Shown: one piece after another, positions 1 to 64,000 of the stretch | Position numbering within the stretch: position 1 is the stretch's first letter | Layout: each line of letters begins with the position of its first letter | From: Candidatus Bathyarchaeota archaeon | GTDB lineage: Archaea > Thermoproteota > Bathyarchaeia > Bathyarchaeales > Bathycorpusculaceae | DNA: 64,000 nucleotides | Assembly (NCBI GenBank): GCA_963828195.1 | Contig: CAWHDT010000007.1 | Location: forward strand, 192,001 to 256,000 | Direction: 5' to 3' | Position numbers and translations under genes: made by a program | The notes under the pieces: model-generated | What the model was told of the DNA's origin: nothing | What the model saw: only the letters and a program-made list of their open reading frames with translations | Database searches by the model: none

Positions 1-198
1 ATTGATGATGTTGTTACTCGTGGAGCTACCCTGCTAGGTTGTGCAAATCGGTTGGCAGATGCTTTTCCAAAATGTCGCATACGAGCATTTGCAGCCATGC
101 GAACCATTAGCAATCCAGATGAATTTGAGAATGTTTATTCTCCATGCATTGGGACAATCGACCTATGTGGAACAGGCGACACATTTAGACGCCCATAA
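1..198 (+). CDS. Phosphoribosyltransferase-domain protein, C-terminal part (5' truncated by window)
   Basis: Not in the ORF track. Frame 1 reads IDDVVTRGATLLGCANRLADAFP...RRP*, containing the PRPP-binding motif DDVxTxGxT. Confidence 0.75.
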   Translation: MDDVVTRGATLLGCANRLADAFPKCRIRAFAAMRTISNPDEFENVYSPCIGTIDLCGTGDTFRRP

Positions 199-289
199 CC
201 TAATTTGGTTTTTTAAAAAATCATTGCTGGGTAACTTGATTTAACAGCACTCTTCTTCAGGTCATAAAGCAGGTTCTGCTTAGGGCAAG

Positions 290-712
290 TTAGGTCGTTT
301 TGGGCATGAGCACTTTGTCTATGCTGTGGATTACGCCGTTGTTGACTAGGTTGTCTTTGCTTTTGATGTTGGCGTTGTTGATTTTTGGGTTCACGTGGAG
401 GTGCCATTGGTGAGCGTCAATAGTGACCTCTTGGCCTTGAAGGGTTTTGGCGCTGGTCATTTTGCTCAGGTCGGCAACCGTATACTTTCCTTCAACGATG
501 TGGTACGAGGCAAGCGCCTTAAGTTTTACAGGGTCACTCATAAGTTTGTCATATGCGCCTTCGGGCAACTCTGAAAAGGCATAGTCTTCGGGGGCAAAAA
601 CCGTGAAGGGGCCTGGCCCTCTGAGCGTGTCAATTAGTTCTCCGTCTTGGATTGCCTTAAACAGGTTTTTGAATGAACCATCTACAAGAAGAGTATCTAT
701 AATGTCTGCCAT
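290..712 (-). CDS. Fasciclin (FAS1) domain protein
   Basis: GPFTVFAP, YHIV and NGVIHSIDKVLMP FAS1 motifs. Confidence 0.92.
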   Translation of the reverse strand: MADIIDTLLVDGSFKNLFKAIQDGELIDTLRGPGPFTVFAPEDYAFSELPEGAYDKLMSDPVKLKALASYHIVEGKYTVADLSKMTSAKTLQGQEVTIDAHQWHLHVNPKINNANIKSKDNLVNNGVIHSIDKVLMPKTT

Positions 713-819
713 TTGTTTTCAACCGCTAACTAGGTTGAGTTTTTAGGGGTTTAAATAAATTTGTGACTGCGCCGCCACAGCAACACTAATTCTTTCACGT
801 TAACTCGAGTGCAGGCATG

Positions 820-1167
820 TCAGATAATCCTGTTGATATCATAATATATGATGTATATTTCAACCTGGTCGTATATTTTCATGTATTTGTCTCGGAATGC
901 TTTGAAGTATTTTATCGCTTTCTCTTTCTCGCAGTCAGGAACATCTATTTCTATTAGATACAAAGCATCATAGTAAATTTTATCACCTGATCTATAGAAC
1001 CCTTCAACCGTCGGGCGACCTATATGAGGGGTCTTGGTATAACCTCCAAACTGCTTTTGTATATCCTCGAGCATTTTATCTATTTTTTCTGTTTCAATCT
1101 GCGCACCATTATTATAAAGAAGCGGCAGATGAACGGAGAACCTCCAAAAATACGGAGAAAGGCTCAA
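820..1167 (-). CDS. Hypothetical protein, possibly DUF3574/PII-like fold
   Basis: 115-aa AT-rich ORF with LPLxYNNG...FGGYT...EGFY...DQxEIY pattern. Confidence 0.6.
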   Translation of the reverse strand: MSLSPYFWRFSVHLPLLYNNGAQIETEKIDKMLEDIQKQFGGYTKTPHIGRPTVEGFYRSGDKIYYDALYLIEIDVPDCEKEKAIKYFKAFRDKYMKIYDQVEIYIIYYDINRII

Positions 1168-1179
1168 GAAACTTCACGC

Positions 1180-1446
1180 TTAAGGTGTAGCACCACTGGA
1201 GAAACAGGGCTTGCTTTGTTCTCTTACCTCTGGCGGAACACCTTTAACTAATTTAACTTTCTTGTATGTTATTCCTTCTCTGTCAAGTATTTTCGTTGTG
1301 CCTTTGCTTACTACGAATAATCCATCGCCTAGGTCTGCAACGAGCCTGCTGGAATGAACGTGGATAAGCTCGTTTCTTGCTTTTATTCTATCAGCGTCTT
1401 TTTCTATTTTGATGCCTTCGTAACATTCTATGCCCATAACATTCAA
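1180..1446 (-). CDS. Hypothetical protein
   Basis: 88-aa AT-rich ORF, 12 nt upstream of and co-oriented with 820..1167. Confidence 0.55.
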   Translation of the reverse strand: MNVMGIECYEGIKIEKDADRIKARNELIHVHSSRLVADLGDGLFVVSKGTTKILDREGITYKKVKLVKGVPPEVREQSKPCFSSGATP

Positions 1447-1537
1447 CTCTACTTATTGATTCTTTGCAGCGACGGACTATAATACTTTCAAGCGGTTAAA
1501 AAGTTTTGTTAATTGTTATAAAATTGTAGAGAATGAG

Positions 1538-1582
1538 GAAGAAGAAGAAAAACGATTTCTCTAGGCTTCTTCTTCTTTTGAA
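1538..1582 (+). repeat. Partial copy of dispersed multi-hairpin intergenic repeat
   Basis: 43/45 nt identical to 14074-14118. Confidence 0.85.
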
Positions 1583-1692
1583 ATAAAAAATTCCGTTGGC
1601 ATTTTGGATTTGCGGGGTTTGGGTTTAGAAAAAGTTATAGCGTAGGCATACATTAAGCCTAACTAAATCAATGTTTGGATGGTTAATGTTTC

Positions 1693-2778
1693 ATGCCTGA
1701 GATTCGTGTTGCAGTTGTCGGCGTTGGGAACAGCGCTTGTGCCCTGATTCAGGGAACCCAATATTACAAAGACGCAAAAGAAGACACCACCGTGCCCGGC
1801 TTGATGCATGTGAATTACGGCGGCTACCACATCCGCGACATCCGCTTCGTGGCGGCTTTTGAAGTTAACAAAGACAAAATCGGCAAAGACCTCTCCGAAG
1901 CCATCTGGATGAAACCAAACGTCTGCGAAAAATTCAGCGACGTACCAAACCTCGGCGTGAAAGTTTCTCCAGGCATCATCCTTGACGGCGCCGCACCTCA
2001 TATGCGGGAAACCTTCAACGTTTACGACGACAGCAAAACCACAAAGGAAAGCATCGTCCAAACCCTCAAAGACGCCAAAGCACAGGTCCTCGTCAACTAC
2101 CTCCCCGTCGGCAGCCACGACGCAGTAAGATTTTACGCTCAATGCGCCATTGACGCGGGATGCGCCCTCGTGAACTGTATGCCTGAATTCATCGGCTCAG
2201 ACAAATCGTTGGAGTGGCCCAAAAAGTTTGAGGCGGCAGGGTTGCCCGTGCTTGGCGACGACATCAAAAGCCAGGTGGGCGCGACCATTCTGCATCGGAC
2301 GCTTGTCCGCCTTTGCCTTGACCGCGGCGCCATTGTGGATGAAACTTACCAGCTTAACTTGGGCGGAGACACAGACTTCCAGAACATGACTGTTGAGAGC
2401 CGCTTAACGAGCAAGCGCATCAGCAAAACTGAAGCCGTCACCAGCCTGGTGCCCTACAATCTGCCAACCCGCATTGGACCCAGCGATTATGTGCCGTTTT
2501 TGAAAAACAAGAAGATATGTTACTTGTCGATCAAAACTCGGGCTTTTGGCGACCGACCCATAAACATCAGCGCTAAACTCGAAGTGGAAGACTCGCCTAA
2601 CAGCGCAGGCGTCGTCATCGACCTTATCCGAGCAGCAAAAATCGCGTTGGACCGCAAAATCAGCGGCACCCTCATCAGCATGCCTTCTTACGCTTTTAAG
2701 CATCCGCCGGTGCAGGTTCCTGATTCGCAGGCGCGGCAGTGGACGGAAGACTGGATCGCGGGCAAACGCGAAAGATAA
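1693..2778 (+). CDS. ino1: myo-inositol-1-phosphate synthase
   Basis: GVGNSA Rossmann motif, GDDIKSQVGAT, QLNLGGDTDF, DSPNSAG. Confidence 0.95.
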   Translation: MPEIRVAVVGVGNSACALIQGTQYYKDAKEDTTVPGLMHVNYGGYHIRDIRFVAAFEVNKDKIGKDLSEAIWMKPNVCEKFSDVPNLGVKVSPGIILDGAAPHMRETFNVYDDSKTTKESIVQTLKDAKAQVLVNYLPVGSHDAVRFYAQCAIDAGCALVNCMPEFIGSDKSLEWPKKFEAAGLPVLGDDIKSQVGATILHRTLVRLCLDRGAIVDETYQLNLGGDTDFQNMTVESRLTSKRISKTEAVTSLVPYNLPTRIGPSDYVPFLKNKKICYLSIKTRAFGDRPINISAKLEVEDSPNSAGVVIDLIRAAKIALDRKISGTLISMPSYAFKHPPVQVPDSQARQWTEDWIAGKRER

Positions 2779-2888
2779 AACCGCAGCCGCCCAAACGGCA
2801 TCTGGGAAAAACAGCGCCCAACCAGAAAGCCGCAGCCCACAAACATCCGCCCGTATCCGACAGTAACTTCAACAATGAGTCAGCATGC

Positions 2889-3017
2889 AAAGTCGCAATC
2901 CGCCCATCCCAAAGTCGCAACCCGCAAAAAGAAACAAGCCCCAAACCAAAAAAGCAACCCCGAACACAAAGACACAGAGCGGAAAGTCGCAACTTACGCC
3001 AAACCAAAAGTCGCAAC
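2889..3017 (+). repeat. Four direct copies of AAAGTCGCAA in an A/C-rich intergenic tract
   Basis: Copies start at 2889, 2911, 2983 and 3007. Confidence 0.7.
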
Positions 3018-3151
3018 TAAAATTTTTAACTTCAAAAAACCGTCTAAACCACGAAAAACAGCAGCCAAGCCAAACCCGCCTTTCTCTTTGTGAAAGCTTT
3101 TTTAAGCTTAAAAGCTAAAATGGTTATTATCATATTTGGGAGTTTGAATGC

Positions 3152-3568
3152 ATGGTTAAAGTTGAATCGTACGAAGTGCCTGAAGGTCTCTTTTTCTCCA
3201 AAGATTTTGAGTGGATAAAAATTGAAGGCGACACGGTTCGCATGGGCATAACTGACTACGCTCAGAAGTCTCTAAGAGAAATCGTTTACGCCGAATTACC
3301 AGGCGTCGGATCAGAAGTCAAGCAAGGCGAACCCTACGGAACACTGGAGTCTGTGAAGGCAGTGTCAGACCTTGTCGCAGCGATCAGCGGAACAATCCAA
3401 GAAGTCAACGAGGAAGTCCAGTCAAAACCAGAAACCATAAACGAGGACCCCTACGAAAAAGGCTGGCTGCTCAAAGTTAAACCCTCAAATCTTCAGGCAG
3501 AGCTTGCAAACCTCATGGACTTCAACAAAGCGGTCGAATGGCACAAAGCCCAAGCTCAACCAAAATAA
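3152..3568 (+). CDS. gcvH: Glycine cleavage system H protein (lipoyl carrier)
   Basis: GITDYAQ, ESVKAVS lipoyl-Lys motif, INEDPYEKGWL. Confidence 0.93.
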   Translation: MVKVESYEVPEGLFFSKDFEWIKIEGDTVRMGITDYAQKSLREIVYAELPGVGSEVKQGEPYGTLESVKAVSDLVAAISGTIQEVNEEVQSKPETINEDPYEKGWLLKVKPSNLQAELANLMDFNKAVEWHKAQAQPK

Positions 3569-3583
3569 ACAGAGGCAAAGCAG

Positions 3584-4930
3584 ATGGCGAGACGCATCAT
3601 AGTTATTGGGGCAAACGCTGCAGGCGTCGAAGCAGCATCAGCGGCACGCAAAAAAGACCGCACAGCCGAAATCACATTAATTACCCAAGAGAAAAACGCT
3701 GGTTACTCACGCTGCGGTTTACCGTTCGTGATTGGAGGGCAAATCAAAAGTTTCCACGATTTAATCGTTTATCCACCAGCCTATTTCCAAATGCTAAAAC
3801 TGAATTTGCGAAGCGAAACCAAAGCCACATCGATTAACACTAAAGAAAAAACCGTAACCGTAACAACCAAAGAGGGAACCGCCGAGGTTCTGCCGTACGA
3901 CAGCTTGGTAATTGCAACTGGCGCTGACTCGTTTATGCCGCCGATCAAAGGCAGAGAAAAACCCGGAATCCTAAGCCTCCGCGGAATAGAAGACGGCGAA
4001 AAAATAGACGCAGCAGTCAAAGCAGGCGCGAAATCAGCCGTCATCATGGGCGCGGGCTTGATCGGTTTGGAAGTGGGCGTCGGCTTAATCGAGAAAGGTT
4101 TGAAAGTTACCATCGTGGAGATGCTGCCGCAGATTCTGCCTCAGCTGCTTGATGCAGACATGGCGAAGCTTGTTCAGGATCATTTAGAGGAGAAGGGCAT
4201 GCGTATCCTCACCAGCAAAGGCGTCGAAGAATTCCTAGGCGAAACCAAAGTTACCGCGGTTATGGCTGGCGGAGAAAAAATCGAAGCAGACCTGTTCATC
4301 AGCGCTTTTGGCGTTCGAGCCAACACGAAACTCGCAGTTGACGCAGGAATACCGCTTGGCGAAACAAGGGCAATTAAGACCAATGGACGCATGGAAACCG
4401 ACATAAAAGACGTTTACGCCGTCGGCGACTGCGCTGAAGCCCCCAACCTAATCACACATCGACCCATGTGCGCTCAACTTGGCACCATCGCAGTTCGGCA
4501 GGGCAAAGTTGCAGGCGCAAACGCTGGAGGCGACTATTCTCAGTTCACAGGCATCTTGGCTTCTGCTGTGACACGGCTGTTTGAGATTGAAGCAGGCAAC
4601 ACCGGATTAACTGAAACCGCCGCTGCACGCAACCGCATTGAAGTCGTAACCGGAGCTATAGGCAGCAAGACCAAGGCAGATTATTTCCCAGGGGCCAAAC
4701 CCATCAAAATCAAGCTTGTCGTCGAAAAAGAATCCCAACGCATTATAGGCGGCCAAGTCATCGGCGGAGAAGAAGTTACGCAGCGCATAAACTGCCTCAG
4801 CTTCGCCATCCAGAAAGGCATGACCGTGCGCGAACTAGCCAAAGCAGACACAGCATACGCGCCACCGCTCTGCGAAACCTGGGAACCCATGGTTCTCGCC
4901 GCAGAAATGGTCCTTATGAAACTGCGTTAA
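3584..4930 (+). CDS. FAD-dependent pyridine nucleotide-disulfide oxidoreductase, CoA-disulfide reductase/NADH oxidase family
   Basis: N-terminal GANAAG, single-Cys YSRCGLP, GAGLIGLE, YAVGDC, C-terminal YAPP. Confidence 0.9.
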   Translation: MARRIIVIGANAAGVEAASAARKKDRTAEITLITQEKNAGYSRCGLPFVIGGQIKSFHDLIVYPPAYFQMLKLNLRSETKATSINTKEKTVTVTTKEGTAEVLPYDSLVIATGADSFMPPIKGREKPGILSLRGIEDGEKIDAAVKAGAKSAVIMGAGLIGLEVGVGLIEKGLKVTIVEMLPQILPQLLDADMAKLVQDHLEEKGMRILTSKGVEEFLGETKVTAVMAGGEKIEADLFISAFGVRANTKLAVDAGIPLGETRAIKTNGRMETDIKDVYAVGDCAEAPNLITHRPMCAQLGTIAVRQGKVAGANAGGDYSQFTGILASAVTRLFEIEAGNTGLTETAAARNRIEVVTGAIGSKTKADYFPGAKPIKIKLVVEKESQRIIGGQVIGGEEVTQRINCLSFAIQKGMTVRELAKADTAYAPPLCETWEPMVLAAEMVLMKLR

Positions 4931-4938
4931 ATCGATAA

Positions 4939-4962
4939 TTTCTTTTTTCTTTTTTTTGTTTT
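4939..4962 (+). terminator. Oligo-T archaeal terminator-like tract
   Basis: Long T-rich run immediately after the 3584..4930 stop. Confidence 0.5.
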
Positions 4963-5082
4963 AAGATTTAGTGCTTTTCCATAATTTTTTTTGCCTTCGA
5001 CGTATAAGTCTATTTCGTCACTAACTTGGCGTATCTTGTTTTTGTTTTGGCTTCATATTGGAAACCTTATTGCCGTAGGGTT

Positions 5083-6942
5083 TTAGATGAGGTAGGCTTC
5101 TGTGATGTATCTTCTTACAACCCATTGTGTCTGGAAGTAGTATGCGATTTTTGCGATGGAGTTTTTCATAAGAGTTATCCAAGCGTCTTTTTGCCTGTTG
5201 AATGTTGGCGCGATTAGGTATTCGAGTTTGCTGTAGAGGTCTTGAAGTTCCAATTCTCTTCGTTCTTTCTCAAGCAGCAGCTCTCCAGGGTGTGGACCTA
5301 TTGCCCATCCGGTTACACCTTCGATGCAGCCCTCCATCCACCAACCGTCCAGGACACTAAAGTTCACGACGCCGTTGTGGGCAGCTTTCATGCCGCTGGT
5401 TCCTGAAGCCTCAAAAGGCGGCAAAGGAGTGTTAAGCCAGACATCAACGCCCGAAGTAAGTTTAGCTGCACTATCCATGTTATAGTTCTCTATGTAAACT
5501 ATGCTTACTTGACCTTTCAATGCGTTCGCGTAGTCGTGAATTTGCTTGATGAGCCGTTTGCCGTCGATGTCGTTTGGATGCGCTTTTCCAGCAAATATCA
5601 TCTGGATTTTTTCTTTCCGATTTATGTCTATTAGCCTATGCAGGTCGGAGAAAATCAATGTTGAACGTTTGTATCCAGTGGCTCTTCTGGCGAAGCCTAA
5701 GGTGAGGACTTGCGGATCCAGTTGTACCCCGTTGGTTTTTTCAACGAAGGCAAGCAGGTCTGTTTTTGCTTTTGTGTGGGCGTCCCAAACTTCCCGGTTG
5801 GGAATTTCGCTGGCTTTGGCAAGAAGGATAGGTTCGTTTGTCCATCCTGGAATGTATTTGTCAAATAGCTGCCTGAAGTGCAGACAAGTCCATGTTGACG
5901 AGTGGACCCCGTTTGTGACGGCTCGTATATAGCGTCCTGGAAAAAGTTTTCTGGAGTAATCTACATGCGCTTCAGAGACGCCGTTGATGTATTTGCTTAA
6001 ATTTAGCGCTAAAAGAGCCATGTTCAGGTTTTCTTTTCCTGCATACTGCTCCATATCAGAGAGCGGGTATTCCTTTCCGAGCATTTGCTGCACAAGGTCA
6101 TAAGTGAATTGGTCGAATGCGGCTTCCACCGGGCTATGTGTAGTGAAAACGCAGAGGTTTCGGACTTTTTCCGCATCCATGCCGTTCTCTTTTAGCAGTT
6201 CAAGAGTCAGCAGGCTCGAGTGACCTTCGTTCATGTGGTACTTTCGGATTTTGAAGGGAAGAGTTTTTAAAACTTTGGTGCCGCCTATCCCTAAAACGAT
6301 CTCTTGCTTAAGCCTGTAGCTTCTGTCACCGCCATACAGTGAATCTGTTATTCTTCGGTCTTCAGGAGCATTTTCTTCGAGGTCAGTGTCTAAAAACAGT
6401 ATTGGCACCGTGCCGCCTGTCATGCTCTGGTACTCGTTGAGCCAAGCTTGCACTTTAACGGGGCGTCCTTCAATAGTTACGGTGACTGTGCTTGGCATGA
6501 GGCTTAAGGTTTCAGCCGGGTTCCATTCGTCTGGAAACTCCTGCTGCTCTCCTTGCGCGGTTATTTTTTGCCTGAAATAGCCTTTCCTGCTTACAAGGGT
6601 GATGGCAACCATTTGAAGGCGCAGGTCGGCGCTGGACTTCACGATGTCGCCTGCTAAGACGCCTAAGCCGCCGCTGTAAGTTGGCATTTTGCTTGATACG
6701 CCGATTTCCATGGAGAAATATGCGATTCGGGGGTCTTCAAAGAAATGGTGTCGGCAGTTTTCGCTGCAAAAACAGTATTTTTTGCCGGCGAAGCTTTCGC
6801 ATGTTCCCTCGATTCTTGCGGCTGAGTTCTCTGCGTCAATCTGAATTCCGCATACGGGGCATCTCAATAACGCACGATTATTATAAAACACGGGGTTATC
6901 CAAGCTGGCACCACAGAAGAAAACCCATCGTTCTACATTCAT
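5083..6942 (-). CDS. glgP: Alpha-glucan (glycogen/maltodextrin) phosphorylase with N-terminal YHS/TRASH domain; start may be TTG at 6867
   Basis: YFSMEIG, YSGGLGVLAGD, HMNEGH, FARRATGYKR, PLP motif EASGTSGMKAAHNG; N-terminal CPVC...YCFCSENC. Confidence 0.92.
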   Translation of the reverse strand: MNVERWVFFCGASLDNPVFYNNRALLRCPVCGIQIDAENSAARIEGTCESFAGKKYCFCSENCRHHFFEDPRIAYFSMEIGVSSKMPTYSGGLGVLAGDIVKSSADLRLQMVAITLVSRKGYFRQKITAQGEQQEFPDEWNPAETLSLMPSTVTVTIEGRPVKVQAWLNEYQSMTGGTVPILFLDTDLEENAPEDRRITDSLYGGDRSYRLKQEIVLGIGGTKVLKTLPFKIRKYHMNEGHSSLLTLELLKENGMDAEKVRNLCVFTTHSPVEAAFDQFTYDLVQQMLGKEYPLSDMEQYAGKENLNMALLALNLSKYINGVSEAHVDYSRKLFPGRYIRAVTNGVHSSTWTCLHFRQLFDKYIPGWTNEPILLAKASEIPNREVWDAHTKAKTDLLAFVEKTNGVQLDPQVLTLGFARRATGYKRSTLIFSDLHRLIDINRKEKIQMIFAGKAHPNDIDGKRLIKQIHDYANALKGQVSIVYIENYNMDSAAKLTSGVDVWLNTPLPPFEASGTSGMKAAHNGVVNFSVLDGWWMEGCIEGVTGWAIGPHPGELLLEKERRELELQDLYSKLEYLIAPTFNRQKDAWITLMKNSIAKIAYYFQTQWVVRRYITEAYLI

Positions 6943-7034
6943 ATATGTGTATTGCTATGAAGCGAGCGGACACACGGCACCCTCTTTTATAATTCTTGCC
7001 ATTGAGGCGGCGGCAACCTTTTCCTTTTTTGTTA

Positions 7035-7493
7035 TTATCCTGTTTGGGATGTTTCCGGCTGGGTGAATGGCTCAGTCATGCCCACGATGAGTTTGCCGAA
7101 AGTGTTAATGTGGTTTTCTTCTTCCGCCAAAATTTCCTCCAGCATCCGCCTCGTCGTGTAGTCGCCTTCTTCAGCGGCAGCCTGAATTGCCTCTTTATAG
7201 AGGTTGATGGCGTCTTCCTCGTCCCGTTCGTCTTGGGTGAGCATTTCGATGAGGCTGCCTCTGACAAAAATCGGGTCAGGTTTAGTTGTGGCTACGCCGT
7301 TGAGGTAGTCTAAGCGCTCTGCGAGGCGTTCGGCATGTTTCATTTCGGCGATGGCTGTCTTGCGGAAAACATCTTCCACGGCGGCGCCGTCGATGCCAGT
7401 AACTTGAACGTGCTGCCACATGTACTGAATGCTAACTTGAAGTTCACGGGCTATGCCCTTGTTCAAAAATTCCAAAAGCTTATCAGAAACCAA
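7035..7493 (-). CDS. Ferritin-like / bacterioferritin-family diiron protein
   Basis: RELQVSIQY, EMKHAERLAER, EEDAINLY, EEENH; TTG start at 7493 behind an AGGTGA SD (ORF open to 7547). Confidence 0.88.
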   Translation of the reverse strand: MVSDKLLEFLNKGIARELQVSIQYMWQHVQVTGIDGAAVEDVFRKTAIAEMKHAERLAERLDYLNGVATTKPDPIFVRGSLIEMLTQDERDEEDAINLYKEAIQAAAEEGDYTTRRMLEEILAEEENHINTFGKLIVGMTEPFTQPETSQTG

Positions 7494-7630
7494 AACGTAT
7501 TCACCTACAAAAATTAAGGTCAGCTTAGTATATAAATCAAGTTCCAAACGAATATCTGCCCTTCAGCTAAGAAGGTACTGTCTTCTTTCGGGGGTTTTGC
7601 CCTGATGTTTTGGTTATGCCTTTACTGATT

Positions 7631-7764
7631 GTTTTTTGTGGCTATTTTTATTACCAATTTTCAATTTTGAAAGAACAACAACACCCGGAAAACAACTGTT
7701 GTTCTTCTTCTTGGCAAAATTATTCAAAAGAAGAAGAACTTGGTGAAAGTTTTTTTCTTCTTCT
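7631..7764 (-). repeat. Full copy of dispersed multi-hairpin intergenic repeat
   Basis: Reverse complement aligns closely with 14074-14208. Confidence 0.9.
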
Positions 7765-7968
7765 GTCCTACCATATTTACAATGGATTTTTGGTGTAAAT
7801 ACTAGACCTCCCCATAGGGTAGGCTGGCCAGATTCAGGGCTTAATTCAAGTTGATTTTTTGGGTTTAGGACATGAATTTTGCAGGTTGAGGAGGACAGTA
7901 AGTACCCAAAAGCGATGAAGAGAGAACAAAATTCTAATATCAAACAAACGCAATGCTTAATCCAAACA

Positions 7969-7977
7969 GCTTAAATC
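7969..7977 (+). promoter_or_regulatory. TATA-box candidate for tRNA-Val
   Basis: CTTAAAT about 26-31 nt upstream of the tRNA start. Confidence 0.5.
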
Positions 7978-8001
7978 AAACATCACACAAGCAAACTGTG
8001 C

Positions 8002-8076
8002 GGGCCGGTCGTCTAGCCTGGTTAGGACGTTGGCTTTACACGCCAAAGGTCGCCGGTTCAAGTCCGGCTCGGCCCA
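8002..8076 (+). tRNA. tRNA-Val(TAC), no intron, CCA not encoded
   Basis: Acceptor stem GGGCCGG/TCGGCCC, anticodon arm TTGGC-TTTACAC-GCCAA, T-loop GGTTCAAGTCC. Confidence 0.96.
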
Positions 8077-8307
8077 CTTTAGACCCCCCCCTTAATGGTC
8101 CGAATCTAATTAGCTATGTCATCAGGGTTAAAGAGCATCGTTGTATTGTTTCTTTGAGCGGAGTATCCTTCGTGCATTGCCGTGATTGCTATGTTTTAAA
8201 ATGCGTTGGCAACAATTCAGTTTCACAAAGCGGGCAAAACTACAAAGCAGGTTAATCGATAAGCGCAGTCAATCTTGTTGGGTACATTTTGTTTGTGTCA
8301 ATAAATC

Positions 8308-10491
8308 TTGACAAGAACAGTTTTATCGGAAAATAAACCAACGTATGCGTATAGGGGATTTGGTATGAAAAGAGCTTTCGCAGCGGGATTTATTATTGCG
8401 ATTCTATGTTTTTCGATGATCGTTGTTTTCGCGAAAACGGGTTTGGCCAACGCCCAACAAAGTCCAGTCATTACTTCGGTTAGTCCGATTTCGTCGGCGC
8501 TTGTGCAGAATATAACTATTCAAGGTAGTGGCTTCGGAAATGTTCAGCCTCAACTTTTGAGTTTGGGTGACGGGTCTGTTGATACCGTTTGGGGTGGGTC
8601 TACACCGAGCATCGTTGTTTATGATGAACGCAATTTGCTCTCTGCTGGAGCCACAGGGAATTGGTCAGGTTTCACGAATGGACCTCCCGACCTTATCGGC
8701 GTCGTCCTTGTAAGTTGGACGGATACACAAATAGTCTTAGGAGGCTTTGGTTCTGGCCTCAACTCGCAGTTTTCATGGAGTCAAGTTTCTCAAGGAGATA
8801 CCTTACAAATACAAATTCAGACTGCCAGCGGAGTTGAAACGTACGACACTGTTGCCGGTTCAAGCCAACCCAATCAAAATCCCACTTCCAGCTCCACCAG
8901 TTCGCCAGTTTTAATTTCTTCAGTAAGTCCCATCTCTGCTACGCTATTGCAGACCATAACCATCAAAGGCAGTGGCTTCGGAAGTACCCAGCCTCAACTT
9001 CTTAATTTAGGCGACGGGTCAGTAGATACTGTTGGTGGAGGCGCCACTCCCGTGATAAGAATTTATGATGAAAGCGGTTCATCCAATTGGGAAGCAGGCG
9101 TCCAGGATTCTCCCAATTCGGGTGCGGATTCGATTGGCGTGATATTAACGAGTTGGTCAAACACTGAAATAGTCTTGGGAGGCTTCGGAACCGCACTTAA
9201 CACAAACGGTCAAGGTCAATGGAACCTTTCGCCGGGAGACCCCCTGCTGATTGCGGTGCTGACTGCCAACGGACAAGCAGCATACACAACTACTGTTGTC
9301 TCAAGTCAATCGAATCAAAATCCCGCTGGAGCGCCACCCGTTATCTCATCGGTAAGTCCGGTTTCGGCAGCTCGGTTGCAGACCATAACTATTCAAGGCA
9401 GCGGTTTTGGGAATACCCAGCCCCAACTCATGAATCTGACTGACGGATCCGTAGACACCATCGTCGGCGGCACCGCTCCTGTAATAAGAATATATGATGA
9501 GGCGGGCTTGGACAGTTGGGAGGCAGGCTGCACAGACTCGCAATTTGTGCCCAAAGATATGATTGGCATTTACCTGACAAGTTGGTCAGATAATGAAATA
9601 GTTTTAGGCGGCTTCGGAACAGAACTAAACGTCAACGGTCAAGAACCCTCGAACATTAACCCGGGCGATCCACTAATAATTGATGTAGTGACTTCTAACG
9701 GGCAGACCGCGTACACTACCACGGCTGTTTCAAGTCAATCTGGCCAAAATTCAACTTCAAGTCCAGTTTCTACCGCGAATCCGCCGACCCCAACTCTAAC
9801 TGTCTCATGCCAAAGCTCCGCAACGCTCTCAAACTTCATGGTGGAAATTAGCGGCAACTTAACATCTGATGGGGCAGGGTTGCAGGGTTTGCCGATTTTG
9901 CTCTCCTATAGCGTTGACGGAGGAACCACTTGGAACGAACTTACCACGGTGAACACAGACAATAACGGAAACTTTTTGGCAGTTTGGATGCCCTCGGTCA
10001 CGGGAAATTACCTGTTGACGGCTGAATGGGCAGGAGACACAAATTACATTGAAACCAGCACGACAATTAATTTTGCAGTCTTGCCATTTGGAGAGCAAAG
10101 CGTTTTCTCGGTGACGTCAAACTCGACAATATCCGCGCTTGCCTTCAACTCAACGAGCGGAGAACTGGATTTCACAGTCAACGGACCCGAAGGCACAACA
10201 GGATACTGCGATGTTTATATTCCCACATCGTTAATCAGCGACATCTCAGACCTAACCGCGTCTCTGAACGGAAACCCAATAACATACAATGTGGAGTCCA
10301 TTGGGAATGCTTGGCTGGTATCCTTCAGCTACCAAACAGGCACTAACAATGTTGCACTGGGAATGAATGCTGCGGATTCATTTGCGGTAAACGGTAACCA
10401 ACTTGCGCAATGGATTCCCTATGGAGTTATAATTGTATTGATAGCTGTAATCGCGGTTTTGTTGGTTGCCAGAAAAACAAAAAAATTATAA
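8308..10491 (+). CDS. Secreted, membrane-anchored cell-surface protein with three IPT/TIG-like repeats; likely start ATG at 8365
   Basis: Signal peptide; three repeats of PVISSVSP..ITIQGSGFG..SWSDxEIVLGGFG; Ser/Thr linkers; Ig-like region; C-terminal TM followed by RKTKK. Confidence 0.85.
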   Translation: MTRTVLSENKPTYAYRGFGMKRAFAAGFIIAILCFSMIVVFAKTGLANAQQSPVITSVSPISSALVQNITIQGSGFGNVQPQLLSLGDGSVDTVWGGSTPSIVVYDERNLLSAGATGNWSGFTNGPPDLIGVVLVSWTDTQIVLGGFGSGLNSQFSWSQVSQGDTLQIQIQTASGVETYDTVAGSSQPNQNPTSSSTSSPVLISSVSPISATLLQTITIKGSGFGSTQPQLLNLGDGSVDTVGGGATPVIRIYDESGSSNWEAGVQDSPNSGADSIGVILTSWSNTEIVLGGFGTALNTNGQGQWNLSPGDPLLIAVLTANGQAAYTTTVVSSQSNQNPAGAPPVISSVSPVSAARLQTITIQGSGFGNTQPQLMNLTDGSVDTIVGGTAPVIRIYDEAGLDSWEAGCTDSQFVPKDMIGIYLTSWSDNEIVLGGFGTELNVNGQEPSNINPGDPLIIDVVTSNGQTAYTTTAVSSQSGQNSTSSPVSTANPPTPTLTVSCQSSATLSNFMVEISGNLTSDGAGLQGLPILLSYSVDGGTTWNELTTVNTDNNGNFLAVWMPSVTGNYLLTAEWAGDTNYIETSTTINFAVLPFGEQSVFSVTSNSTISALAFNSTSGELDFTVNGPEGTTGYCDVYIPTSLISDISDLTASLNGNPITYNVESIGNAWLVSFSYQTGTNNVALGMNAADSFAVNGNQLAQWIPYGVIIVLIAVIAVLLVARKTKKL

Positions 10492-10743
10492 GTCCATAAC
10501 CAACATGATGGCTTGGACGATGCGAAGCGCAATGCTATATGGATGGGGCGTGAACCCGCTTGAGGTTCAAGTTCGACTCGACCCAGATTCATAGACCTAT
10601 CGTGACGACACGGTGAAGTTAGCTGAAGAAGGAGTAAAGAAACGCGCTTTTACTTCCATTGCAGGTGTGGCTGTTTACTCACAGTCACACATCTTAAAAT
10701 AAAGCCTCATACGCTCAAAATAAACTAGCGAAAGTGAGAAACA

Positions 10744-11523
10744 ATGACAGGAAAGACCTTGATAGTTTTTTCAACAATAAGGGGATTAAACGATGAGGCA
10801 GCACATGTCATAGCTGATGTGCTCAAAGCAACCTACAGCATGGATGTAACTGTCGAAGACCTTGGAAAGGGTCCACTAGACATCACACCATTCCAAAACA
10901 TTATCGTTGGTGGCGGTGGGGGTGGAAAAAACGTTTACGATGAAGCTGTGGATTTTTTGGCGAAGGACTTTGGAGGCAAAAATGTTGCGCTCTACTTCCT
11001 CTGCGAGGGTGGAGAAACCCCGAAAGCGGAGAGTACTGAAGCCAACCAAAAAAAACTATTGTCCAAAAACAAGACTCTCAAGCCTATCGACGTTGCTGCC
11101 TTTGGAGGCTGCCAGATTAGCCAAAATAGAATGGTTATGGATGATCAAAACACGAGTAAGGTGAAGGAGTGGGCGATAGAGCTGGGAAAGAAGCTTAATG
11201 CGGAATCCCAACCGCCAAACCTGCTCAAGACCGTTCCCTCCGAATACAGCTTTCAATTTTTCACAGAACTCGAAAAAAACACTGGAATAACTTCAAGAAG
11301 CACTGTTGAGTTCGCCGAAAAACTCCAAACTATACCCAGTAAGTCCGTTAACTTTCATTTTCAGCGTCAAGATTTTCAAAGATGGTTCATAACCAGTATT
11401 GGGGATGAAGAACTAGCCAAGAGAATTGACCAGATTAACATATGGGTCAACGACGAAGAAAACTTGAGGAAAGAGATAGCCGAAAAAGTTCAAACCCGCA
11501 TCACTGAATTAACGAAATCTTAA
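10744..11523 (+). CDS. Flavodoxin-like domain fused to a DUF5752-like domain
   Basis: N-terminal flavodoxin pattern (LIVFS..G...A..IAD, AAFGG, VKEWA); C-terminal FxFFT..TG..S..EF...SVNFH..RxDFxxW...IGDxELA. Confidence 0.75.
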   Translation: MTGKTLIVFSTIRGLNDEAAHVIADVLKATYSMDVTVEDLGKGPLDITPFQNIIVGGGGGGKNVYDEAVDFLAKDFGGKNVALYFLCEGGETPKAESTEANQKKLLSKNKTLKPIDVAAFGGCQISQNRMVMDDQNTSKVKEWAIELGKKLNAESQPPNLLKTVPSEYSFQFFTELEKNTGITSRSTVEFAEKLQTIPSKSVNFHFQRQDFQRWFITSIGDEELAKRIDQINIWVNDEENLRKEIAEKVQTRITELTKS

Positions 11524-11619
11524 CCCCAGATTTCGTTCCTGCGAATTGAAAATGCGTTGCACATAAAACAAATCGCGCGCGCTTTGGGCAAGCATGGCTC
11601 GGCCCACTTTTACTCAAAT

Positions 11620-12906
11620 TTAAAAAATAATATTTTTTTCAAATAATTTTGCGGCAGTTTCGATGAGTTCTGTTTCGTTGTTCACGGCGGCTTGGCGAAA
11701 GTTCTCCACAACAGGCAAAAACATCTTTTTCAGCATGATACTGGTTAAGTCGCTGACGATCTTTCTTTGGCGCTCATCCAACCCATCTAGCATGCTTAGG
11801 GCTTTGGCAAGTTCTCTTTGGCGGCTTTCCTCAACCTGCGACAACAAAACAGAAATAATTTCCTGCACCGAATATTCTTTTGCAGCTCCCTCAAGCATTG
11901 CAAGTTCATTGTCAACGATTTTAAGGGCATCCTGCGTGCTTTTCTGACGCTCCAGCTTGTTGCGCTCAGTAATTGACGTTAAGTCATCGAGGTTGTAGAG
12001 CTTCACATTAGGCAACTCCTTGAGGGATTCTTCGACGTTTCTGGGGTTAGAAATATCAATTACCAAAAGACCATTTTTGTTTTTTCTCGCCACGGTAAGC
12101 CTAGAAACCAGGTCCTTTGTTAACAGATAATGAGGTGCAGAAGTTGAACAGAAAACCACATCGGCGTCCACAAGCACCTCTCCTAACTTGTCAAACGTGA
12201 CGGCTTTGCCGCCCAGCTCCTCAGCCAAACGCAACGCCCGCTCGTAGGTTCTGTTCGCGATAAACACCGGGTTAAGGCAGCGTCGAGCCATGGCTTTAGC
12301 GACAAGAGTGCCAGTTTCGCCAGCCCCCATGATGAGGATTTTCTTTTCGTTGAGGCTTCCCAGCAGTTTTTCGGCGAGCTCCACCGCCGCCGAGCCCGCG
12401 GAAACAGCGCCTTTGCTAATTCCTGTTTCACGCCTCACACGTCTTCCAACATTTACCGCCCGATTAAACACGAGATTAAGAACTGGACCCGCCGCCTTTG
12501 CGTTTTCGGCTTCAAGGTAAGCCTTCCAAACCTGGTTTATAACCTGGTCTTCGCCGACAACCATCGATTCCAGACCGGAAGTTACCCGCAAAAGATGGCG
12601 AAGTGCATCGTGATTAACTGCGTACTCGATTGCTTTGTCTGCCTCCGCAGAGTGCGCTGACGCGCGGTTCGCCAAATATTCCACCGCGGATTTGACGGTC
12701 TTATCCCCATGTTCACTTACGAGATAAAGTTCGACACGATTGCACGTTTGGATAAGCACCGATTCCTGGGCGCCATCAAGTAGGCGTATGTCTTCGTATG
12801 CATTCGCCTTATCCTTAAACGAGACAGCTTCCAAAAGCGGCACACGCGCCGTCTTGTGAGTGACCCTAACGTTTACTATGTCAAAAGGTTTAGCGGAGGA
12901 TTGCAT
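11620..12906 (-). CDS. hemA: Glutamyl-tRNA reductase
   Basis: TCNRVE, SGLESMVVGEDQV, GAGETG, NRT, DISNPRNV. Confidence 0.96.
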   Translation of the reverse strand: MQSSAKPFDIVNVRVTHKTARVPLLEAVSFKDKANAYEDIRLLDGAQESVLIQTCNRVELYLVSEHGDKTVKSAVEYLANRASAHSAEADKAIEYAVNHDALRHLLRVTSGLESMVVGEDQVINQVWKAYLEAENAKAAGPVLNLVFNRAVNVGRRVRRETGISKGAVSAGSAAVELAEKLLGSLNEKKILIMGAGETGTLVAKAMARRCLNPVFIANRTYERALRLAEELGGKAVTFDKLGEVLVDADVVFCSTSAPHYLLTKDLVSRLTVARKNKNGLLVIDISNPRNVEESLKELPNVKLYNLDDLTSITERNKLERQKSTQDALKIVDNELAMLEGAAKEYSVQEIISVLLSQVEESRQRELAKALSMLDGLDERQRKIVSDLTSIMLKKMFLPVVENFRQAAVNNETELIETAAKLFEKNIIF

Positions 12907-12908
12907 TG

Positions 12909-13880
12909 TTAGATGAAACCCCCTGCTTCAGCCTTGATCGCGGACTCCCCCATGACTAGCTGCGAAGAACTCCAAGTGTCTTCCACTATTTGCTCTATAC
13001 CCTGCAGCACCAAAGCCAACTTTTGCCCTTTAAAGGTGAAACCATAAACTTTCGGCGTTCTCCTTGCAAACACCAGTTTTTTGCCCTTCAAGCATCTAAG
13101 ATAAATGTAGATTCTTCTCATGCACAAGCCAGTTTCTTTTACAAGCTTCCCCGCGGAAATTCCTTCGTCCGCAATCGCACCATAGATTCTTTGTTCTGCA
13201 CTCGTTAAGGTCTCTTTTGTTGAGTCTCTTTTGGTCCTGAAGAAAAATATGTAATCGTTTGCCTTGGGGGTTTCTATCAGACCTACTGAACGCAGGCGTT
13301 TGAGGGTTCGGGAAACAGCTTTTGTGGGGATCAACTCATTTATTTCTGCGAACGTTTTAGGTCCCGAGAGAAAGGATTCTAAAAGAGACTCTTCGTAGCA
13401 TTCTGAGTCTGTCGGCAGCTTAACGGCGAATTCGGGGAAGCACCCGAGCAACTCCATCAATCTTCCGCCGAAGCCAGTTGCGCAGTATTCGTCTCTTGCA
13501 GAGTTGGCAGCTAAGCCCACCCCGATTAAAGGGCGCAGGTATTCTTTGACGAGGTTGCTTTGGCTATAGCTGTACCCGCCTTGTTTTAGTTCCCGTTGAA
13601 GTTGGCTTACGGAGTATCTGCCGTTTACAATTGCCTGCAGGATGAGAAGTCTTGTTTGGTTTTTTAGCACGTTGAAGAGTTCTTTCATGTAGTTGGGGTT
13701 ATTCATTGTTTCTCTGATGCGTCGAAGCTCGTTTTTCAGCTTGTATACTCGGCATCTGTTTATGCATTCTAAGGGAGTTATTGGGGAGCATTTTCTGCAT
13801 TGGGCTTCAAGCGACTTCAGCATTCCTGACAAGTCATGGTTGCTTTCGGTTTTCTGCGTCGGCGACAGGACAGTTATCAT
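12909..13880 (-). CDS. Multi-winged-helix putative transcription regulator with an N-terminal Cys4 motif
   Basis: CRKC-x7-CINRC followed by several HTH-like segments; 2 nt upstream of hemA. Confidence 0.7.
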   Translation of the reverse strand: MITVLSPTQKTESNHDLSGMLKSLEAQCRKCSPITPLECINRCRVYKLKNELRRIRETMNNPNYMKELFNVLKNQTRLLILQAIVNGRYSVSQLQRELKQGGYSYSQSNLVKEYLRPLIGVGLAANSARDEYCATGFGGRLMELLGCFPEFAVKLPTDSECYEESLLESFLSGPKTFAEINELIPTKAVSRTLKRLRSVGLIETPKANDYIFFFRTKRDSTKETLTSAEQRIYGAIADEGISAGKLVKETGLCMRRIYIYLRCLKGKKLVFARRTPKVYGFTFKGQKLALVLQGIEQIVEDTWSSSQLVMGESAIKAEAGGFI

Positions 13881-13989
13881 TGGTATTTCTCCTGTTCGGC
13901 ATTTGCGTTTGGTGGGGAGTCCGTGGTCATCGAGTTTCCTCCTGTGAAGATTAATTGTGTTGATGTAAAAGCGTTCTCGTAAGTAATTG

Positions 13990-14023
13990 TTGACTAAAAC
14001 TTAGTCAAACTTTCTTGACTAAG
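13990..14023. promoter_or_regulatory. Operator-like triple half-site (TTGACTAA) upstream of the wHTH-hemA operon
   Basis: TTGACTAA-AAC-TTAGTCAA overlapping CTTAGTCAA-N6-TTGACTAAG, both perfect inverted repeats. Confidence 0.6.
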
Positions 14024-14070
14024 ATTCTACGCATATTTATGCCAAAAAACAATCACAAAAAGAAAAAACC

Positions 14071-14208
14071 AAAGAAGAAGAAGAAAAACGCTTTTTCTAG
14101 GCTTCTTCTTCTTTTGAATAATTTTGCCAAGAAGAAGAACAACAGTTGTTTTCTGGGTGTTGTTGTTCTTTTAAAATTAAAAATTGGTAACAAAACGAGC
14201 TACAAAAA
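14071..14208 (+). repeat. Full copy of dispersed multi-hairpin intergenic repeat
   Basis: 13-bp IR 14071-83/14102-14 and 10-bp IR 14135-44/14161-70; matches 7631-7764 and 1538-1582. Confidence 0.9.
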
Positions 14209-14245
14209 TGGCGTTGAAAAAGTGAGCCGGCTTGATAAGAAACTT

Positions 14246-14656
14246 TTATTCATTGTTACTTATAGCTGTCGGATTATTGTTTTGTTGTGGCTTCTGTTTT
14301 CTTAGGTCTGTTGCGCAGTAGGGGCAGAAGTTGTTTTCTGAGGAGATTGTTTTGTTGCAGACGGGACAGTTTTTCGCTGTGGCTGACAGGGCTTTTGTTG
14401 AACTTGTTAGTAGCCTGTAGCCTTTGCCGTCCATGTATAGCTTCTTGTAGAATCCTACTTCTCGCTCACATTGAAGCCGGCAAAACCAAGAAACTGGAAA
14501 GGCACACAGCAACGTTGCCGTTAGTATTAAATCGGAAGGTTGCTTAAGCCAAGTTAAAACTAACAACAGCAGTATCCCCATTGACACGTAGGGTAAACCT
14601 AGAAAGGCTTTGACTAAACGATAAATTGATTTTAAACCTCTATTTACCGGATTCAC
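14246..14656 (-). CDS. Membrane protein with C-terminal zinc ribbon
   Basis: Two hydrophobic segments; CPVC-x9-CPYC. Confidence 0.7.
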   Translation of the reverse strand: MNPVNRGLKSIYRLVKAFLGLPYVSMGILLLLVLTWLKQPSDLILTATLLCAFPVSWFCRLQCEREVGFYKKLYMDGKGYRLLTSSTKALSATAKNCPVCNKTISSENNFCPYCATDLRKQKPQQNNNPTAISNNE

Positions 14657-14659
14657 CGT

Positions 14660-14929
14660 TCAGCTCTCCCGTAGAGGAAGCTCTTGTTTTTCCGTTGCCA
14701 AACCCGCATCCGCCTGCACCTCAGGTTTATGCGTCAATATTAGTGCACCTAAAATGATTGTTCCGACTCCCAAAATAATAAACACTGCTGGAGCAAGTCC
14801 ACCGTTCATGGAATAGATGTTATCGACCAAACCCCATATGACTGAACCGCTGATAACTACTCCAATCAGAATAATAACAAACCCGCCAAGCAAATTATCC
14901 CTATGCTCTTCTTCTTTTTCATTTGACAT
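14660..14929 (-). CDS. Small two-TM membrane protein
   Basis: Two hydrophobic helices; 3 nt from the next gene. Confidence 0.65.
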   Translation of the reverse strand: MSNEKEEEHRDNLLGGFVIILIGVVISGSVIWGLVDNIYSMNGGLAPAVFIILGVGTIILGALILTHKPEVQADAGLATEKQELPLRES

Positions 14930-14980
14930 TTAGCCGAAACTTCTTCCCAACGCATTATGGTAAACTAAATCCCTTAAGGA

Positions 14981-15613
14981 CTATAAATCACTTTTTTGGC
15001 AAAAACGCTGTTCGTACCATTCCGCAAACTTCCGTAAAGCAATTGCCCTGTGCGAAAACCCATTTTTTTCTTCAATAGTCATCTCCGCGAAAGTTTTGCC
15101 GCTTGAATCTGGCTGGAAAATGGGGTCAAAGCCGAAGGCTGATTTGCCATATTGTTTGCGTTCAGTTAAAGTTATTTCGCCGCAGGCTTCGCCTCTGAAA
15201 CATTCGGGCACACAGCTGTTTTCGTCACAGTACGCTATGACGGACTCGAACTTTGCTCCTCTATCATGCACATTCTCCATTAACCGCAGTATACCTTCGT
15301 TGTGAATTGTTTTGTACACGTAAGCCGCGTAAGGACCGGGAAAACCGCTTAAAGCATCAATGAATAAGCCTGCGTCCTCAACAAAAATTGGCAAGCGGAT
15401 TCGTTTAAACGCGTTTGCTGCGCTTGTTTGGGCGATTTCTTTTAGGCTGTCGCTCTGTATCTCGTCTCCTTTCACGCGGAGCATTGCAACTGCAAAGCCG
15501 TAGCTGCTAAGGATGCTTCGGGCTTCGTTGAATTTGTTGATGTTGCCTGTGGCAAAAAACACAACTTTGCCATTTGGGTTGCAGGTTTGGTTACTGTTTT
15601 CTTTCTTCGACAT
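14981..15613 (-). CDS. rdgB: XTP/dITP diphosphatase (Ham1/RdgB)
   Basis: FATGNINK, EDAGLFIDAL.GFPGPY, FGFDPIF, SHR. Confidence 0.95.
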   Translation of the reverse strand: MSKKENSNQTCNPNGKVVFFATGNINKFNEARSILSSYGFAVAMLRVKGDEIQSDSLKEIAQTSAANAFKRIRLPIFVEDAGLFIDALSGFPGPYAAYVYKTIHNEGILRLMENVHDRGAKFESVIAYCDENSCVPECFRGEACGEITLTERKQYGKSAFGFDPIFQPDSSGKTFAEMTIEEKNGFSHRAIALRKFAEWYEQRFCQKSDL

Positions 15614-16250
15614 AGCGGCCACGCCTCTCTATCTCCTTTATCTTCTCATAAACCTTTTCCGCTGTTTCCAAGCCCAGAACCGAAGAGTAACCGCAAAGTA
15701 CAGCTTTGAAGCATTCTTCCCAGAACTGGAAATGCGTACTCTGCAGCGCCCGCTTCATTAAATGCAAATCCACCCCCTGCGCTTCCAGTTCATTGTTTTT
15801 TTCGCCCAAACCGAAGTCAACAAAAAAGATTTTTCCTTCAGGGTTCAGAATCATATTTGATGTTGTTAGGTCGCCGTGGATTAAGCCTTGCCTGTGAAGT
15901 TGACCGATTAATTCGCCGATTGAAACGCATAATTTCTGCTTTTTCTCTGAGGGCATCTTGTTTAGCAACTGTTTAATCTGTTGCCCTTCCACAAACTCCA
16001 TCGTGATTGATGCTTCAGCCACGTTAACCATGTATATCAGCGGAGTCGGGACACCAGCCGCTTTGGCTTCATGCATCAGCTGAGGCTCATGTACTGTCCT
16101 GTAACTTCGAATTTGCTTATCTAAAGCTTCGGGACGGTACCTTTTTGGGATCCGAACCTTAGTCACTACTTTTCTTCCGTGCCAATCAGAAACGTAGAGG
16201 CTGGCTTCAGCCCCCTTCCTAAACAGCGTTTGCTCAGCTACTGTATCCAT
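15591..16250 (-). CDS. bud32: KEOPS kinase Bud32
   Basis: GAEA, KVRIPKRYR, HGDLTTSN, DFGL; overlaps kae1. Confidence 0.94.
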   Translation of the reverse strand: MDTVAEQTLFRKGAEASLYVSDWHGRKVVTKVRIPKRYRPEALDKQIRSYRTVHEPQLMHEAKAAGVPTPLIYMVNVAEASITMEFVEGQQIKQLLNKMPSEKKQKLCVSIGELIGQLHRQGLIHGDLTTSNMILNPEGKIFFVDFGLGEKNNELEAQGVDLHLMKRALQSTHFQFWEECFKAVLCGYSSVLGLETAEKVYEKIKEIERRGRYVEERKQ

Positions 16251-17317
16251 GGCACATCCACCTTGTCCACCCGCCAACGAAGCTTCACAAAGCTTTCATC
16301 CAAAGGCGTAACCAACCCATGCCCATAAGCTAAAACACCAGTCCAAGCAATCATGGCGCCGTTGTCAGTCGCAAATTCAAGCGGAACCACGCTGAAGCGT
16401 GCATCATGCTCCTCCGCGACGATATTTAGCATGGTTTGTAACCTTTTATTGGCTGCCACGCCGCCCGTTAAAAGAACCTCCTTCTTCTCGGTATGAGCCA
16501 ACGCGCGTTCAGTAACTTCTGTAACCATCGAAAAAGCGTTCTCCTGAAGACTATAACACAAATCTTCCAAACTGCATTCGCCCTTGTGCAGAAGAGCTGT
16601 CGCTGCGGTTAACAAGCCGCTGAGAGATAGATCCATGCCCTTCACAACATAAGGCAAAGAGACAAAATTTTTACCGTTAGCTGCCAGGTGCTCCACGGCA
16701 GCCCCAAGAGGCAAACCCTTCTGATTTCTAAGACCCGCTTCTCGGGCAAAAACGTCTAAACAGTTCCCAAGCGCAATATCTAAGGTTTCGCCGAAAACCC
16801 TGTAGCGGCCAGCCTCAAAAGCCGTGACCATGGTGTTTCCGCCTGAAGCGTAGAGAGTGACGGGGTCAACAACCCCAGTTTTTAGTTTTCCAACCTCAAT
16901 GTGTGCCACAGAATGGTTTACGCCGACGAGCGGAAGCATCAGGTAGGACGCCAAAGCTCTGGCGACAGTAGCGCCTGTTCGCAAAGACGGTCCTAAGCCG
17001 GGACCTTGAGAAAACGCGATAACAGACAAATCACTTGGTTTAACGTTCGCCGCCTTTAAAGCGTCGCTTAAGACTTTATCAGCTACTTCAGAGTGGTGCC
17101 TTGCTGCTTCTCTGGGGTGGATTCCGCCTTCCGCTGGTATGTAGCTGTCCGATTGGTTGGCAAGTATTTCTCCCTCGAACGTTGCTATCCCGACGCCGAA
17201 ATCGTCTGCTGAGGATTCTATGCCTAAACAGTACTTTTCGCCTTTTTGCTGTTTGCTCTGCATGTTTTTCATGGATTCCACATTTTTTGGGGGATACATA
17301 TTTTTATCTGGATTCAA
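16238..17317 (-). CDS. kae1: KEOPS t6A synthase Kae1; start may be further downstream
   Basis: LGIES, GGIHPREAARHH, GPGLG, HSVAH, SGGNT, GGVAAN, DNGAMIA. Confidence 0.95.
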   Translation of the reverse strand: MNPDKNMYPPKNVESMKNMQSKQQKGEKYCLGIESSADDFGVGIATFEGEILANQSDSYIPAEGGIHPREAARHHSEVADKVLSDALKAANVKPSDLSVIAFSQGPGLGPSLRTGATVARALASYLMLPLVGVNHSVAHIEVGKLKTGVVDPVTLYASGGNTMVTAFEAGRYRVFGETLDIALGNCLDVFAREAGLRNQKGLPLGAAVEHLAANGKNFVSLPYVVKGMDLSLSGLLTAATALLHKGECSLEDLCYSLQENAFSMVTEVTERALAHTEKKEVLLTGGVAANKRLQTMLNIVAEEHDARFSVVPLEFATDNGAMIAWTGVLAYGHGLVTPLDESFVKLRWRVDKVDVPWIQ

Positions 17318-17354
17318 CGCTTATATTCTAATTGCATTATTTGGATTTGATCAG

Positions 17355-17795
17355 ATGCCTAAACGTAATGACCTTGAACAGAAAGCACTCCATTATGTAG
17401 TCAACACGGGTTATCAAGGTGTGCTTCAATCAGATTTATGGCGTGAACTGGGCGCGAGCAGCCGGGAGGGTTCACGTGTCTCCATTAAACTGGAGGAAAA
17501 AGGGTTAATTCGCAGAGAAAAAGAACTGCAGGAAGGAAGATGGACATATCGTCTTTACCCCAAAAGGCTTCCCGCATCAATAGAAACCATCAATGACTGC
17601 CCATGCCTGCTCTGCCCAGACAATGAACGATGTGACCCAACAACTGCGCTTTCGCCTAAAAGCTGCCCTAAACTTACCGATTGGATACTTGGCTTAGGGA
17701 AAGAAGCCACTGCATCTCCCGCCGTTCCAAGCGCGCCAAGCGAACCGAGCACACCAGAGGATGATTCACTTGCCGAAAGCCTGGATTCAAGATAG
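17355..17795 (+). CDS. RPC34-like winged helix plus Fe-S domain protein (TFE-beta)
   Basis: GVLQSDLWRELG.SSREGSR...GRWTY wH; PCLLCP-x4-C...SPKSCPKL..W Cys4 motif. Confidence 0.8.
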   Translation: MPKRNDLEQKALHYVVNTGYQGVLQSDLWRELGASSREGSRVSIKLEEKGLIRREKELQEGRWTYRLYPKRLPASIETINDCPCLLCPDNERCDPTTALSPKSCPKLTDWILGLGKEATASPAVPSAPSEPSTPEDDSLAESLDSR

Positions 17796-18402
17796 AAAAC
17801 GAGAGTACTACTACAAAAAAGCCAAAGAAGAAAACTACCGCTCCCGAGCCACATACAAGCTAGTTCAAGCCAACGAGAAATACGGGTTTATACGAAGAAA
17901 CGATGTAGTGGTCGATTTAGGCGCTGCACCAGGCGGCTGGATTCAAGCAGCAAGGAAAATGACTGGAAAAAACGGTTACGTTTTAGGCGTCGATTTAAAA
18001 CCAATAGACCCATTCACTCAGGAGTATATTCGAACTATAATTGCCGATTTTACTGAGTCGGATATCGTGGATCAAATACGTTCTTTTTTGCCTCGTGAAG
18101 CAGACGTGGTGCTTTCTGACGCTGCACCAAACATCACTGGCGTTTGGGAAGTTGACCATGCAAAACAAATTGATTTAGCAACCAAAGCGTTAGAAATAGC
18201 CCAATGCATACTGAAGCCGTCAGGAAACTTTTTTGTTAAACTTTTCGAAGGCGAAATGTTCAACGGCTTCATTTTGACTGTGAAGGATCTCTTTGATTCA
18301 GTGAAGATAGTTAAGCCTCAGGCTAGCAGACAAAAAAGCTCGGAGATGTACCTTTTGGCTTTAGGCTTGAAATCTATGGGCAAATGCAAAGATGAAATCT
18401 AG
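17770..18402 (+). CDS. rlmE: 23S rRNA 2'-O-methyltransferase RlmE/FtsJ
   Basis: YRSRATYKL, DLGAAPGGW, SDAAPN, KPQASR..SSEMY. Confidence 0.95.
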   Translation: MPKAWIQDRKREYYYKKAKEENYRSRATYKLVQANEKYGFIRRNDVVVDLGAAPGGWIQAARKMTGKNGYVLGVDLKPIDPFTQEYIRTIIADFTESDIVDQIRSFLPREADVVLSDAAPNITGVWEVDHAKQIDLATKALEIAQCILKPSGNFFVKLFEGEMFNGFILTVKDLFDSVKIVKPQASRQKSSEMYLLALGLKSMGKCKDEI

Positions 18403-18659
18403 TTTCCGCCGAAGTTCTTCAGGTTTAAAGTCCTGAGCTATTTTCAGAACCTCTAGGCTTGTTTACTTGTGATGTACCAACAGTACGGGAAGACCAAGTG
18501 CATCATCAACCCGCATAGCTGGCGAGTGGTGACATAAGCGAGGTTCTCGGTGGTTGTGAAAGAGTTTGGGAAAGGTTAAATTGCTAGGAACATTAAATCC
18601 TTGTGCTCGAGGATTTCGGGCTTTAAAAATTAAGCCACTAAATTAGCGAAGGTTACAAC

Positions 18660-19214
18660 GTGAAACTTGAATATCCAGCATTTTGGCGAAACGCGTCGTC
18701 AAAACGCAAAAGAATCTACTTGATTATACTCGTTTTTGTACTTGCTTTTGTCGTTACCGCCGTTGGCAGCTATGTACCGCTGAGTCATTCGGATGCTCAG
18801 TCAATATCTAATGGCGTAAACGCGACTATTACTTCGCATAAGTCCACTGCTTCTTTAGCGGAGTACATTTTCATCAATAACTTCTCAATTTGCCTACTCA
18901 TGTTCGTTCCCATCGTTGGACCCATCGTGGGGATGTTCATAATCTTTGATACGGGTATCGCGCTTGGCGCCATATCAACCGTACAGGGCTATCCGCCCTT
19001 TGTAGCATTGATAAGCGAACTGATATTGCCTATATTCTGGCTAGAATTCATCGCTTACTCGACAGCTATGGCGGAAGGCATTTGGTTAAGCCGCAGGCTA
19101 ATGCAACGTCGTTGGTTTGAACTAAAAAACATGGTTATACTGATAGGTATATGCGCCGTCATACTTGCCGGCAGCGCAGTATTAGAAGCTTGGCTAATAA
19201 GCATCGGTCTCTAG
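18660..19214 (+). CDS. Stage II sporulation protein M-like membrane protein
   Basis: IFINN, P..G, LE..AY, A.LE pattern with multiple TMs. Confidence 0.8.
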   Translation: MKLEYPAFWRNASSKRKRIYLIILVFVLAFVVTAVGSYVPLSHSDAQSISNGVNATITSHKSTASLAEYIFINNFSICLLMFVPIVGPIVGMFIIFDTGIALGAISTVQGYPPFVALISELILPIFWLEFIAYSTAMAEGIWLSRRLMQRRWFELKNMVILIGICAVILAGSAVLEAWLISIGL

Positions 19215-19228
19215 AAGCGCTTGCCGCT

Positions 19229-20083
19229 TTACTTTTTCATTACCTCTAAACTTATATCTAATGCTTTAACGCTATGAGTAAGTTCCCCCAAACTTATAAT
19301 GTCCACTTGCGCCGATGCGTATTCCAACAGGTTCTCGCCTGTAATTTTACCACTGACTTCTAACAGCACACCGCCAAACCCAGCTTTCTCTAACATTACG
19401 GCGGCATCCTTGGCCTGTTTAGGAGAAAAATTATCCAGCATGATAATGTCAGCTCCTGCCTTAGCTGCCTGCAATGCGTCCTCAGCTTTCGTAACTTCAA
19501 CTTCGATTTTTTTGCTAAACGAAACGTTCGCCTTTGCTTTTTTAACTGCGGCTTCAACGCTTCCAACTATTGCTAAATGATTATCTTTAATCAAAACCAT
19601 GTCATCCAAATGAAGCCTATGTGGATCTCCGCCGCCTATGGCTACTGCTTTTTTATCGAAATAAAGCAGTCCGGGCGCCGATTTTCGCGTCGCAGCAATT
19701 TTGGCTTTGGAGCCTGCGTTTTCAAGTTTCTTTGCTAAAGTTTGGGTGGCAGTTGCGATGCCGCTCATTCTTGAGAGAAGATTCAGCATTGTCCTCTCAG
19801 AGCAAAGAATGGTTTGGGCGTCTCCTGAGATTTCCAATAGTACTTGTTTATTTTTTATTTTTTCTCCGTCAGCAACTTTTGCCTTAACTTTTAAACCTAA
19901 ACACTCAGCGAGAATGCTTGTCTCTTCAATTCCTGCTGCAACGCCTTCTTCTTTAGCTACAACTGCCGCGTTTACCTCTAAGTTTGATGGAATAATTGCC
20001 TGTGCTGTTACGTCGCCTTGCCCAATGTCCTCTGCAAGTATTTGCTTGAGCTTCTCTTCCAGAATTTTTCGTGGAGCAAACAT
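19229..20083 (-). CDS. nadC: Quinolinate phosphoribosyltransferase
   Basis: ERTMLN, TRK, HR..L.D..LIKDNH, EVEV, MLDN. Confidence 0.96.
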   Translation of the reverse strand: MFAPRKILEEKLKQILAEDIGQGDVTAQAIIPSNLEVNAAVVAKEEGVAAGIEETSILAECLGLKVKAKVADGEKIKNKQVLLEISGDAQTILCSERTMLNLLSRMSGIATATQTLAKKLENAGSKAKIAATRKSAPGLLYFDKKAVAIGGGDPHRLHLDDMVLIKDNHLAIVGSVEAAVKKAKANVSFSKKIEVEVTKAEDALQAAKAGADIIMLDNFSPKQAKDAAVMLEKAGFGGVLLEVSGKITGENLLEYASAQVDIISLGELTHSVKALDISLEVMKK

Positions 20084-20170
20084 ATCTTGTACTGTTGCGT
20101 TTAAACCTTAAATTGCTTGCTTTTTCAAGTGGAGCATGGGATAGTTAAAATAAATCGAGGCTTATCTGGT

Positions 20171-21316
20171 ATGAATATGCGATTGCTACTGAGCTGCTCA
20201 GAGCTTGGCTTAGGCCATGTTTCCCGTATCATACCCTTAGGAAAAAGACTGGCAAAAGAGGGTCATGAATTGTTCTTTTTCTCAGGAGGCAAAGCATATG
20301 ACATGCTTCAGCAGGAGTTTACAAATGTTAACAAATGCACTCCGATATCTTGGTATGAAAACGCTTATGGCATTATTACGTCTGCCTCGCTAATCAACCT
20401 GCTTTTTCCTCTTCCCTTATTTAACAGCGAGACAAATAGGCTTGAAATAAAAAACTCCAACGCATGGGAAACTATACATCGCTACTATGACCTCAGAGAA
20501 AATATTCGCGATATTGCACCTGACGTTCTCATCGCAGACGGCGACATAAACGCGCTTCGACTTGCCTATAACTGGAAAATTCCCTCAGTTTACATAGCTA
20601 ACATGATAAGGCCAACCTACGGTTTCTCTGCTCTTCTTAATCCAGGCGAGCGACTGATTGAGCGGTATGTGAAGCGGTGCTCAAAAATAATAATTCCCGA
20701 TAACCCGCCGCCCTACACTGTCTCCGAGTATAGTATTGGCGACTTGAGCAATATGGGGTTAAACGGGAAAGTTGAATTCACAGGCAGCTTCGTTGACACA
20801 ACACCCGTTGAAGGCTTGCAAGAACACATTTTTGCGCCTGTAAGTGGCCCCCCAGGCACAAGAGCAAAAATAATGAAAACTCTCCTTCCAGTTCTCGAAA
20901 AGCTCAAAACCAAATGCGTCATAAGTTTAGGAACACCGGGCAAAAAAGTTTCGACCAAAATCGGGAACTGCGAACTTCACAGTTGGCTATCTACGGAAGA
21001 GCGAGAGCAATATATGAAAAATGCTAAATTCGTAATCTTTAGCGGTGGACACGCAACTTGTTTTGAAACAATTAAATATTCCAAGCCGAGCATCTGCATC
21101 CCGACCCAACCTGAACAGTTGGGCAACGCTGCTAAGCTTCAAGACTTAAACTGCTCAATAACTGTTAAGAACAAAGGTCAGTTGCAGAAGGCGGTTCAGA
21201 AAATGGAGAAGGAGCAAGAATCGTTTGACAAAAACATGGTTGCGCTCAGCAGGTTTTCTAGCAAGTATATGGGTCTAGACAGGGCAGTTACAATCATAGA
21301 TACCCTTCTTGATTGA
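20171..21316 (+). CDS. GT-B glycosyltransferase, GT28/MJ1255-like
   Basis: GLGHVSR N-terminal motif; SGGH.T..E and PEQ..NA. Confidence 0.82.
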   Translation: MNMRLLLSCSELGLGHVSRIIPLGKRLAKEGHELFFFSGGKAYDMLQQEFTNVNKCTPISWYENAYGIITSASLINLLFPLPLFNSETNRLEIKNSNAWETIHRYYDLRENIRDIAPDVLIADGDINALRLAYNWKIPSVYIANMIRPTYGFSALLNPGERLIERYVKRCSKIIIPDNPPPYTVSEYSIGDLSNMGLNGKVEFTGSFVDTTPVEGLQEHIFAPVSGPPGTRAKIMKTLLPVLEKLKTKCVISLGTPGKKVSTKIGNCELHSWLSTEEREQYMKNAKFVIFSGGHATCFETIKYSKPSICIPTQPEQLGNAAKLQDLNCSITVKNKGQLQKAVQKMEKEQESFDKNMVALSRFSSKYMGLDRAVTIIDTLLD

Positions 21317-21325
21317 CGTCGGCTG

Positions 21326-21961
21326 TTATTTGCTGAGGTTTACGCGTTTAATTTCGCCCAAAGGCTTTTCCTCTTCAAAAATGATGGCTTTAAACTTGTA
21401 TATTTTAGCGTCCTTTGTTAACCAGCTATCGGGGGGGAGCCCTGCTTTTACGCAGCATTGGCAAAGAAATTCTTCTTCACACCAACCCCATTCAATTGGC
21501 ACTTGAGGCAGCAGCAAACCCTTACGGTAACCTCTTTCAACGATTAAGCCGTCTTCGCCGACTTTGATTTTGCTCAAGTACTCCTTGGGGTTTTTGACTT
21601 CCACGGGTTCAGGAGGTGTCAGCACGCTTACTTCAAAAATGACTTTGTCCAGTTCCTTCAAAGACATCGGTTCGAACCTTGGGTCTTGCGTTGCAGCGTT
21701 AATGGCGGAATCAATGACTGCTTCAACAAGCGGGCTTGTCGGGTAAGGGTAACCGATACAGCCACGCAACTCCTTCTCACCGTGACTCGGAGTGCTTATT
21801 GTTACGAATACCCCGCATTGCTCAAAGAGTTTCTTGGCTGTATCTTTTGGAGGTTGAATGTTTTTGTTTTTCTCCAGTTTTTCCTTTACAGCGCTTCGAG
21901 CGAGTTGGATTAAGAATTTTCCTTCTTCTAAGCTTAGTTCAAACGACATACCGCTTACCAC
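21326..21961 (-). CDS. AMMECR1-domain protein (TIGR00296 type)
   Basis: GVFVT, LRGCIG, DPRF, GLLLPQV, KAGL. Confidence 0.93.
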   Translation of the reverse strand: MVSGMSFELSLEEGKFLIQLARSAVKEKLEKNKNIQPPKDTAKKLFEQCGVFVTISTPSHGEKELRGCIGYPYPTSPLVEAVIDSAINAATQDPRFEPMSLKELDKVIFEVSVLTPPEPVEVKNPKEYLSKIKVGEDGLIVERGYRKGLLLPQVPIEWGWCEEEFLCQCCVKAGLPPDSWLTKDAKIYKFKAIIFEEEKPLGEIKRVNLSK

Positions 21962-22026
21962 TCCTCAATAACATGGCGCAAGTTAGCGCAAATCCCTTTC
22001 AGCTTAGATAAATTTGAAAGATGATT

Positions 22027-22716
22027 TTAGAACTTTATCGATTCTTCAGCGATTCCGTCCTTAGTTATAATAAGGAAGTCGATGCCGTCGCCACTCATTG
22101 AATCTCGGCTTATTGCCGACTTTATAGAGCGCATGACGAGTTCTTTCGCTTCTTCCGCATTCAGGGTTTCTTTGTAGCCTTCTTCCAAAACACCTATCGC
22201 TATTTCTGTGCCTGAACCAACCACAGCGTATTTATCAGGTAAAAGCGAGCCTAAAACATCAAGCACGTAGAGCGATGGACCTTCCTCATCTAAACCACCG
22301 ACGATAGTTTGGGTAATTAATGGTGCGTATCGACGGTTGAAGAGGACGTTTGCCATAAGTTTAGAGGCTGAACGTACGCTGATTTTTCTGCCTGTGTCCA
22401 TGCTGAAAAGGTTAGCTTGCGCTTCCATTTCTTTAGCGAGAATTTGCATGTCCCCAACAAGTCCTGCACAGGCAACGCCGATTCGATCAGTTACTTTGAA
22501 CACTTTTTTTCCGCCTTTACTCATGATGAAATAACCATAAGTTACTCTTTTTTCCGCAGCTAAAATTACTCCGCCCGAGAAGACAACGCCAACTGTGGTG
22601 GCGCCTGGCATCCAAGCGTAGCCGCCTTGCTGAGCTTGCTGCTGCTGGTCCTGTTGCATCTGCGGATACTGTGGAACTTGAGGTATTTGAGGTAACTGTG
22701 GTCCATAATTTTCCAT
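22027..22716 (-). CDS. psmB: Proteasome beta subunit (Ala at the Thr1 position)
   Basis: GATTVG, AAEKRVT, GSG, RDSMSGDG; Gln-rich propeptide. Confidence 0.93.
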   Translation of the reverse strand: MENYGPQLPQIPQVPQYPQMQQDQQQQAQQGGYAWMPGATTVGVVFSGGVILAAEKRVTYGYFIMSKGGKKVFKVTDRIGVACAGLVGDMQILAKEMEAQANLFSMDTGRKISVRSASKLMANVLFNRRYAPLITQTIVGGLDEEGPSLYVLDVLGSLLPDKYAVVGSGTEIAIGVLEEGYKETLNAEEAKELVMRSIKSAISRDSMSGDGIDFLIITKDGIAEESIKF

Positions 22717-22926
22717 AATTTTCGCCTTTTCGATGTTATATACAAAACAATCTATTAAGCTTACTTATAACCAATTCTAGACGCCTAAGGCAACTTTGAA
22801 AAATGAATCTTGCGCGCTGAGCGCTATGCAGTTGCTGCACCAGGGAATTCAAAGGCGAAATGAGGTTTTTTCCCAGAAACTTTAAACTGCCCAGCCTATT
22901 TCTTTAAATGATTAATAGCCTCATAG

Positions 22927-23520
22927 TTGAAGCAGATGATAGAAATCTACTCTCAGGACGTTGGCGGCGTTTGGTATAGCGTTGCCTGCCATCAAATGCA
23001 GATTGTCGCATCGTCTTTCGGGGCAAGTCAACAGTTAATTTTAAGCAACATTTTAGGAAGCATACCTTACAATGTGCCTTTTCAGGTTTTCCATGAGCCC
23101 TCAGCTTTCGCCAAAAACATTTTCAGTTCCTTAAACAACATTTACCATGGAAGAAACGTTAACCCCAGCTTCACTTTAGCATTGACCCGTTTGCCAGTTT
23201 ACACACGTAGAGTGCTTAAAGCAACTGCCGAAATCCCTCTGGGCTATGTGACTTCTTACGGCGCAATCGCCAAAACGGTAGGTGGAGGACCGAGAGCAGT
23301 GGGAAACGTTATGGCTGCCAACCCTTTTGCACCCATTGTTCCCTGCCACAGAGTTGTTAAATCTGATTTTACTTTAGGCGGTTACGGAGGCGGATTGAAA
23401 GTTAAATTGAGCCTCCTGGGCAGGGAGAAAAGGGGCTATTCAACCTCAAAAGAAATAGAAGTTAATGGACGCCAGCTTCAAGTGTTCCCTGTTGAATATG
23501 TTTTAAGAGATTTGGCTTAA
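22927..23520 (+). CDS. ogt: Methylated-DNA-protein-cysteine methyltransferase
   Basis: IP.G...SY, RAVG, PCHRV. Confidence 0.92.
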   Translation: MKQMIEIYSQDVGGVWYSVACHQMQIVASSFGASQQLILSNILGSIPYNVPFQVFHEPSAFAKNIFSSLNNIYHGRNVNPSFTLALTRLPVYTRRVLKATAEIPLGYVTSYGAIAKTVGGGPRAVGNVMAANPFAPIVPCHRVVKSDFTLGGYGGGLKVKLSLLGREKRGYSTSKEIEVNGRQLQVFPVEYVLRDLA

Positions 23521-23583
23521 CCCGAAGCGTTGGGTTTACGCAAATCATAAAAGCAGGCGAGCTCAAACTCAAAGGCGGGAATC

Positions 23584-24114
23584 ATGTTGGTTAATCGGGG
23601 TCTTTACGTCGGCAGATTTCAACCTTTTCATTTGGGACACCTGCGCGCCATCAAGGCAGTTTTAAAAGAAATTGATGAACTCGTCGTGGTAATCGGCAGC
23701 GCTCAATACAGCCATAACTCCAACAACCCGTTTACGGCGGGCGAGCGATTAGTTATGATTCGCCGTGCTTTGCAGGAGGCTAAAGTGGATTATTCTAAGC
23801 TTTGGATTGTTCCAGTTCCAGATGTTCATTTGCACATGATTTGGGTCAGCGCTGTGGAAGGTTACACTCCAAAGTTTAATATTTGTTACTCCAATGAACC
23901 CCTGTCAAGAAGGCTTTTCATGGAAGCAGGTTACCAAGTGAAAAACATACCCTTCTTTGACAGGACACATTACGTGTCAACAATCATAAGAGAAAAAATG
24001 CTTCAAGGCGACAGCTGGATGGAGCTTGTTCCTAAAAGCGTAGCTGAATTCATCAATGAGATAGACGGGGTTAATCGGCTTCGGGATTTAGCTAGAACAG
24101 ATAGGGTGTCTTAA
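23584..24114 (+). CDS. nadM: Nicotinamide-nucleotide adenylyltransferase
   Basis: GRFQPFHLGH, GSAQ, NPFTAGER. Confidence 0.93.
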   Translation: MLVNRGLYVGRFQPFHLGHLRAIKAVLKEIDELVVVIGSAQYSHNSNNPFTAGERLVMIRRALQEAKVDYSKLWIVPVPDVHLHMIWVSAVEGYTPKFNICYSNEPLSRRLFMEAGYQVKNIPFFDRTHYVSTIIREKMLQGDSWMELVPKSVAEFINEIDGVNRLRDLARTDRVS

Positions 24115-24677
24115 ACAACCATTTTTTCGTCCGAAGCCTTATGATAGAAACGCCAGGCGAGAAGATAAACAACGACTACAATTATTAGTTCTGCTAGTAC
24201 CCCAGCAAAAGCGGTTGGTGCTTCGATGGCAAAAAAGTTGTTTGCTGCATGAAGAAACACCGACGCAGAATAGTAAGGTAGCGGTTTTTTCTTAGCGATG
24301 CCGTAGGCTGTTATAGCCGCGCTGGAAGCATGAAAAATAACGCCTGGGATTCTAACAATAAAAGGTACCTGATAAATGAATACGTATAAGAAGAATTCAG
24401 AAATGCCGAAACCTAACCCGATCAAAACCCCTAGGGTTACAAGTGACCTTTCGGTTTCACCATGCCTATAGAATAGTGGGAAAACTTTCGCTAACTCCTC
24501 CACGAAAGGCGCAACTACAACAATCGCTATAGCGTAGGGGAAAAAAGGGTAAAAGTTCGAAAAAAACAAGGCAAACGGAATACTCACTAGGATTCCGCAG
24601 GAGAAAAAGAAGATTAATTCTCTGCGACTTGGTTTATGAAGCGGTATAACGCATTGCTGCTGCGGCTTATCTTCCAT
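24111..24677 (-). CDS. PrsW-family intramembrane metalloprotease
   Basis: PFVEELAK, GLGFG..E, H, H...N motifs. Confidence 0.85.
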   Translation of the reverse strand: MEDKPQQQCVIPLHKPSRRELIFFFSCGILVSIPFALFFSNFYPFFPYAIAIVVVAPFVEELAKVFPLFYRHGETERSLVTLGVLIGLGFGISEFFLYVFIYQVPFIVRIPGVIFHASSAAITAYGIAKKKPLPYYSASVFLHAANNFFAIEAPTAFAGVLAELIIVVVVYLLAWRFYHKASDEKMVV

Positions 24678-24741
24678 AAAAAAGGGGCTTCCCTACAAAA
24701 TAGTGAACTAAACGCTTACTTATCAGCTTTTTCGCTGTCTC

Positions 24742-26115
24742 TTAGAAGCCCGCAGCTATTGGGCTTTTGGGCTTCATTATTTCCCGAAGAACCACCGTTG
24801 CATAGGAACCTCTAAAAAGCATGAAGCTCAACTCGGCTTGGCAGCCTTTGCCGTTTGCATTTGCTGAAACGCTTTTGAGCTTGAAGTCTCTGATGGGAGT
24901 CACAGCCGTTCGCAAGCCGCCTTTGCCGCCAGCCCTTGATAATGCATTAACCTGTAAATTCTCTAACTTGATTTCTTCTTCCTCAAGAATCGCCAGTTCA
25001 ATTTGCCCCATGATACCTTGAGAAAGCTTCTGCCTTACTCCTACAATGGGTAGGGCAACCCGCAGTTTTCCAGCGGCAATTCGCTCGTTAACGCCCCCAA
25101 GAGTTTCTGCTGTTACATTTTTCACCATGGTTGTCAGAGGCAACCCGGAGCGTTCAACAGCAACCACAAAGTCGCCGACCTCGGCTTTGCTCAAAGAGTA
25201 ACCATGCTTAACCCGCTCGCTCAGGAAACGATTAAACAGGTAAGACTGATGTGCTTGAACAAAAAGTTGCTGAAGCTTGAGCGGCAACCTTTGAAATGCT
25301 CCAACAAAATCACTCGGTTTATCCGCCAAGTGGCTCAGCATTAATCTTTCAAATCGAAGCTGCCGAGGAAAATTCTCCAGTGCCTGCTTGAAATTTTTTG
25401 TCAACTGCAGTTCTCGGCGTGCTTGCCTTGAGGCTGGATGCTCGTGAGGGCTTGGTTTGGCAAGAAAAAGCATTGCCGCCTCCTCAAAATCGCCTCTAAC
25501 CAGGGCTTTTCCAACCAGATGTGTTATGGGTCGTGTGGTTCCGAAGCGTTGGTGCCCAAAAAAGTTTGGGATGCCGCCTAAGGCTTCAAGTTCTTTTTGT
25601 GTCTGAGAAATTCTGTTTTCAACCGTTTTTTCCTTGAGTTTTACTGCTTTGATTTTTATGGTAAATTGATTGCCAAGCAGGTAAAATAGTGAAAGCGCTT
25701 CGCGAAGGTAGCCGGCAGGGTACAGTTGGATGTCTTTAACGTTAACTCTTGAAGCATCCTCCACCGTGCCGTCTTCAATCGTTATGTGTTGAGCGGTTAT
25801 GGCTTTGGCGTCTTTAATGCCTGCAATCTGGATGCGTCCCTGGTCAATTCCAAGTTGTTTTGCTACGTTTTTGACAGCTATGAAATTGTCCCAGTTGCGC
25901 TTTACCAAAACGCAGAGTAGATACCTCTGCCTTTGGGAGGAGGAACCCAAGATTTCACTTGGAACCGCTCCATCTATGTTTGCCTTTGAACCATCAACAA
26001 GAACTTCCTCAACCACAAAATCATCTACCGCTTCACGAATGACGCCCCCGATGCCTAAACTTTTGGTGGCGTAAACTTCGATGCCGAGCTGCTTATCAAG
26101 CGATGAAACAGGCAC
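24742..26115 (-). CDS. truD: tRNA pseudouridine(13) synthase
   Basis: DFVVEE, AGIKDAKAITAQ, GNQF, NFFGHQRFG, GSYAT..LRE. Confidence 0.95.
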   Translation of the reverse strand: MPVSSLDKQLGIEVYATKSLGIGGVIREAVDDFVVEEVLVDGSKANIDGAVPSEILGSSSQRQRYLLCVLVKRNWDNFIAVKNVAKQLGIDQGRIQIAGIKDAKAITAQHITIEDGTVEDASRVNVKDIQLYPAGYLREALSLFYLLGNQFTIKIKAVKLKEKTVENRISQTQKELEALGGIPNFFGHQRFGTTRPITHLVGKALVRGDFEEAAMLFLAKPSPHEHPASRQARRELQLTKNFKQALENFPRQLRFERLMLSHLADKPSDFVGAFQRLPLKLQQLFVQAHQSYLFNRFLSERVKHGYSLSKAEVGDFVVAVERSGLPLTTMVKNVTAETLGGVNERIAAGKLRVALPIVGVRQKLSQGIMGQIELAILEEEEIKLENLQVNALSRAGGKGGLRTAVTPIRDFKLKSVSANANGKGCQAELSFMLFRGSYATVVLREIMKPKSPIAAGF

Positions 26116-26124
26116 GCAATCGCC

Positions 26125-26487
26125 TTACAAAAGCTTAAGTTTACCCGTTAAGCGGTCAATCTTTTCTGCCGGCGCCGGACCTATGCCTAAGCATGTAACT
26201 GTGCCCTCAGGAACCTCAGTTAACCCCCTATCAACAATCAACGCATGGGGCAACCCCAACTGGTCAGCGGCTTCCTCCAACTCGCTGAGCTCTTTTTCGT
26301 CAGCAACCTTGACCGCGATTTTTCGTTGACCCTCATACATCCATGCTTCCCACCATTTCTTATGTTGGTTAAAAGCGGCTTGAGCAGCTGAAACCGCTGC
26401 GTGTCCAGCCTGCGCCGCAATTTTTCCTTTACTCATCTGCAAGTCGGTTCGGAAAACGAGGACTTGCTTGTATTCAAATTCATCCAT
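26125..26487 (-). CDS. pth2: Peptidyl-tRNA hydrolase Pth2
   Basis: RTDL.MSKGKIAAQAGHA, DRGLTE, TCLGIGP. Confidence 0.96.
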   Translation of the reverse strand: MDEFEYKQVLVFRTDLQMSKGKIAAQAGHAAVSAAQAAFNQHKKWWEAWMYEGQRKIAVKVADEKELSELEEAADQLGLPHALIVDRGLTEVPEGTVTCLGIGPAPAEKIDRLTGKLKLL

Positions 26488-26521
26488 TACTTTTCCCGCT
26501 TATACGTTGACGTTGGAGATT

Positions 26522-27769
26522 TTAAGCGTTTGCTGACAAATAAAGCAATGCAAAATAAGCAACTGTGGCAAGCATAGAAGGCTTCGTAAGCGCTTTAGCT
26601 ATCATTTTTCCCTGAAAATCGATTTCATCTTCATTGCTCAAAGCTTTGTCGACGCCTAACTTCCTGCAGACTCTTAGCATTTCATCCACTTTGTTATCCG
26701 ATAAGGAGTTAAGGAATCTCCTGAGCCTAAGCATAACGTTGAAATCAAAACTTAGTAAGTCAGAACAGCGTTTCTGATAAAGCTGTAAGGTTTTGGAGGA
26801 AACGTCACCTTGCTTTATGGCTTCACAAGCGGTTTCCACCGCGATTTTGGCGCATGTTAACCCGAAAATTACTCCGCCGCCAGTTGTGGGTTTAACCTGT
26901 GAGGCGCAGTCGCCTACGGCAAGAAACCCGTCGGTATAAGTTCTGTTGATTGGACCACCTAAAGAAATTGTGTGATAGCCGATTTGTGTTATTTTTGCTT
27001 TGTCCAGCTGTTTAGATGCAACTGGATGTTTACGCATCAGCCTATTGAGGTACTCGCGGGGGTTTCCCTTGTTTGTTGCCAACCCCAACTTTGCTGTTCC
27101 GTCAAGCTTTGGAATAAGCCACCCGTAAAAGCCAGGCGCATAATTCTTGCCGAAGTAAACTTCCACCGCATCATCCTCGATGTTCTGTACGTTTTCTACT
27201 TCAGTTTCAACTGCATAAACCAGCCCCTCAGGCTTAAGAGCCGTTAAACCTGCTTGCCTTAAAAGCCTGGAAGAGACACCCTCCGCATCCAAAGCAATCT
27301 TAGAAAAAACTTTTTCTTCTTTCCCACCGTTACTTTGGATTTTTACTCCTTTAACAAAGCCATTCGTCATTATTAGTGATTGGACACGAGAGTTTAAGAC
27401 GAACTGTGCGCCCGCAGCTTCCGCTTGCCCAGCCAAGTACTTGTCAAAACGGGCTCTGTTAAGAGCAGCAGTCACAGGATGGGATAGGTAAAGGGAAAAT
27501 TTGGTGCCGGCAGGTGAATAAAAGTTGGCAGATCTAAAAGTGTTTTCTACAATTCCTTTTGGAAGAGGATACAAATCCATTGCAGTTAAGCTTCGGATGC
27601 TCAGGTGCCCCGCGCAGTGAGACGGCAAACCTATTTCAGGGTGCTCCTCAAAAACAGAGACTTTAACGCCTAATTTAGCTAAGTTTAATGCTGCATATGA
27701 GCCAACAGGTCCACCTCCGACAACTATTGCGTCTGGGGCGTTGCCTGTTACCTGCAATTTTTGCGTCAT
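26522..27769 (-). CDS. Geranylgeranyl reductase-family flavoprotein
   Basis: GGGPVG, PSHCAG, R..FD, YGWLIP, GDCA..VKPTTGGG. Confidence 0.88.
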   Translation of the reverse strand: MTQKLQVTGNAPDAIVVGGGPVGSYAALNLAKLGVKVSVFEEHPEIGLPSHCAGHLSIRSLTAMDLYPLPKGIVENTFRSANFYSPAGTKFSLYLSHPVTAALNRARFDKYLAGQAEAAGAQFVLNSRVQSLIMTNGFVKGVKIQSNGGKEEKVFSKIALDAEGVSSRLLRQAGLTALKPEGLVYAVETEVENVQNIEDDAVEVYFGKNYAPGFYGWLIPKLDGTAKLGLATNKGNPREYLNRLMRKHPVASKQLDKAKITQIGYHTISLGGPINRTYTDGFLAVGDCASQVKPTTGGGVIFGLTCAKIAVETACEAIKQGDVSSKTLQLYQKRCSDLLSFDFNVMLRLRRFLNSLSDNKVDEMLRVCRKLGVDKALSNEDEIDFQGKMIAKALTKPSMLATVAYFALLYLSANA

Positions 27770-27779
27770 CGTTACTGTG

Positions 27780-28010
27780 TTACTGGACTAGTTCAATTCG
27801 GCGTTTTCCACGCGCCATAGACGAAGTTCGGATTTTACCGCTTACCTCAAGCTTCAGGAGCAGGTCGTTGAAGTCTTTGAAGCCTAAATCCTCAAACTCA
27901 CTTTTCAGCTGTGCAAAGAGTTCATCGTCGGTTAAGTCGCCCTTTTTTGTGAGAACTTCCAACATAACAAAGTACGCTGGCCGCGTTTTCCACGTTTTTA
28001 TCTGAGGCAT
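27780..28010 (-). CDS. Small winged-helix-like hypothetical protein downstream of cdc48
   Basis: 76 aa from ATG at 28010 with pattern LTDDELF...LLKLEVSGKI. Confidence 0.7.
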   Translation of the reverse strand: MPQIKTWKTRPAYFVMLEVLTKKGDLTDDELFAQLKSEFEDLGFKDFNDLLLKLEVSGKIRTSSMARGKRRIELVQ

Positions 28011-28021
28011 AAGTTTTCCTT

Positions 28022-30235
28022 CTAAGCAACTGGCGTTGCTGGCTTTTGTACTTGTCGGATTTGCTGCATAAAGCTTTTGTACCATTTCTCCATGTCGGGA
28101 GTTATTGACGGACCCATTTCTTTCTGTGCATCGAGGAAATCTTTCATACTTACTTCTTGAGAGTTTACATCCCTTCTTAATGCGTGCATTGCGGCTTCCC
28201 TGCATAAGGATTCTATGTCGGCGCCGCCGTAGAACTTAGTCAATATTGCCAGCTGGTTCAAGTCAACGTCTTTGCAGATGGGCATGCCTTTAGTGTAGAT
28301 TTTTAATATTTGCAAGCGGCCTTTCTCGTCTGGTTCAGGTACGTAAATTAATCTGTCGAATCTTCCCGGGCGCATAACGGCGGAATCAACCATGTCAGGG
28401 CGGTTAGTCGCAGCGATAATTACAATGTCTTGCAGTGTTACTAGTCCATCCATTTCTGTTAGAAGCTGGCTTATTACCCTCTCTGAAACGCCGCTGTCAG
28501 ACATACCCATGCCACGTCTGGGCGTGATTGAGTCGATCTCATCTAAGAACACCACTGTAGGCGCTGCCATGCGGGCTTTGCGGAATATTTCGCGTATAGC
28601 TTTTTCTGATTCTCCAACCCATTTGGAGAAGACTTCAGGACCCTTAATTGAGATGAAGTTGGCTTCGCTTTCCGTTGCGACTGCTCGTGCTAACAGGGTT
28701 TTGCCGCAGCCTGGTGGGCCATAAAGCAGAATGCCTTTTGGCGGTCTAATTCCAAGCTTGGTGAATACTTCCGGGGTCTTCAGGGGCCACTCAACAGATT
28801 CCATAAGGTGCTGTTTTACATCGTCAAGTCCGCCTACGTCGTCCCAGTGAATAGTTGGGACTTCAATGTACACCTCTCGCATGGCTGTTGGTGTAATTTC
28901 TTTGTATGCGTTGTCAAAATCGCTCATTTGAACTTCCATTTTTTCAAGCACTGCAGGCGGAATGCGTTCTTCTTCAAGATTAATCTGCGGCAGGTACCTG
29001 CGTAATGCTTTCATGGCTGTTTCTCTGCCAAGTGCAGATAAGTCGGCTCCAGTGTAGCCATGAGTCATTTCGGCGAGGCGGTCAAGATTTACTCCTTCGT
29101 CTTTCTCTCCTTTGATTTTTTCTCCTTCTTTAGAGAGAGGTACAAGAGGCATTCCCCTTGTGTGTATCATAAGACATTCCAGTCTTCCTTTCTTGTCGGG
29201 AACGCCAATTTCAATTTCTCGGTCAAATCTTCCTGGCCTTCGCAATGCAGGATCAAGTGCGCTTGGGCGGTTGGTTGCGCCGATAACTATGACGTTTCCT
29301 CTTCCGCCTAAACCATCCATCAAAGCGAGGAGTTGGGCAACAACGCGCCTTTCAACTTCGCCAGTCACTTCTTCACGTTTAGGCGCTATAGCGTCAAGCT
29401 CATCGACGAATATGATGCTTGGAGCGTTTTGCTGGGCTTGCTGGAAAATCTCTCGCAGACGCGCTTCAGATTCCCCGTAGAATTTACTCATGATTTCTGG
29501 ACCGTTAATTGAGTAGAAGTTGGCTTCTGACTCGTTAGCGACTGCTCGGGCTAACAGGGTTTTGCCGCAGCCTGGCGGACCATGAAGCAGGACGCCTTTT
29601 GGCGGCTCTATTCCTAAGCGCTGGAAGAGTTCTGGGTGACGCAGCGGCAACTCAACCATTTCGCGGACCCGTTGGATTTCTTCATGTAAGCCGCCGATGT
29701 CTTCATAGGTGGTTCTTGGCAAGCCTTTGCCTTCAGGCGCCGGTTCGTTCAGAATGGTCAAACGTGTTTCAGATGTTACTTTTATTATGCCGTGGGGTCG
29801 AGTTTTGGAGACTGTGAATGGAATGGCGTGTCCCAGCATCATTACTAGGGTCGTGTCGCCCTCCACGAGGGTGCGTTCCATGAGGCGGTTCTTGACGAAG
29901 TTAGTGAAGTCTTCATCAACGTTTAAACGCATGTCCACTGGCGCAAGGGTTATGCTTAATGCCGTTTTGACTTTTGCCGGTCTCACCACAACATACTCGT
30001 TTATGGCTACTCCGCTGTTTTTGCGTGTGAAACCGTCAATGCGGATGATATCGCGGTTTTGGTCTTCACTGTAGGCTGGCCAAGCTATCGCTGACGTTGT
30101 GCGTTTATTTATTATCTCTATAACGTCTCCAGCGCTTATGCCAAGTTTCTGCATGGTTCGCTGGTCGATGCGGGCGATTCCTCTGCCCACATCTCTTTGC
30201 CTTGCGTCTCCGACACGTAATTGAACTTCGCTCAA
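28022..30235 (-). CDS. cdc48: CDC48/VAT AAA+ ATPase
   Basis: Two [11 protein letters not shown] modules, RPGRFDR twice, N-domain. Confidence 0.97.
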
Positions 30236-30381
30236 ACAGAATCCTCCAAATAATCTGATGCTAAAGATACATGTTTTAAAAAACCTTTATGACTATATAA
30301 ACTTTAAAGCGTAATGATTAATACTTTCAGGTGTTTGTTAGCCGGAACATTGCTGGTTCTTGTTTAAAATAAGAACTTTGG

Positions 30382-30666
30382 CTAATCTCTGCTGCTTCTT
30401 CGGACATACATGCATTGGGCTTGACTGACGCCTGGGATTTTGCCGAGTTTTTCCTCAAACTCGTCCACTATGCCGCCTTTGTCCTCTGGAAACTTTAGTT
30501 GAACAAGAAGCGCTACTAATCCGAAAGCTACTGGTTCCTCGCCGTACCCCTCGATTGACGCGAACTCTGGCTTAATGTTGTCAATTTGCTTTTTGAGGGC
30601 ATCAAAGTTTTCCACTATGTCTTCTGGAAAAACCTTGTAGGTTACAATAACGCTGCCCATATGCAT
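30382..30666 (-). CDS. ef1b: Elongation factor 1-beta
   Basis: KVFPE, EPVAFGL motif. Confidence 0.92.
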   Translation of the reverse strand: MHMGSVIVTYKVFPEDIVENFDALKKQIDNIKPEFASIEGYGEEPVAFGLVALLVQLKFPEDKGGIVDEFEEKLGKIPGVSQAQCMYVRRSSRD

Positions 30667-30672
30667 TCGCCT

Positions 30673-30861
30673 TTATGGCCCTGTAAAACCGCATTTTGGG
30701 CACTTGTATAAGCGGCCGAATTTGCGGCATTTTCCATCCCGTTTAATCTGGATTTCTCCGCAGTTGGGGCACAGGAATTTTGTGGATTCACTGCCCGGCG
30801 GAATCGGTTTGCCGCAGCTTGTGCAAGTAACCAAGGAAAGTGATGTTGCTCTTTCTGACAT
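30673..30861 (-). CDS. Double zinc-ribbon protein (DUF1610/HVO_2753-like)
   Basis: CTSC, FLCPNCGE, CRK, YKCPKCGFTGP; adjacent to ef1b. Confidence 0.9.
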   Translation of the reverse strand: MSERATSLSLVTCTSCGKPIPPGSESTKFLCPNCGEIQIKRDGKCRKFGRLYKCPKCGFTGP

Positions 30862-30964
30862 AACTACATCTCTTGCGGTTCTAAATGTAAGTCTCACTTA
30901 TATCTGCTATGCTGTGCTTTGCCGTAATCCACAGTTTTCCTGCGATTTACATGCAAATACACTG

Positions 30965-31270
30965 CTATTTTGCATTATTTGTTGAGCCCTTTGCCTGCTC
31001 GTTAGCACCAGCTAGAGCACGTTGATATCTCTCTTCAAGTTCTTCCTCATATGCCCCGTGAGGGTCTATTTCCTCATTATAATTGGTCTCTTTAGCTATC
31101 CTTCGAAACACTGCTAACGCGTCAAAAAAAGGTTTTATTACTATCTTGTCACCCTCTAGCCTAAAAGTAACCTCGGAGCCTGACTTTATTTTCAGGGCTG
31201 CCCGTATTGATTTTGGAATAGTAACCTGCCCTTTTGGGCCAACTTTCCTTTTCTCTTGCATCAATTTCAC
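30965..31270 (-). CDS. AbrB/MazE/SpoVT-family DNA-binding protein (orphan antitoxin-like)
   Basis: KVGPKGQVTIPKSIR..L.I..G. Confidence 0.88.
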   Translation of the reverse strand: MKLMQEKRKVGPKGQVTIPKSIRAALKIKSGSEVTFRLEGDKIVIKPFFDALAVFRRIAKETNYNEEIDPHGAYEEELEERYQRALAGANEQAKGSTNNAK

Positions 31271-31350
31271 GGCATATTAATTTAATGTCTTTAGGCTTTA
31301 AGAGCCATTCGCAAGTTTATTAAGAGGGCTTCTCGCCTAATTTTATTGTC

Positions 31351-32388
31351 GTGGTAATTTTGGGTGTAGACTTTAAGGATCTTGTTCCGAAAACCCCCGT
31401 TAAACTGGAAGATTTAGGCGGCAAAATCATCGCCATCGATGCTTACAACGCCATTTACCAGTTCCTCAGCATCATCCGCCAGCCCGACGGCACACCCCTC
31501 AAGGACAGCTCGGGAAAAGTTACCAGCCACCTCAGCGGCTTATTTTACCGTACAAGCAACCTTGTGGAAATGGGCATAAAACCAATTTACGTTTTCGACG
31601 GGATCCCGCCGACTTTGAAGGCAGCTGAGATTGAGAGACGCAGGCAAGTCAAGGTGGAAGCAGCCATGCACTACGAGAAAGCCGCGGCAAAAGGAGACAC
31701 CGAGAAGATGCGGATGTTTGCTCAAGCCACGTCAAGCATGAAAGATTACATGCAGGACGACAGCAAAAAACTGTTGGAGCTTATGGGTTTACCGTGGGTA
31801 CAAGCGCCCAGCGAAGGCGAAGCTCAAGCGGCGCGGATGACCAAATGCGGCGATGCTGATTACTGTGCAAGCCAAGACTATGACAGCCTGCTTTTTGGAG
31901 CACCCAGAATGCTGCGAAACATTACTATTTCGGGCAGACGTAAACGCGGTAACGCTTACGTCGAGGTGGTGCCTGAGGTGATGGAGCTATCAAAAACGTT
32001 GTGCGAAACTGGTTTAACCTATGAACAACTCATTGACGTCGGCATCTTGATCGGAACAGACTTCAACCCCAACGGCATAAAGGGCCTAGGACCAAAAACC
32101 GCCCTCAAACTCGTCAAGCAATACGGGTCATTAGAAAAAGCTCTTCCAAACATAAAAAACGCGTCTTTCCCAGTTGACCCAAACTGTATACGCGCTGTCT
32201 TTCTGCACCCCGAAGTAACAGACAACTACAAAATAGAGTGGAGAGACCCGAATGTTGAAGGCGCCGTTGACTTCATGGTGGGGCAAAAAGAGTTCTTAGA
32301 GGACAGAATCAGAAAATCCCTCGGAAAAATGATGGAAGGCAGCAAGAAGCAAAAAAGTAAAGTGTCTCTGGAGAAATGGTTCGGTTAA
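31351..32388 (+). CDS. fen1: Flap endonuclease 1
   Basis: DAYNAIYQFL, VFDG, EGEAQAA, SQDYDS, GTDFN, C-terminal PIP-like LEKWF. Confidence 0.97.
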   Translation: MVILGVDFKDLVPKTPVKLEDLGGKIIAIDAYNAIYQFLSIIRQPDGTPLKDSSGKVTSHLSGLFYRTSNLVEMGIKPIYVFDGIPPTLKAAEIERRRQVKVEAAMHYEKAAAKGDTEKMRMFAQATSSMKDYMQDDSKKLLELMGLPWVQAPSEGEAQAARMTKCGDADYCASQDYDSLLFGAPRMLRNITISGRRKRGNAYVEVVPEVMELSKTLCETGLTYEQLIDVGILIGTDFNPNGIKGLGPKTALKLVKQYGSLEKALPNIKNASFPVDPNCIRAVFLHPEVTDNYKIEWRDPNVEGAVDFMVGQKEFLEDRIRKSLGKMMEGSKKQKSKVSLEKWFG

Positions 32389-32419
32389 GAGACGCCTCTT
32401 TTTTATGGGAAAAAAAGGG

Positions 32420-34249
32420 TTACTTTACAGTAACGCACTTCGCGAGGTTTCTTGGCATATCTGGGTTGCATCCTTTCTCAAGAGACATATAATACGCTAA
32501 AAGTTGTAGGGGAACTGCGAAAGGAATCGGCGATAGAACTCCGGGGATGCCCTTTGGAACCTCAACGTAATCATCAGCTAACGATTTGATGTCTTCGTCT
32601 CCTTCCTCACCAATGGCAATGATGTGGGCGCCTCTGGCTTTCATCTCCATGATGTTGCCAATCAGCGTTTTGTGGCAGTCATCTCTGGGACAGACGAAAA
32701 CCACTGGGAAGCCGGCTTCAATCAGGCTGATGGGACCATGTTTGCTTTCGCCTGCGGGGAACGCTATCGCCGGAATATAGGCGATTTCCATTAGCTTAAG
32801 TCTGCCTTCGTATGCTGTGGCGGTGCTGATTCCTCTGCCTAAAAAGAAGAACACTTTAGAGTCTTTGTATTTCTTTGCGATTTGCTTCACTTTTTCTTCT
32901 TGAGTTCTCACTATTGTTTCGGCGATTTCGGGCAATTTATCTAAATTTGCTTCCAGGCTGTCTATTTCGTCCTGGGAAACTTTGCCTCTTTTCTTCGCAA
33001 GCTTGAGCGCAAGTTGTGCCAACACGGAAAGCTGAGATGTAAAGGTTTTCGTAGCTGCCACTCCAATTTCTGGACCGGCCTGTGTGCCAATGTAAACGCG
33101 GGAGACCCGTGTTAAAGTGGAGCCGATGACGTTTGTTAAGCTTAGAACGGTGGCTGCACGCTGCTGGGCGCAGGTGACAGCCGCTATTGTGTCAGCTGTT
33201 TCGCCTGACTGGCTAACCGCTAAAATGGTGCTGTCGATATTTACCGATTTTCCATGCTGCTCTACGAATTCTGAAGCGTAAACGGGGTAAGTGGGCAAGA
33301 ACGCGAGTTTAGAGAACATGTATGAAGCCGCCAAACATGCATGGTAGCTTGTTCCGCAGGCAACAAGAAAGACCTCGTTCGCGCGGTCCAGAAAAGTTGT
33401 CATCAAATCCAGATAATGCTCCTGCATTCTCAGCGTGTTGCGAAGAGTCTCAGGCTGCTCATGAATCTCTTTGATCATAAAGTGCGGGTAGCCTTGCTTA
33501 ACAGCCATTTCAGCCGTCCACTCAATAATTTCCGGTTCCCGGTTGACAGGGCTGGAATCCTGAATTTTCTTAATTTCATAGCCCCTCGCTGTCAGAATCA
33601 CCATTTCACCGTTATTTATCATGACTGCTTTGTTGGTGACTGGCAGAAATGCTGGAATATCTGAAGCGCAGAAAACGCCTTTGCCGTTGATGCCTAAAAC
33701 CAAGGGGCTTTCGTTTCTTGCGCAGATAATCTTGTCAGGCTCTTTTGTGGAGATTACGGCCAACGCATAGGAGCCTTCAAGGCGCTTGAGGGTTTCTTGA
33801 ACTGCATCGGTTAAGGAGAGTTTGGGGTTCTGTTTGAGGGTTTGTTCGATGAGGTGCGGGATTACTTCTGTATCTGTTTTGGAGACAAATGTGTGGTCAA
33901 GATTTTCAAGTTCTGCTCTAAGCTCCATGAAATTCTCGATGATTCCGTTGTGAACAACCATTATTTCGCCTGTGCAGTCGGAGTGGGGGTGAGCGTTCAC
34001 TTTTAGGGGTGCGCCGTGTGTTGCCCAGCGTGTGTGTCCGATACCTATGTTGCCTGGTAAATCGTCAAGGTTTAAGATTTTGTGGACCTCGTCGATTTTG
34101 CCTTGGTCTTTTTTTAAGAAAATTTTTCCATCAGATATTGTTGCTATGCCTACTGAGTCGTAGCCGCGGTATTCAAGCCGTTTAAGTGATGAATGAATTA
34201 AGGGGGCGGCGTTTTCTTCTTTTAAAACACATCCGAATATTCCACACAT
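32420..34249 (-). CDS. glmS: Glutamine-fructose-6-phosphate aminotransferase
   Basis: MCGI, EYRGYDS, HTRWATHG, SQSGETAD, KHGP, PRNLAK. Confidence 0.97.
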   Translation of the reverse strand: MCGIFGCVLKEENAAPLIHSSLKRLEYRGYDSVGIATISDGKIFLKKDQGKIDEVHKILNLDDLPGNIGIGHTRWATHGAPLKVNAHPHSDCTGEIMVVHNGIIENFMELRAELENLDHTFVSKTDTEVIPHLIEQTLKQNPKLSLTDAVQETLKRLEGSYALAVISTKEPDKIICARNESPLVLGINGKGVFCASDIPAFLPVTNKAVMINNGEMVILTARGYEIKKIQDSSPVNREPEIIEWTAEMAVKQGYPHFMIKEIHEQPETLRNTLRMQEHYLDLMTTFLDRANEVFLVACGTSYHACLAASYMFSKLAFLPTYPVYASEFVEQHGKSVNIDSTILAVSQSGETADTIAAVTCAQQRAATVLSLTNVIGSTLTRVSRVYIGTQAGPEIGVAATKTFTSQLSVLAQLALKLAKKRGKVSQDEIDSLEANLDKLPEIAETIVRTQEEKVKQIAKKYKDSKVFFFLGRGISTATAYEGRLKLMEIAYIPAIAFPAGESKHGPISLIEAGFPVVFVCPRDDCHKTLIGNIMEMKARGAHIIAIGEEGDEDIKSLADDYVEVPKGIPGVLSPIPFAVPLQLLAYYMSLEKGCNPDMPRNLAKCVTVK

Positions 34250-34464
34250 TTCGAAAACCTCGTTCCAACTGTTATGACTTAAGGAGCTTGGGTTTCGCTA
34301 ATAAGCATTTTTAATATTTCTGTTTCACCGCCCAAAAGTTTGTTTTAGCACTTCTCATGTATTTATCGTGCAGGCGGAGGCTTTAGGGCTGTTTGGGCTC
34401 AATTTCTTTTTAACCATTATAAATAAATTTTTTATAGTACCTTACGTTATCTAACCCCTCGGGA

Positions 34465-35433
34465 TTGCATATGAACAAAAAACTGCTTCTCCAAGACAAC
34501 GGCAACACCCAAGAAGTCAAAGAAATCAGCATAATCAACGATTCACAAAAACTAAAAATGATACTGGGCAGCCTAAGCTGGAAAATCCTAACAATGCTCT
34601 CAAAAAAGGAAATGTACCCCCTAGAAATCGCTCGGCAGCTCGGCATGCATGAACAAAAAGTCTACTACCACATCAGAAAACTCGCCAAAGCAGGAGCCAT
34701 AGTTGTTGTACGGGAGGAAAAAAAGAAAGGGGCAACAGCGAAATATTTCAAAACGGTTTCACCCGCTTTCGGTATCGAGTTTCCCGACGGCTACAAAGCA
34801 ATCCAAAACCTTTGCCTCGCAGGAATCGACACGCAACTTCAAGAGTTCTTCAAAGAATTCATAAGCAACGGTGTTTTCGACGGAAAAATAGTTGTGGGCA
34901 GCCCGCAGCCTCATGGTCCCTTTAAAACCAGCGCGAGGGATGGACATTACGCAGCGCATTTGGCGCTTTTCATTGGTCAATTTGCAAAAATGCCCACAGA
35001 GTTCGCCGTGAAACTTGACGTTGACGTGAAAGTGGAAAAGGAGGAGAGAAACCATTTAATCCTTGTTGGCGGGCCAGGAACAAACCTTCTTACGCAGGAA
35101 ATAAACGGTTATTTACCCATCAAATTTATAATGCAGTCTACTGGACAAGGTTTCTTGCTGGGCGGTTTGTCTTCAGAGAAGACCATGCAGGTTTATACTT
35201 CGGATTCTTCAGGATTAATCGCTAAAATCGTGAATCCATGGGATAAGACCAAACGCATCGTGGTTTTGGCGGGAAACAAAGCTGTCGGAACAAAAGCGTG
35301 CGTTTTAGCCTTGACTAATTTTTGGAAGAAAACATTAGAGAAATACAGCGGAGAGGACCCCTTCGCAGTTGTGATTCACGGGTTTGATTTAGACGGGGAC
35401 GGCAAAGTGGATTCAATTGAGGTTAACGAGTAA
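34465..35433 (+). CDS. ArsR-type HTH protein with C-terminal S-layer-C-like domain
   Basis: YPLEIARQLGMHEQKVYYHIRKL HTH; LILVGGP..N, VVLAG...GT. Confidence 0.75.
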   Translation: MHMNKKLLLQDNGNTQEVKEISIINDSQKLKMILGSLSWKILTMLSKKEMYPLEIARQLGMHEQKVYYHIRKLAKAGAIVVVREEKKKGATAKYFKTVSPAFGIEFPDGYKAIQNLCLAGIDTQLQEFFKEFISNGVFDGKIVVGSPQPHGPFKTSARDGHYAAHLALFIGQFAKMPTEFAVKLDVDVKVEKEERNHLILVGGPGTNLLTQEINGYLPIKFIMQSTGQGFLLGGLSSEKTMQVYTSDSSGLIAKIVNPWDKTKRIVVLAGNKAVGTKACVLALTNFWKKTLEKYSGEDPFAVVIHGFDLDGDGKVDSIEVNE

Positions 35434-35868
35434 TTGAATGCTAAAGAAACGAAAGAAAGCCTCGCGGCTTTGGGGCATGAAAACATACAAGCCGTTCACC
35501 CGTCAACTTTGATGTTTACAAAGGAAAAGCATTTGTCCAAAACGGGCGATTGTATAGTTGCGGTCGCCTCAGATATGGCAGCGGCGGACTTAAACCCTAA
35601 GTTCAAAAAAAGATTGAAAAGACCAAATGCTAAACTAACAATCATTATTGAGGCTGGAGGCTTAATTGAAAAAATTAACGCCTCTGGCTCACCAAAACTG
35701 CTTTTAACCCACGCAACAGACATGGTTATTCGAAAAAGCGACTATATCTGCGACCGGACCTTGGCAATTCGCGCTGACAAATCCGCAAATGATTTGTCAA
35801 GAGAATTAGTTGAGAAGCTAAAAAATATAGAACAGAAAGTCAACATTACACTTGTCATTCATGAGTAG
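35434..35868 (+). CDS. DUF371 family protein
   Basis: GHENI.A.H..T...TK...L...GDCI, RKS.Y...RT. Confidence 0.88.
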   Translation: MNAKETKESLAALGHENIQAVHPSTLMFTKEKHLSKTGDCIVAVASDMAAADLNPKFKKRLKRPNAKLTIIIEAGGLIEKINASGSPKLLLTHATDMVIRKSDYICDRTLAIRADKSANDLSRELVEKLKNIEQKVNITLVIHE

Positions 35869-36934
35869 CTATTTTGGCATCTAAAACAATCTGTGATTCG
35901 TAGGGCGCTGTTTCCCGAACGCTTTTTGCGTAAAGAAACGCTTCCATTTTCCTACCTGATGCCTCTACAGCTTGGCAAAATCGCAGCTTTAGGTTCTCTA
36001 TTGAATCGGGTGAACGAACGAAACCATAAAAATGAATTATCCCGCCCTCTGGCTTAATGGTTTGGCAAGCGGCATCTACGAATTCAATTGCTGTTTCAGG
36101 CAAATTCATTATCACTCGGTTCGCGGAGCCCATAAGCTTTGTTCCGGCTACTTGTCTTGCATCGCCAAGAATGGGAAAGACCCTGTTTTCGACCCTATTT
36201 ACTCGCGCATTTAATTTAAGCAACTCAACGGCATCAGGATTAATATCAACAGCGTAAACTTCCACGTTGGGATTCTTTTTGGCAATCAGCACTGAGAAGG
36301 GTCCGACTCCAGCAAATAAATCAACCACGGTTTCTCCAGCCTGCATCAGCGACGCCACCCGTTGATGCTCGTTTGAAAGCCTAGGGGAAAAATAGGCTTT
36401 AGCCACGTCAACATGGTACTGGCAGCCGAATTCCCTATGGACAGTTTGTGTTTTTTGTTCTCCAGCGATAAAAATAAGTTCGCGCAGCCGGTAAACTCCG
36501 CTTATTGCGCCTGCTTTCGCAAATACGGTTCTGATGTTTGTATGAGTTTCAAGAATTGCTTTGCCGATTACGCTTTCGTACGGTTTGAGTTCTGGAGGAA
36601 TTTCCATTATGACTATATCCCCGATTATGTCTAGTGCTTGAGGCAAGTTTGCCAGCAATTGCGGAGGCACTTTGTTTTCGAGAGCTTGCAAGAGCGTTTT
36701 GGCTGGGCGAGGTTTTTCAGTGAAAATGCCCTTTAAAAACTGAGTTTGGGGCACTTGGCTTTTTAGCGTTGCCAACGCATCTTCATCTGGCGGCCTGACC
36801 AAGGGAATGCAAAGGTAGTCTGTTTCGCGCTGAATTTCCAATGACTTATCGACAAGCTCGAGTTTATTGGCTAATGCTATTGCTTTCTCGCCTTGTTTTT
36901 TCGGAACCCTCAAGGAAATAGTTGATTTGGGCAT
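35855..36934 (-). CDS. trm5: Trm5/Met-10+ family tRNA methyltransferase
   Basis: DIIGDI, YFSPRL..E, DLFAGVGPF, DINP, MNLP. Confidence 0.88.
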   Translation of the reverse strand: MPKSTISLRVPKKQGEKAIALANKLELVDKSLEIQRETDYLCIPLVRPPDEDALATLKSQVPQTQFLKGIFTEKPRPAKTLLQALENKVPPQLLANLPQALDIIGDIVIMEIPPELKPYESVIGKAILETHTNIRTVFAKAGAISGVYRLRELIFIAGEQKTQTVHREFGCQYHVDVAKAYFSPRLSNEHQRVASLMQAGETVVDLFAGVGPFSVLIAKKNPNVEVYAVDINPDAVELLKLNARVNRVENRVFPILGDARQVAGTKLMGSANRVIMNLPETAIEFVDAACQTIKPEGGIIHFYGFVRSPDSIENLKLRFCQAVEASGRKMEAFLYAKSVRETAPYESQIVLDAKIATHE

Positions 36935-36938
36935 GTGA

Positions 36939-37982
36939 TCAGCTGCTTTTTTCTATTCTGTAGAGGCCATTTACTTTTTGAGTGGTGAATTGGACGTTTA
37001 ACATTTTTTCCATCAGCCAAATGTTCGATTCAATATGCTCCGAAATAGTTCGGCATGAAAAGGCTGATTTGCCCTCTGCCAGCGCCATGTAAGGGATAAG
37101 CATATCAGCCAAGTAGATATCGACTGTTGGCTGGGCAGTCAACTCGGTTATGAGCTTTTCCGCGGCTTCTTCTCCAACGGCTTCGCTTGTTTTTCGGAGT
37201 TCCCCAATTGAGTCAGCGCCGATAGTTACGCCCGAGTCGGTTTCAGCCCATAGAACAAGTGAACTGCCTTTCTGAAAAGGGTTTGACTGGTCATTTACAA
37301 CTTCGATAAAGGAATTGTAACCCTTTTTGGTGAGGCGGTTTTGTGCGGATTTTGCTTGCCGCTCCGCCACTTGCTTATCCGCCAAAAAAGTACAGACTGA
37401 AACGCCTTTGACGCCTTTGATTTTGCCAAAATTGTCCAGTTTGACAGGTTTTAACTTCTGGTTAGGCATCACTCTCATTGTTGCTTCCCCCATTCCCTTC
37501 GGGTAATAACCATATTTTTGCACCGTTATGTCCGCGTTAACACCCATCTGTTTCAGCGCTGGTAGAAGCACGTTTCGTATGTAGTTGATGGTCGGTGCGT
37601 GGGTGGTATCTGTTCCGCCTTTGCCTACATGCAAACGTACGGGGTTGTCGGCGAACAAACAGATTGGCAATGTCGCCAGAAGCAGCATAGGGATGCTTCC
37701 AGCTGTCTGGATTTCTGCTTCAAAGTTGCCTCCGCAGATTTCTTGGGGAGTAAACCAAAGCTCCCTTGAGCCTAAGGCTGCCCCCTGCACTTTGGCGTTG
37801 CAGAGTTTAGCAGCTGTAAGCGCTGCTTCCAAATGCTGATGCTTTAAACCTGGCTGGGGGCGGCTTTGTCTTATGTTGTAGATGTGCAGTGGCTGTTTTA
37901 TGATAGCTGCCAAAGCTACGGAGAGGCGAAGGATTGTGCCGCTTCCGCTTTTTTGGCTTCCGTCAATTTCAATCATGCCCAC
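36939..37982 (-). CDS. rtcA: RNA 3'-terminal phosphate cyclase
   Basis: IDGS...G.ILR, NIR..R..PGL..QHL, GGTD, GYYPKG.G, H..SN. Confidence 0.92.
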   Translation of the reverse strand: MGMIEIDGSQKSGSGTILRLSVALAAIIKQPLHIYNIRQSRPQPGLKHQHLEAALTAAKLCNAKVQGAALGSRELWFTPQEICGGNFEAEIQTAGSIPMLLLATLPICLFADNPVRLHVGKGGTDTTHAPTINYIRNVLLPALKQMGVNADITVQKYGYYPKGMGEATMRVMPNQKLKPVKLDNFGKIKGVKGVSVCTFLADKQVAERQAKSAQNRLTKKGYNSFIEVVNDQSNPFQKGSSLVLWAETDSGVTIGADSIGELRKTSEAVGEEAAEKLITELTAQPTVDIYLADMLIPYMALAEGKSAFSCRTISEHIESNIWLMEKMLNVQFTTQKVNGLYRIEKSS

Positions 37983-38067
37983 TTTCTTCCAGTTCAGCTA
38001 TTGTTTGTGTTACAAATAATTAATAAGCGTCTTGGGATTATTTAGAAGCTTAAGAGGGAGCGTTTGC

Positions 38068-38466
38068 ATGAGCACTGACAAAGAAAAAATTAATGAGCTT
38101 GCAGGAAAGATTGACAAAATTCTAAAATCATTAAACGAAATTTCAGAAGAAATGCGTTCCGTTTCAGCAACAATGAAATCCCTGACAGGAGGACAAGTAA
38201 CTCCGCCTCCCATTGCCCAAACGCCAGCTCCTCCTGCCGCAGGTGCCAAACAGAGGTCGCTTGATGAAATTCGCATGTCGTTTCCTGAGGAACTTGAAGC
38301 CAGATTAAGCTTCGAGGACAAAGGTGATTACATAATAATCAAGCCAAAACAGTTTTTGGGTTCAGAGAACTTTGCGAAAATAGCTTCTGCAGTCAGAGGC
38401 ATGAGCGGAGAATACATCAGCGCTGGGAAAGATTCGCATTTTAGAGTGCCGAAGAAAAAAGCGTAG
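38068..38466 (+). CDS. Conserved hypothetical protein
   Basis: N-terminal coiled coil, Pro-rich linker, C-terminal KPKQFLGSENF...GEYISAGKDSHF. Confidence 0.7.
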   Translation: MSTDKEKINELAGKIDKILKSLNEISEEMRSVSATMKSLTGGQVTPPPIAQTPAPPAAGAKQRSLDEIRMSFPEELEARLSFEDKGDYIIIKPKQFLGSENFAKIASAVRGMSGEYISAGKDSHFRVPKKKA

Positions 38467-38471
38467 TTTGC

Positions 38472-38747
38472 TTACCCTGCCTCAAAGCTGCTAAATTCTC
38501 CACGATAAGGCTCTTCCGTAACGTCAACCCCTGTTACGGCTGCCGAAGAAGGACCATGATGACAGTACTCGACCAGCTTTTTAACAGCTTCTTCTTCGCC
38601 TTCAAAAACAGCCTCAACTCTGCCATCAAACAAATTGCGAATCCAGCCTGAAACGCCAAAATATTCCGCTTGCCGCTTGGTTCCTTGCCTAAAGAAAACG
38701 CCCTGAACTCTGCCGCTGACAAACACATGAACCCTAATTTTAGCCAT
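38472..38747 (-). CDS. acyP: Acylphosphatase
   Basis: GRVQGVFFR, GWIRNL.DGRVE. Confidence 0.94.
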   Translation of the reverse strand: MAKIRVHVFVSGRVQGVFFRQGTKRQAEYFGVSGWIRNLFDGRVEAVFEGEEEAVKKLVEYCHHGPSSAAVTGVDVTEEPYRGEFSSFEAG

Positions 38748-38818
38748 TGGTTTTATCAAATAAAAATTGAAGATTCAAATTTAAAAATGTAGTTCCAACA
38801 AAAGAAAAAAGGGTGGTT

Positions 38819-39271
38819 TCAATCCCAAACTCTGATTTTTTCTCCAACAGTATACAAGAATGTGCTTGCTGTAGAAGGCCCTAAAAACTTGAATTTGTTA
38901 ACTAAATCACTTACCACGTTTTCATAGTTGTTTGACTTATCTAGGCTGTCAAGGTACTTTTGGAATGACCCGTACTGTTTCTCTATGGCTATGAAGTTTT
39001 GAGCGTTTTGAATGATTCCTTGAATTTTGAGTTTGTTTCGAATGATTTCCGGGTCATTTAGGAGTCTTTCAACGTCAGCGTTTGTAAAGCACGATACCTT
39101 GTTGATTTTGAAATTTGCAAATGCCTTCTTGATTGATGGCCATTTGCTGTCTATTACGTGCCAGTTTAACCCAGCTTGAAAGATAACTCGACACATGTTC
39201 TCAAAGTATTCCTCGTCAGTGCTCGGGCGCTTCCCTCGGTAACCACCAATCAGGCATCTTCCAATGTTCAT
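38819..39271 (-). CDS. tag: DNA-3-methyladenine glycosylase I family; 5' end possibly frameshifted
   Basis: FQAGLNW, KKAF.NF, IIRNKLKI, FKFLGP. Confidence 0.85.
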   Translation of the reverse strand: MNIGRCLIGGYRGKRPSTDEEYFENMCRVIFQAGLNWHVIDSKWPSIKKAFANFKINKVSCFTNADVERLLNDPEIIRNKLKIQGIIQNAQNFIAIEKQYGSFQKYLDSLDKSNNYENVVSDLVNKFKFLGPSTASTFLYTVGEKIRVWD

Positions 39272-39305
39272 GTTCTTGCTCTTGCATAAAAATCAGTCCA
39301 GAGAC

Positions 39306-39740
39306 TTACTTCCATTCCCAGATTGCAATGTTGATTTCTGTCCACATTGGGTCAGTCGCTTCAAAAGTGACAACAGTAATGGTGTCGTTGAGCCAGCCTA
39401 GTTTTTCTGACATCGTCATGAAGGTCCACAAACCTACCGCGGTCGGGTTCTTACCCATCTCCATCTTCGTCATGCTAACTCCTTTCACTATGCCCATATC
39501 GCCACTCATAGTCATGAGCATTCCCTGATCTTTCGACCAACCGATGCCTTTAGGAGGCATCATGCTCTTGCCAGTCACATTGAGGTTGCAGTCTACGCCT
39601 TTAGCTTTCCCCATGCCCATCATTTTAGCCGTAAAAGTAAAGATTGAAACAACGCCCTCCATTCCAACTTCTTTTATGAAGCCTGCGCCACTTTTAGCTT
39701 TGCCTTCCCACAATTTCTCGCCAATCGCCAAATTTTTCAC
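39306..39740 (-). CDS. Hypothetical protein, Met/Gly-rich, beta-barrel-like
   Basis: Clean ORF with GAGGTGA SD; ends IWEWK. Confidence 0.7.
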   Translation of the reverse strand: MKNLAIGEKLWEGKAKSGAGFIKEVGMEGVVSIFTFTAKMMGMGKAKGVDCNLNVTGKSMMPPKGIGWSKDQGMLMTMSGDMGIVKGVSMTKMEMGKNPTAVGLWTFMTMSEKLGWLNDTITVVTFEATDPMWTEINIAIWEWK

Positions 39741-39917
39741 CTCACTAAATTAAAAAAGAATTTTATATCAAATTTAAGCAGTTGTGATTGCTCGTACACA
39801 GCAACATTATGATGCCTGCTCGGTTCACTTTCACTCCCCCCTCCCCTGCTTTAAACAGTCGTTTCATGGTTTGTTTTAAAAGCGTTTTTTTGGATACTGT
39901 GGGTTGGTGAGTTTGTC

Positions 39918-40256
39918 ATGTTCAAGGAAAACAGCGGGAAACTGATGGTTTATGCGTCAACTGGCGCTCCATGCAGGAAACGGTTGGAATCGGTTTGGAA
40001 TGCCACGCAAGAAACTGCTAAGCTGTTAAATCTAGATTTTAAGATGGTGAAGCTGGATAGGGCTGGGTCACCGATTTACGTGTACTATGAAGAAACAGGT
40101 GGCGAGGAACCTATTCCGCTGTATTGTGATGAAGGTAAAATGTCTGATTTAGAGGGGATATCTTCAGCGTTGAGAAGCATGATGTATGTTTTGTCTTTTC
40201 ATCCCAAGCATTCAGCGCTCAAGCAGATAAGAAAGGAAATCCTTAGACTTTCCTAA
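39918..40256 (+). CDS. Conserved hypothetical protein
   Basis: 112-aa ORF with GGTGA SD; convergent overlap with arcadin-1. Confidence 0.7.
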   Translation: MFKENSGKLMVYASTGAPCRKRLESVWNATQETAKLLNLDFKMVKLDRAGSPIYVYYEETGGEEPIPLYCDEGKMSDLEGISSALRSMMYVLSFHPKHSALKQIRKEILRLS

Positions 40257-40569
40257 AACGAATTGCTTGATTCTCCAGTATTACTTCGTAAACTTGATTT
40301 ACGTCAAAGGTAATGCATAAGCTGTCGTATTCATGTTCGGTTAAGAACAGGATTATTTTTGGTGTGGCAAGCTGCGTTTTCTGCGGCAGGAAAGGCATTT
40401 GCTGTTGGAGTGCTTGCATGATGTCTTGTGCCATTTTGGCTTCGTCTGATTGTGGTCTAAGCACGTAGGGGTTGACTTCTTGCTGCTCTTCAAGCAGCTC
40501 AATTCGTTTTCCCAGGTTGCCGTCCATATCGCGGGTGGACTCAATTTTGTTTACTCTCACGCGGAACAT
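40243..40569 (-). CDS. Arcadin-1 family protein
   Basis: Recalled resemblance to Pyrobaculum arcadin-1: KRIELLEE...QSDE...MPF...PKIILFLTE.E....DV..VYEV..EN. Confidence 0.72.
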   Translation of the reverse strand: MFRVRVNKIESTRDMDGNLGKRIELLEEQQEVNPYVLRPQSDEAKMAQDIMQALQQQMPFLPQKTQLATPKIILFLTEHEYDSLCITFDVNQVYEVILENQAIRFRKV

Positions 40570-40721
40570 AACTAACTCACTTCTAATTTAGCAAATAATA
40601 AGTCACACATTTAATCGTTTACACTACTTATACATGACTTTGCATATTGCTTTCATTAGTCACTGCAGCACTCAATGGAATGCCCATAAAAACATCGTAA
40701 AAAATAGTTTCTTTGTAGTCC

Positions 40722-41312
40722 CTATTGCGGTGCTGGATACGATTCATTGTTTGTTTGTTTCTTGATTTCTCTAATTCTCTTATCAATCTGTTTTAGCCGT
40801 TCCTGCATCATTTTGAATGATTGGTAAGTGTGCTTTCGCTGTTTTTCTAGCTCATTGAGGTTTTCTTGGCTGTTTATTTTCTCTTCGAGAAAAGGACTAA
40901 ATGGGGAAGGCATGGTCGGCATAGACTCGGACGCTTCAATGTTGAGGACTTCTCTGGAGAATTCTCGGAAAAGGCTGCCGATATTGTCGAATATTTCCGC
41001 TTGTTTTATGATGGCGCGTCTGAGAATAAGCTCTCCTGACTCTGTTATTTTGTAAATTTTGAGTCTGCGGTTATTTTGTTTTTCCCAGTGCCCTTTAATG
41101 TAACCTGATTTTTCGAGGTCGCGGAGGATTGGGTAAACGCCGCCCGCAGTGGGCTGCCAGAAGCCTTTAGTGCGCTTGTTAATTTCCTTCATTATTTCGT
41201 AGCCATGGGAGGTTTTCTTGTTAAGAAGGATCAAGACTCCCATGCGTATGTAGCCTTTCTGGGCTTCTTTCATCCAGTTCGCGGTTGTCTTTTCTTCTTT
41301 TTCTGTCGCCAT
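40722..41312 (-). CDS. PadR-family transcription regulator
   Basis: HGYEIM, G.VYP.L..LE..G, K.Y.ITESG. Confidence 0.92.
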   Translation of the reverse strand: MATEKEEKTTANWMKEAQKGYIRMGVLILLNKKTSHGYEIMKEINKRTKGFWQPTAGGVYPILRDLEKSGYIKGHWEKQNNRRLKIYKITESGELILRRAIIKQAEIFDNIGSLFREFSREVLNIEASESMPTMPSPFSPFLEEKINSQENLNELEKQRKHTYQSFKMMQERLKQIDKRIREIKKQTNNESYPAPQ

Positions 41313-41352
41313 GTTGCTTCAAATCTATATTATATTTGGGTAATACTTATAT

Positions 41353-41376
41353 TTTACCGCAATATATTGCAGTAAA
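41353..41376. promoter_or_regulatory. Candidate PadR operator
   Basis: TTTACCGCAATA|TATTGCAGTAAA, a 24-bp palindrome with one mismatched pair between divergent padR and ABC genes. Confidence 0.65.
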
Positions 41377-41404
41377 TACTATTCCAACATATGGGGTAAA
41401 CAAA

Positions 41405-42424
41405 ATGGCAAGCGACTCAGTCATCGAGGTCAAGGACCTGACAAAGGTCTTCGGCAAATTTACAGCAGTGGACAATATATCTTTTGACGTCAAAAAAGGC
41501 GAAATCTTTGGTTTACTTGGACCCAACGGAGCAGGAAAAAGCACAACGTTGCGCATGCTCTCAACACTAGCTAAACCAACCAAGGGAACCGCAAACATAG
41601 GCGGCTACGACATTGTCAAAGAAGACACTCAAGTCCGGAAGCTAATTGGCATTGTTTCCGAGAAAATGATAATGTATAATCGCTTAACCGCCAGAGAGAA
41701 CCTGTGGTTTTTTGGCAGCCTCTTCGACATCCCCAAAGACGTTTTAACTAAGCGCATAGACGAACTTTTTGACTTAGTGCAGTTGACCCAGTGGAAAAAC
41801 TCTCAGGTCGGCACGTTTTCAACTGGTATGCGCCAAAGAATGAACGTTATTCGAGCCTTGCTTAACTTGCCTCAGGTGCTGTTTTTGGATGAGCCAACCC
41901 TCGGGTTAGATCCTCAGTCCTCAGTTGAAATCCGAGAATTTATCCGGAAACTGAATAGGGAAAACGGCACAACAGTTGTCTTGACGACTCACATGATGGT
42001 TGACGCTGATTTGCTGTGTGACCGCATAGCCATTGTTGACCACGGAAAAATTGTTGCTTTAGACACGTCCCCAAACTTGAAAAAAACCATAACTGGAGCG
42101 GATACATCCATAATAAAATTAACCATACCTAATCTCAACCCCGACCTCTTAGCAAAACTTCAGGCGCTTGAATGCGCAGATGCCGTTACCCAAGAGAGCC
42201 CAAACGAACTAAAAGTTTTGGTGCATGGAAACGAAGCCTTTGACAACATCATAGATTCCATAAGGACAAACGGTGGAAAAATAAGTTCCATGGAGAATCT
42301 GCAACCAACCCTTGAAGACGTGTTTCTGCACATTACTGGTCATCAGGTAAGAGATAGCGCGACCGAGAAAATTCCTATGGAGCATAGGCGTTTTGGTCAA
42401 CAAGCGCAAAGCAGGATTAGGTGA
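41405..42424 (+). CDS. ABC-2 (DrrA-type) exporter ATP-binding subunit
   Basis: GPNGAGKS, FSTGM, LDEPT, TTH. Confidence 0.93.
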   Translation: MASDSVIEVKDLTKVFGKFTAVDNISFDVKKGEIFGLLGPNGAGKSTTLRMLSTLAKPTKGTANIGGYDIVKEDTQVRKLIGIVSEKMIMYNRLTARENLWFFGSLFDIPKDVLTKRIDELFDLVQLTQWKNSQVGTFSTGMRQRMNVIRALLNLPQVLFLDEPTLGLDPQSSVEIREFIRKLNRENGTTVVLTTHMMVDADLLCDRIAIVDHGKIVALDTSPNLKKTITGADTSIIKLTIPNLNPDLLAKLQALECADAVTQESPNELKVLVHGNEAFDNIIDSIRTNGGKISSMENLQPTLEDVFLHITGHQVRDSATEKIPMEHRRFGQQAQSRIR

Positions 42425-43617
42425 TTAACATGACTGCAAAATCTTTAATTTCGCATACTGCCAGAATCGCGTGGAAAGACCTAACTGAACTATTTAGAAA
42501 CAGACTCGGCTTGGTTCTGCTTATCGTGATGCCACTATTCATGATGGTTATGGTCGGCTTTATTTATCCGTCCGGCAATGTCTCGCCAAACAGCATGCCT
42601 TTTGGTGTGGTGAATCAAGATTCAGGCTTTAACAATAGCACTATTCCAAGCCAAACTTTCATCACGGGCTTTCAAATAATGAACAACCAAACACACATGC
42701 TGACTCTTTCCCAAAGTTCAAGCCTAGCTGACGTTAAGAGCGAGATTCAAAAGGGCACAATAGATGGCGCCGTAATTATACCTAGCAATTTCTCTGCAAG
42801 CGTCCTGAGCGGTGAACAGGGAACGCTGATTGTATTAACTGACCAGTCTAACCCAACCGTATCATCAGAGTTGCAGGCAGCTGTCTCCGCCGAAATTAAC
42901 AGTTTAGGCACACAGCTTGCAGAGCAAAGAGTTCAAAACCTATCTTCAAATGTAACCGCGAATAGTTCACTCGCCATCGTCCAACCATACACTGTTCCAG
43001 CCCCCGCAAGTGAGAGCTACTTTAGCTTCATTGCTCCTGGAATGGTTATGTTGACGGTTATGATGAGCGTTATGACGGGGCTGCCTGTTGCGATATCTCA
43101 GGAGAGAGAAGTCGGCACAATGGACGGCATGATGGTTGCTCCAATCAACCGGTTATCCATCATCTTAGGAAAAGCTTTAGGCCAGACGGGGCGCGGGTTA
43201 ATTCAAGGCGTCATAGTGATGGCTTTGGCTCTAGGGCTATTTGGCGTCGTGATACATGGAAGCATGCTCCTAGTTGTTGCTTTGCTGCTGCTAGGCGTAT
43301 TCTCGTTCGTCGGCTTAGGCATCGTTTTAACGTCCCTCGCTAAGGATCAGGAAACAGCGCAGATGATGATGATGACACTGATGTTCCCAATGATGTTCCT
43401 CAGCGGCGTGATGTTCCCGCTACAGCAGATGCCCTGGTACATGCAGGACATAGCAAAATTCCTCCCGTTAACGTATGCTGCGGATGCTATGCGAAAAGTA
43501 ATGGTGCTGGGCGCCGGAGTAGGCGACATCTCTTCAGACCTGATAATCCTGATAGCGTTCGGCGTAATCATGATTGCAATCGCGGTCCCGCTGTTCAGAC
43601 GAATGATGACGAGGTAA
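42421..43617 (+). CDS. ABC-2 exporter permease
   Basis: Multi-TM; EREVGT, FLSG..FP...MP, PLTY. Confidence 0.92.
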   Translation: MINMTAKSLISHTARIAWKDLTELFRNRLGLVLLIVMPLFMMVMVGFIYPSGNVSPNSMPFGVVNQDSGFNNSTIPSQTFITGFQIMNNQTHMLTLSQSSSLADVKSEIQKGTIDGAVIIPSNFSASVLSGEQGTLIVLTDQSNPTVSSELQAAVSAEINSLGTQLAEQRVQNLSSNVTANSSLAIVQPYTVPAPASESYFSFIAPGMVMLTVMMSVMTGLPVAISQEREVGTMDGMMVAPINRLSIILGKALGQTGRGLIQGVIVMALALGLFGVVIHGSMLLVVALLLLGVFSFVGLGIVLTSLAKDQETAQMMMMTLMFPMMFLSGVMFPLQQMPWYMQDIAKFLPLTYAADAMRKVMVLGAGVGDISSDLIILIAFGVIMIAIAVPLFRRMMTR

Positions 43618-43892
43618 GCGGAGGCACAGACACGAGTACCCTTTGCTCCAAATGCCCTTTCTTTCAACTTGCCCCACTGATAAAACGCAAGAACGCGCGT
43701 AAACGCTGCCGCATCGAACCCCAAAGGCAACTGCGAATCTACGAATGCAAAGACTACCCCAAAAAACACTTTTTCGGCAAGTAAACCGGGCCATTTCCCA
43801 CTTTTAATTCTTTATCGATGGCTAGTTTAGGTGACTGTTCCCGTTACGGTTTTATATTCAGCAGACATACAACTGAAAGAAGAGAAAGAGCT

Positions 43893-45335
43893 ATGTCAGA
43901 TACTGGAGTAACTGTAAAGAAAAATGAGGATTTCTCCGAATGGTACGTTCAAGTGGTTCAGAAAGCTGAACTTGCAGATTACGCGCCTGTTAAAGGCTGC
44001 ATGATAATTCGCCCAGACGCCTACGCAGTTTGGGAAAAGATTCAAGAAATTCTCAATAAGAAAATCAAGGCGACTGGCGTTCGCAACGTATATTTTCCAA
44101 TGTTTATTCCAGAGGCATTCCTCAAAAAAGAAGCTGAACACTTCGCCGGTTTCACCCCTGAAGTTGCATGGATCACTCAGGGCGGAGACACGCCGCTTGA
44201 AGAGAAACTTGCTGTGCGGCCAACAAGCGAAACCATAATGTACGACACGTTTAACAAGTGGATTCGCAGCTGGCGAGATCTGCCAGTTAAAATTAATCAG
44301 TGGTGCAACATTGTAAGGTGGGAAACTAAAGCTACCAAGCTGTTTTTGCGGACACGCGAGTTTCTTTGGCAGGAAGGCCACACCGCGCACGCATCGAGCG
44401 AAGAAGCTGAAGCCGAAGTCCTATATGCGTTGGGCGAGTACAAAGACATAATTGAGAATTACCTTGCTATCCCAGTTTTGGTCGGCACAAAAAGTGACAG
44501 TGAAAAGTTTGCCGGCGCCCTCTACACGACTGCTTTGGAGTCAATTATGCCTGATGGAAAAGCCCTGCAGATGGGAACCAGCCACAACTTAGGCCAGCAT
44601 TTCGCTAAGGTATTTGACATAAAATACATCGGCGAAGATAAATTGGACCATTATGTCTGGCAGACCAGTTGGGGCATCACTACGCGGCTCATCGGCGCAA
44701 TGGTTATGGTTCACGGCGACGACAAAGGCTTAATCATGCCGCCTAAAGTGGCGCCTGTTCAGGTTGTTATTGTTCCAATTCTCTTTAAAAAGGCAGAAAC
44801 AGAGGCGATAGCGTCTAAAACCAAAGAAGTAGCTGAAACCCTCAAAGCCAAGGGATTTAGCGTCATTTTAGATGACAGAGAAGAGTACACGCCAGGCTGG
44901 AAATTTAACCAGTGGGAACTCAAAGGCGTCCCAGTCAGAATCGAGCTGGGTCCACGCGACCTCAAGCAGGGACAAGTCGTCATGGTTAGGCGGGACACAG
45001 GTCAAAAAACGCCGGTAAAAGAAGCAGACATACCCGCTGCAACAGAGAAACTCCTCGCGGAAATTCAAGACAACCTCTTTGCCAAAGCCAAAGCTCTGAT
45101 GCAGGAAAAAACCACTGCCGTGCAAACCTATGAGGAATTCAAGTCGGTTCTCTGTGACAAAGGCGGCTTCGTCAAGGCGGCTTGGTGCGGCAGCGCCGAG
45201 GATGAAGCAAAAATCAAAGATGAAACAGGCGCAACAATTAGAGTTCGACCTTTCCAAACAGAAGTATCTGCGGCACCCTGCGTTTACTGCGGGAAAGAAG
45301 CTAAGGAAACGGTGTATTTTGCAAGGTCATACTGA
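43893..45335 (+). CDS. proS: Proline-tRNA ligase, archaeal/eukaryotic type
   Basis: RPTSET, QWCN..RWE, LRTREF.WQEGH, C-terminal FARSY. Confidence 0.97.
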   Translation: MSDTGVTVKKNEDFSEWYVQVVQKAELADYAPVKGCMIIRPDAYAVWEKIQEILNKKIKATGVRNVYFPMFIPEAFLKKEAEHFAGFTPEVAWITQGGDTPLEEKLAVRPTSETIMYDTFNKWIRSWRDLPVKINQWCNIVRWETKATKLFLRTREFLWQEGHTAHASSEEAEAEVLYALGEYKDIIENYLAIPVLVGTKSDSEKFAGALYTTALESIMPDGKALQMGTSHNLGQHFAKVFDIKYIGEDKLDHYVWQTSWGITTRLIGAMVMVHGDDKGLIMPPKVAPVQVVIVPILFKKAETEAIASKTKEVAETLKAKGFSVILDDREEYTPGWKFNQWELKGVPVRIELGPRDLKQGQVVMVRRDTGQKTPVKEADIPAATEKLLAEIQDNLFAKAKALMQEKTTAVQTYEEFKSVLCDKGGFVKAAWCGSAEDEAKIKDETGATIRVRPFQTEVSAAPCVYCGKEAKETVYFARSY

Positions 45336-47193
45336 TAAAAGGCTCGTTTGCCAATTTAACGTATGTCTCAAGCTGCTTAGCTTCTTCAGCTAAACCCAGC
45401 CGCTCCAAAGTCACTTGTGTTGGGACACCATTTTCACTCCAACCCCTCTTCTCATAGTACAGGCTCAGCATCCTCTCGTATTTGTCTAAGTCAAGCACTG
45501 CGCCTTTTAATGCGCCCTGGGTTAAGGGTTCTTTAAACCACCTTTTCGGCGGAACATCCAAATCACGGCTCCATTTTTCTCTGTACTCTCGCACCCAGAA
45601 AGCCCGAATCAAATTGAGAATCCTATCGCCGATTTGGTTTAGCTGCTCTAAAGAAAATTCAACTCCGGTGGCTGCACGCAAGTATTTTTGGTACCATTCA
45701 AGCTCAAACCCGAGTTGGTTGTAGGGGAAACGGCAGATTGTTAATGCTTCAAAGAGCCCGCCGCGGATAAGCTGGGTTTCAATTAGGTGCTCAACTTTTT
45801 CAGCGTTGTAGTTTTCTCTGCCGGCTTTTATTTCCCATGTGATTAGCCAAGCGTCTTTGTGATGGGCGCCAATGGAGCTGGTGCCGTAGGCTAAAGCCAT
45901 GCCTGGAGCTGCGTGGCAATCATAGGCGGAAACCTCCAAGCCTTTAACATGCATGGCCCAGTCGCTTGACCCATTGCCAATTGCCGCGGAAGCATTTCGG
46001 ACGCCTTCAGCTAAAACCGCGCCCAAACCCCGCCTATACGCAACATCCTCAATCAGGGATTTAATCTCCTCAAACTCTCCCCACCGAATCTTCTCCGCAA
46101 TCAATCCTTTCTCGGAGGCTTCCATGGCAAAGCCAAGCACGTTCCCAAGGGAAATGGCGTCAAACCCAAGCTGGTCCGCTATGCGGTTTAAAGTCGCCAC
46201 CTGCTTCAGATTGCCTAAACCGATGTTGGAGCCAAGCATCGTAACGTTTTCGTAATCTAACTCTGAATCTTTTCCTTCGCTGTCTTTGACAACGTTGCCG
46301 CAGGTCATGTTGCACTGGGGACAGCCGCGGTTTGAAGCCTTGATTTTCTCCATGGCAAATCCACCGATTTCTTCAGCCTTATCAAAAATCCCCTGCCTAT
46401 AATTGTAGGTAGGAAGAGCACTGTTCTCCTGTGACCACTCCACCGTTGACATGGTTCCCTGCCGCTTCCAAAAAGCGTAGAGCGGTTTGGTTTGGAGTTC
46501 ACGGTAACCGTCGATTGCTAGCTTCTTCATTCCATCTGGGTCTGCGAGCGGTATCTGCGTTGTGCCTTCAACCACTATGGCTTTTAGGTTTTTGGAGCCC
46601 ATAACAGCGCCCATTCCAGGCCTTCCGCCGGAGCGTCCCTCTTGCGAAACAACAGTTGCAAACTTGACTTTGTTCTCTCCAGCGGGACCAATAGAAACTA
46701 TTCCTGCCGAACGCGAATATTTCTTTACTAGCTGCTCATGAGTTTCAAAAGAGTTCAAGCCCCAAAAATCCTTAGCATCAACAAACTCGCAGGTTTCATC
46801 TTTAATGTTGAGAATCACCGGGGTCTGCGCTTTGCCCTCTATGATGAGAGCGTCGTAACCAGCCCTACGCATCTGCACAGCCGCCATTGTTCCCATGTTT
46901 CCATCGCCGTAGCCGCCGGTTAAGGGGCTTTTTGAGGCGACCACAAGTTTGCCGCTGTTAGGTAAACCAATGCCCGTTAAAGGTCCAGTGGCGAAAATCA
47001 GCTTGTTTTCAGGTGACATGGGGTCGGTTCCCTGTTTAAGGCGGTTCCAAAGGATTTTAGCCGCGAAGCCTCTGCCTCCAAGAAAATTCAAAGCCAATGC
47101 TTCATCATATTTTTCTGGAACTGCCTTACGTTTTGTTAAGTCTATGTTCAGAAAATCGCCTGTCCAACCAAACATGCTTTTCACCAAAATCAT
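45301..47193 (-). CDS. Tungsten aldehyde:ferredoxin oxidoreductase family
   Basis: KSPLTG, GRPGMGAVMGSKNLKA, CPQC..TC, DYE, D..G.D.IS. Confidence 0.93.
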   Translation of the reverse strand: MILVKSMFGWTGDFLNIDLTKRKAVPEKYDEALALNFLGGRGFAAKILWNRLKQGTDPMSPENKLIFATGPLTGIGLPNSGKLVVASKSPLTGGYGDGNMGTMAAVQMRRAGYDALIIEGKAQTPVILNIKDETCEFVDAKDFWGLNSFETHEQLVKKYSRSAGIVSIGPAGENKVKFATVVSQEGRSGGRPGMGAVMGSKNLKAIVVEGTTQIPLADPDGMKKLAIDGYRELQTKPLYAFWKRQGTMSTVEWSQENSALPTYNYRQGIFDKAEEIGGFAMEKIKASNRGCPQCNMTCGNVVKDSEGKDSELDYENVTMLGSNIGLGNLKQVATLNRIADQLGFDAISLGNVLGFAMEASEKGLIAEKIRWGEFEEIKSLIEDVAYRRGLGAVLAEGVRNASAAIGNGSSDWAMHVKGLEVSAYDCHAAPGMALAYGTSSIGAHHKDAWLITWEIKAGRENYNAEKVEHLIETQLIRGGLFEALTICRFPYNQLGFELEWYQKYLRAATGVEFSLEQLNQIGDRILNLIRAFWVREYREKWSRDLDVPPKRWFKEPLTQGALKGAVLDLDKYERMLSLYYEKRGWSENGVPTQVTLERLGLAEEAKQLETYVKLANEPFISMTLQNTPFP

Positions 47194-47420
47194 ATGATAT
47201 TCTAGCGTTCATTGAATAAAAATGTGATGAAGAAAAGTCCGTTAAGGCTGGAACTACTGAGTTAATTAAAAGAAATCTGCCTGATTGACTAGCCTTCTGA
47301 TCCGTTCTCTGTCAGGTTCCAGGCTTTTTCGTTCGAGCTTTTAAACGTGCTTGCTCGGTTAGATAGCGTTGTATTTCATCCAAATGCTTTAATAATTGAA
47401 TCAAATTAAATATTACTTAG

Positions 47421-47825
47421 TTGATTTTTATGGTTTCTTCTGGCAACCCAAAGCTGATATTGGCAGTTTTGTTTGCAGTGGGTTTCATTGTAGGATTTCT
47501 GCTAACTCCATTGGGATTTGAGACGCGCGAGCCAGAGATACGGACCTTGTGGTTCGGAGTGTACTTTGTGGTCGTGGGATTGCTGCTTCCGCTTGTCGGG
47601 TTGGTCTGCGTGTTTCGAAGACCCAGAGTCGCTGGCGTTTTGGGGGTGATCGATGCTGCGTTCATTTTCTTAACCGCGCCCGCTGATCAGGCAAAGTTTT
47701 TCTTCACACTTAGCCCTCCGCCCGCCGTTACGATCGGCGAGTATATTCTCATCATTCTGGGAATCGGATACATACTGTATGGACAGCGAATATACCTCGA
47801 AAACGAACGAATAAAGCACAAATGA
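47421..47825 (+). CDS. Hypothetical four-TM membrane protein
   Basis: Four hydrophobic segments. Confidence 0.7.
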   Translation: MIFMVSSGNPKLILAVLFAVGFIVGFLLTPLGFETREPEIRTLWFGVYFVVVGLLLPLVGLVCVFRRPRVAGVLGVIDAAFIFLTAPADQAKFFFTLSPPPAVTIGEYILIILGIGYILYGQRIYLENERIKHK

Positions 47826-47952
47826 TGCTCAATAGGCAAAGACAGCGTAGAAAACTGTGCAAAAAAGAAAATTTTTCCGCTCTCCCTTTCTGTTTTTTGT
47901 TAGGAAGATTTATTTTTTGGTTAGCAAGTGTTTGGGTAACAGGTAACTTAAC

Positions 47953-49158
47953 TTGGGCATCAAAGTAACCAACAGGGCATCAAACATCGAGTATGCGATA
48001 CGAGACGTCATTCAACACACGACGCAGCTTGTGAAAGACGGCAAAAAAATCTACTACCTAAACATCGGTGACCCAGCAGCTTTTGATTTTAAAACCCCGC
48101 AGAACGTCAAAGATGCCCTGTGCAAAGCGGTGCAGAAAGATGATAATTACTATTCGCCCTCAGAAGGCAGATTAGACCTCAGAGAAGCAATCGTCCGCAA
48201 AGAGAAAAAAGTCAACAACGTGGACATCACCCCCGACCAAGTGCTGGTGACCGAGGGCATCTCTGAAGGAATACAAATGATTCTTGGCGCCCTCGTTGAG
48301 AAAGGGGACGAAATTCTCTTTCCAGGCCCAACTTACCCACCATACATTTCCTATACACGTTTTTTCGACGGTACACCTATCTCCTATGAAACCATTGAAG
48401 AACACGGTTGGCATCCAAACATCGATGACCTGAGAAGCAAAATCTCTAAGAAAACACGCGCCATCGTAATCATTAACCCGAATAATCCGACAGGTTCAGT
48501 TTACGATAGAAAAACGATAAAGGAGATTTTGGATATCGCAGGCGAACATAACCTGCCCGTGCTGACTGATGAAATTTACGACCAATTAACCTACGAGAAA
48601 GAATTCGTCAGCGCTGCACACGTCTCCAAAGATGTGCCCGTGATCGGGTTAAACGGCTTCTCCAAAGTTTACTCCATGACGGGTTTGCGCTTGGGCTACA
48701 TGTACTTTAAAGGCGAAGGTAAACAGCTTGAGACGCTTAAGGCAGGTGTAGAAAAAGAATGCAGAATCCGCATTTGCGCCAATACCCCTGTACAGATAGC
48801 TGCAACGGCAGCGCTCAACGGACCCCAAGACTGCATCAAAGACATCGTTGACCGCCTAAGGCAGCGCCGAGACTTCTCTTGGAAACGCCTAAACGAAATC
48901 GAAGGCATAAGCACCACCAAACCCGAAGGCGCATTCTACATATTCCCAAAAATCCAAGGCATCGGCACAAGATGGAAAACCGACATGGACTTCGTCGTGC
49001 AGCTCCTAAAAGCAACAGGCGTACTCATCGTCAACGGCTCAGGCTTTGACCCAGTCTACGGAAAAGGACACGCAAGAATAGTCTTCTTACCGCCCATAGC
49101 CGAGCTGGAGCAGGCGTATAATGCCCTGGAAGAGTTCATGAAGCAAAAAAAACCATAG
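47953..49158 (+). CDS. Class I/II PLP aminotransferase (alanine aminotransferase-like)
   Basis: LNIGDP, NPNNPTG, DEIY, SK..SMTGLRLG. Confidence 0.92.
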   Translation: MGIKVTNRASNIEYAIRDVIQHTTQLVKDGKKIYYLNIGDPAAFDFKTPQNVKDALCKAVQKDDNYYSPSEGRLDLREAIVRKEKKVNNVDITPDQVLVTEGISEGIQMILGALVEKGDEILFPGPTYPPYISYTRFFDGTPISYETIEEHGWHPNIDDLRSKISKKTRAIVIINPNNPTGSVYDRKTIKEILDIAGEHNLPVLTDEIYDQLTYEKEFVSAAHVSKDVPVIGLNGFSKVYSMTGLRLGYMYFKGEGKQLETLKAGVEKECRIRICANTPVQIAATAALNGPQDCIKDIVDRLRQRRDFSWKRLNEIEGISTTKPEGAFYIFPKIQGIGTRWKTDMDFVVQLLKATGVLIVNGSGFDPVYGKGHARIVFLPPIAELEQAYNALEEFMKQKKP

Positions 49159-49478
49159 CAGAAAACCACGAACCGCGGGGTAAGTTCTAATGAAATTAAG
49201 GCTCAGTTCGGCGGAAGCTGTCTGTGTAGCAAGTAAACGGAATTATAATTCTCTATTTGGCAACACTCTTGAGAAATGTTCGTTTTACCCAATTTATTCG
49301 GAAACTCGATACTGCAGCATAAATCTCTGCCAAATCTTAAATATCAAATTGTCCAGATATACTACGTTAATAAAATCAATAATCAAAAAGAAAATAGTCA
49401 AATTGCACTTTAATTATCTAATACAAAAACAAAAGAAGGTATGAAGGTATCACTAAAGCAAGGATTATAGTTGATGGG

Positions 49479-50012
49479 ATGGTTCAGGGTTCAGGGTATC
49501 GGGCTCTTGTAAAATCCTACGCTAATAGAAGGGGTATAAGTGGATTAGTAAGGAACCTGAATGATGGGAAAGTCGAGATTTTCTGTGAAGGCGCAAAAAA
49601 TAGCATTGAACAATTAATGAAAGACATTGATGTTAAAGGAAGCGTTTCTAATCCTCTCAGTTTAAATGTTGATAAAATCAGCGTCCACTGGGAAGAAGAA
49701 AAAGGATTCGAGGAATCTTGGAAGCCCTATGTTGGATTTGAGATGGATTATGGACCAGGGCAACTTACTCAGTTTGAAAAAGAAAACTTAGACTCGCTTG
49801 AATGGGCAAAACTTCGATTTTCAACACTTGAAAGAGGTATCTATTCTTTTAGAGACGAAACCAGCGAAAATTTCAATCTTATGGCTAACAAATACGGAAG
49901 CATCTCGACAGATGTCAACGCAACAAAACAAGAAATAAAAAAATCACTAGACGAATTGCCCGACCGTATGGGAAAATCGCTCACAGAACACCTCAAAAAA
50001 CTAATAAAATAG
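49479..50012 (+). CDS. Second acylphosphatase-like protein with C-terminal helical extension; true start uncertain
   Basis: VQGSGYR, G.VRNL.DG.VE; the first beta strand KARIIVDG lies in frame upstream of the ATG. Confidence 0.75.
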   Translation: MVQGSGYRALVKSYANRRGISGLVRNLNDGKVEIFCEGAKNSIEQLMKDIDVKGSVSNPLSLNVDKISVHWEEEKGFEESWKPYVGFEMDYGPGQLTQFEKENLDSLEWAKLRFSTLERGIYSFRDETSENFNLMANKYGSISTDVNATKQEIKKSLDELPDRMGKSLTEHLKKLIK

Positions 50013-50238
50013 TTATTAATCCAACATAGATGTACATAGTATTATCCAAACGAATAGCTCTCATTATAAAAATCAACCCGAAACAAGCCCAGATTTTTTG
50101 AGCCACCTTCCTGCAGGAGACCCTACTATTTGTGACAAAATCATCCACAAAAAGCACACAGATTAAGTCGCAGAGCTCTCTCCTCACCACTTACAAATAG
50201 ACTATCTAAAGTTAAAAGTAAACTAAAAGAAAAAGGGG

Positions 50239-51123
50239 TTAGATTTTTGTGCCCTGCGACGGATCTTCGATTACTTTCTGGAACTCCGCCATCAGCTGCT
50301 TCGTGATTGGTCCGGGTTTACCTGTGCCGATTTTGCGTTTGTTGACTTCGCGTATAGGCACCATCTCCATCGCGGTTCCCGTGAAGAATGCTTCGTCAGC
50401 GGTGAACAACATAAAAGGGGTTATGTTTGTTACCGTCAACTTTAAGCCGAGCTTCGCAGCGATTTTCTCTGTGACTTCAGCGGTGATTCCCGCAAGCGCG
50501 CCCGTTGATGTGGGTGGGGTCAATAACTCGCCGTTTTTCACGATGAAAACGTTTTCGCCGACGCCTTCAGCGACGTAACCGTTGTTTTCCAAGCACATGG
50601 CTTCGTCCACGCCGTTCACATTTGCCTCAATCTTTGCCAAAACGCTGTTTAGATAGTTGAGCGATTTTATTTCGTGCGAGGTTGCGTCCACGGGGTTGCG
50701 TCTTACCCACGAGAACATTGTGGTGATTCCGTTTTCTTTCGCGCCGGTTGCATGCAGGAAGATTTTGTCTGTTATGATGATTACTGAGGGTTTGGGGCAT
50801 TTGCGCGGGTCCAATCCAAGGTCACCGACTCCTCGGGTAACTACTAGGCGTATGTAGGAGTCTTTGAGCTTGTTTTTGCGCAGGGTTTCAACGACGGCTC
50901 GGGTCATTTCCTCTTTAGTTAAGGGAATCTTGAGCATCAGCACGTGGGCTGACCGGTAGAGGCGGTCAATGTGCTCTTTAAGTTTGAAGACTACGCAGTT
51001 GTACTCGCGGATTCCCTCGAAAACGCCGTCCCCGTAGAGGAGTCCATGGTCAAACACGGATATTTTAGCCTCTGACTTAGGATAGTATTTGCCGTCGATG
51101 TAGACTTCGAGTTCACTGCTCAT
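50239..51123 (-). CDS. ilvE: Branched-chain amino acid aminotransferase
   Basis: YGDGVFEG, EH..RL, KSLNY, GENVF, LAGIT, GTA.E. Confidence 0.95.
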   Translation of the reverse strand: MSSELEVYIDGKYYPKSEAKISVFDHGLLYGDGVFEGIREYNCVVFKLKEHIDRLYRSAHVLMLKIPLTKEEMTRAVVETLRKNKLKDSYIRLVVTRGVGDLGLDPRKCPKPSVIIITDKIFLHATGAKENGITTMFSWVRRNPVDATSHEIKSLNYLNSVLAKIEANVNGVDEAMCLENNGYVAEGVGENVFIVKNGELLTPPTSTGALAGITAEVTEKIAAKLGLKLTVTNITPFMLFTADEAFFTGTAMEMVPIREVNKRKIGTGKPGPITKQLMAEFQKVIEDPSQGTKI

Positions 51124-51205
51124 TTGTATTTCACTTCTCATCTGGCTGTTTCATATGTCCAATTATTTGATATAGTTATCCTCAACGATACGCATATTTC
51201 GTTTA

Positions 51206-53107
51206 TCAACCATGGAACTGAGGACGCTTAGACAGGTAGGTCGGCAGCGGCAAAGGCTTGAACGGTTTCCCAGCGATTTTCTCAGACACCTTAGCAATCA
51301 ACTCTTCAGCAGTCATGTTTTGCTGTTGACCCTTAAGCTCCCGGTCACGAACCGAAAGCATGCCTGACTCAACTTCTTTTTCGCCTACAACCACGATGTA
51401 GGGAACCCATTCCTGCTCAGCTTCACGGATTTTCTTCTGCAGCGTCGATGCACTGTCATCGATGTCAACTCGGATGCAGTGAGATTCTATTTGCTTAGCA
51501 AGCTCCTCTAACTTGTCAAGGTACTTGTCGGATATGGGGATAAGCCGCACCTGCGTCGGGGAAAGCCAAAGCGGAAGCATCGGCGCTTTACCAGCCATCT
51601 GTTCACGGTAAGCCTTCTCCAGCAGCGCGTAGATGTCTCGTTCGATGGCGCCGCTTGGGCTGCAGTGCAGAATCAGCGGGTACTGTTTTTCGCCTTTTTC
51701 GTCAACGTAGGTGATTTCGTAGCGCTTCGCGTTTTCCACGTCAATCTGGTCTGTGGATAGCGCCGCGGCTTTATCTTGGTTGTCCACGAAGTTGAGGTCC
51801 CATTTGAGGACGAAGTAGAAGAAACGTTCATTCCAAACTTCAGCCAACATGGGTTTGCCGTAGGCTTTGGCGATTTCACAGATGAACTCCCTGTGCTCAT
51901 CGTAGAAGCCCCTTGTGAAGCGCATAGCTATTTCGTAGTCGTCTTTTACAAGCCCGACGTTGTCCAGCACATCTATGCAGAGATTAAAGCGAACCATGAA
52001 TTCTTTCTTTGCCTGGTCAAGGTCAGCGCAGAAGGCGTGGCAGTCGGGCATAGTGAAGGCTCTTAAGCGTTTTAACCCGACGACTTCGCCGCTTTTCTCG
52101 CGCCTGAAACTGTAACGGGTCAACTCGTAGAGTTTGATAGGCAGCTGTTTGTAGCTTATTTGGGCGTCGTGAGCCATGAGAAACTGGCCGAAGCACGCTG
52201 CAAAACGCAGAAAAAGCTCTTTATCTTCAGATTTAAGGGTGTACTGGCGCGCTGGGAAACGGTTGAGGTAGCTTTTGAGGCTTGGATGGTTGAAGTCATA
52301 CATGATGGGAGTTTCAACTTCCATGCCGCCGTAAGCAGCGACGCGCATGGTCACGTATTGCTCAAGCAGAGACTTAATCATGCGGCCTTTGGGGTACCAG
52401 CGGATGTTGCCCGGGTCGCTTCCCGGCTCATAATCCGCTATCTCCAGCCTCTTCATCAAAGGCACATGAGGCGGCATCACAGTGACCGCACGGGTTTTTT
52501 TGATTTCATAGTTAGAGAACTTCTGCAGATTAACGAGACCTTTAAACTTGAATTCCTCAATGGGCACAAGCGTACCATCGGTTTGCAGTATGTGCCAGTA
52601 GGATTTCATCGTATCCTCAGCTTTCAGGGCTGCGGAGACCGGTTCCTCCTCTTTCTTACAAACAGCACCTTCGGCTTTAGCTTCCGCCGCCACAGGAGTG
52701 GGCGCGTAGCTGCGTGCCTGTTCAGCAAGCGGGTGCCCCTTTATGGAGATGGTGAATTGTTTGTTCCAGCCAAATGGAGCGCGGTAGGTTTCGATTCCTT
52801 TCTCTTTAGCGTAGGCTTCCATGGCTTTTACGATTTTGAGGGCTTCGCTTGGGTTGCTGAGGTTGCTGCTTAAATGGGCAAATGGGTAAATGAGGATGCG
52901 GTTGGTTTTCTGTTTGCCTAGGAAAGCGCGGATGTCGTTGATGGCGGTCTGAGCCGTCGCCACTGTGTCGCCTTCCTCTATCGCCGTGAACAGCACGACG
53001 ACTTCTTCTATGCGGTTCTCTTTTTGCTCCGCTTCCTCAGCTAGGGCGATTTCTTTTTGGATTGGTTTAAAAACTATAAAGTCCGAGTGTAACTGAAGTA
53101 TTCGCAT
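51206..53107 (-). CDS. thrS: Threonine-tRNA ligase with archaeal editing domain
   Basis: MRILQLH, YPFAHLS, LRFAACFG, RLRAFTMPD, HCSPSG..ER. Confidence 0.97.
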   Translation of the reverse strand: MRILQLHSDFIVFKPIQKEIALAEEAEQKENRIEEVVVLFTAIEEGDTVATAQTAINDIRAFLGKQKTNRILIYPFAHLSSNLSNPSEALKIVKAMEAYAKEKGIETYRAPFGWNKQFTISIKGHPLAEQARSYAPTPVAAEAKAEGAVCKKEEEPVSAALKAEDTMKSYWHILQTDGTLVPIEEFKFKGLVNLQKFSNYEIKKTRAVTVMPPHVPLMKRLEIADYEPGSDPGNIRWYPKGRMIKSLLEQYVTMRVAAYGGMEVETPIMYDFNHPSLKSYLNRFPARQYTLKSEDKELFLRFAACFGQFLMAHDAQISYKQLPIKLYELTRYSFRREKSGEVVGLKRLRAFTMPDCHAFCADLDQAKKEFMVRFNLCIDVLDNVGLVKDDYEIAMRFTRGFYDEHREFICEIAKAYGKPMLAEVWNERFFYFVLKWDLNFVDNQDKAAALSTDQIDVENAKRYEITYVDEKGEKQYPLILHCSPSGAIERDIYALLEKAYREQMAGKAPMLPLWLSPTQVRLIPISDKYLDKLEELAKQIESHCIRVDIDDSASTLQKKIREAEQEWVPYIVVVGEKEVESGMLSVRDRELKGQQQNMTAEELIAKVSEKIAGKPFKPLPLPTYLSKRPQFHG

Positions 53108-53122
53108 GGCATTTCACTCTTC

Positions 53123-53329
53123 TCAGTGACCGAAACGCCACTTATCAATCGTTTTGTCTTTTTTCGTTTTTTTCTTATACTCTTTATAATGTTCTTTGCA
53201 GAGGTACGCACGTTTTTCATTGCTGCTGACGCTTAAAACAGACTTGACTTTGTCAACCGACAGTGAACGGGCAGCCTCTCTGCCGCAGCCGGACACGTTG
53301 CATTTAACTCCTTTTTCTACGCGACCCAC
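53123..53329 (-). CDS. Small Zn-binding conserved hypothetical protein
   Basis: CNVSGC...LCKEHY; basic C-terminus. Confidence 0.75.
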   Translation of the reverse strand: MGRVEKGVKCNVSGCGREAARSLSVDKVKSVLSVSSNEKRAYLCKEHYKEYKKKTKKDKTIDKWRFGH

Positions 53330-53371
53330 AGTTAACGCCTCATCTATTCAAGTTTAATACGTAGATGCACG

Positions 53372-54295
53372 CTATTGCTTAAGTTCCTTTTCATACAGAA
53401 TTTTGGCTCTCTGATAAATTTTTTCTTTCGAGCCGAAATAGGTAGGTCCGGGTCCCTCCACAACCAACGAAGCCGCAGCTGAACCCACGCAGCTACACCA
53501 CACCGAATCTTTTCCGCGCAGGTACTCGGTTAAGAAGCCGCCCATGAAAACGTCTCCTGCCCCTGTCGGGTCCACAAGAACATCCGAGGGACAAGCAGCG
53601 ATGCTGTATTGTGCACCCTCCACGGAGAGCACAGAGCCTTTAGCGCCCATGGTAACGATGACGGTTTCAACTCCGACATCATGAATTGCTTTTATTGCAT
53701 GCTTCAAATCTGACTCGCCGGTAAGCGCGTAGATTTCGTTTTGTGATGACTTGTAAATGTTGATTAAACTGAAAATCCGGGTGTCTAAGGAAGCGTTTTC
53801 CGTCACGCCTCCGGCTTCGTTGAAGCTTCGAAGCATGCCCTGAGGGTCAAGCGATAAAACATCTGTGCAGTGCTTGAGCTGCTCAACCACTTCGAAGGAC
53901 ACTTCGTTGGCGATGGGCGCAATATGGATAGCTTTCGCCTGCAAACCCGCCTGCAAATCAGCCACGCAGATGGGGGCGCCTTTACTTTTCAACCGTAAAG
54001 TTCGCTCAGACAAATCCGCATTATAGGTCAACTCAAAGCTTGTGGTCGCCTCGTCTGCACGTTTGGTCACGCCTGAAAGGTCAATGCCTTCTTTTTGCAT
54101 CCACCACAGGTAGGCTTCGGGAAAATTCCCGCCGACCTTAGAAATTACAGAAGCCGACGCCTGCAGGCTTTTAGCCGCAAAAGAAGTATATGCTGCTGAG
54201 CCGCCTAAAACAACAAACGGGGCAGTTCTGCTAGGCAACAGAATTGTGTCTATTGAAAGGTGACCGATAACTGCCACATCAACGTTTTGAATCAC
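53372..54295 (-). CDS. PfkB-family carbohydrate/nucleoside kinase
   Basis: GG.AAY, LDPQG, DPTGAGD; GTG start at 54295. Confidence 0.9.
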   Translation of the reverse strand: MIQNVDVAVIGHLSIDTILLPSRTAPFVVLGGSAAYTSFAAKSLQASASVISKVGGNFPEAYLWWMQKEGIDLSGVTKRADEATTSFELTYNADLSERTLRLKSKGAPICVADLQAGLQAKAIHIAPIANEVSFEVVEQLKHCTDVLSLDPQGMLRSFNEAGGVTENASLDTRIFSLINIYKSSQNEIYALTGESDLKHAIKAIHDVGVETVIVTMGAKGSVLSVEGAQYSIAACPSDVLVDPTGAGDVFMGGFLTEYLRGKDSVWCSCVGSAAASLVVEGPGPTYFGSKEKIYQRAKILYEKELKQ

Positions 54296-54351
54296 TACCC
54301 AAGCCCCTTCATCATTAATAGGACAACCCAAAGATATAAATGAAAATCGTC

Positions 54352-54726
54352 TCAGGATTGAAGAAGAAGTATAGCCTTCGCCAAGTCTCCCTGGCACTCC
54401 GTAAGAGCTTCTTTCGCTTTCTCAGGGCTTTTGCCCGTTTGATCCGCCACCAGCCTCACATCCTCCTCGGAGAACATTGGCTGCGCTGCCTTAGCTGCTT
54501 GGTGTTGGCCTGGCGCTTGCTCTGAAACTTGGCCGCCGATGACCTGGTACATTTTTTGTCCCTGCACCTCTAAAATCGCAACTTCAGGCTCATCGATAAC
54601 AATGTCTTTGCTGCTTGTCCTGATTATGACTTGTTGAACTTCAGGCACAGAATCCATATTCATGCCCATACGCTGCATCAAACGTTTCTGTTCCCTGGGA
54701 TTCATCCGCTTATGCATAAACTTCAC
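54352..54726 (-). CDS. nac: Nascent polypeptide-associated complex protein
   Basis: NPR...RLMQRMG, QVIG, EEDV.LV..Q, GDLAKAI. Confidence 0.94.
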   Translation of the reverse strand: MKFMHKRMNPREQKRLMQRMGMNMDSVPEVQQVIIRTSSKDIVIDEPEVAILEVQGQKMYQVIGGQVSEQAPGQHQAAKAAQPMFSEEDVRLVADQTGKSPEKAKEALTECQGDLAKAILLLQS

Positions 54727-54763
54727 TACATTGAACTACTCTGCTATGAAACTTCATATAAAC

Positions 54764-55231
54764 TTAACTTTTATTTACGCCATGACGCACCTTGACAGCA
54801 ACACCAGTTTTAAAAGCCGTCATCTCCGCGCTTGAAAGCATAGCTCGCCCAACAGCCAAAACGCTGCCCGATTCATCCCTAACGATGACCTCGTCTTTAG
54901 CGCGGATTTCCTCGTCCACTTTGACTACGTGCACCGCAAAAACATCCCCGCCCGCCGCGATGAATTTTGAAACGTCGGTTTGCACGGTGACAAAGCATTT
55001 GGCGAGGGGTAAGTTTTCAGCTATGAACTTGGCTGCTTTGACGCTCAGAGAATACATGCTGTCGGTGGGGCGCAGTGTAGCTAGTCTTTCGCCGTTTAAG
55101 CTGATGAAGCGTATTCTTCCTGTTCTGGGAGACAGTTGGATTTGGATGTTTTCGGGAAAAAGCTTTGCGCCTACGCCTCGTCCAAACTGGTAGTCAGCAA
55201 TCGCCCGTACCTTGCCAAGTTCGTTCTCCAC
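54764..55231 (-). CDS. PUA-domain protein (archaeosine TGT C-terminal-like)
   Basis: IADYQFG, TGRIR, LATLR, LAVGRA, GVAVKVR. Confidence 0.87.
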   Translation of the reverse strand: MENELGKVRAIADYQFGRGVGAKLFPENIQIQLSPRTGRIRFISLNGERLATLRPTDSMYSLSVKAAKFIAENLPLAKCFVTVQTDVSKFIAAGGDVFAVHVVKVDEEIRAKDEVIVRDESGSVLAVGRAMLSSAEMTAFKTGVAVKVRHGVNKS

Positions 55232-55311
55232 GTTTCCACCGTCGAGGATTTTATTTTCGACAAGTATAAACATAACAAGATAATAAAGACAGTGAAAGGT
55301 GAAAGGTTACA

Positions 55312-55845
55312 TTGAGATGCGAAGTCTGCGGACACAAAATTCATGATGAACCCATAACGGCAGTGATTGAAGGAGCCAGACTAACCGTATGCGTTGAATG
55401 CTCAAAGCATGGAAAAATCGTCCATCAAGAAGAAGTGCCCCTGGCGACGCAAAAGAGCCCCCAAAAACCGCAAGCCCCCCCATCGCTGGTTCAGAGAAAA
55501 CCAGTTGTTGCAAGAGTTGAAATGACGCAGGAAATCACCGAGGACTACGCGACCAAAATACGGGTGGCGCGGGAAAAACTCGGTCTTACCCACGAGGAAC
55601 TGGGCAAAAAAATAAACGAGAAAGCCTCGGTTCTACGAAATCTTGAAGCCCGCAAAATGGCGCCCAACAACCAGTTAGCCTCAAAGCTTGAGCACATGTT
55701 AAAAATCAAGCTGCTTGTTCCCATCTCCGAAGAAAAAATTCCTCCTCCAACCTCGAAGTCCGCTAACCAAGAAATAACCTTGGGCGACCTCATCGAGATA
55801 GACAACAAGGACGAGGAGGCGGCTAACAAACGAAAGCCGTCATAG
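55312..55845 (+). CDS. mbf1: Archaeal multiprotein bridging factor aMBF1
   Basis: CEVCG...IEGA...VC..C Zn ribbon; IR.ARE..GLT.EEL HTH; TLGD. Confidence 0.93.
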   Translation: MRCEVCGHKIHDEPITAVIEGARLTVCVECSKHGKIVHQEEVPLATQKSPQKPQAPPSLVQRKPVVARVEMTQEITEDYATKIRVAREKLGLTHEELGKKINEKASVLRNLEARKMAPNNQLASKLEHMLKIKLLVPISEEKIPPPTSKSANQEITLGDLIEIDNKDEEAANKRKPS

Positions 55846-57101
55846 TTCAGCGCAGGCTAAACCGTGAAGAATCAAGTTTAGATGAGCTGAAAAGATTAGC
55901 TGAAGCAGCCGGATACACCGTTGTCGCCACGCTGGAGCAGACCAGGCCGCCCGACGCACGGTACCAAATAGGCGCCGGAAAAGTTGAGGAACTCGCGCAG
56001 ATGGTGCAGGAAAACGATGCGGGAAAAGTGATTTTTGACAACCAACTCAAAACCCGCCAAACATACAACCTCGCCAAAGCAACCCACGTCGAAGTCATCG
56101 ACCGCTTCCAGCTTATACTGGAGCTCTTCAACAGGCGAGCCACAACCACAGAAGCCCAACTTCAAATCCAGCTAGCTACCCTGCGAAATGAACTCAAACA
56201 CGCCAAAGAAAAAGTCAGGTTAGCCAAAGGAAGCGAGCAGCCAGGCTTCATGGGTCTTGGCGCTTACGAAGCAGACGTTTACCGCGACGCCATAAAACGG
56301 CAGGTCCAAACAATCCTCAAGAAACTGGAGAAAATCCGCGAAAAAAGGGTTCTGCATCGGGAGAGGCGAACAGAGCTTGGCTTATTGACTATTTCGCTTG
56401 CCGGATACACAAAGTCTGGAAAAAGCAGCCTGTTTAACGCTTTAGCCGAAGAAACCGTTGAAGTTGACAAAGCCTTATTCACCACCCTCTCCACAACCAC
56501 GCGGATGGTGCAGTTCTGCAACCGCAAATTCCTCTTAACCGACACCGTGGGCTTCATCGACCGCCTACCCCTGTCGCTCATCGAAGCGTTCCACTCCACC
56601 CTTGAAGAAACCATTTTTTCAGACCTCATCATCCTGGTTGTAGATTTAAACGAGCCCATGGAGAAAATCGAGAAGAAACTCGACGTCTGCAACGAAACAA
56701 TCGACCGCCTCGGCGCAGCAGGCATCCCCACCATAACCGCCCTAAACAAAATAGACCTAATCGCTGAAGCGGAAATAACCCAGAAACTCGAAGCCCTCAA
56801 AGACAAAATCAAAAAACCCATTCTCCTCTCGGCAAAATGCAGAATAAACCTAGACCAGCTGCGAGAGCAAATTCTTAAAATTCTGGAAAAGTACGTTCAA
56901 GCCCAATTCTGTGTCCCGCTGACCAACAGCGCCATGCCCTTCATTTCGTGGGTGCACGGCAAAACAGAAGTCAAAAAAGAAGTTTTCACCAACGATTCAA
57001 TCCAAGTGGAGTTTGAAGCGACGCCCGAGTTAAGTGAGCAAGTGAGAAGAAAAGTGGAAGACCTGCATGGCAAATTCACAATCAACCAAAAAACCAGATA
57101 A
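55830..57101 (+). CDS. hflX: Ribosome-splitting GTPase HflX with no canonical start codon
   Basis: HflX N-domain (ELKRLAEAAGY, YQIGAGKVEE, IDRFQLILELF) is in frame back to ACG at 55830; GYTKSGKS, DTVGF, NKID. Confidence 0.92.
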   Translation, partial: TKAVIVQRRLNREESSLDELKRLAEAAGYTVVATLEQTRPPDARYQIGAGKVEELAQMVQENDAGKVIFDNQLKTRQTYNLAKATHVEVIDRFQLILELFNRRATTTEAQLQIQLATLRNELKHAKEKVRLAKGSEQPGFMGLGAYEADVYRDAIKRQVQTILKKLEKIREKRVLHRERRTELGLLTISLAGYTKSGKSSLFNALAEETVEVDKALFTTLSTTTRMVQFCNRKFLLTDTVGFIDRLPLSLIEAFHSTLEETIFSDLIILVVDLNEPMEKIEKKLDVCNETIDRLGAAGIPTITALNKIDLIAEAEITQKLEALKDKIKKPILLSAKCRINLDQLREQILKILEKYVQAQFCVPLTNSAMPFISWVHGKTEVKKEVFTNDSIQVEFEATPELSEQVRRKVEDLHGKFTINQKTR

Positions 57102-57654
57102 CCCCCCCAAAATCGTAGTTTTAAGATGGGGACACAGACCGCAGCGGGATGTACGCTTAACCACACACGTTGCCTTAACTGCAAGGGCACTTTGCGCCTC
57201 AGGATTCATACTCTCCGACGTAGAAGACAAAAACATAGAGCAAACCGTAAAAAAAATAACTGCGCATTGGGGCGGCACCTTCCAGTTCGAAATGGGCATC
57301 CCATGGAAAAAAGTTGTCCGCGACTGGAAAGCGAGTGGCGGCATCGTGGTTCATCTGACGGCTTACGGAGAAAACATCCAAACAAGCGACGCCCTAAACA
57401 GAATAAAAAACACAAACAAAAACATCCTGCTCCTCGTCGGAAGCCAAAAAGTCCCAGGCGAATTCTACTCCAACGAAGTATCAGATTTTAACGTGGGAGT
57501 TGGAAATCAGCCCCATTCGGAATGTGCTGCGCTCGCCGTTTTCCTGGATCGTTTTTTTGCTGGTGAAGAGTTGGCTAAGGATTTCGGTGGAGCGAAAATG
57601 AAGATTGTGCCGTCTGCAAGAGGAAAGAAAATAAAAAACGACTCGGATCCCTGA
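57067..57654 (+). CDS. trm56: tRNA (cytidine56-2'-O)-methyltransferase aTrm56
   Basis: LRWGHRP.RD.R.TTHV, HLT.YG, GNQPHSE. Confidence 0.94.
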   Translation: MANSQSTKKPDNPPKIVVLRWGHRPQRDVRLTTHVALTARALCASGFILSDVEDKNIEQTVKKITAHWGGTFQFEMGIPWKKVVRDWKASGGIVVHLTAYGENIQTSDALNRIKNTNKNILLLVGSQKVPGEFYSNEVSDFNVGVGNQPHSECAALAVFLDRFFAGEELAKDFGGAKMKIVPSARGKKIKNDSDP

Positions 57655-57845
57655 TTAGTTCTTTTTAATTTTCTAGTGATATTCCAATGTTTTTAGGCGA
57701 ATGGAGGCTACGCATCATAGCCTGCCTTTCAGTCCCAAAACACAAGCGGCGTTGCATTTGCTCCATTCTGTTTCCTAAAATTACATTATAGGAAACGCTA
57801 AAAGCCTATTAACGCATAAATATATTTACCGACCGTTAAGTATAA

Positions 57846-60680
57846 TTGTTTGGGCTTTCAGGGGGTAAAGCTTTGGAAGACGAAAAGGTAAAGATAAAAC
57901 GGACCTATGGTTATGATATTCTAATAAATACATTCGAACCTTTTCTTAGAAGTTATGCCTTAAAAGTAATCTCTGCAAATTACGGTTTAGATTGGCAAAA
58001 ACATATTCCTCAAGGTGTAATCAACCAAGTTTTAGAAACTGGAAATTTAGAAAAAAATAAGAATTACGAAGTTGACGATTTTTTCAATGAATTGACTTTC
58101 CTAAATTTAAAGGACATACTATTAGCACTAGACAATTTCAAACTCTTTAAGGAATTTTTTGGAGCAATAAGTAAAGAAAAATTCGCAGAAACGATGGATG
58201 ATTTGAACATTTTTCGTCGGAAAATAGCACACTGCGGAGCTTTTAGTGAATTGGACTTGACAACACTAAAAGAGCACATAACCTTACTGAGCCAAGGTTC
58301 AGATGCAAAAGAGGTAAGGCAATACCTCGAAAATGAAGCTTACAAAAATGCGAAAGAAATACCCACCGAATTTTTTGAAGAGTATGATTTGCCCAATAAC
58401 TTGCCCCCAGAATCCTATGACCTTGACGGTGGCTTTGTTGGAAGGGAGAAAGAAATAAGGGCAATTAAGTCCTACATTAAATCTGGCGAAGACCGAGTTA
58501 TTACAATTACAGGCGCCGGTGGTGTAGGCAAAACTGCGATTGCCCTACGCATAGCTTATGCTTTTTTATGTGACCCTCAGACAAACTTTAGCGCAATATT
58601 GTGGTTTAGCGCTAAAAGGAATAAACTTACTGATGAAGGAATAGTTCCTATTAATCCGGAAATAACAAGTCACGAGAAATTGCTTAAAGATATAATCGGA
58701 GTACTCAGTAAGCCAACGCTTGATAGTTTCTTAAAGGCAAACGTTACTCTTCAGTCATATGCTGATTTTCTTAATGATTACTTCAAAAATAACAAATGCT
58801 TGTTAATCATAGATAATCTAGAGACTATCCTAAAGGATCAAGCTCTAATTCAATTTATTGAAGAAATTCCTCGTCCATCTCAGGTTCTAATTACTAGCAG
58901 AAAAGGTCTGGGCGAATTTGAGCGCAGGTACCCTGTTGGAGATATGCTTGATAAAGATGCATTAGGATTGTTTCGTATAGTGGCTAAGGAGAAGAATTTA
59001 ACTGATTTACAAAAGCTTGACAATGAATCAATACTAAAATTGGCCCGACGAGTAAGATGTTATCCTTTGTTAATCAAATGGGCAATCGGTCAAGTTGGTC
59101 TAGGAAAAGAAATTGAAAGAGCCTTTTCTCAGATATTCTCTGGGGAAAGTGAAATTGCAAAATTCGCCTTTGATGACATATTTAAAATGCTCTCGCCAAA
59201 TGCAGTGACTTTGTTATACTGCATGATTATATACGGTGATAAGCCGATTTCAAAGTCTATTTTGGCGCATTTAGCGAAACTAGGCGATGAGCAAACCGAG
59301 GAAGCCATCAAAGAATTAACTTTAGCGTCATTTGTTTTTCCCCAAATTCGCGTAGTTGAACAAGGGATGATGACAGAGTACACGATGCTCGAATTAACAC
59401 GTGGTTTTATAGAAGATAAACTGGATGAAGACGAAAGTTTAAGACAAGTATTATCCACGAGATTGTACCACTTGACAGAACAAATAACGGAATTCGAAAA
59501 GTCAAAAACGATTTATTCCCAATCTCTATTCCACTTGGGAATTAAAACTTTAGAGGAACAGATTGCTTTTAACTATGTAAAGGCTGCAAAGAATTTTTAT
59601 TTTCATGATGATGTTGTTAATGCTCAAAAAAACTTCGAACGGGCAGCCGAGACAGCACCCAACTTTTCATATGTTTTTACTGAATATTCAAAATTTAACT
59701 ACTCAAGGGGGCATATTGCTGATTCGCTGAAGCTGGCTGAAAAAGCGGTAACATCAAACCCTGCTAGTTTTCATGCCTGGTTTACCTACGGTTTACTTTT
59801 AGAACGTGTTTACAAATACAAAGAAGCATTAGAATGTCTTGAACGTGCAAAAAAGCTTAATCCGGGTCATTCGCCGATTTTCGAAGAAATGGGTCGCGTA
59901 TACATGATGATAGGAATGTATGACAAAGCCGAAATAGAGCTTACTACTGCTTTGAAAGACGAACAGTTGCCAAATAATAAAGATAGAGTGTATACGCTTG
60001 ATTGCATGGCTGAGAATTACAAGAGATGGGCTAAGGCAAGTTTTGAAAGGCAAGATTACGATGGTCAGATGAACTTCTTAAATAAGGCTTTGGACAATAT
60101 CGTACAAGCAATCGAATTAAGTCCTTCAAAACGTAAATTTCAAGAATCGTTTTTTAGAATAAGTGTGGACAAAGGAATTGCAACAACTAAAAAAGACGGT
60201 TTTGCTAGTGGAAAACTAATTCTAGAGAGATGCATAAACCAAGTCCAAATTGGAAAGCAATTGATAGCGCCAAACGATTATATTATTTCAAGAGCTTATT
60301 ATTACCTTGCATTATTGGGAAATAGAGACCCCACTACTCCAAAGGACCAGATAAATAAATGGATTGGTTTTGGCTTAGAAAAAGTACAAGACGATCGGCT
60401 AAAAATCCGATTAACTCAACTCAAAGAGCGCATGGATGGAAAAACAAAAACAAAGCACAGAAAAATTGGGAAAATCATAAAAATAGGTAACAAACACAAT
60501 TTTGGAATTATAGAATCAATTGGGGAAAGTTACTTATTTTTACCCAGCGGGTTCAGGACGCCTTTACCTGAGGAGCACTGGCAATATTTGATGGGTAAAG
60601 AAGTATCATATTCACTTAGTGCCGGAAAAAGCGGAAAAGCAATCGCTGTAGATATAGTAATAATGCCATCAAATAATTGA
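57846..60680 (+). CDS. STAND NTPase: Swt1-like HEPN + NB-ARC + TPR + C-terminal OB/cold-shock-like domain; putative antiviral NLR-like protein
   Basis: RRKIAH (Rx4H); FVGRE, GAGGVGKT, LLIIDNLE, ITSR, YPL; TPR helices; C-terminal GKIIK...FGII...YLF...V.Y...AVDI. Confidence 0.85.
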   Translation: MFGLSGGKALEDEKVKIKRTYGYDILINTFEPFLRSYALKVISANYGLDWQKHIPQGVINQVLETGNLEKNKNYEVDDFFNELTFLNLKDILLALDNFKLFKEFFGAISKEKFAETMDDLNIFRRKIAHCGAFSELDLTTLKEHITLLSQGSDAKEVRQYLENEAYKNAKEIPTEFFEEYDLPNNLPPESYDLDGGFVGREKEIRAIKSYIKSGEDRVITITGAGGVGKTAIALRIAYAFLCDPQTNFSAILWFSAKRNKLTDEGIVPINPEITSHEKLLKDIIGVLSKPTLDSFLKANVTLQSYADFLNDYFKNNKCLLIIDNLETILKDQALIQFIEEIPRPSQVLITSRKGLGEFERRYPVGDMLDKDALGLFRIVAKEKNLTDLQKLDNESILKLARRVRCYPLLIKWAIGQVGLGKEIERAFSQIFSGESEIAKFAFDDIFKMLSPNAVTLLYCMIIYGDKPISKSILAHLAKLGDEQTEEAIKELTLASFVFPQIRVVEQGMMTEYTMLELTRGFIEDKLDEDESLRQVLSTRLYHLTEQITEFEKSKTIYSQSLFHLGIKTLEEQIAFNYVKAAKNFYFHDDVVNAQKNFERAAETAPNFSYVFTEYSKFNYSRGHIADSLKLAEKAVTSNPASFHAWFTYGLLLERVYKYKEALECLERAKKLNPGHSPIFEEMGRVYMMIGMYDKAEIELTTALKDEQLPNNKDRVYTLDCMAENYKRWAKASFERQDYDGQMNFLNKALDNIVQAIELSPSKRKFQESFFRISVDKGIATTKKDGFASGKLILERCINQVQIGKQLIAPNDYIISRAYYYLALLGNRDPTTPKDQINKWIGFGLEKVQDDRLKIRLTQLKERMDGKTKTKHRKIGKIIKIGNKHNFGIIESIGESYLFLPSGFRTPLPEEHWQYLMGKEVSYSLSAGKSGKAIAVDIVIMPSNN

Positions 60681-60939
60681 CGCTATCCCGAGAAATTATA
60701 CGTTTTGCAAATCTCTACAAATAGTTAAAAATCTGTTTTCTCTCTTCCAAATCAAACCTTCTTTGCACATGAAGGCAGTTATAATACTTTTGACTTATTT
60801 GATTTATGCCTTCTAATGCATTTCCCAAAATAGGATTTTAGGAAATATAGAGCAAAACTAAACATTGCATCATAGAATGATATGAATCAATAACTCAATT
60901 ATATGAAGGGACAAACAAATGCTGAATTTTTAGATGACA

Positions 60940-62121
60940 TTAAACGGTTGCAAGGTATTCAGAAAGCGATTCCTTCCAGTCTACAACGGATGTATTGAAG
61001 GTTTCCCTGAATCGTTTATACACGGTTTCGTCGGGATTGACGATTGTAAAATGAACCCTTTTTTGAAAATCTCCTGGCAACCCTACTCGCAAAAGAGCTT
61101 CGGTTCCAAAGTCGGTGGGTGGGAAGCTGTATCCAATTATTACAATTTCTCTCGACCTGACTATTTGGTGAATTGCTTGATTCCATATGTACTTTAGGGG
61201 GTGAATTGAGTAGTCCTTGGCTAATAGTGGGGGGACAATAACTCTTTCGAGAAAAAGATTTGATTGATTACATATTGGACACTTTTCTGGTTTTATTGAA
61301 TGCCACTTAGCCATCTTTTCGTAGCGGGTTGAAAGATAGGAATTGCAATAAGAACAATGTAATCAGTTCAATGAGCCATGCAGTTTAAGCATGGACACTG
61401 TTAACGGATTATTTTGCGGGCTCTCCCATCCTTGATCACTAAGGACTTTATGAAAAGGTAAAAAGTAGCCCGAATCAGTTAGCTTTCCGGATTGTCTAAG
61501 CGCATTATCCATAAGTAAATCGTAATTGAAACTGATGACTGCGTCACCTTGTCCAAGGGTGTTAGCCAGTTTTAAATGTTCATCACAAATAGGTCCTCGA
61601 AGAGCCTCTTCAATCGTTATCGCCACTAGCTCAAATAATGCTGGTAACGAATCATCATAATCTGAGTTCACTTTTCTCGGATAACCATACAATGATGGCA
61701 TAGGTTGGAACACTTCATTCTGAAGACTAAACTGCGTCATAACCTTTTCAAGACTAAGACGCTGGTCATCAAATATATCGAATACTTTCTTGCCGTTTTC
61801 AGTCTTGATCCAGTCGTCCTTGAAAATATCAAGCTCAAAATCGAAAGGATATCCGTAAAGGCTCTGAAGAGTATAAATCATATTTTGAATTGTTAACAAA
61901 AAGTTAGTTTCAACCATACCGCCAAGTAACACTTTCTTAGACATTTTAAAGAAATCATTATCTGTCGGACATTGAAGACCAGGTATTTCAGAATATCCTT
62001 GCTTAAAGTTCTTAGAACATCCAGCACCGATAATCAACAGTTTGTGACCTCGAATATTTCTTAGGTAACCGTTCAAAACCTCGTTGGTGGTTTGTAAGCG
62101 ATTAGTTAGTTCTTCAATCAT
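60940..62121 (-). pseudogene. SIR2-like domain protein interrupted by one in-frame TGA
   Basis: IIGAGCS, SFNYD, KLHGSLN*LHCSYC...CPIC...IVPP...IIGYSFP.TD all in one frame; TGA at 61365-61363 replaces the expected Trp. Confidence 0.82.
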
Positions 62122-62170
62122 CCGTTTATCCGTCAGTTGTACGACTTTGCTATCCTTCTCGTATTCATGC

Positions 62171-62308
62171 TTATTGTTTCAAACAAGTTAAAAAGTTTGG
62201 CACTTTCACACGTATTCTTCTTTGCTTGCTGGATCTTACTTCTTGGGAGTCATTAGACCTTAGAATTTCAATTACTTTTCGCCGAGGCAATGGTCGAAGC
62301 TTTGCCAT
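62171..62308 (-). pseudogene. HicA-like toxin remnant
   Basis: MAKLRPLPRRKVIEILRSND..EVRS, then divergence; overlaps the HicB remnant. Confidence 0.55.
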
Positions 62309-62542
62309 GCAAAACACTCTCAGGAACCTTGACGGGAATGTTCGTTAGAGAAAAAGACATTAAATCATCTAAAGAAGGCTTTTGCTGTGTCTGGGTCGCT
62401 TAGGTATTCGTCTATGAGTTCAATCATGTTTTCTTTTACTTCTTTTTCTGTTTTTCCCTGCGTTGCAATGTCCAAAGTGGGGCAGGAAGCTACGAACCGT
62501 TTTCCCTCTTTTGTTATTAGAATTGGAAAAGTATCTTTTCAC
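62268..62542 (-). pseudogene. HicB-like antitoxin, frameshifted
   Basis: FPILITKEGKRFVASCPTLDIATQGKTEKEVKENM.ELI..YL; GTG start is 1 nt out of frame, with a likely second shift in an A run. Confidence 0.72.
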
Positions 62543-62639
62543 ACCTAATTGTTAGAGTAGTCTTTTTTGTCTTATAAGCATTTTATTATCAAAAGCGAAG
62601 AGAAAGCCAGCGTTTTTAAAGGAGCTTTGAGAAGTCATC

Positions 62640-62800
62640 CTATACTCTTTTTCTATGTCCTACAAAAAGCACGATTACTTTGTTCCGCTCAGAGTTTATT
62701 TCATATACGGCGGTGGTCGCCTGACCTTGTGCTCCAAAAGTCTGAAGGATGCAACGGTTTTCCTGCTTTCCAAGGGGACTGGCAACCTTCTGCGGGTCTA
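62640..62800 (-). pseudogene. RelE/ParE-like toxin remnant
   Basis: WSTRSGDHR in one frame joins VYEIN...KVIVLFVGHRKRV in another. Confidence 0.6.
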
Positions 62801-62841
62801 ACAGATGTTTGTTTGGACTCTTGTGGCTTGCCAGTGAGATT

Positions 62842-63102
62842 TCAGAGGTATGCTTCATCGTGATGCTTATACTTCACAATTAAAACGGTCGGAGGGTTTT
62901 CTGTTATTTTGTATATGAGTACAAATGAGCCAATGTGCACCCTGCGTAGACCTTCCAATGGGTGTCTTAGAGGTTTGAATTGAAAGGGATCTAATTGTAT
63001 CTGCGCGATTTTCTTATTTATTGCCTCTAACTGTTTTCTGTCTTTTTTGAGGAGCCTTTTGAATGTTTTAGAAACCTCTTCTTCAATTTCCAAGCTGTAC
63101 AA
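62842..63102 (-). CDS. RelE/StbE/YafQ-family toxin
   Basis: KPLR..L.GLRRVHIGSFVLIY, HHDEAY. Confidence 0.88.
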   Translation of the reverse strand: MYSLEIEEEVSKTFKRLLKKDRKQLEAINKKIAQIQLDPFQFKPLRHPLEGLRRVHIGSFVLIYKITENPPTVLIVKYKHHDEAYL

Positions 63103-63106
63103 GCAA

Positions 63107-63343
63107 TCACTTTAAGCCGTACTCTTCTGCAAAATTCTTGACTTTGACGAATTTACCGTTTTTTAAAGTTTCTTCGATTTCCTTAACGAATTCGGGGCGA
63201 AGTTGGGGTTCAAGCTCGCATTCTTCGTAACGCTTGATTATCACGCTCAAAGCTTGGCTTTTATCCTTGAGACCATATTTTGCCTTGACTATGTTGATTA
63301 CTCGGCTTTCTCTTTCATCTAAATCAATAACGTTTTTTACCAT
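63107..63343 (-). CDS. DUF2683-type antitoxin
   Basis: R.INIVKAKYGLKDKSQA, EPQLRPEF; 4 nt upstream of the toxin. Confidence 0.82.
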   Translation of the reverse strand: MVKNVIDLDERESRVINIVKAKYGLKDKSQALSVIIKRYEECELEPQLRPEFVKEIEETLKNGKFVKVKNFAEEYGLK

Positions 63344-63508
63344 ATGGTACCCTCGAGTAATTACACGACATAACATAAGATAATACGGTGTTATTTAAGA
63401 TAAGCGCAGACGAAAAACTTGTTCACATAACAGCCGACGAAACAACCCAATACAAAAAACTCCAAACAAAAGGCGCCCCATCGAACTGCTTTAACAAGAA
63501 AAGAGAAG

Positions 63509-63574
63509 TGGCGGCGGAAAGGAATTTGAAACCTTCGACATCCCAATTTTGGAGGCTGGTGTTCTTTACTGAAC
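63509..63574 (-). pseudogene. Degenerate tRNA-Trp(CCA)-like relic
   Basis: GTTC..GAAC D-stem, CCAGC-CTCCAAA-ATTGG anticodon arm, GAAGGTTTCAAATTCCTTT T-arm, 3' CCGCCGCCA; no 5' acceptor strand. Confidence 0.45.
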
Positions 63575-63650
63575 AAAACGTCGAAAAATCTTTGACAAAA
63601 TAAGACTTTTAATTCATAAGTTCTTGTTTTCTTTTTTTACCCGAGAAGCC

Positions 63651-64000
63651 TTATTTTATCATCACAACATTCTCAAGTTTTCGAAAGTGCTCGTCCCCGA
63701 TTACTACGTCTGCTTTCTTAACTATTGCCGTCGCGTAAACTACGGAATCCACTAGTCCCCATCCATCAATTTCCTTCTTCATGCGGAGCTGCACTTTGGC
63801 TGATTCCACGGCGATTGGCTCATCCAGATATACAAGCGCACTTTTTTCTTTGATGTAATTCTTTTGTTTTTCTGCCAGTTCTTGTCCTTCAACTTTGAGG
63901 GTTTTACTGTAAACTTCCGTTAAACATATGGTGGGGGTTATTTTTTCTTCGCTGTTTTCGATGATTGCTTTGGCGGTTTCTCCTGTTTTTGTACCCATGA
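63651..64000 (-). CDS. PIN-domain (VapC-like) toxin, 5' end probably beyond the window
   Basis: TPTI.LTEV, GLVDS..YATA, GD.HF. Confidence 0.85.
   Translation of the reverse strand, partial: MGTKTGETAKAIIENSEEKITPTICLTEVYSKTLKVEGQELAEKQKNYIKEKSALVYLDEPIAVESAKVQLRMKKEIDGWGLVDSVVYATAIVKKADVVIGDEHFRKLENVVMIK

Follow-up and report, generated by a model that had tools for sequence, protein, structure and literature searches.

A conserved ACG codon as the probable translation start of hflX behind mbf1 in an archaeal order

Introduction

The window analysed here, a 64,000-nt stretch of DNA from a Candidatus Bathyarchaeota archaeon, carries a gene cluster in the order NAC, TGT_C2/PUA, mbf1, hflX and aTrm56 (Table 1). 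The locus poses a simple question: where does translation of hflX begin, when its reading frame offers no canonical start codon near the conserved N-terminal edge of the protein? In Crenarchaeota, mbf1 adjoins hflX and a tgt-related gene, and the same association of mbf1-hflX with TGT_C2/PUA is seen here; the passage on it in that report describes the neighbourhood and does not mention the start codon (PMC3062615).

Table 1 Features of the mbf1-hflX locus. Coordinates are positions in the 64,000-nt window; genes are on the + strand.
Feature	Position	Strand	Basis or remark
mbf1 (aMBF1; zinc ribbon and HTH)	55312..55845	+	TTG start, TAG stop 55843-45; TIGR00270 match
GGAGG Shine-Dalgarno motif, within mbf1 tail	55815..55819	+	10 nt before ACG, 11 nt before CGA
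TAA that closes the hflX frame two codons upstream of ACG	55824..55826	+	sequence
ACG, proposed near-cognate initiation codon of hflX	55830..55832	+	conservation in the order, alignment with canonical starts
hflX coding sequence as proposed, 423 codons and stop	55830..57101	+	profile, Pfam and structure matches
A_CGA_AAG in mbf1 frame, possible incidental -1 slip site	55830..55836	+	motif as in B. subtilis cdd (PMC5009743)
ATA, alternative non-canonical start, overlapping mbf1 stop TAG 55843-45	55842..55844	+	22 nt from GGAGG
ATG, first canonical start in hflX frame	56001..56003	+	database protein P0006 starts here
aTrm56 tRNA 2'-O-methyltransferase gene	57067..57654	+	35-nt overlap with hflX 3' end

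Results

Reading frames and products of mbf1 and hflX

Upstream, the hflX frame is closed by TAA (55824-26), after which it runs CAA ACG (55830-32) AAA GCC GTC ATA GTT, and its translation opens Q T K A V I V Q R R L N R E. No ATG, GTG or TTG occurs in the opened frame until ATG 56001, 57 codons into the protein, just as the first-pass annotation of this DNA had described. The product is identified as HflX by profile search (TIGR03156 GTP_HflX equivalog, 289.6 bits; cut-off 216.75). Positions 3-349 of the 351 in the model align to residues 5-351 in the frame from 55827 onward. It carries the three Pfam domains GTP-bdg_N, GTP-bdg_M and MMR_HSR1 and is matched by solved HflX structures at E 2e-50. 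GTP-bdg_N spans residues 15-101, so that a start at ATG 56001 would delete about half of the N-domain. P0006 (366 aa), the database entry for this contig, begins at this ATG and is missing that half. HflX is 52-92% identical among the matches, nearly all of which are free of internal stops. Database HflX entries in these genomes range from 366 to 424 aa, the hflX start being misplaced by gene callers.

MBF1 is identified likewise (TIGR00270 aMBF1 equivalog, 149 bits; cut-off 110; HTH_3 domain found), and positions 1-158 of the 159 in the model match residues 2-163. The last ~13 codons of mbf1 fall outside the family model and hold the hflX ribosome-binding site. The gene ends GAG GAG GCG GCT AAC AAA CGA AAG CCG TCA TAG and overlaps hflX, which lies in the -1 frame relative to it. 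This ending, the -1 overlap and the placement of GGAGG (55815-19) 11 nt before CGA are all as first annotated.

Conservation of the ACG codon

We aligned the codon at this position in 90 species genomes of the same order, which are kin, so that the counts overstate independence. The aligned codon is ACG in 74, ATG in four, ACA in four and ACT in three genomes; ACC, ATT, ATA, GCA and GAC occur once each. In 81 of the 90 loci the open frame has no ATG, GTG or TTG at or upstream of the codon. Five ACG loci do have an upstream in-frame ATG or GTG, a possible substitute start that counts against ACG. With ACG recurring in 74 of 90 genomes at one aligned position, the feature exceeds chance by far. 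Among the three models offered by the first-pass annotation, it is initiation at ACG 55830 that these comparative data support.

The position coincides with canonical starts elsewhere. Ten of ten distant HflX genes without mbf1 upstream have ATG, TTG or GTG at the same aligned codon, and within the order the four ATG variants are tips nested within ACG clades of the tree. An ATGA overlap with mbf1 is present in two genomes of the order (L052, L080) and in one outside it (L096), and TAATG in another (L059). ACG interchanges with canonical starts at one aligned position, lies one base from AUG and occupies the conserved N-terminal edge, in most loci without a canonical alternative. Four loci (L006, L012, L016, L041) have an in-frame stop immediately 5' of ACG.

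The codons that follow vary synonymously. The Ala at +6 is encoded by GCA (31), GCC (28), GCG (21) or GCT (4), and the Arg at +21 by six different codons among the order loci. From this saturation of nearby synonymous sites it follows that K/R (+3) and Ala (+6) are read as protein.

Part of the invariance of ACG may belong to mbf1. ACG accounts for 17% of Thr codons genome-wide, and where mbf1 runs across the codon it is present in 60 of 60 loci. There the mbf1 codon that overlaps ACG constrains it too, which counts against reading the conservation of ACG as that of a start; moreover, an ATG in the common frame creates a TGA, and such a locus falls into the non-overlap class by definition. The 30 loci in which mbf1 ends at or before the codon are therefore the cleaner test. 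ACG is found in only 14 of these 30, and it makes up 14 of the 22 ACN codons among them. Loci that have lost a near-cognate codon often have one slightly upstream: ATA, ATT or ACG stands at -3 or -6 in seven of ten such loci, against four of the 74 ACG loci. Three loci (L061, L077, L081) lack ACG, ATA, ATT and any canonical codon both at the position and just upstream of it, and count against an ACG start. Where mbf1 reads xAC GAx (10 loci), a C-to-T change would be silent in mbf1 and create ATG, yet the base is C in 10 of 10.

Geometry of the proposed initiation site

The distance from GGAGG to the codon is exactly 10 nt in 61 of the 74 ACG loci; 59 of these carry a single GGAGG and two a second copy. 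In this genome, spacers between GGAGG and canonical starts peak at 7-10 nt (counts 18, 18, 18 and 13), and the hflX spacer falls within this range. Of the 74 ACG loci, 73 have the mbf1 stop in the interval from -26 to +35 nt around the codon, most often at +13 (45 loci), which gives the commonest arrangement, a 16-nt mbf1/hflX overlap, followed by -2 (eight loci). TAACG overlaps occur in seven ACG loci and TGACG in one. An upstream stop close to the proposed downstream start is the configuration expected of coupled genes. The conservation pattern and this geometry are direct observations.

The initiator tRNA is ordinary (anticodon CAU, A1:U72, three G:C pairs), and the genome encodes aIF1/SUI1. 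It holds no special initiator tRNA for ACG, and its tRNA-Thr(CGU) lacks initiator features. A genome-wide search for a GGAGG, a spacing of 7-10 nt, an ACG codon and >=150 open codons with no canonical start nearby returned two matches, hflX and an orphan gene (G000 C5:344456-345226(-)) that has no homologue in 40 relatives; under these settings no other conserved ACG-start gene was found in this genome. In a separate coding-potential scan of start-less upstream extensions, hflX ranks 11th of 284.

From these sequence comparisons we consider it probable that hflX is complete and functional and that its translation begins at the near-cognate ACG 55830-32, under the direction of the Shine-Dalgarno motif and probably in coupling with mbf1 termination. 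GGAGG in the mbf1 3' tail would position the small subunit of the ribosome 10 nt before ACG, and we infer that the codon is decoded by the initiator tRNA. With the mbf1 stop never more than a few tens of nucleotides away, ribosomes finishing mbf1 probably feed the hflX start too, by termination-reinitiation. The imperfect pairing of ACG with the CAU anticodon of the initiator tRNA should make for weak initiation that responds to start-codon fidelity; HflX would then be held low, and possibly regulated, relative to MBF1. An ACG codon in E. coli initiates weakly and yields an N-terminal Met (bioRxiv 10.1101/063800); ACG is described as a poor start in the systems where it was measured, which counts against an ACG start here.

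Alternative explanations

Translation might start at another non-canonical codon, chiefly the ATA at 55842-44. Of the 90 loci, 65 have ATA at the aligned codon and a further 12 have ATC or ATT; in the common arrangement the codon overlaps the mbf1 stop (ATAG), which would suit reinitiation, and the 418-419-aa database HflX entries of relatives, opening with MVQRR or MAQRR, are consistent with a start called there. However, an Ile at this position is needed for protein reasons, in four members of the genus the codon is TTA or CTA, and the preceding K/R and Ala codons combine amino-acid conservation with free synonymous change and so are translated. ATA is also 22 nt from GGAGG, and the ATG variants and distant homologues put the start at the ACG position. 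We regard a start at ATA as unlikely.

Ribosomes terminating on mbf1 could also restart on hflX whatever the codon, with ACG kept for other reasons such as the mbf1 overlap. Short-distance coupling is documented in an archaeon (PMC10666635), and the nearness of the mbf1 stop in 73 of 74 ACG loci, the invariance of ACG only under mbf1 overlap (60/60 against 14/30) and the three loci without a plausible near-cognate codon all fit. Such a restart would not account for the enrichment of ACG without overlap (14 of 22 ACN codons against 17% in Thr usage), nor for the ATA, ATT or ACG just upstream in seven of the ten loci that lost it. One locus (L043) has its mbf1 stop 23 nt upstream and yet retains GGAGG, the 10-nt spacer and ACG. 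Codon-independent restart therefore seems quite improbable.

The title of the first-pass annotation had favoured, among its models, a -1 shift giving an MBF1-HflX fusion. In its full form this would be a programmed, GGAGG-stimulated frameshift at A_CGA_AAG (55830-36), with the fusion as the main or only source of HflX. The window carries this heptanucleotide in the zero frame behind an SD-like sequence, the combination described for incidental frameshifting in B. subtilis cdd (PMC5009743), and hflX follows in the -1 frame with a zero-frame stop four codons later. Frame, stop position and slippery site suit a -1 shift in only 37 of the 74 ACG loci, and site, frame relation and zero-frame continuity are not all kept wherever HflX is. 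HflX stays intact in the 14 ACG loci where mbf1 stops before CGA, in the 14 of 74 with a relative frame other than -1, and in the 31 of 74 whose second codon is AGA, AGG, CGA, CGG, AAG, AAT or AAC and which thus lack A_AAG; in L041, for instance, CGA follows ACG and the slippery site is absent. One genome (L058) has mbf1 and hflX in a single open frame of 593 codons, but this fusion reflects a 1-nt difference in an A/G run.

Nor is the tRNA set one that favours slippage by a single tRNA-Lys for AAA and AAG, as tRNA-Lys(CUU) is present beside tRNA-Lys(UUU) and CGA is read by a cognate tRNA-Arg(UCG). The window junction folded alone gives z = -3.3; RNAalifold on 48 hand-picked loci of the 74 with ACG yields 0 consensus pairs of a conserved stimulatory structure. 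No HTH_3 domain occurs among the best 120 database homologues of 233-742 aa, and among homologues of 743-2120 aa, a range above the size of a ~600-aa fusion, only an intein-containing HflX and one other long protein turned up. Judged from these sequences, a -1 shift cannot be the general mechanism of HflX synthesis, and a fusion as main source is very unlikely.

C-to-U editing of the mRNA, which converts ACG to AUG in plant organelles, would accord with the alternation of ACG and ATG among relatives; we know of no mRNA C-to-U editing in archaea and hold it to be highly improbable. A private mutation, an assembly error or a pseudogene, to which only the missing canonical start points, can practically be dismissed, given ACG in 74 of 90 species genomes, intact HflX in nearly all matches and a contig from an independent public run (X2) that is identical over 55798-55956, across the junction, with C at 55831. 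A second contig (X1) starts at 55829, which leaves 55831 too near its end, and is not counted. The proposal that a private T-to-C change or assembly error had destroyed an ATGA overlap, to be recognized by ATGA or a canonical start in relatives, does not survive the alignment, which shows conserved ACG instead; its evolutionary premise of a stop/start overlap does, through the ATGA of L052, L080 and L096 and the TAATG of L059.

Discussion

The AUU start of bacterial infC is a near-cognate start used for expression control. Like hflX, infC is a translation-factor gene whose start codon lies one base off AUG behind a good Shine-Dalgarno site and occasionally interchanges with ATG. The hflX codon differs in its middle-base mismatch, and the host is an archaeon with aIF1/aIF2 rather than IF3. 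ACG initiation also occurs in eukaryotic and viral mRNAs. These cases and organelle editing share an ACG in the place of AUG, but they use scanning or editing, whereas hflX sits in an SD-led prokaryotic operon. To our knowledge, ACG is not among the start codons of NCBI table 11. We found no report of ACG as a natural archaeal start in open-access papers and preprints.

In cdd, as at mbf1-hflX, the overlapping downstream gene is of GTPase type. The heptanucleotide is identical, with a Shine-Dalgarno sequence upstream and a zero-frame stop nearby. The cdd frameshift site has the downstream gene's Shine-Dalgarno sequence upstream of it (PMC5009743). However, the cdd shift does no more than lengthen the upstream protein, and the downstream gene is translated from a start of its own, while the site at the hflX locus is usable in only half of the ACG loci (37/74) and the tRNAs there do not favour slippage. 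Overlapping ATGA and TAATG pairs, translated by termination-reinitiation in archaea and bacteria (PMC10666635), share the geometry of the hflX locus: the TAACG and TGACG loci show the same overlap with C replacing T. They differ in that the restart codon of hflX is non-canonical and its commonest overlap is 16 nt.

That an archaeal order has held on to a near-cognate start when one C-to-T substitution would turn it into ATG suggests that this ribosome-rescue factor calls for weak or conditional initiation. It is possible, though doubtful, that the ACG start is a selected device that makes synthesis of HflX, a ribosome-splitting GTPase, depend on start-codon fidelity (aIF1 activity) and on ribosomes that complete the ribosome-binding protein MBF1, with HflX rising when translation is disturbed and a minor -1 shift adding an MBF1-HflX fusion in genomes that have A_CGA_AAG.

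The hflX gene provides a natural, testable case of SD-led non-AUG initiation with coupling in a host with eukaryote-like initiation factors, and would tie MBF1 to HflX, both of them ribosome-associated, through their translation. If the start is indeed a selected device, it would have no described precedent in Archaea as a natural, deeply conserved ACG initiation codon.

The mbf1-hflX junction

In the window, mbf1 and hflX stand within the series NAC, TGT_C2/PUA protein, mbf1, hflX and aTrm56, a layout that agrees with the crenarchaeal mbf1 neighbourhood, mbf1-hflX included, described in sections of an earlier publication (PMC3062615). The hflX product is matched by solved HflX structures (E 2e-50), and TIGR03156 profile positions 3-349 align with residues 5-351 of its frame. 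The first-pass description of the junction was accurate. Since the Pfam GTP-bdg_N domain covers residues 15-101 of the hflX frame, a start at the earliest canonical codon would cost the protein roughly half of its N-domain. Near homologues in the database carry the labels Candidatus Bathyarchaeia or Bathyarchaeota, and database entries for these HflX proteins (366-424 aa) start at assorted downstream codons. One HflX entry from a Bathyarchaeota genome (P0003, 887 aa) contains intein and LAGLIDADG domains (PF14890, PF14528). Directly downstream of the translation-related cluster lies a gene for a STAND-type NTPase, across which GC content falls from about 0.49 to 0.38-0.41.

Features of the mbf1-hflX region and of genes with possible non-canonical starts in the same genome (window coordinates unless a contig, C5 or C7, is named)
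Feature	Coordinates	Strand	Remarks
mbf1	TTG 55312 to TAG 55843-45	+	aMBF1 equivalog TIGR00270, 149 bits (cut-off 110)
GGAGG	55815-19	+	10 nt 5' of ACG 55830-32
TAA	55824-26	+	Closes hflX frame; followed by CAA ACG AAA GCC GTC ATA GTT
hflX	Frame read from 55827	+	HflX equivalog TIGR03156, 289.6 bits (cut-off 216.75)
ATG	56001	+	Earliest ATG, GTG or TTG in hflX frame
STAND-type NTPase	57846-60680	+	944 aa; Swt1-like HEPN domain at the N terminus; TPR repeats
Orphan gene	C5:344456-345226 (L131:257-1027)	-	256 codons; weak FUR/winged-helix match
MvhD-like protein	C5:388325-389098	-	By eye from translation; SD, then CTG
Cytochrome oxidase subunit I-like protein	C7:72631-74316	-	By eye from translation
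Homoserine O-acetyltransferase-like protein	C7:77463-78593	-	By eye from translation

Conservation of the ACG codon

A first survey searched 41 related genomes and found HflX in 40. Among the 30 returned loci in which the junction was read, the codon aligned with ACG 55830-32 was ACG in 28, ATT in one and ACC in one, and in 29 the stretch from the preceding in-frame stop to this codon contained no canonical start. A class-wide search of 301 genomes found a match at E <= 1e-30 in 271 of them; from the matches listed, 100 further junctions were hand-picked to represent the family and the order as well as other orders and a distant HflX type, and N-terminal alignments were obtained for 129 of 130 loci (L126 gave none). 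Across 90 genomes of the order, including that of the window, the codon is ACG in 74, ATG in 4, ACA in 4, ACT in 3, and ACC, ATT, ATA, GCA and GAC in one each; 81 of the 90 have no canonical start at this codon or upstream in the open frame. The idea that a private mutation or assembly error had destroyed an ATGA overlap is refuted by this retention of ACG and by an independent public contig (X2) identical to the window over 55798-55956. In locus L032 (genome G197), which keeps ACG and has no exact GGAGG, mbf1 shares the frame of hflX and stops at a TGA four codons ahead of ACG; in L043 (G214), the mbf1 TAG lies 23 nt before ACG, and both ACG and GGAGG at 10 nt are kept.

Homology with canonical start sites

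In all ten of the class's distant HflX genes (identity about 40%, no mbf1 upstream), precisely this codon is ATG, TTG or GTG, and [KR]-A-[IV]-[IV]-V comes next. In other orders with mbf1 upstream (n = 29), 22 loci have a canonical start either at this codon or 1-6 codons upstream; the other seven have only ACG (4), only ATC (2) or neither (1). On a FastTree phylogeny, each of the order's four ATG cases is a lone tip surrounded by relatives with ACG; the 115 rows of the tree join MBF1 to the first 97 residues of HflX and leave out L005, L013, L066, L109 and the ten distant loci. The stop/start overlap reads ATGA in L052 and L080 and TAATG in L059, while TAACG occurs in seven ACG loci and TGACG in one. 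The K/R (+3) and Ala (+6) codons must be translated, because their amino acids are kept while synonymous sites vary freely (Ala: GCA 31, GCC 28, GCG 21, GCT 4). Together with stop codons directly before ACG in L006, L012, L016 and L041, this positional evidence requires that translation of the hflX frame begins at ACG or enters there from another frame.

GGAGG lies exactly 10 nt 5' of ACG in 61 of the 74 ACG loci, within an mbf1 tail of variable amino-acid sequence. Before the first canonical starts of long ORFs in the window's genome, GGAGG spacers of 7, 8, 9 and 10 nt occur in 18, 18, 18 and 13 cases. The initiator tRNA of this genome is ordinary, aIF1 is encoded, and its tRNA-Thr(CGU) shows no initiator features. 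The mbf1 stop falls between -26 and +35 nt of the codon in 73/74 ACG loci.

In the long ORFs of this genome, 17% of Thr codons are ACG. Among loci in which mbf1 extends over the site, the codon is ACG in 60/60, although the overlapping mbf1 codon constrains it there too, and ATG in the common frame would create TGA and so move the locus to the other class by definition. The 30 loci in which mbf1 ends at or before the site form a cleaner sample (ACG 14, ATG 4, ACA 4, ACT 3, ACC 1, ATT 1, ATA 1, GCA 1, GAC 1), with ACG accounting for 14 of 22 ACN codons. Seven of the ten loci whose codon is not near-cognate have an in-frame ATA, ATT or ACG at -3 or -6, frequently overlapping the mbf1 stop as ATAA or ATAG; the corresponding count among ACG loci is only 4/74. 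In ten loci mbf1 reads xAC GAx over the site, where C-to-T would be silent for mbf1 and create ATG, and all ten keep C. As the genomes are related, none of these locus counts are independent trials. Among the 90 order loci, L061, L077 and L081 show no evident start of any kind.

Frameshifting as an alternative

Entry from another frame is the subject of an earlier proposal that a -1 shift yields an MBF1-HflX fusion. A_CGA_AAG is indeed present in the window; portions of PMC5009743 describe it as the site of the incidental shift in B. subtilis cdd, and a low-level incidental shift may occur in the window itself. As a mechanism for making HflX, however, the shift is not supported: hflX lies in the -1 frame relative to mbf1 in 60 of the 74 ACG loci, in another frame in 12 and in frame in 2; mbf1 ends before CGA in 14; and the second hflX codon is other than AAA in 31. 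Frame, stop position and slippery site are all usable in only 37/74, yet HflX is intact throughout. In L041 a stop abuts ACG CGA, leaving no slippery site. The window's genome also encodes tRNA-Lys(CUU) beside tRNA-Lys(UUU), and the cognate tRNA-Arg(UCG) for CGA, and RNAalifold found no conserved pairing in 48 selected ACG loci.

A local hairpin (55818-55841; GGCGGCU...AGCCGUC) carries ACG in its loop, both in the window and in the window's closest relatives; across the order its pairing is not conserved. In L058 (G232:C8:88379-89479), a single-nucleotide difference within an A/G run immediately 5' of GGAGG puts mbf1 and hflX into one open frame of 593 codons, with no loss of GGAGG, the 10-nt spacer or ACG; the locus represents a natural MBF1-HflX fusion or else an error of sequencing.

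Proposed initiation at ACG

Taken together, ACG conservation, the GGAGG spacer and start-position homology favour initiation at ACG 55830, one of the first-pass proposals. SD-led initiation at this conserved codon, probably coupled to mbf1, is likely to be the correct explanation and is the best supported by the sequence comparisons. Near-cognate starts, coupling of overlapping genes and the cdd shift all belong to known kinds of event; in searches of open-access papers and preprints, we found no description of such an hflX feature or of any ACG start in archaea.

Genes other than hflX may also have non-canonical starts in this genome. The orphan gene, which has no homologue in 40 relatives, is preceded by an AT-rich intergenic region and has TAAGGAGG, 7 nt and then ACG, with no canonical start for 46 codons; it is a possible second ACG start. 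The MvhD-like, cytochrome oxidase subunit I-like and homoserine O-acetyltransferase-like genes lack canonical starts near their conserved N-termini.

Excerpts of the literature report that ACG gave weak initiation with N-terminal Met in E. coli (bioRxiv 10.1101/063800), that aIF1 discriminates against AUU in Sulfolobus extracts (PMC4705826) and that reinitiation in Haloferax falls off within about 20 nt (PMC10666635). At the hflX junction, SD pairing would anchor a small subunit, or else a ribosome coming straight from termination on mbf1, so that ACG occupies the P site; initiator tRNA would pair there through a middle-base mismatch. We infer that so weak a start would hold HflX at a low level relative to MBF1 and could make HflX responsive to initiation fidelity.
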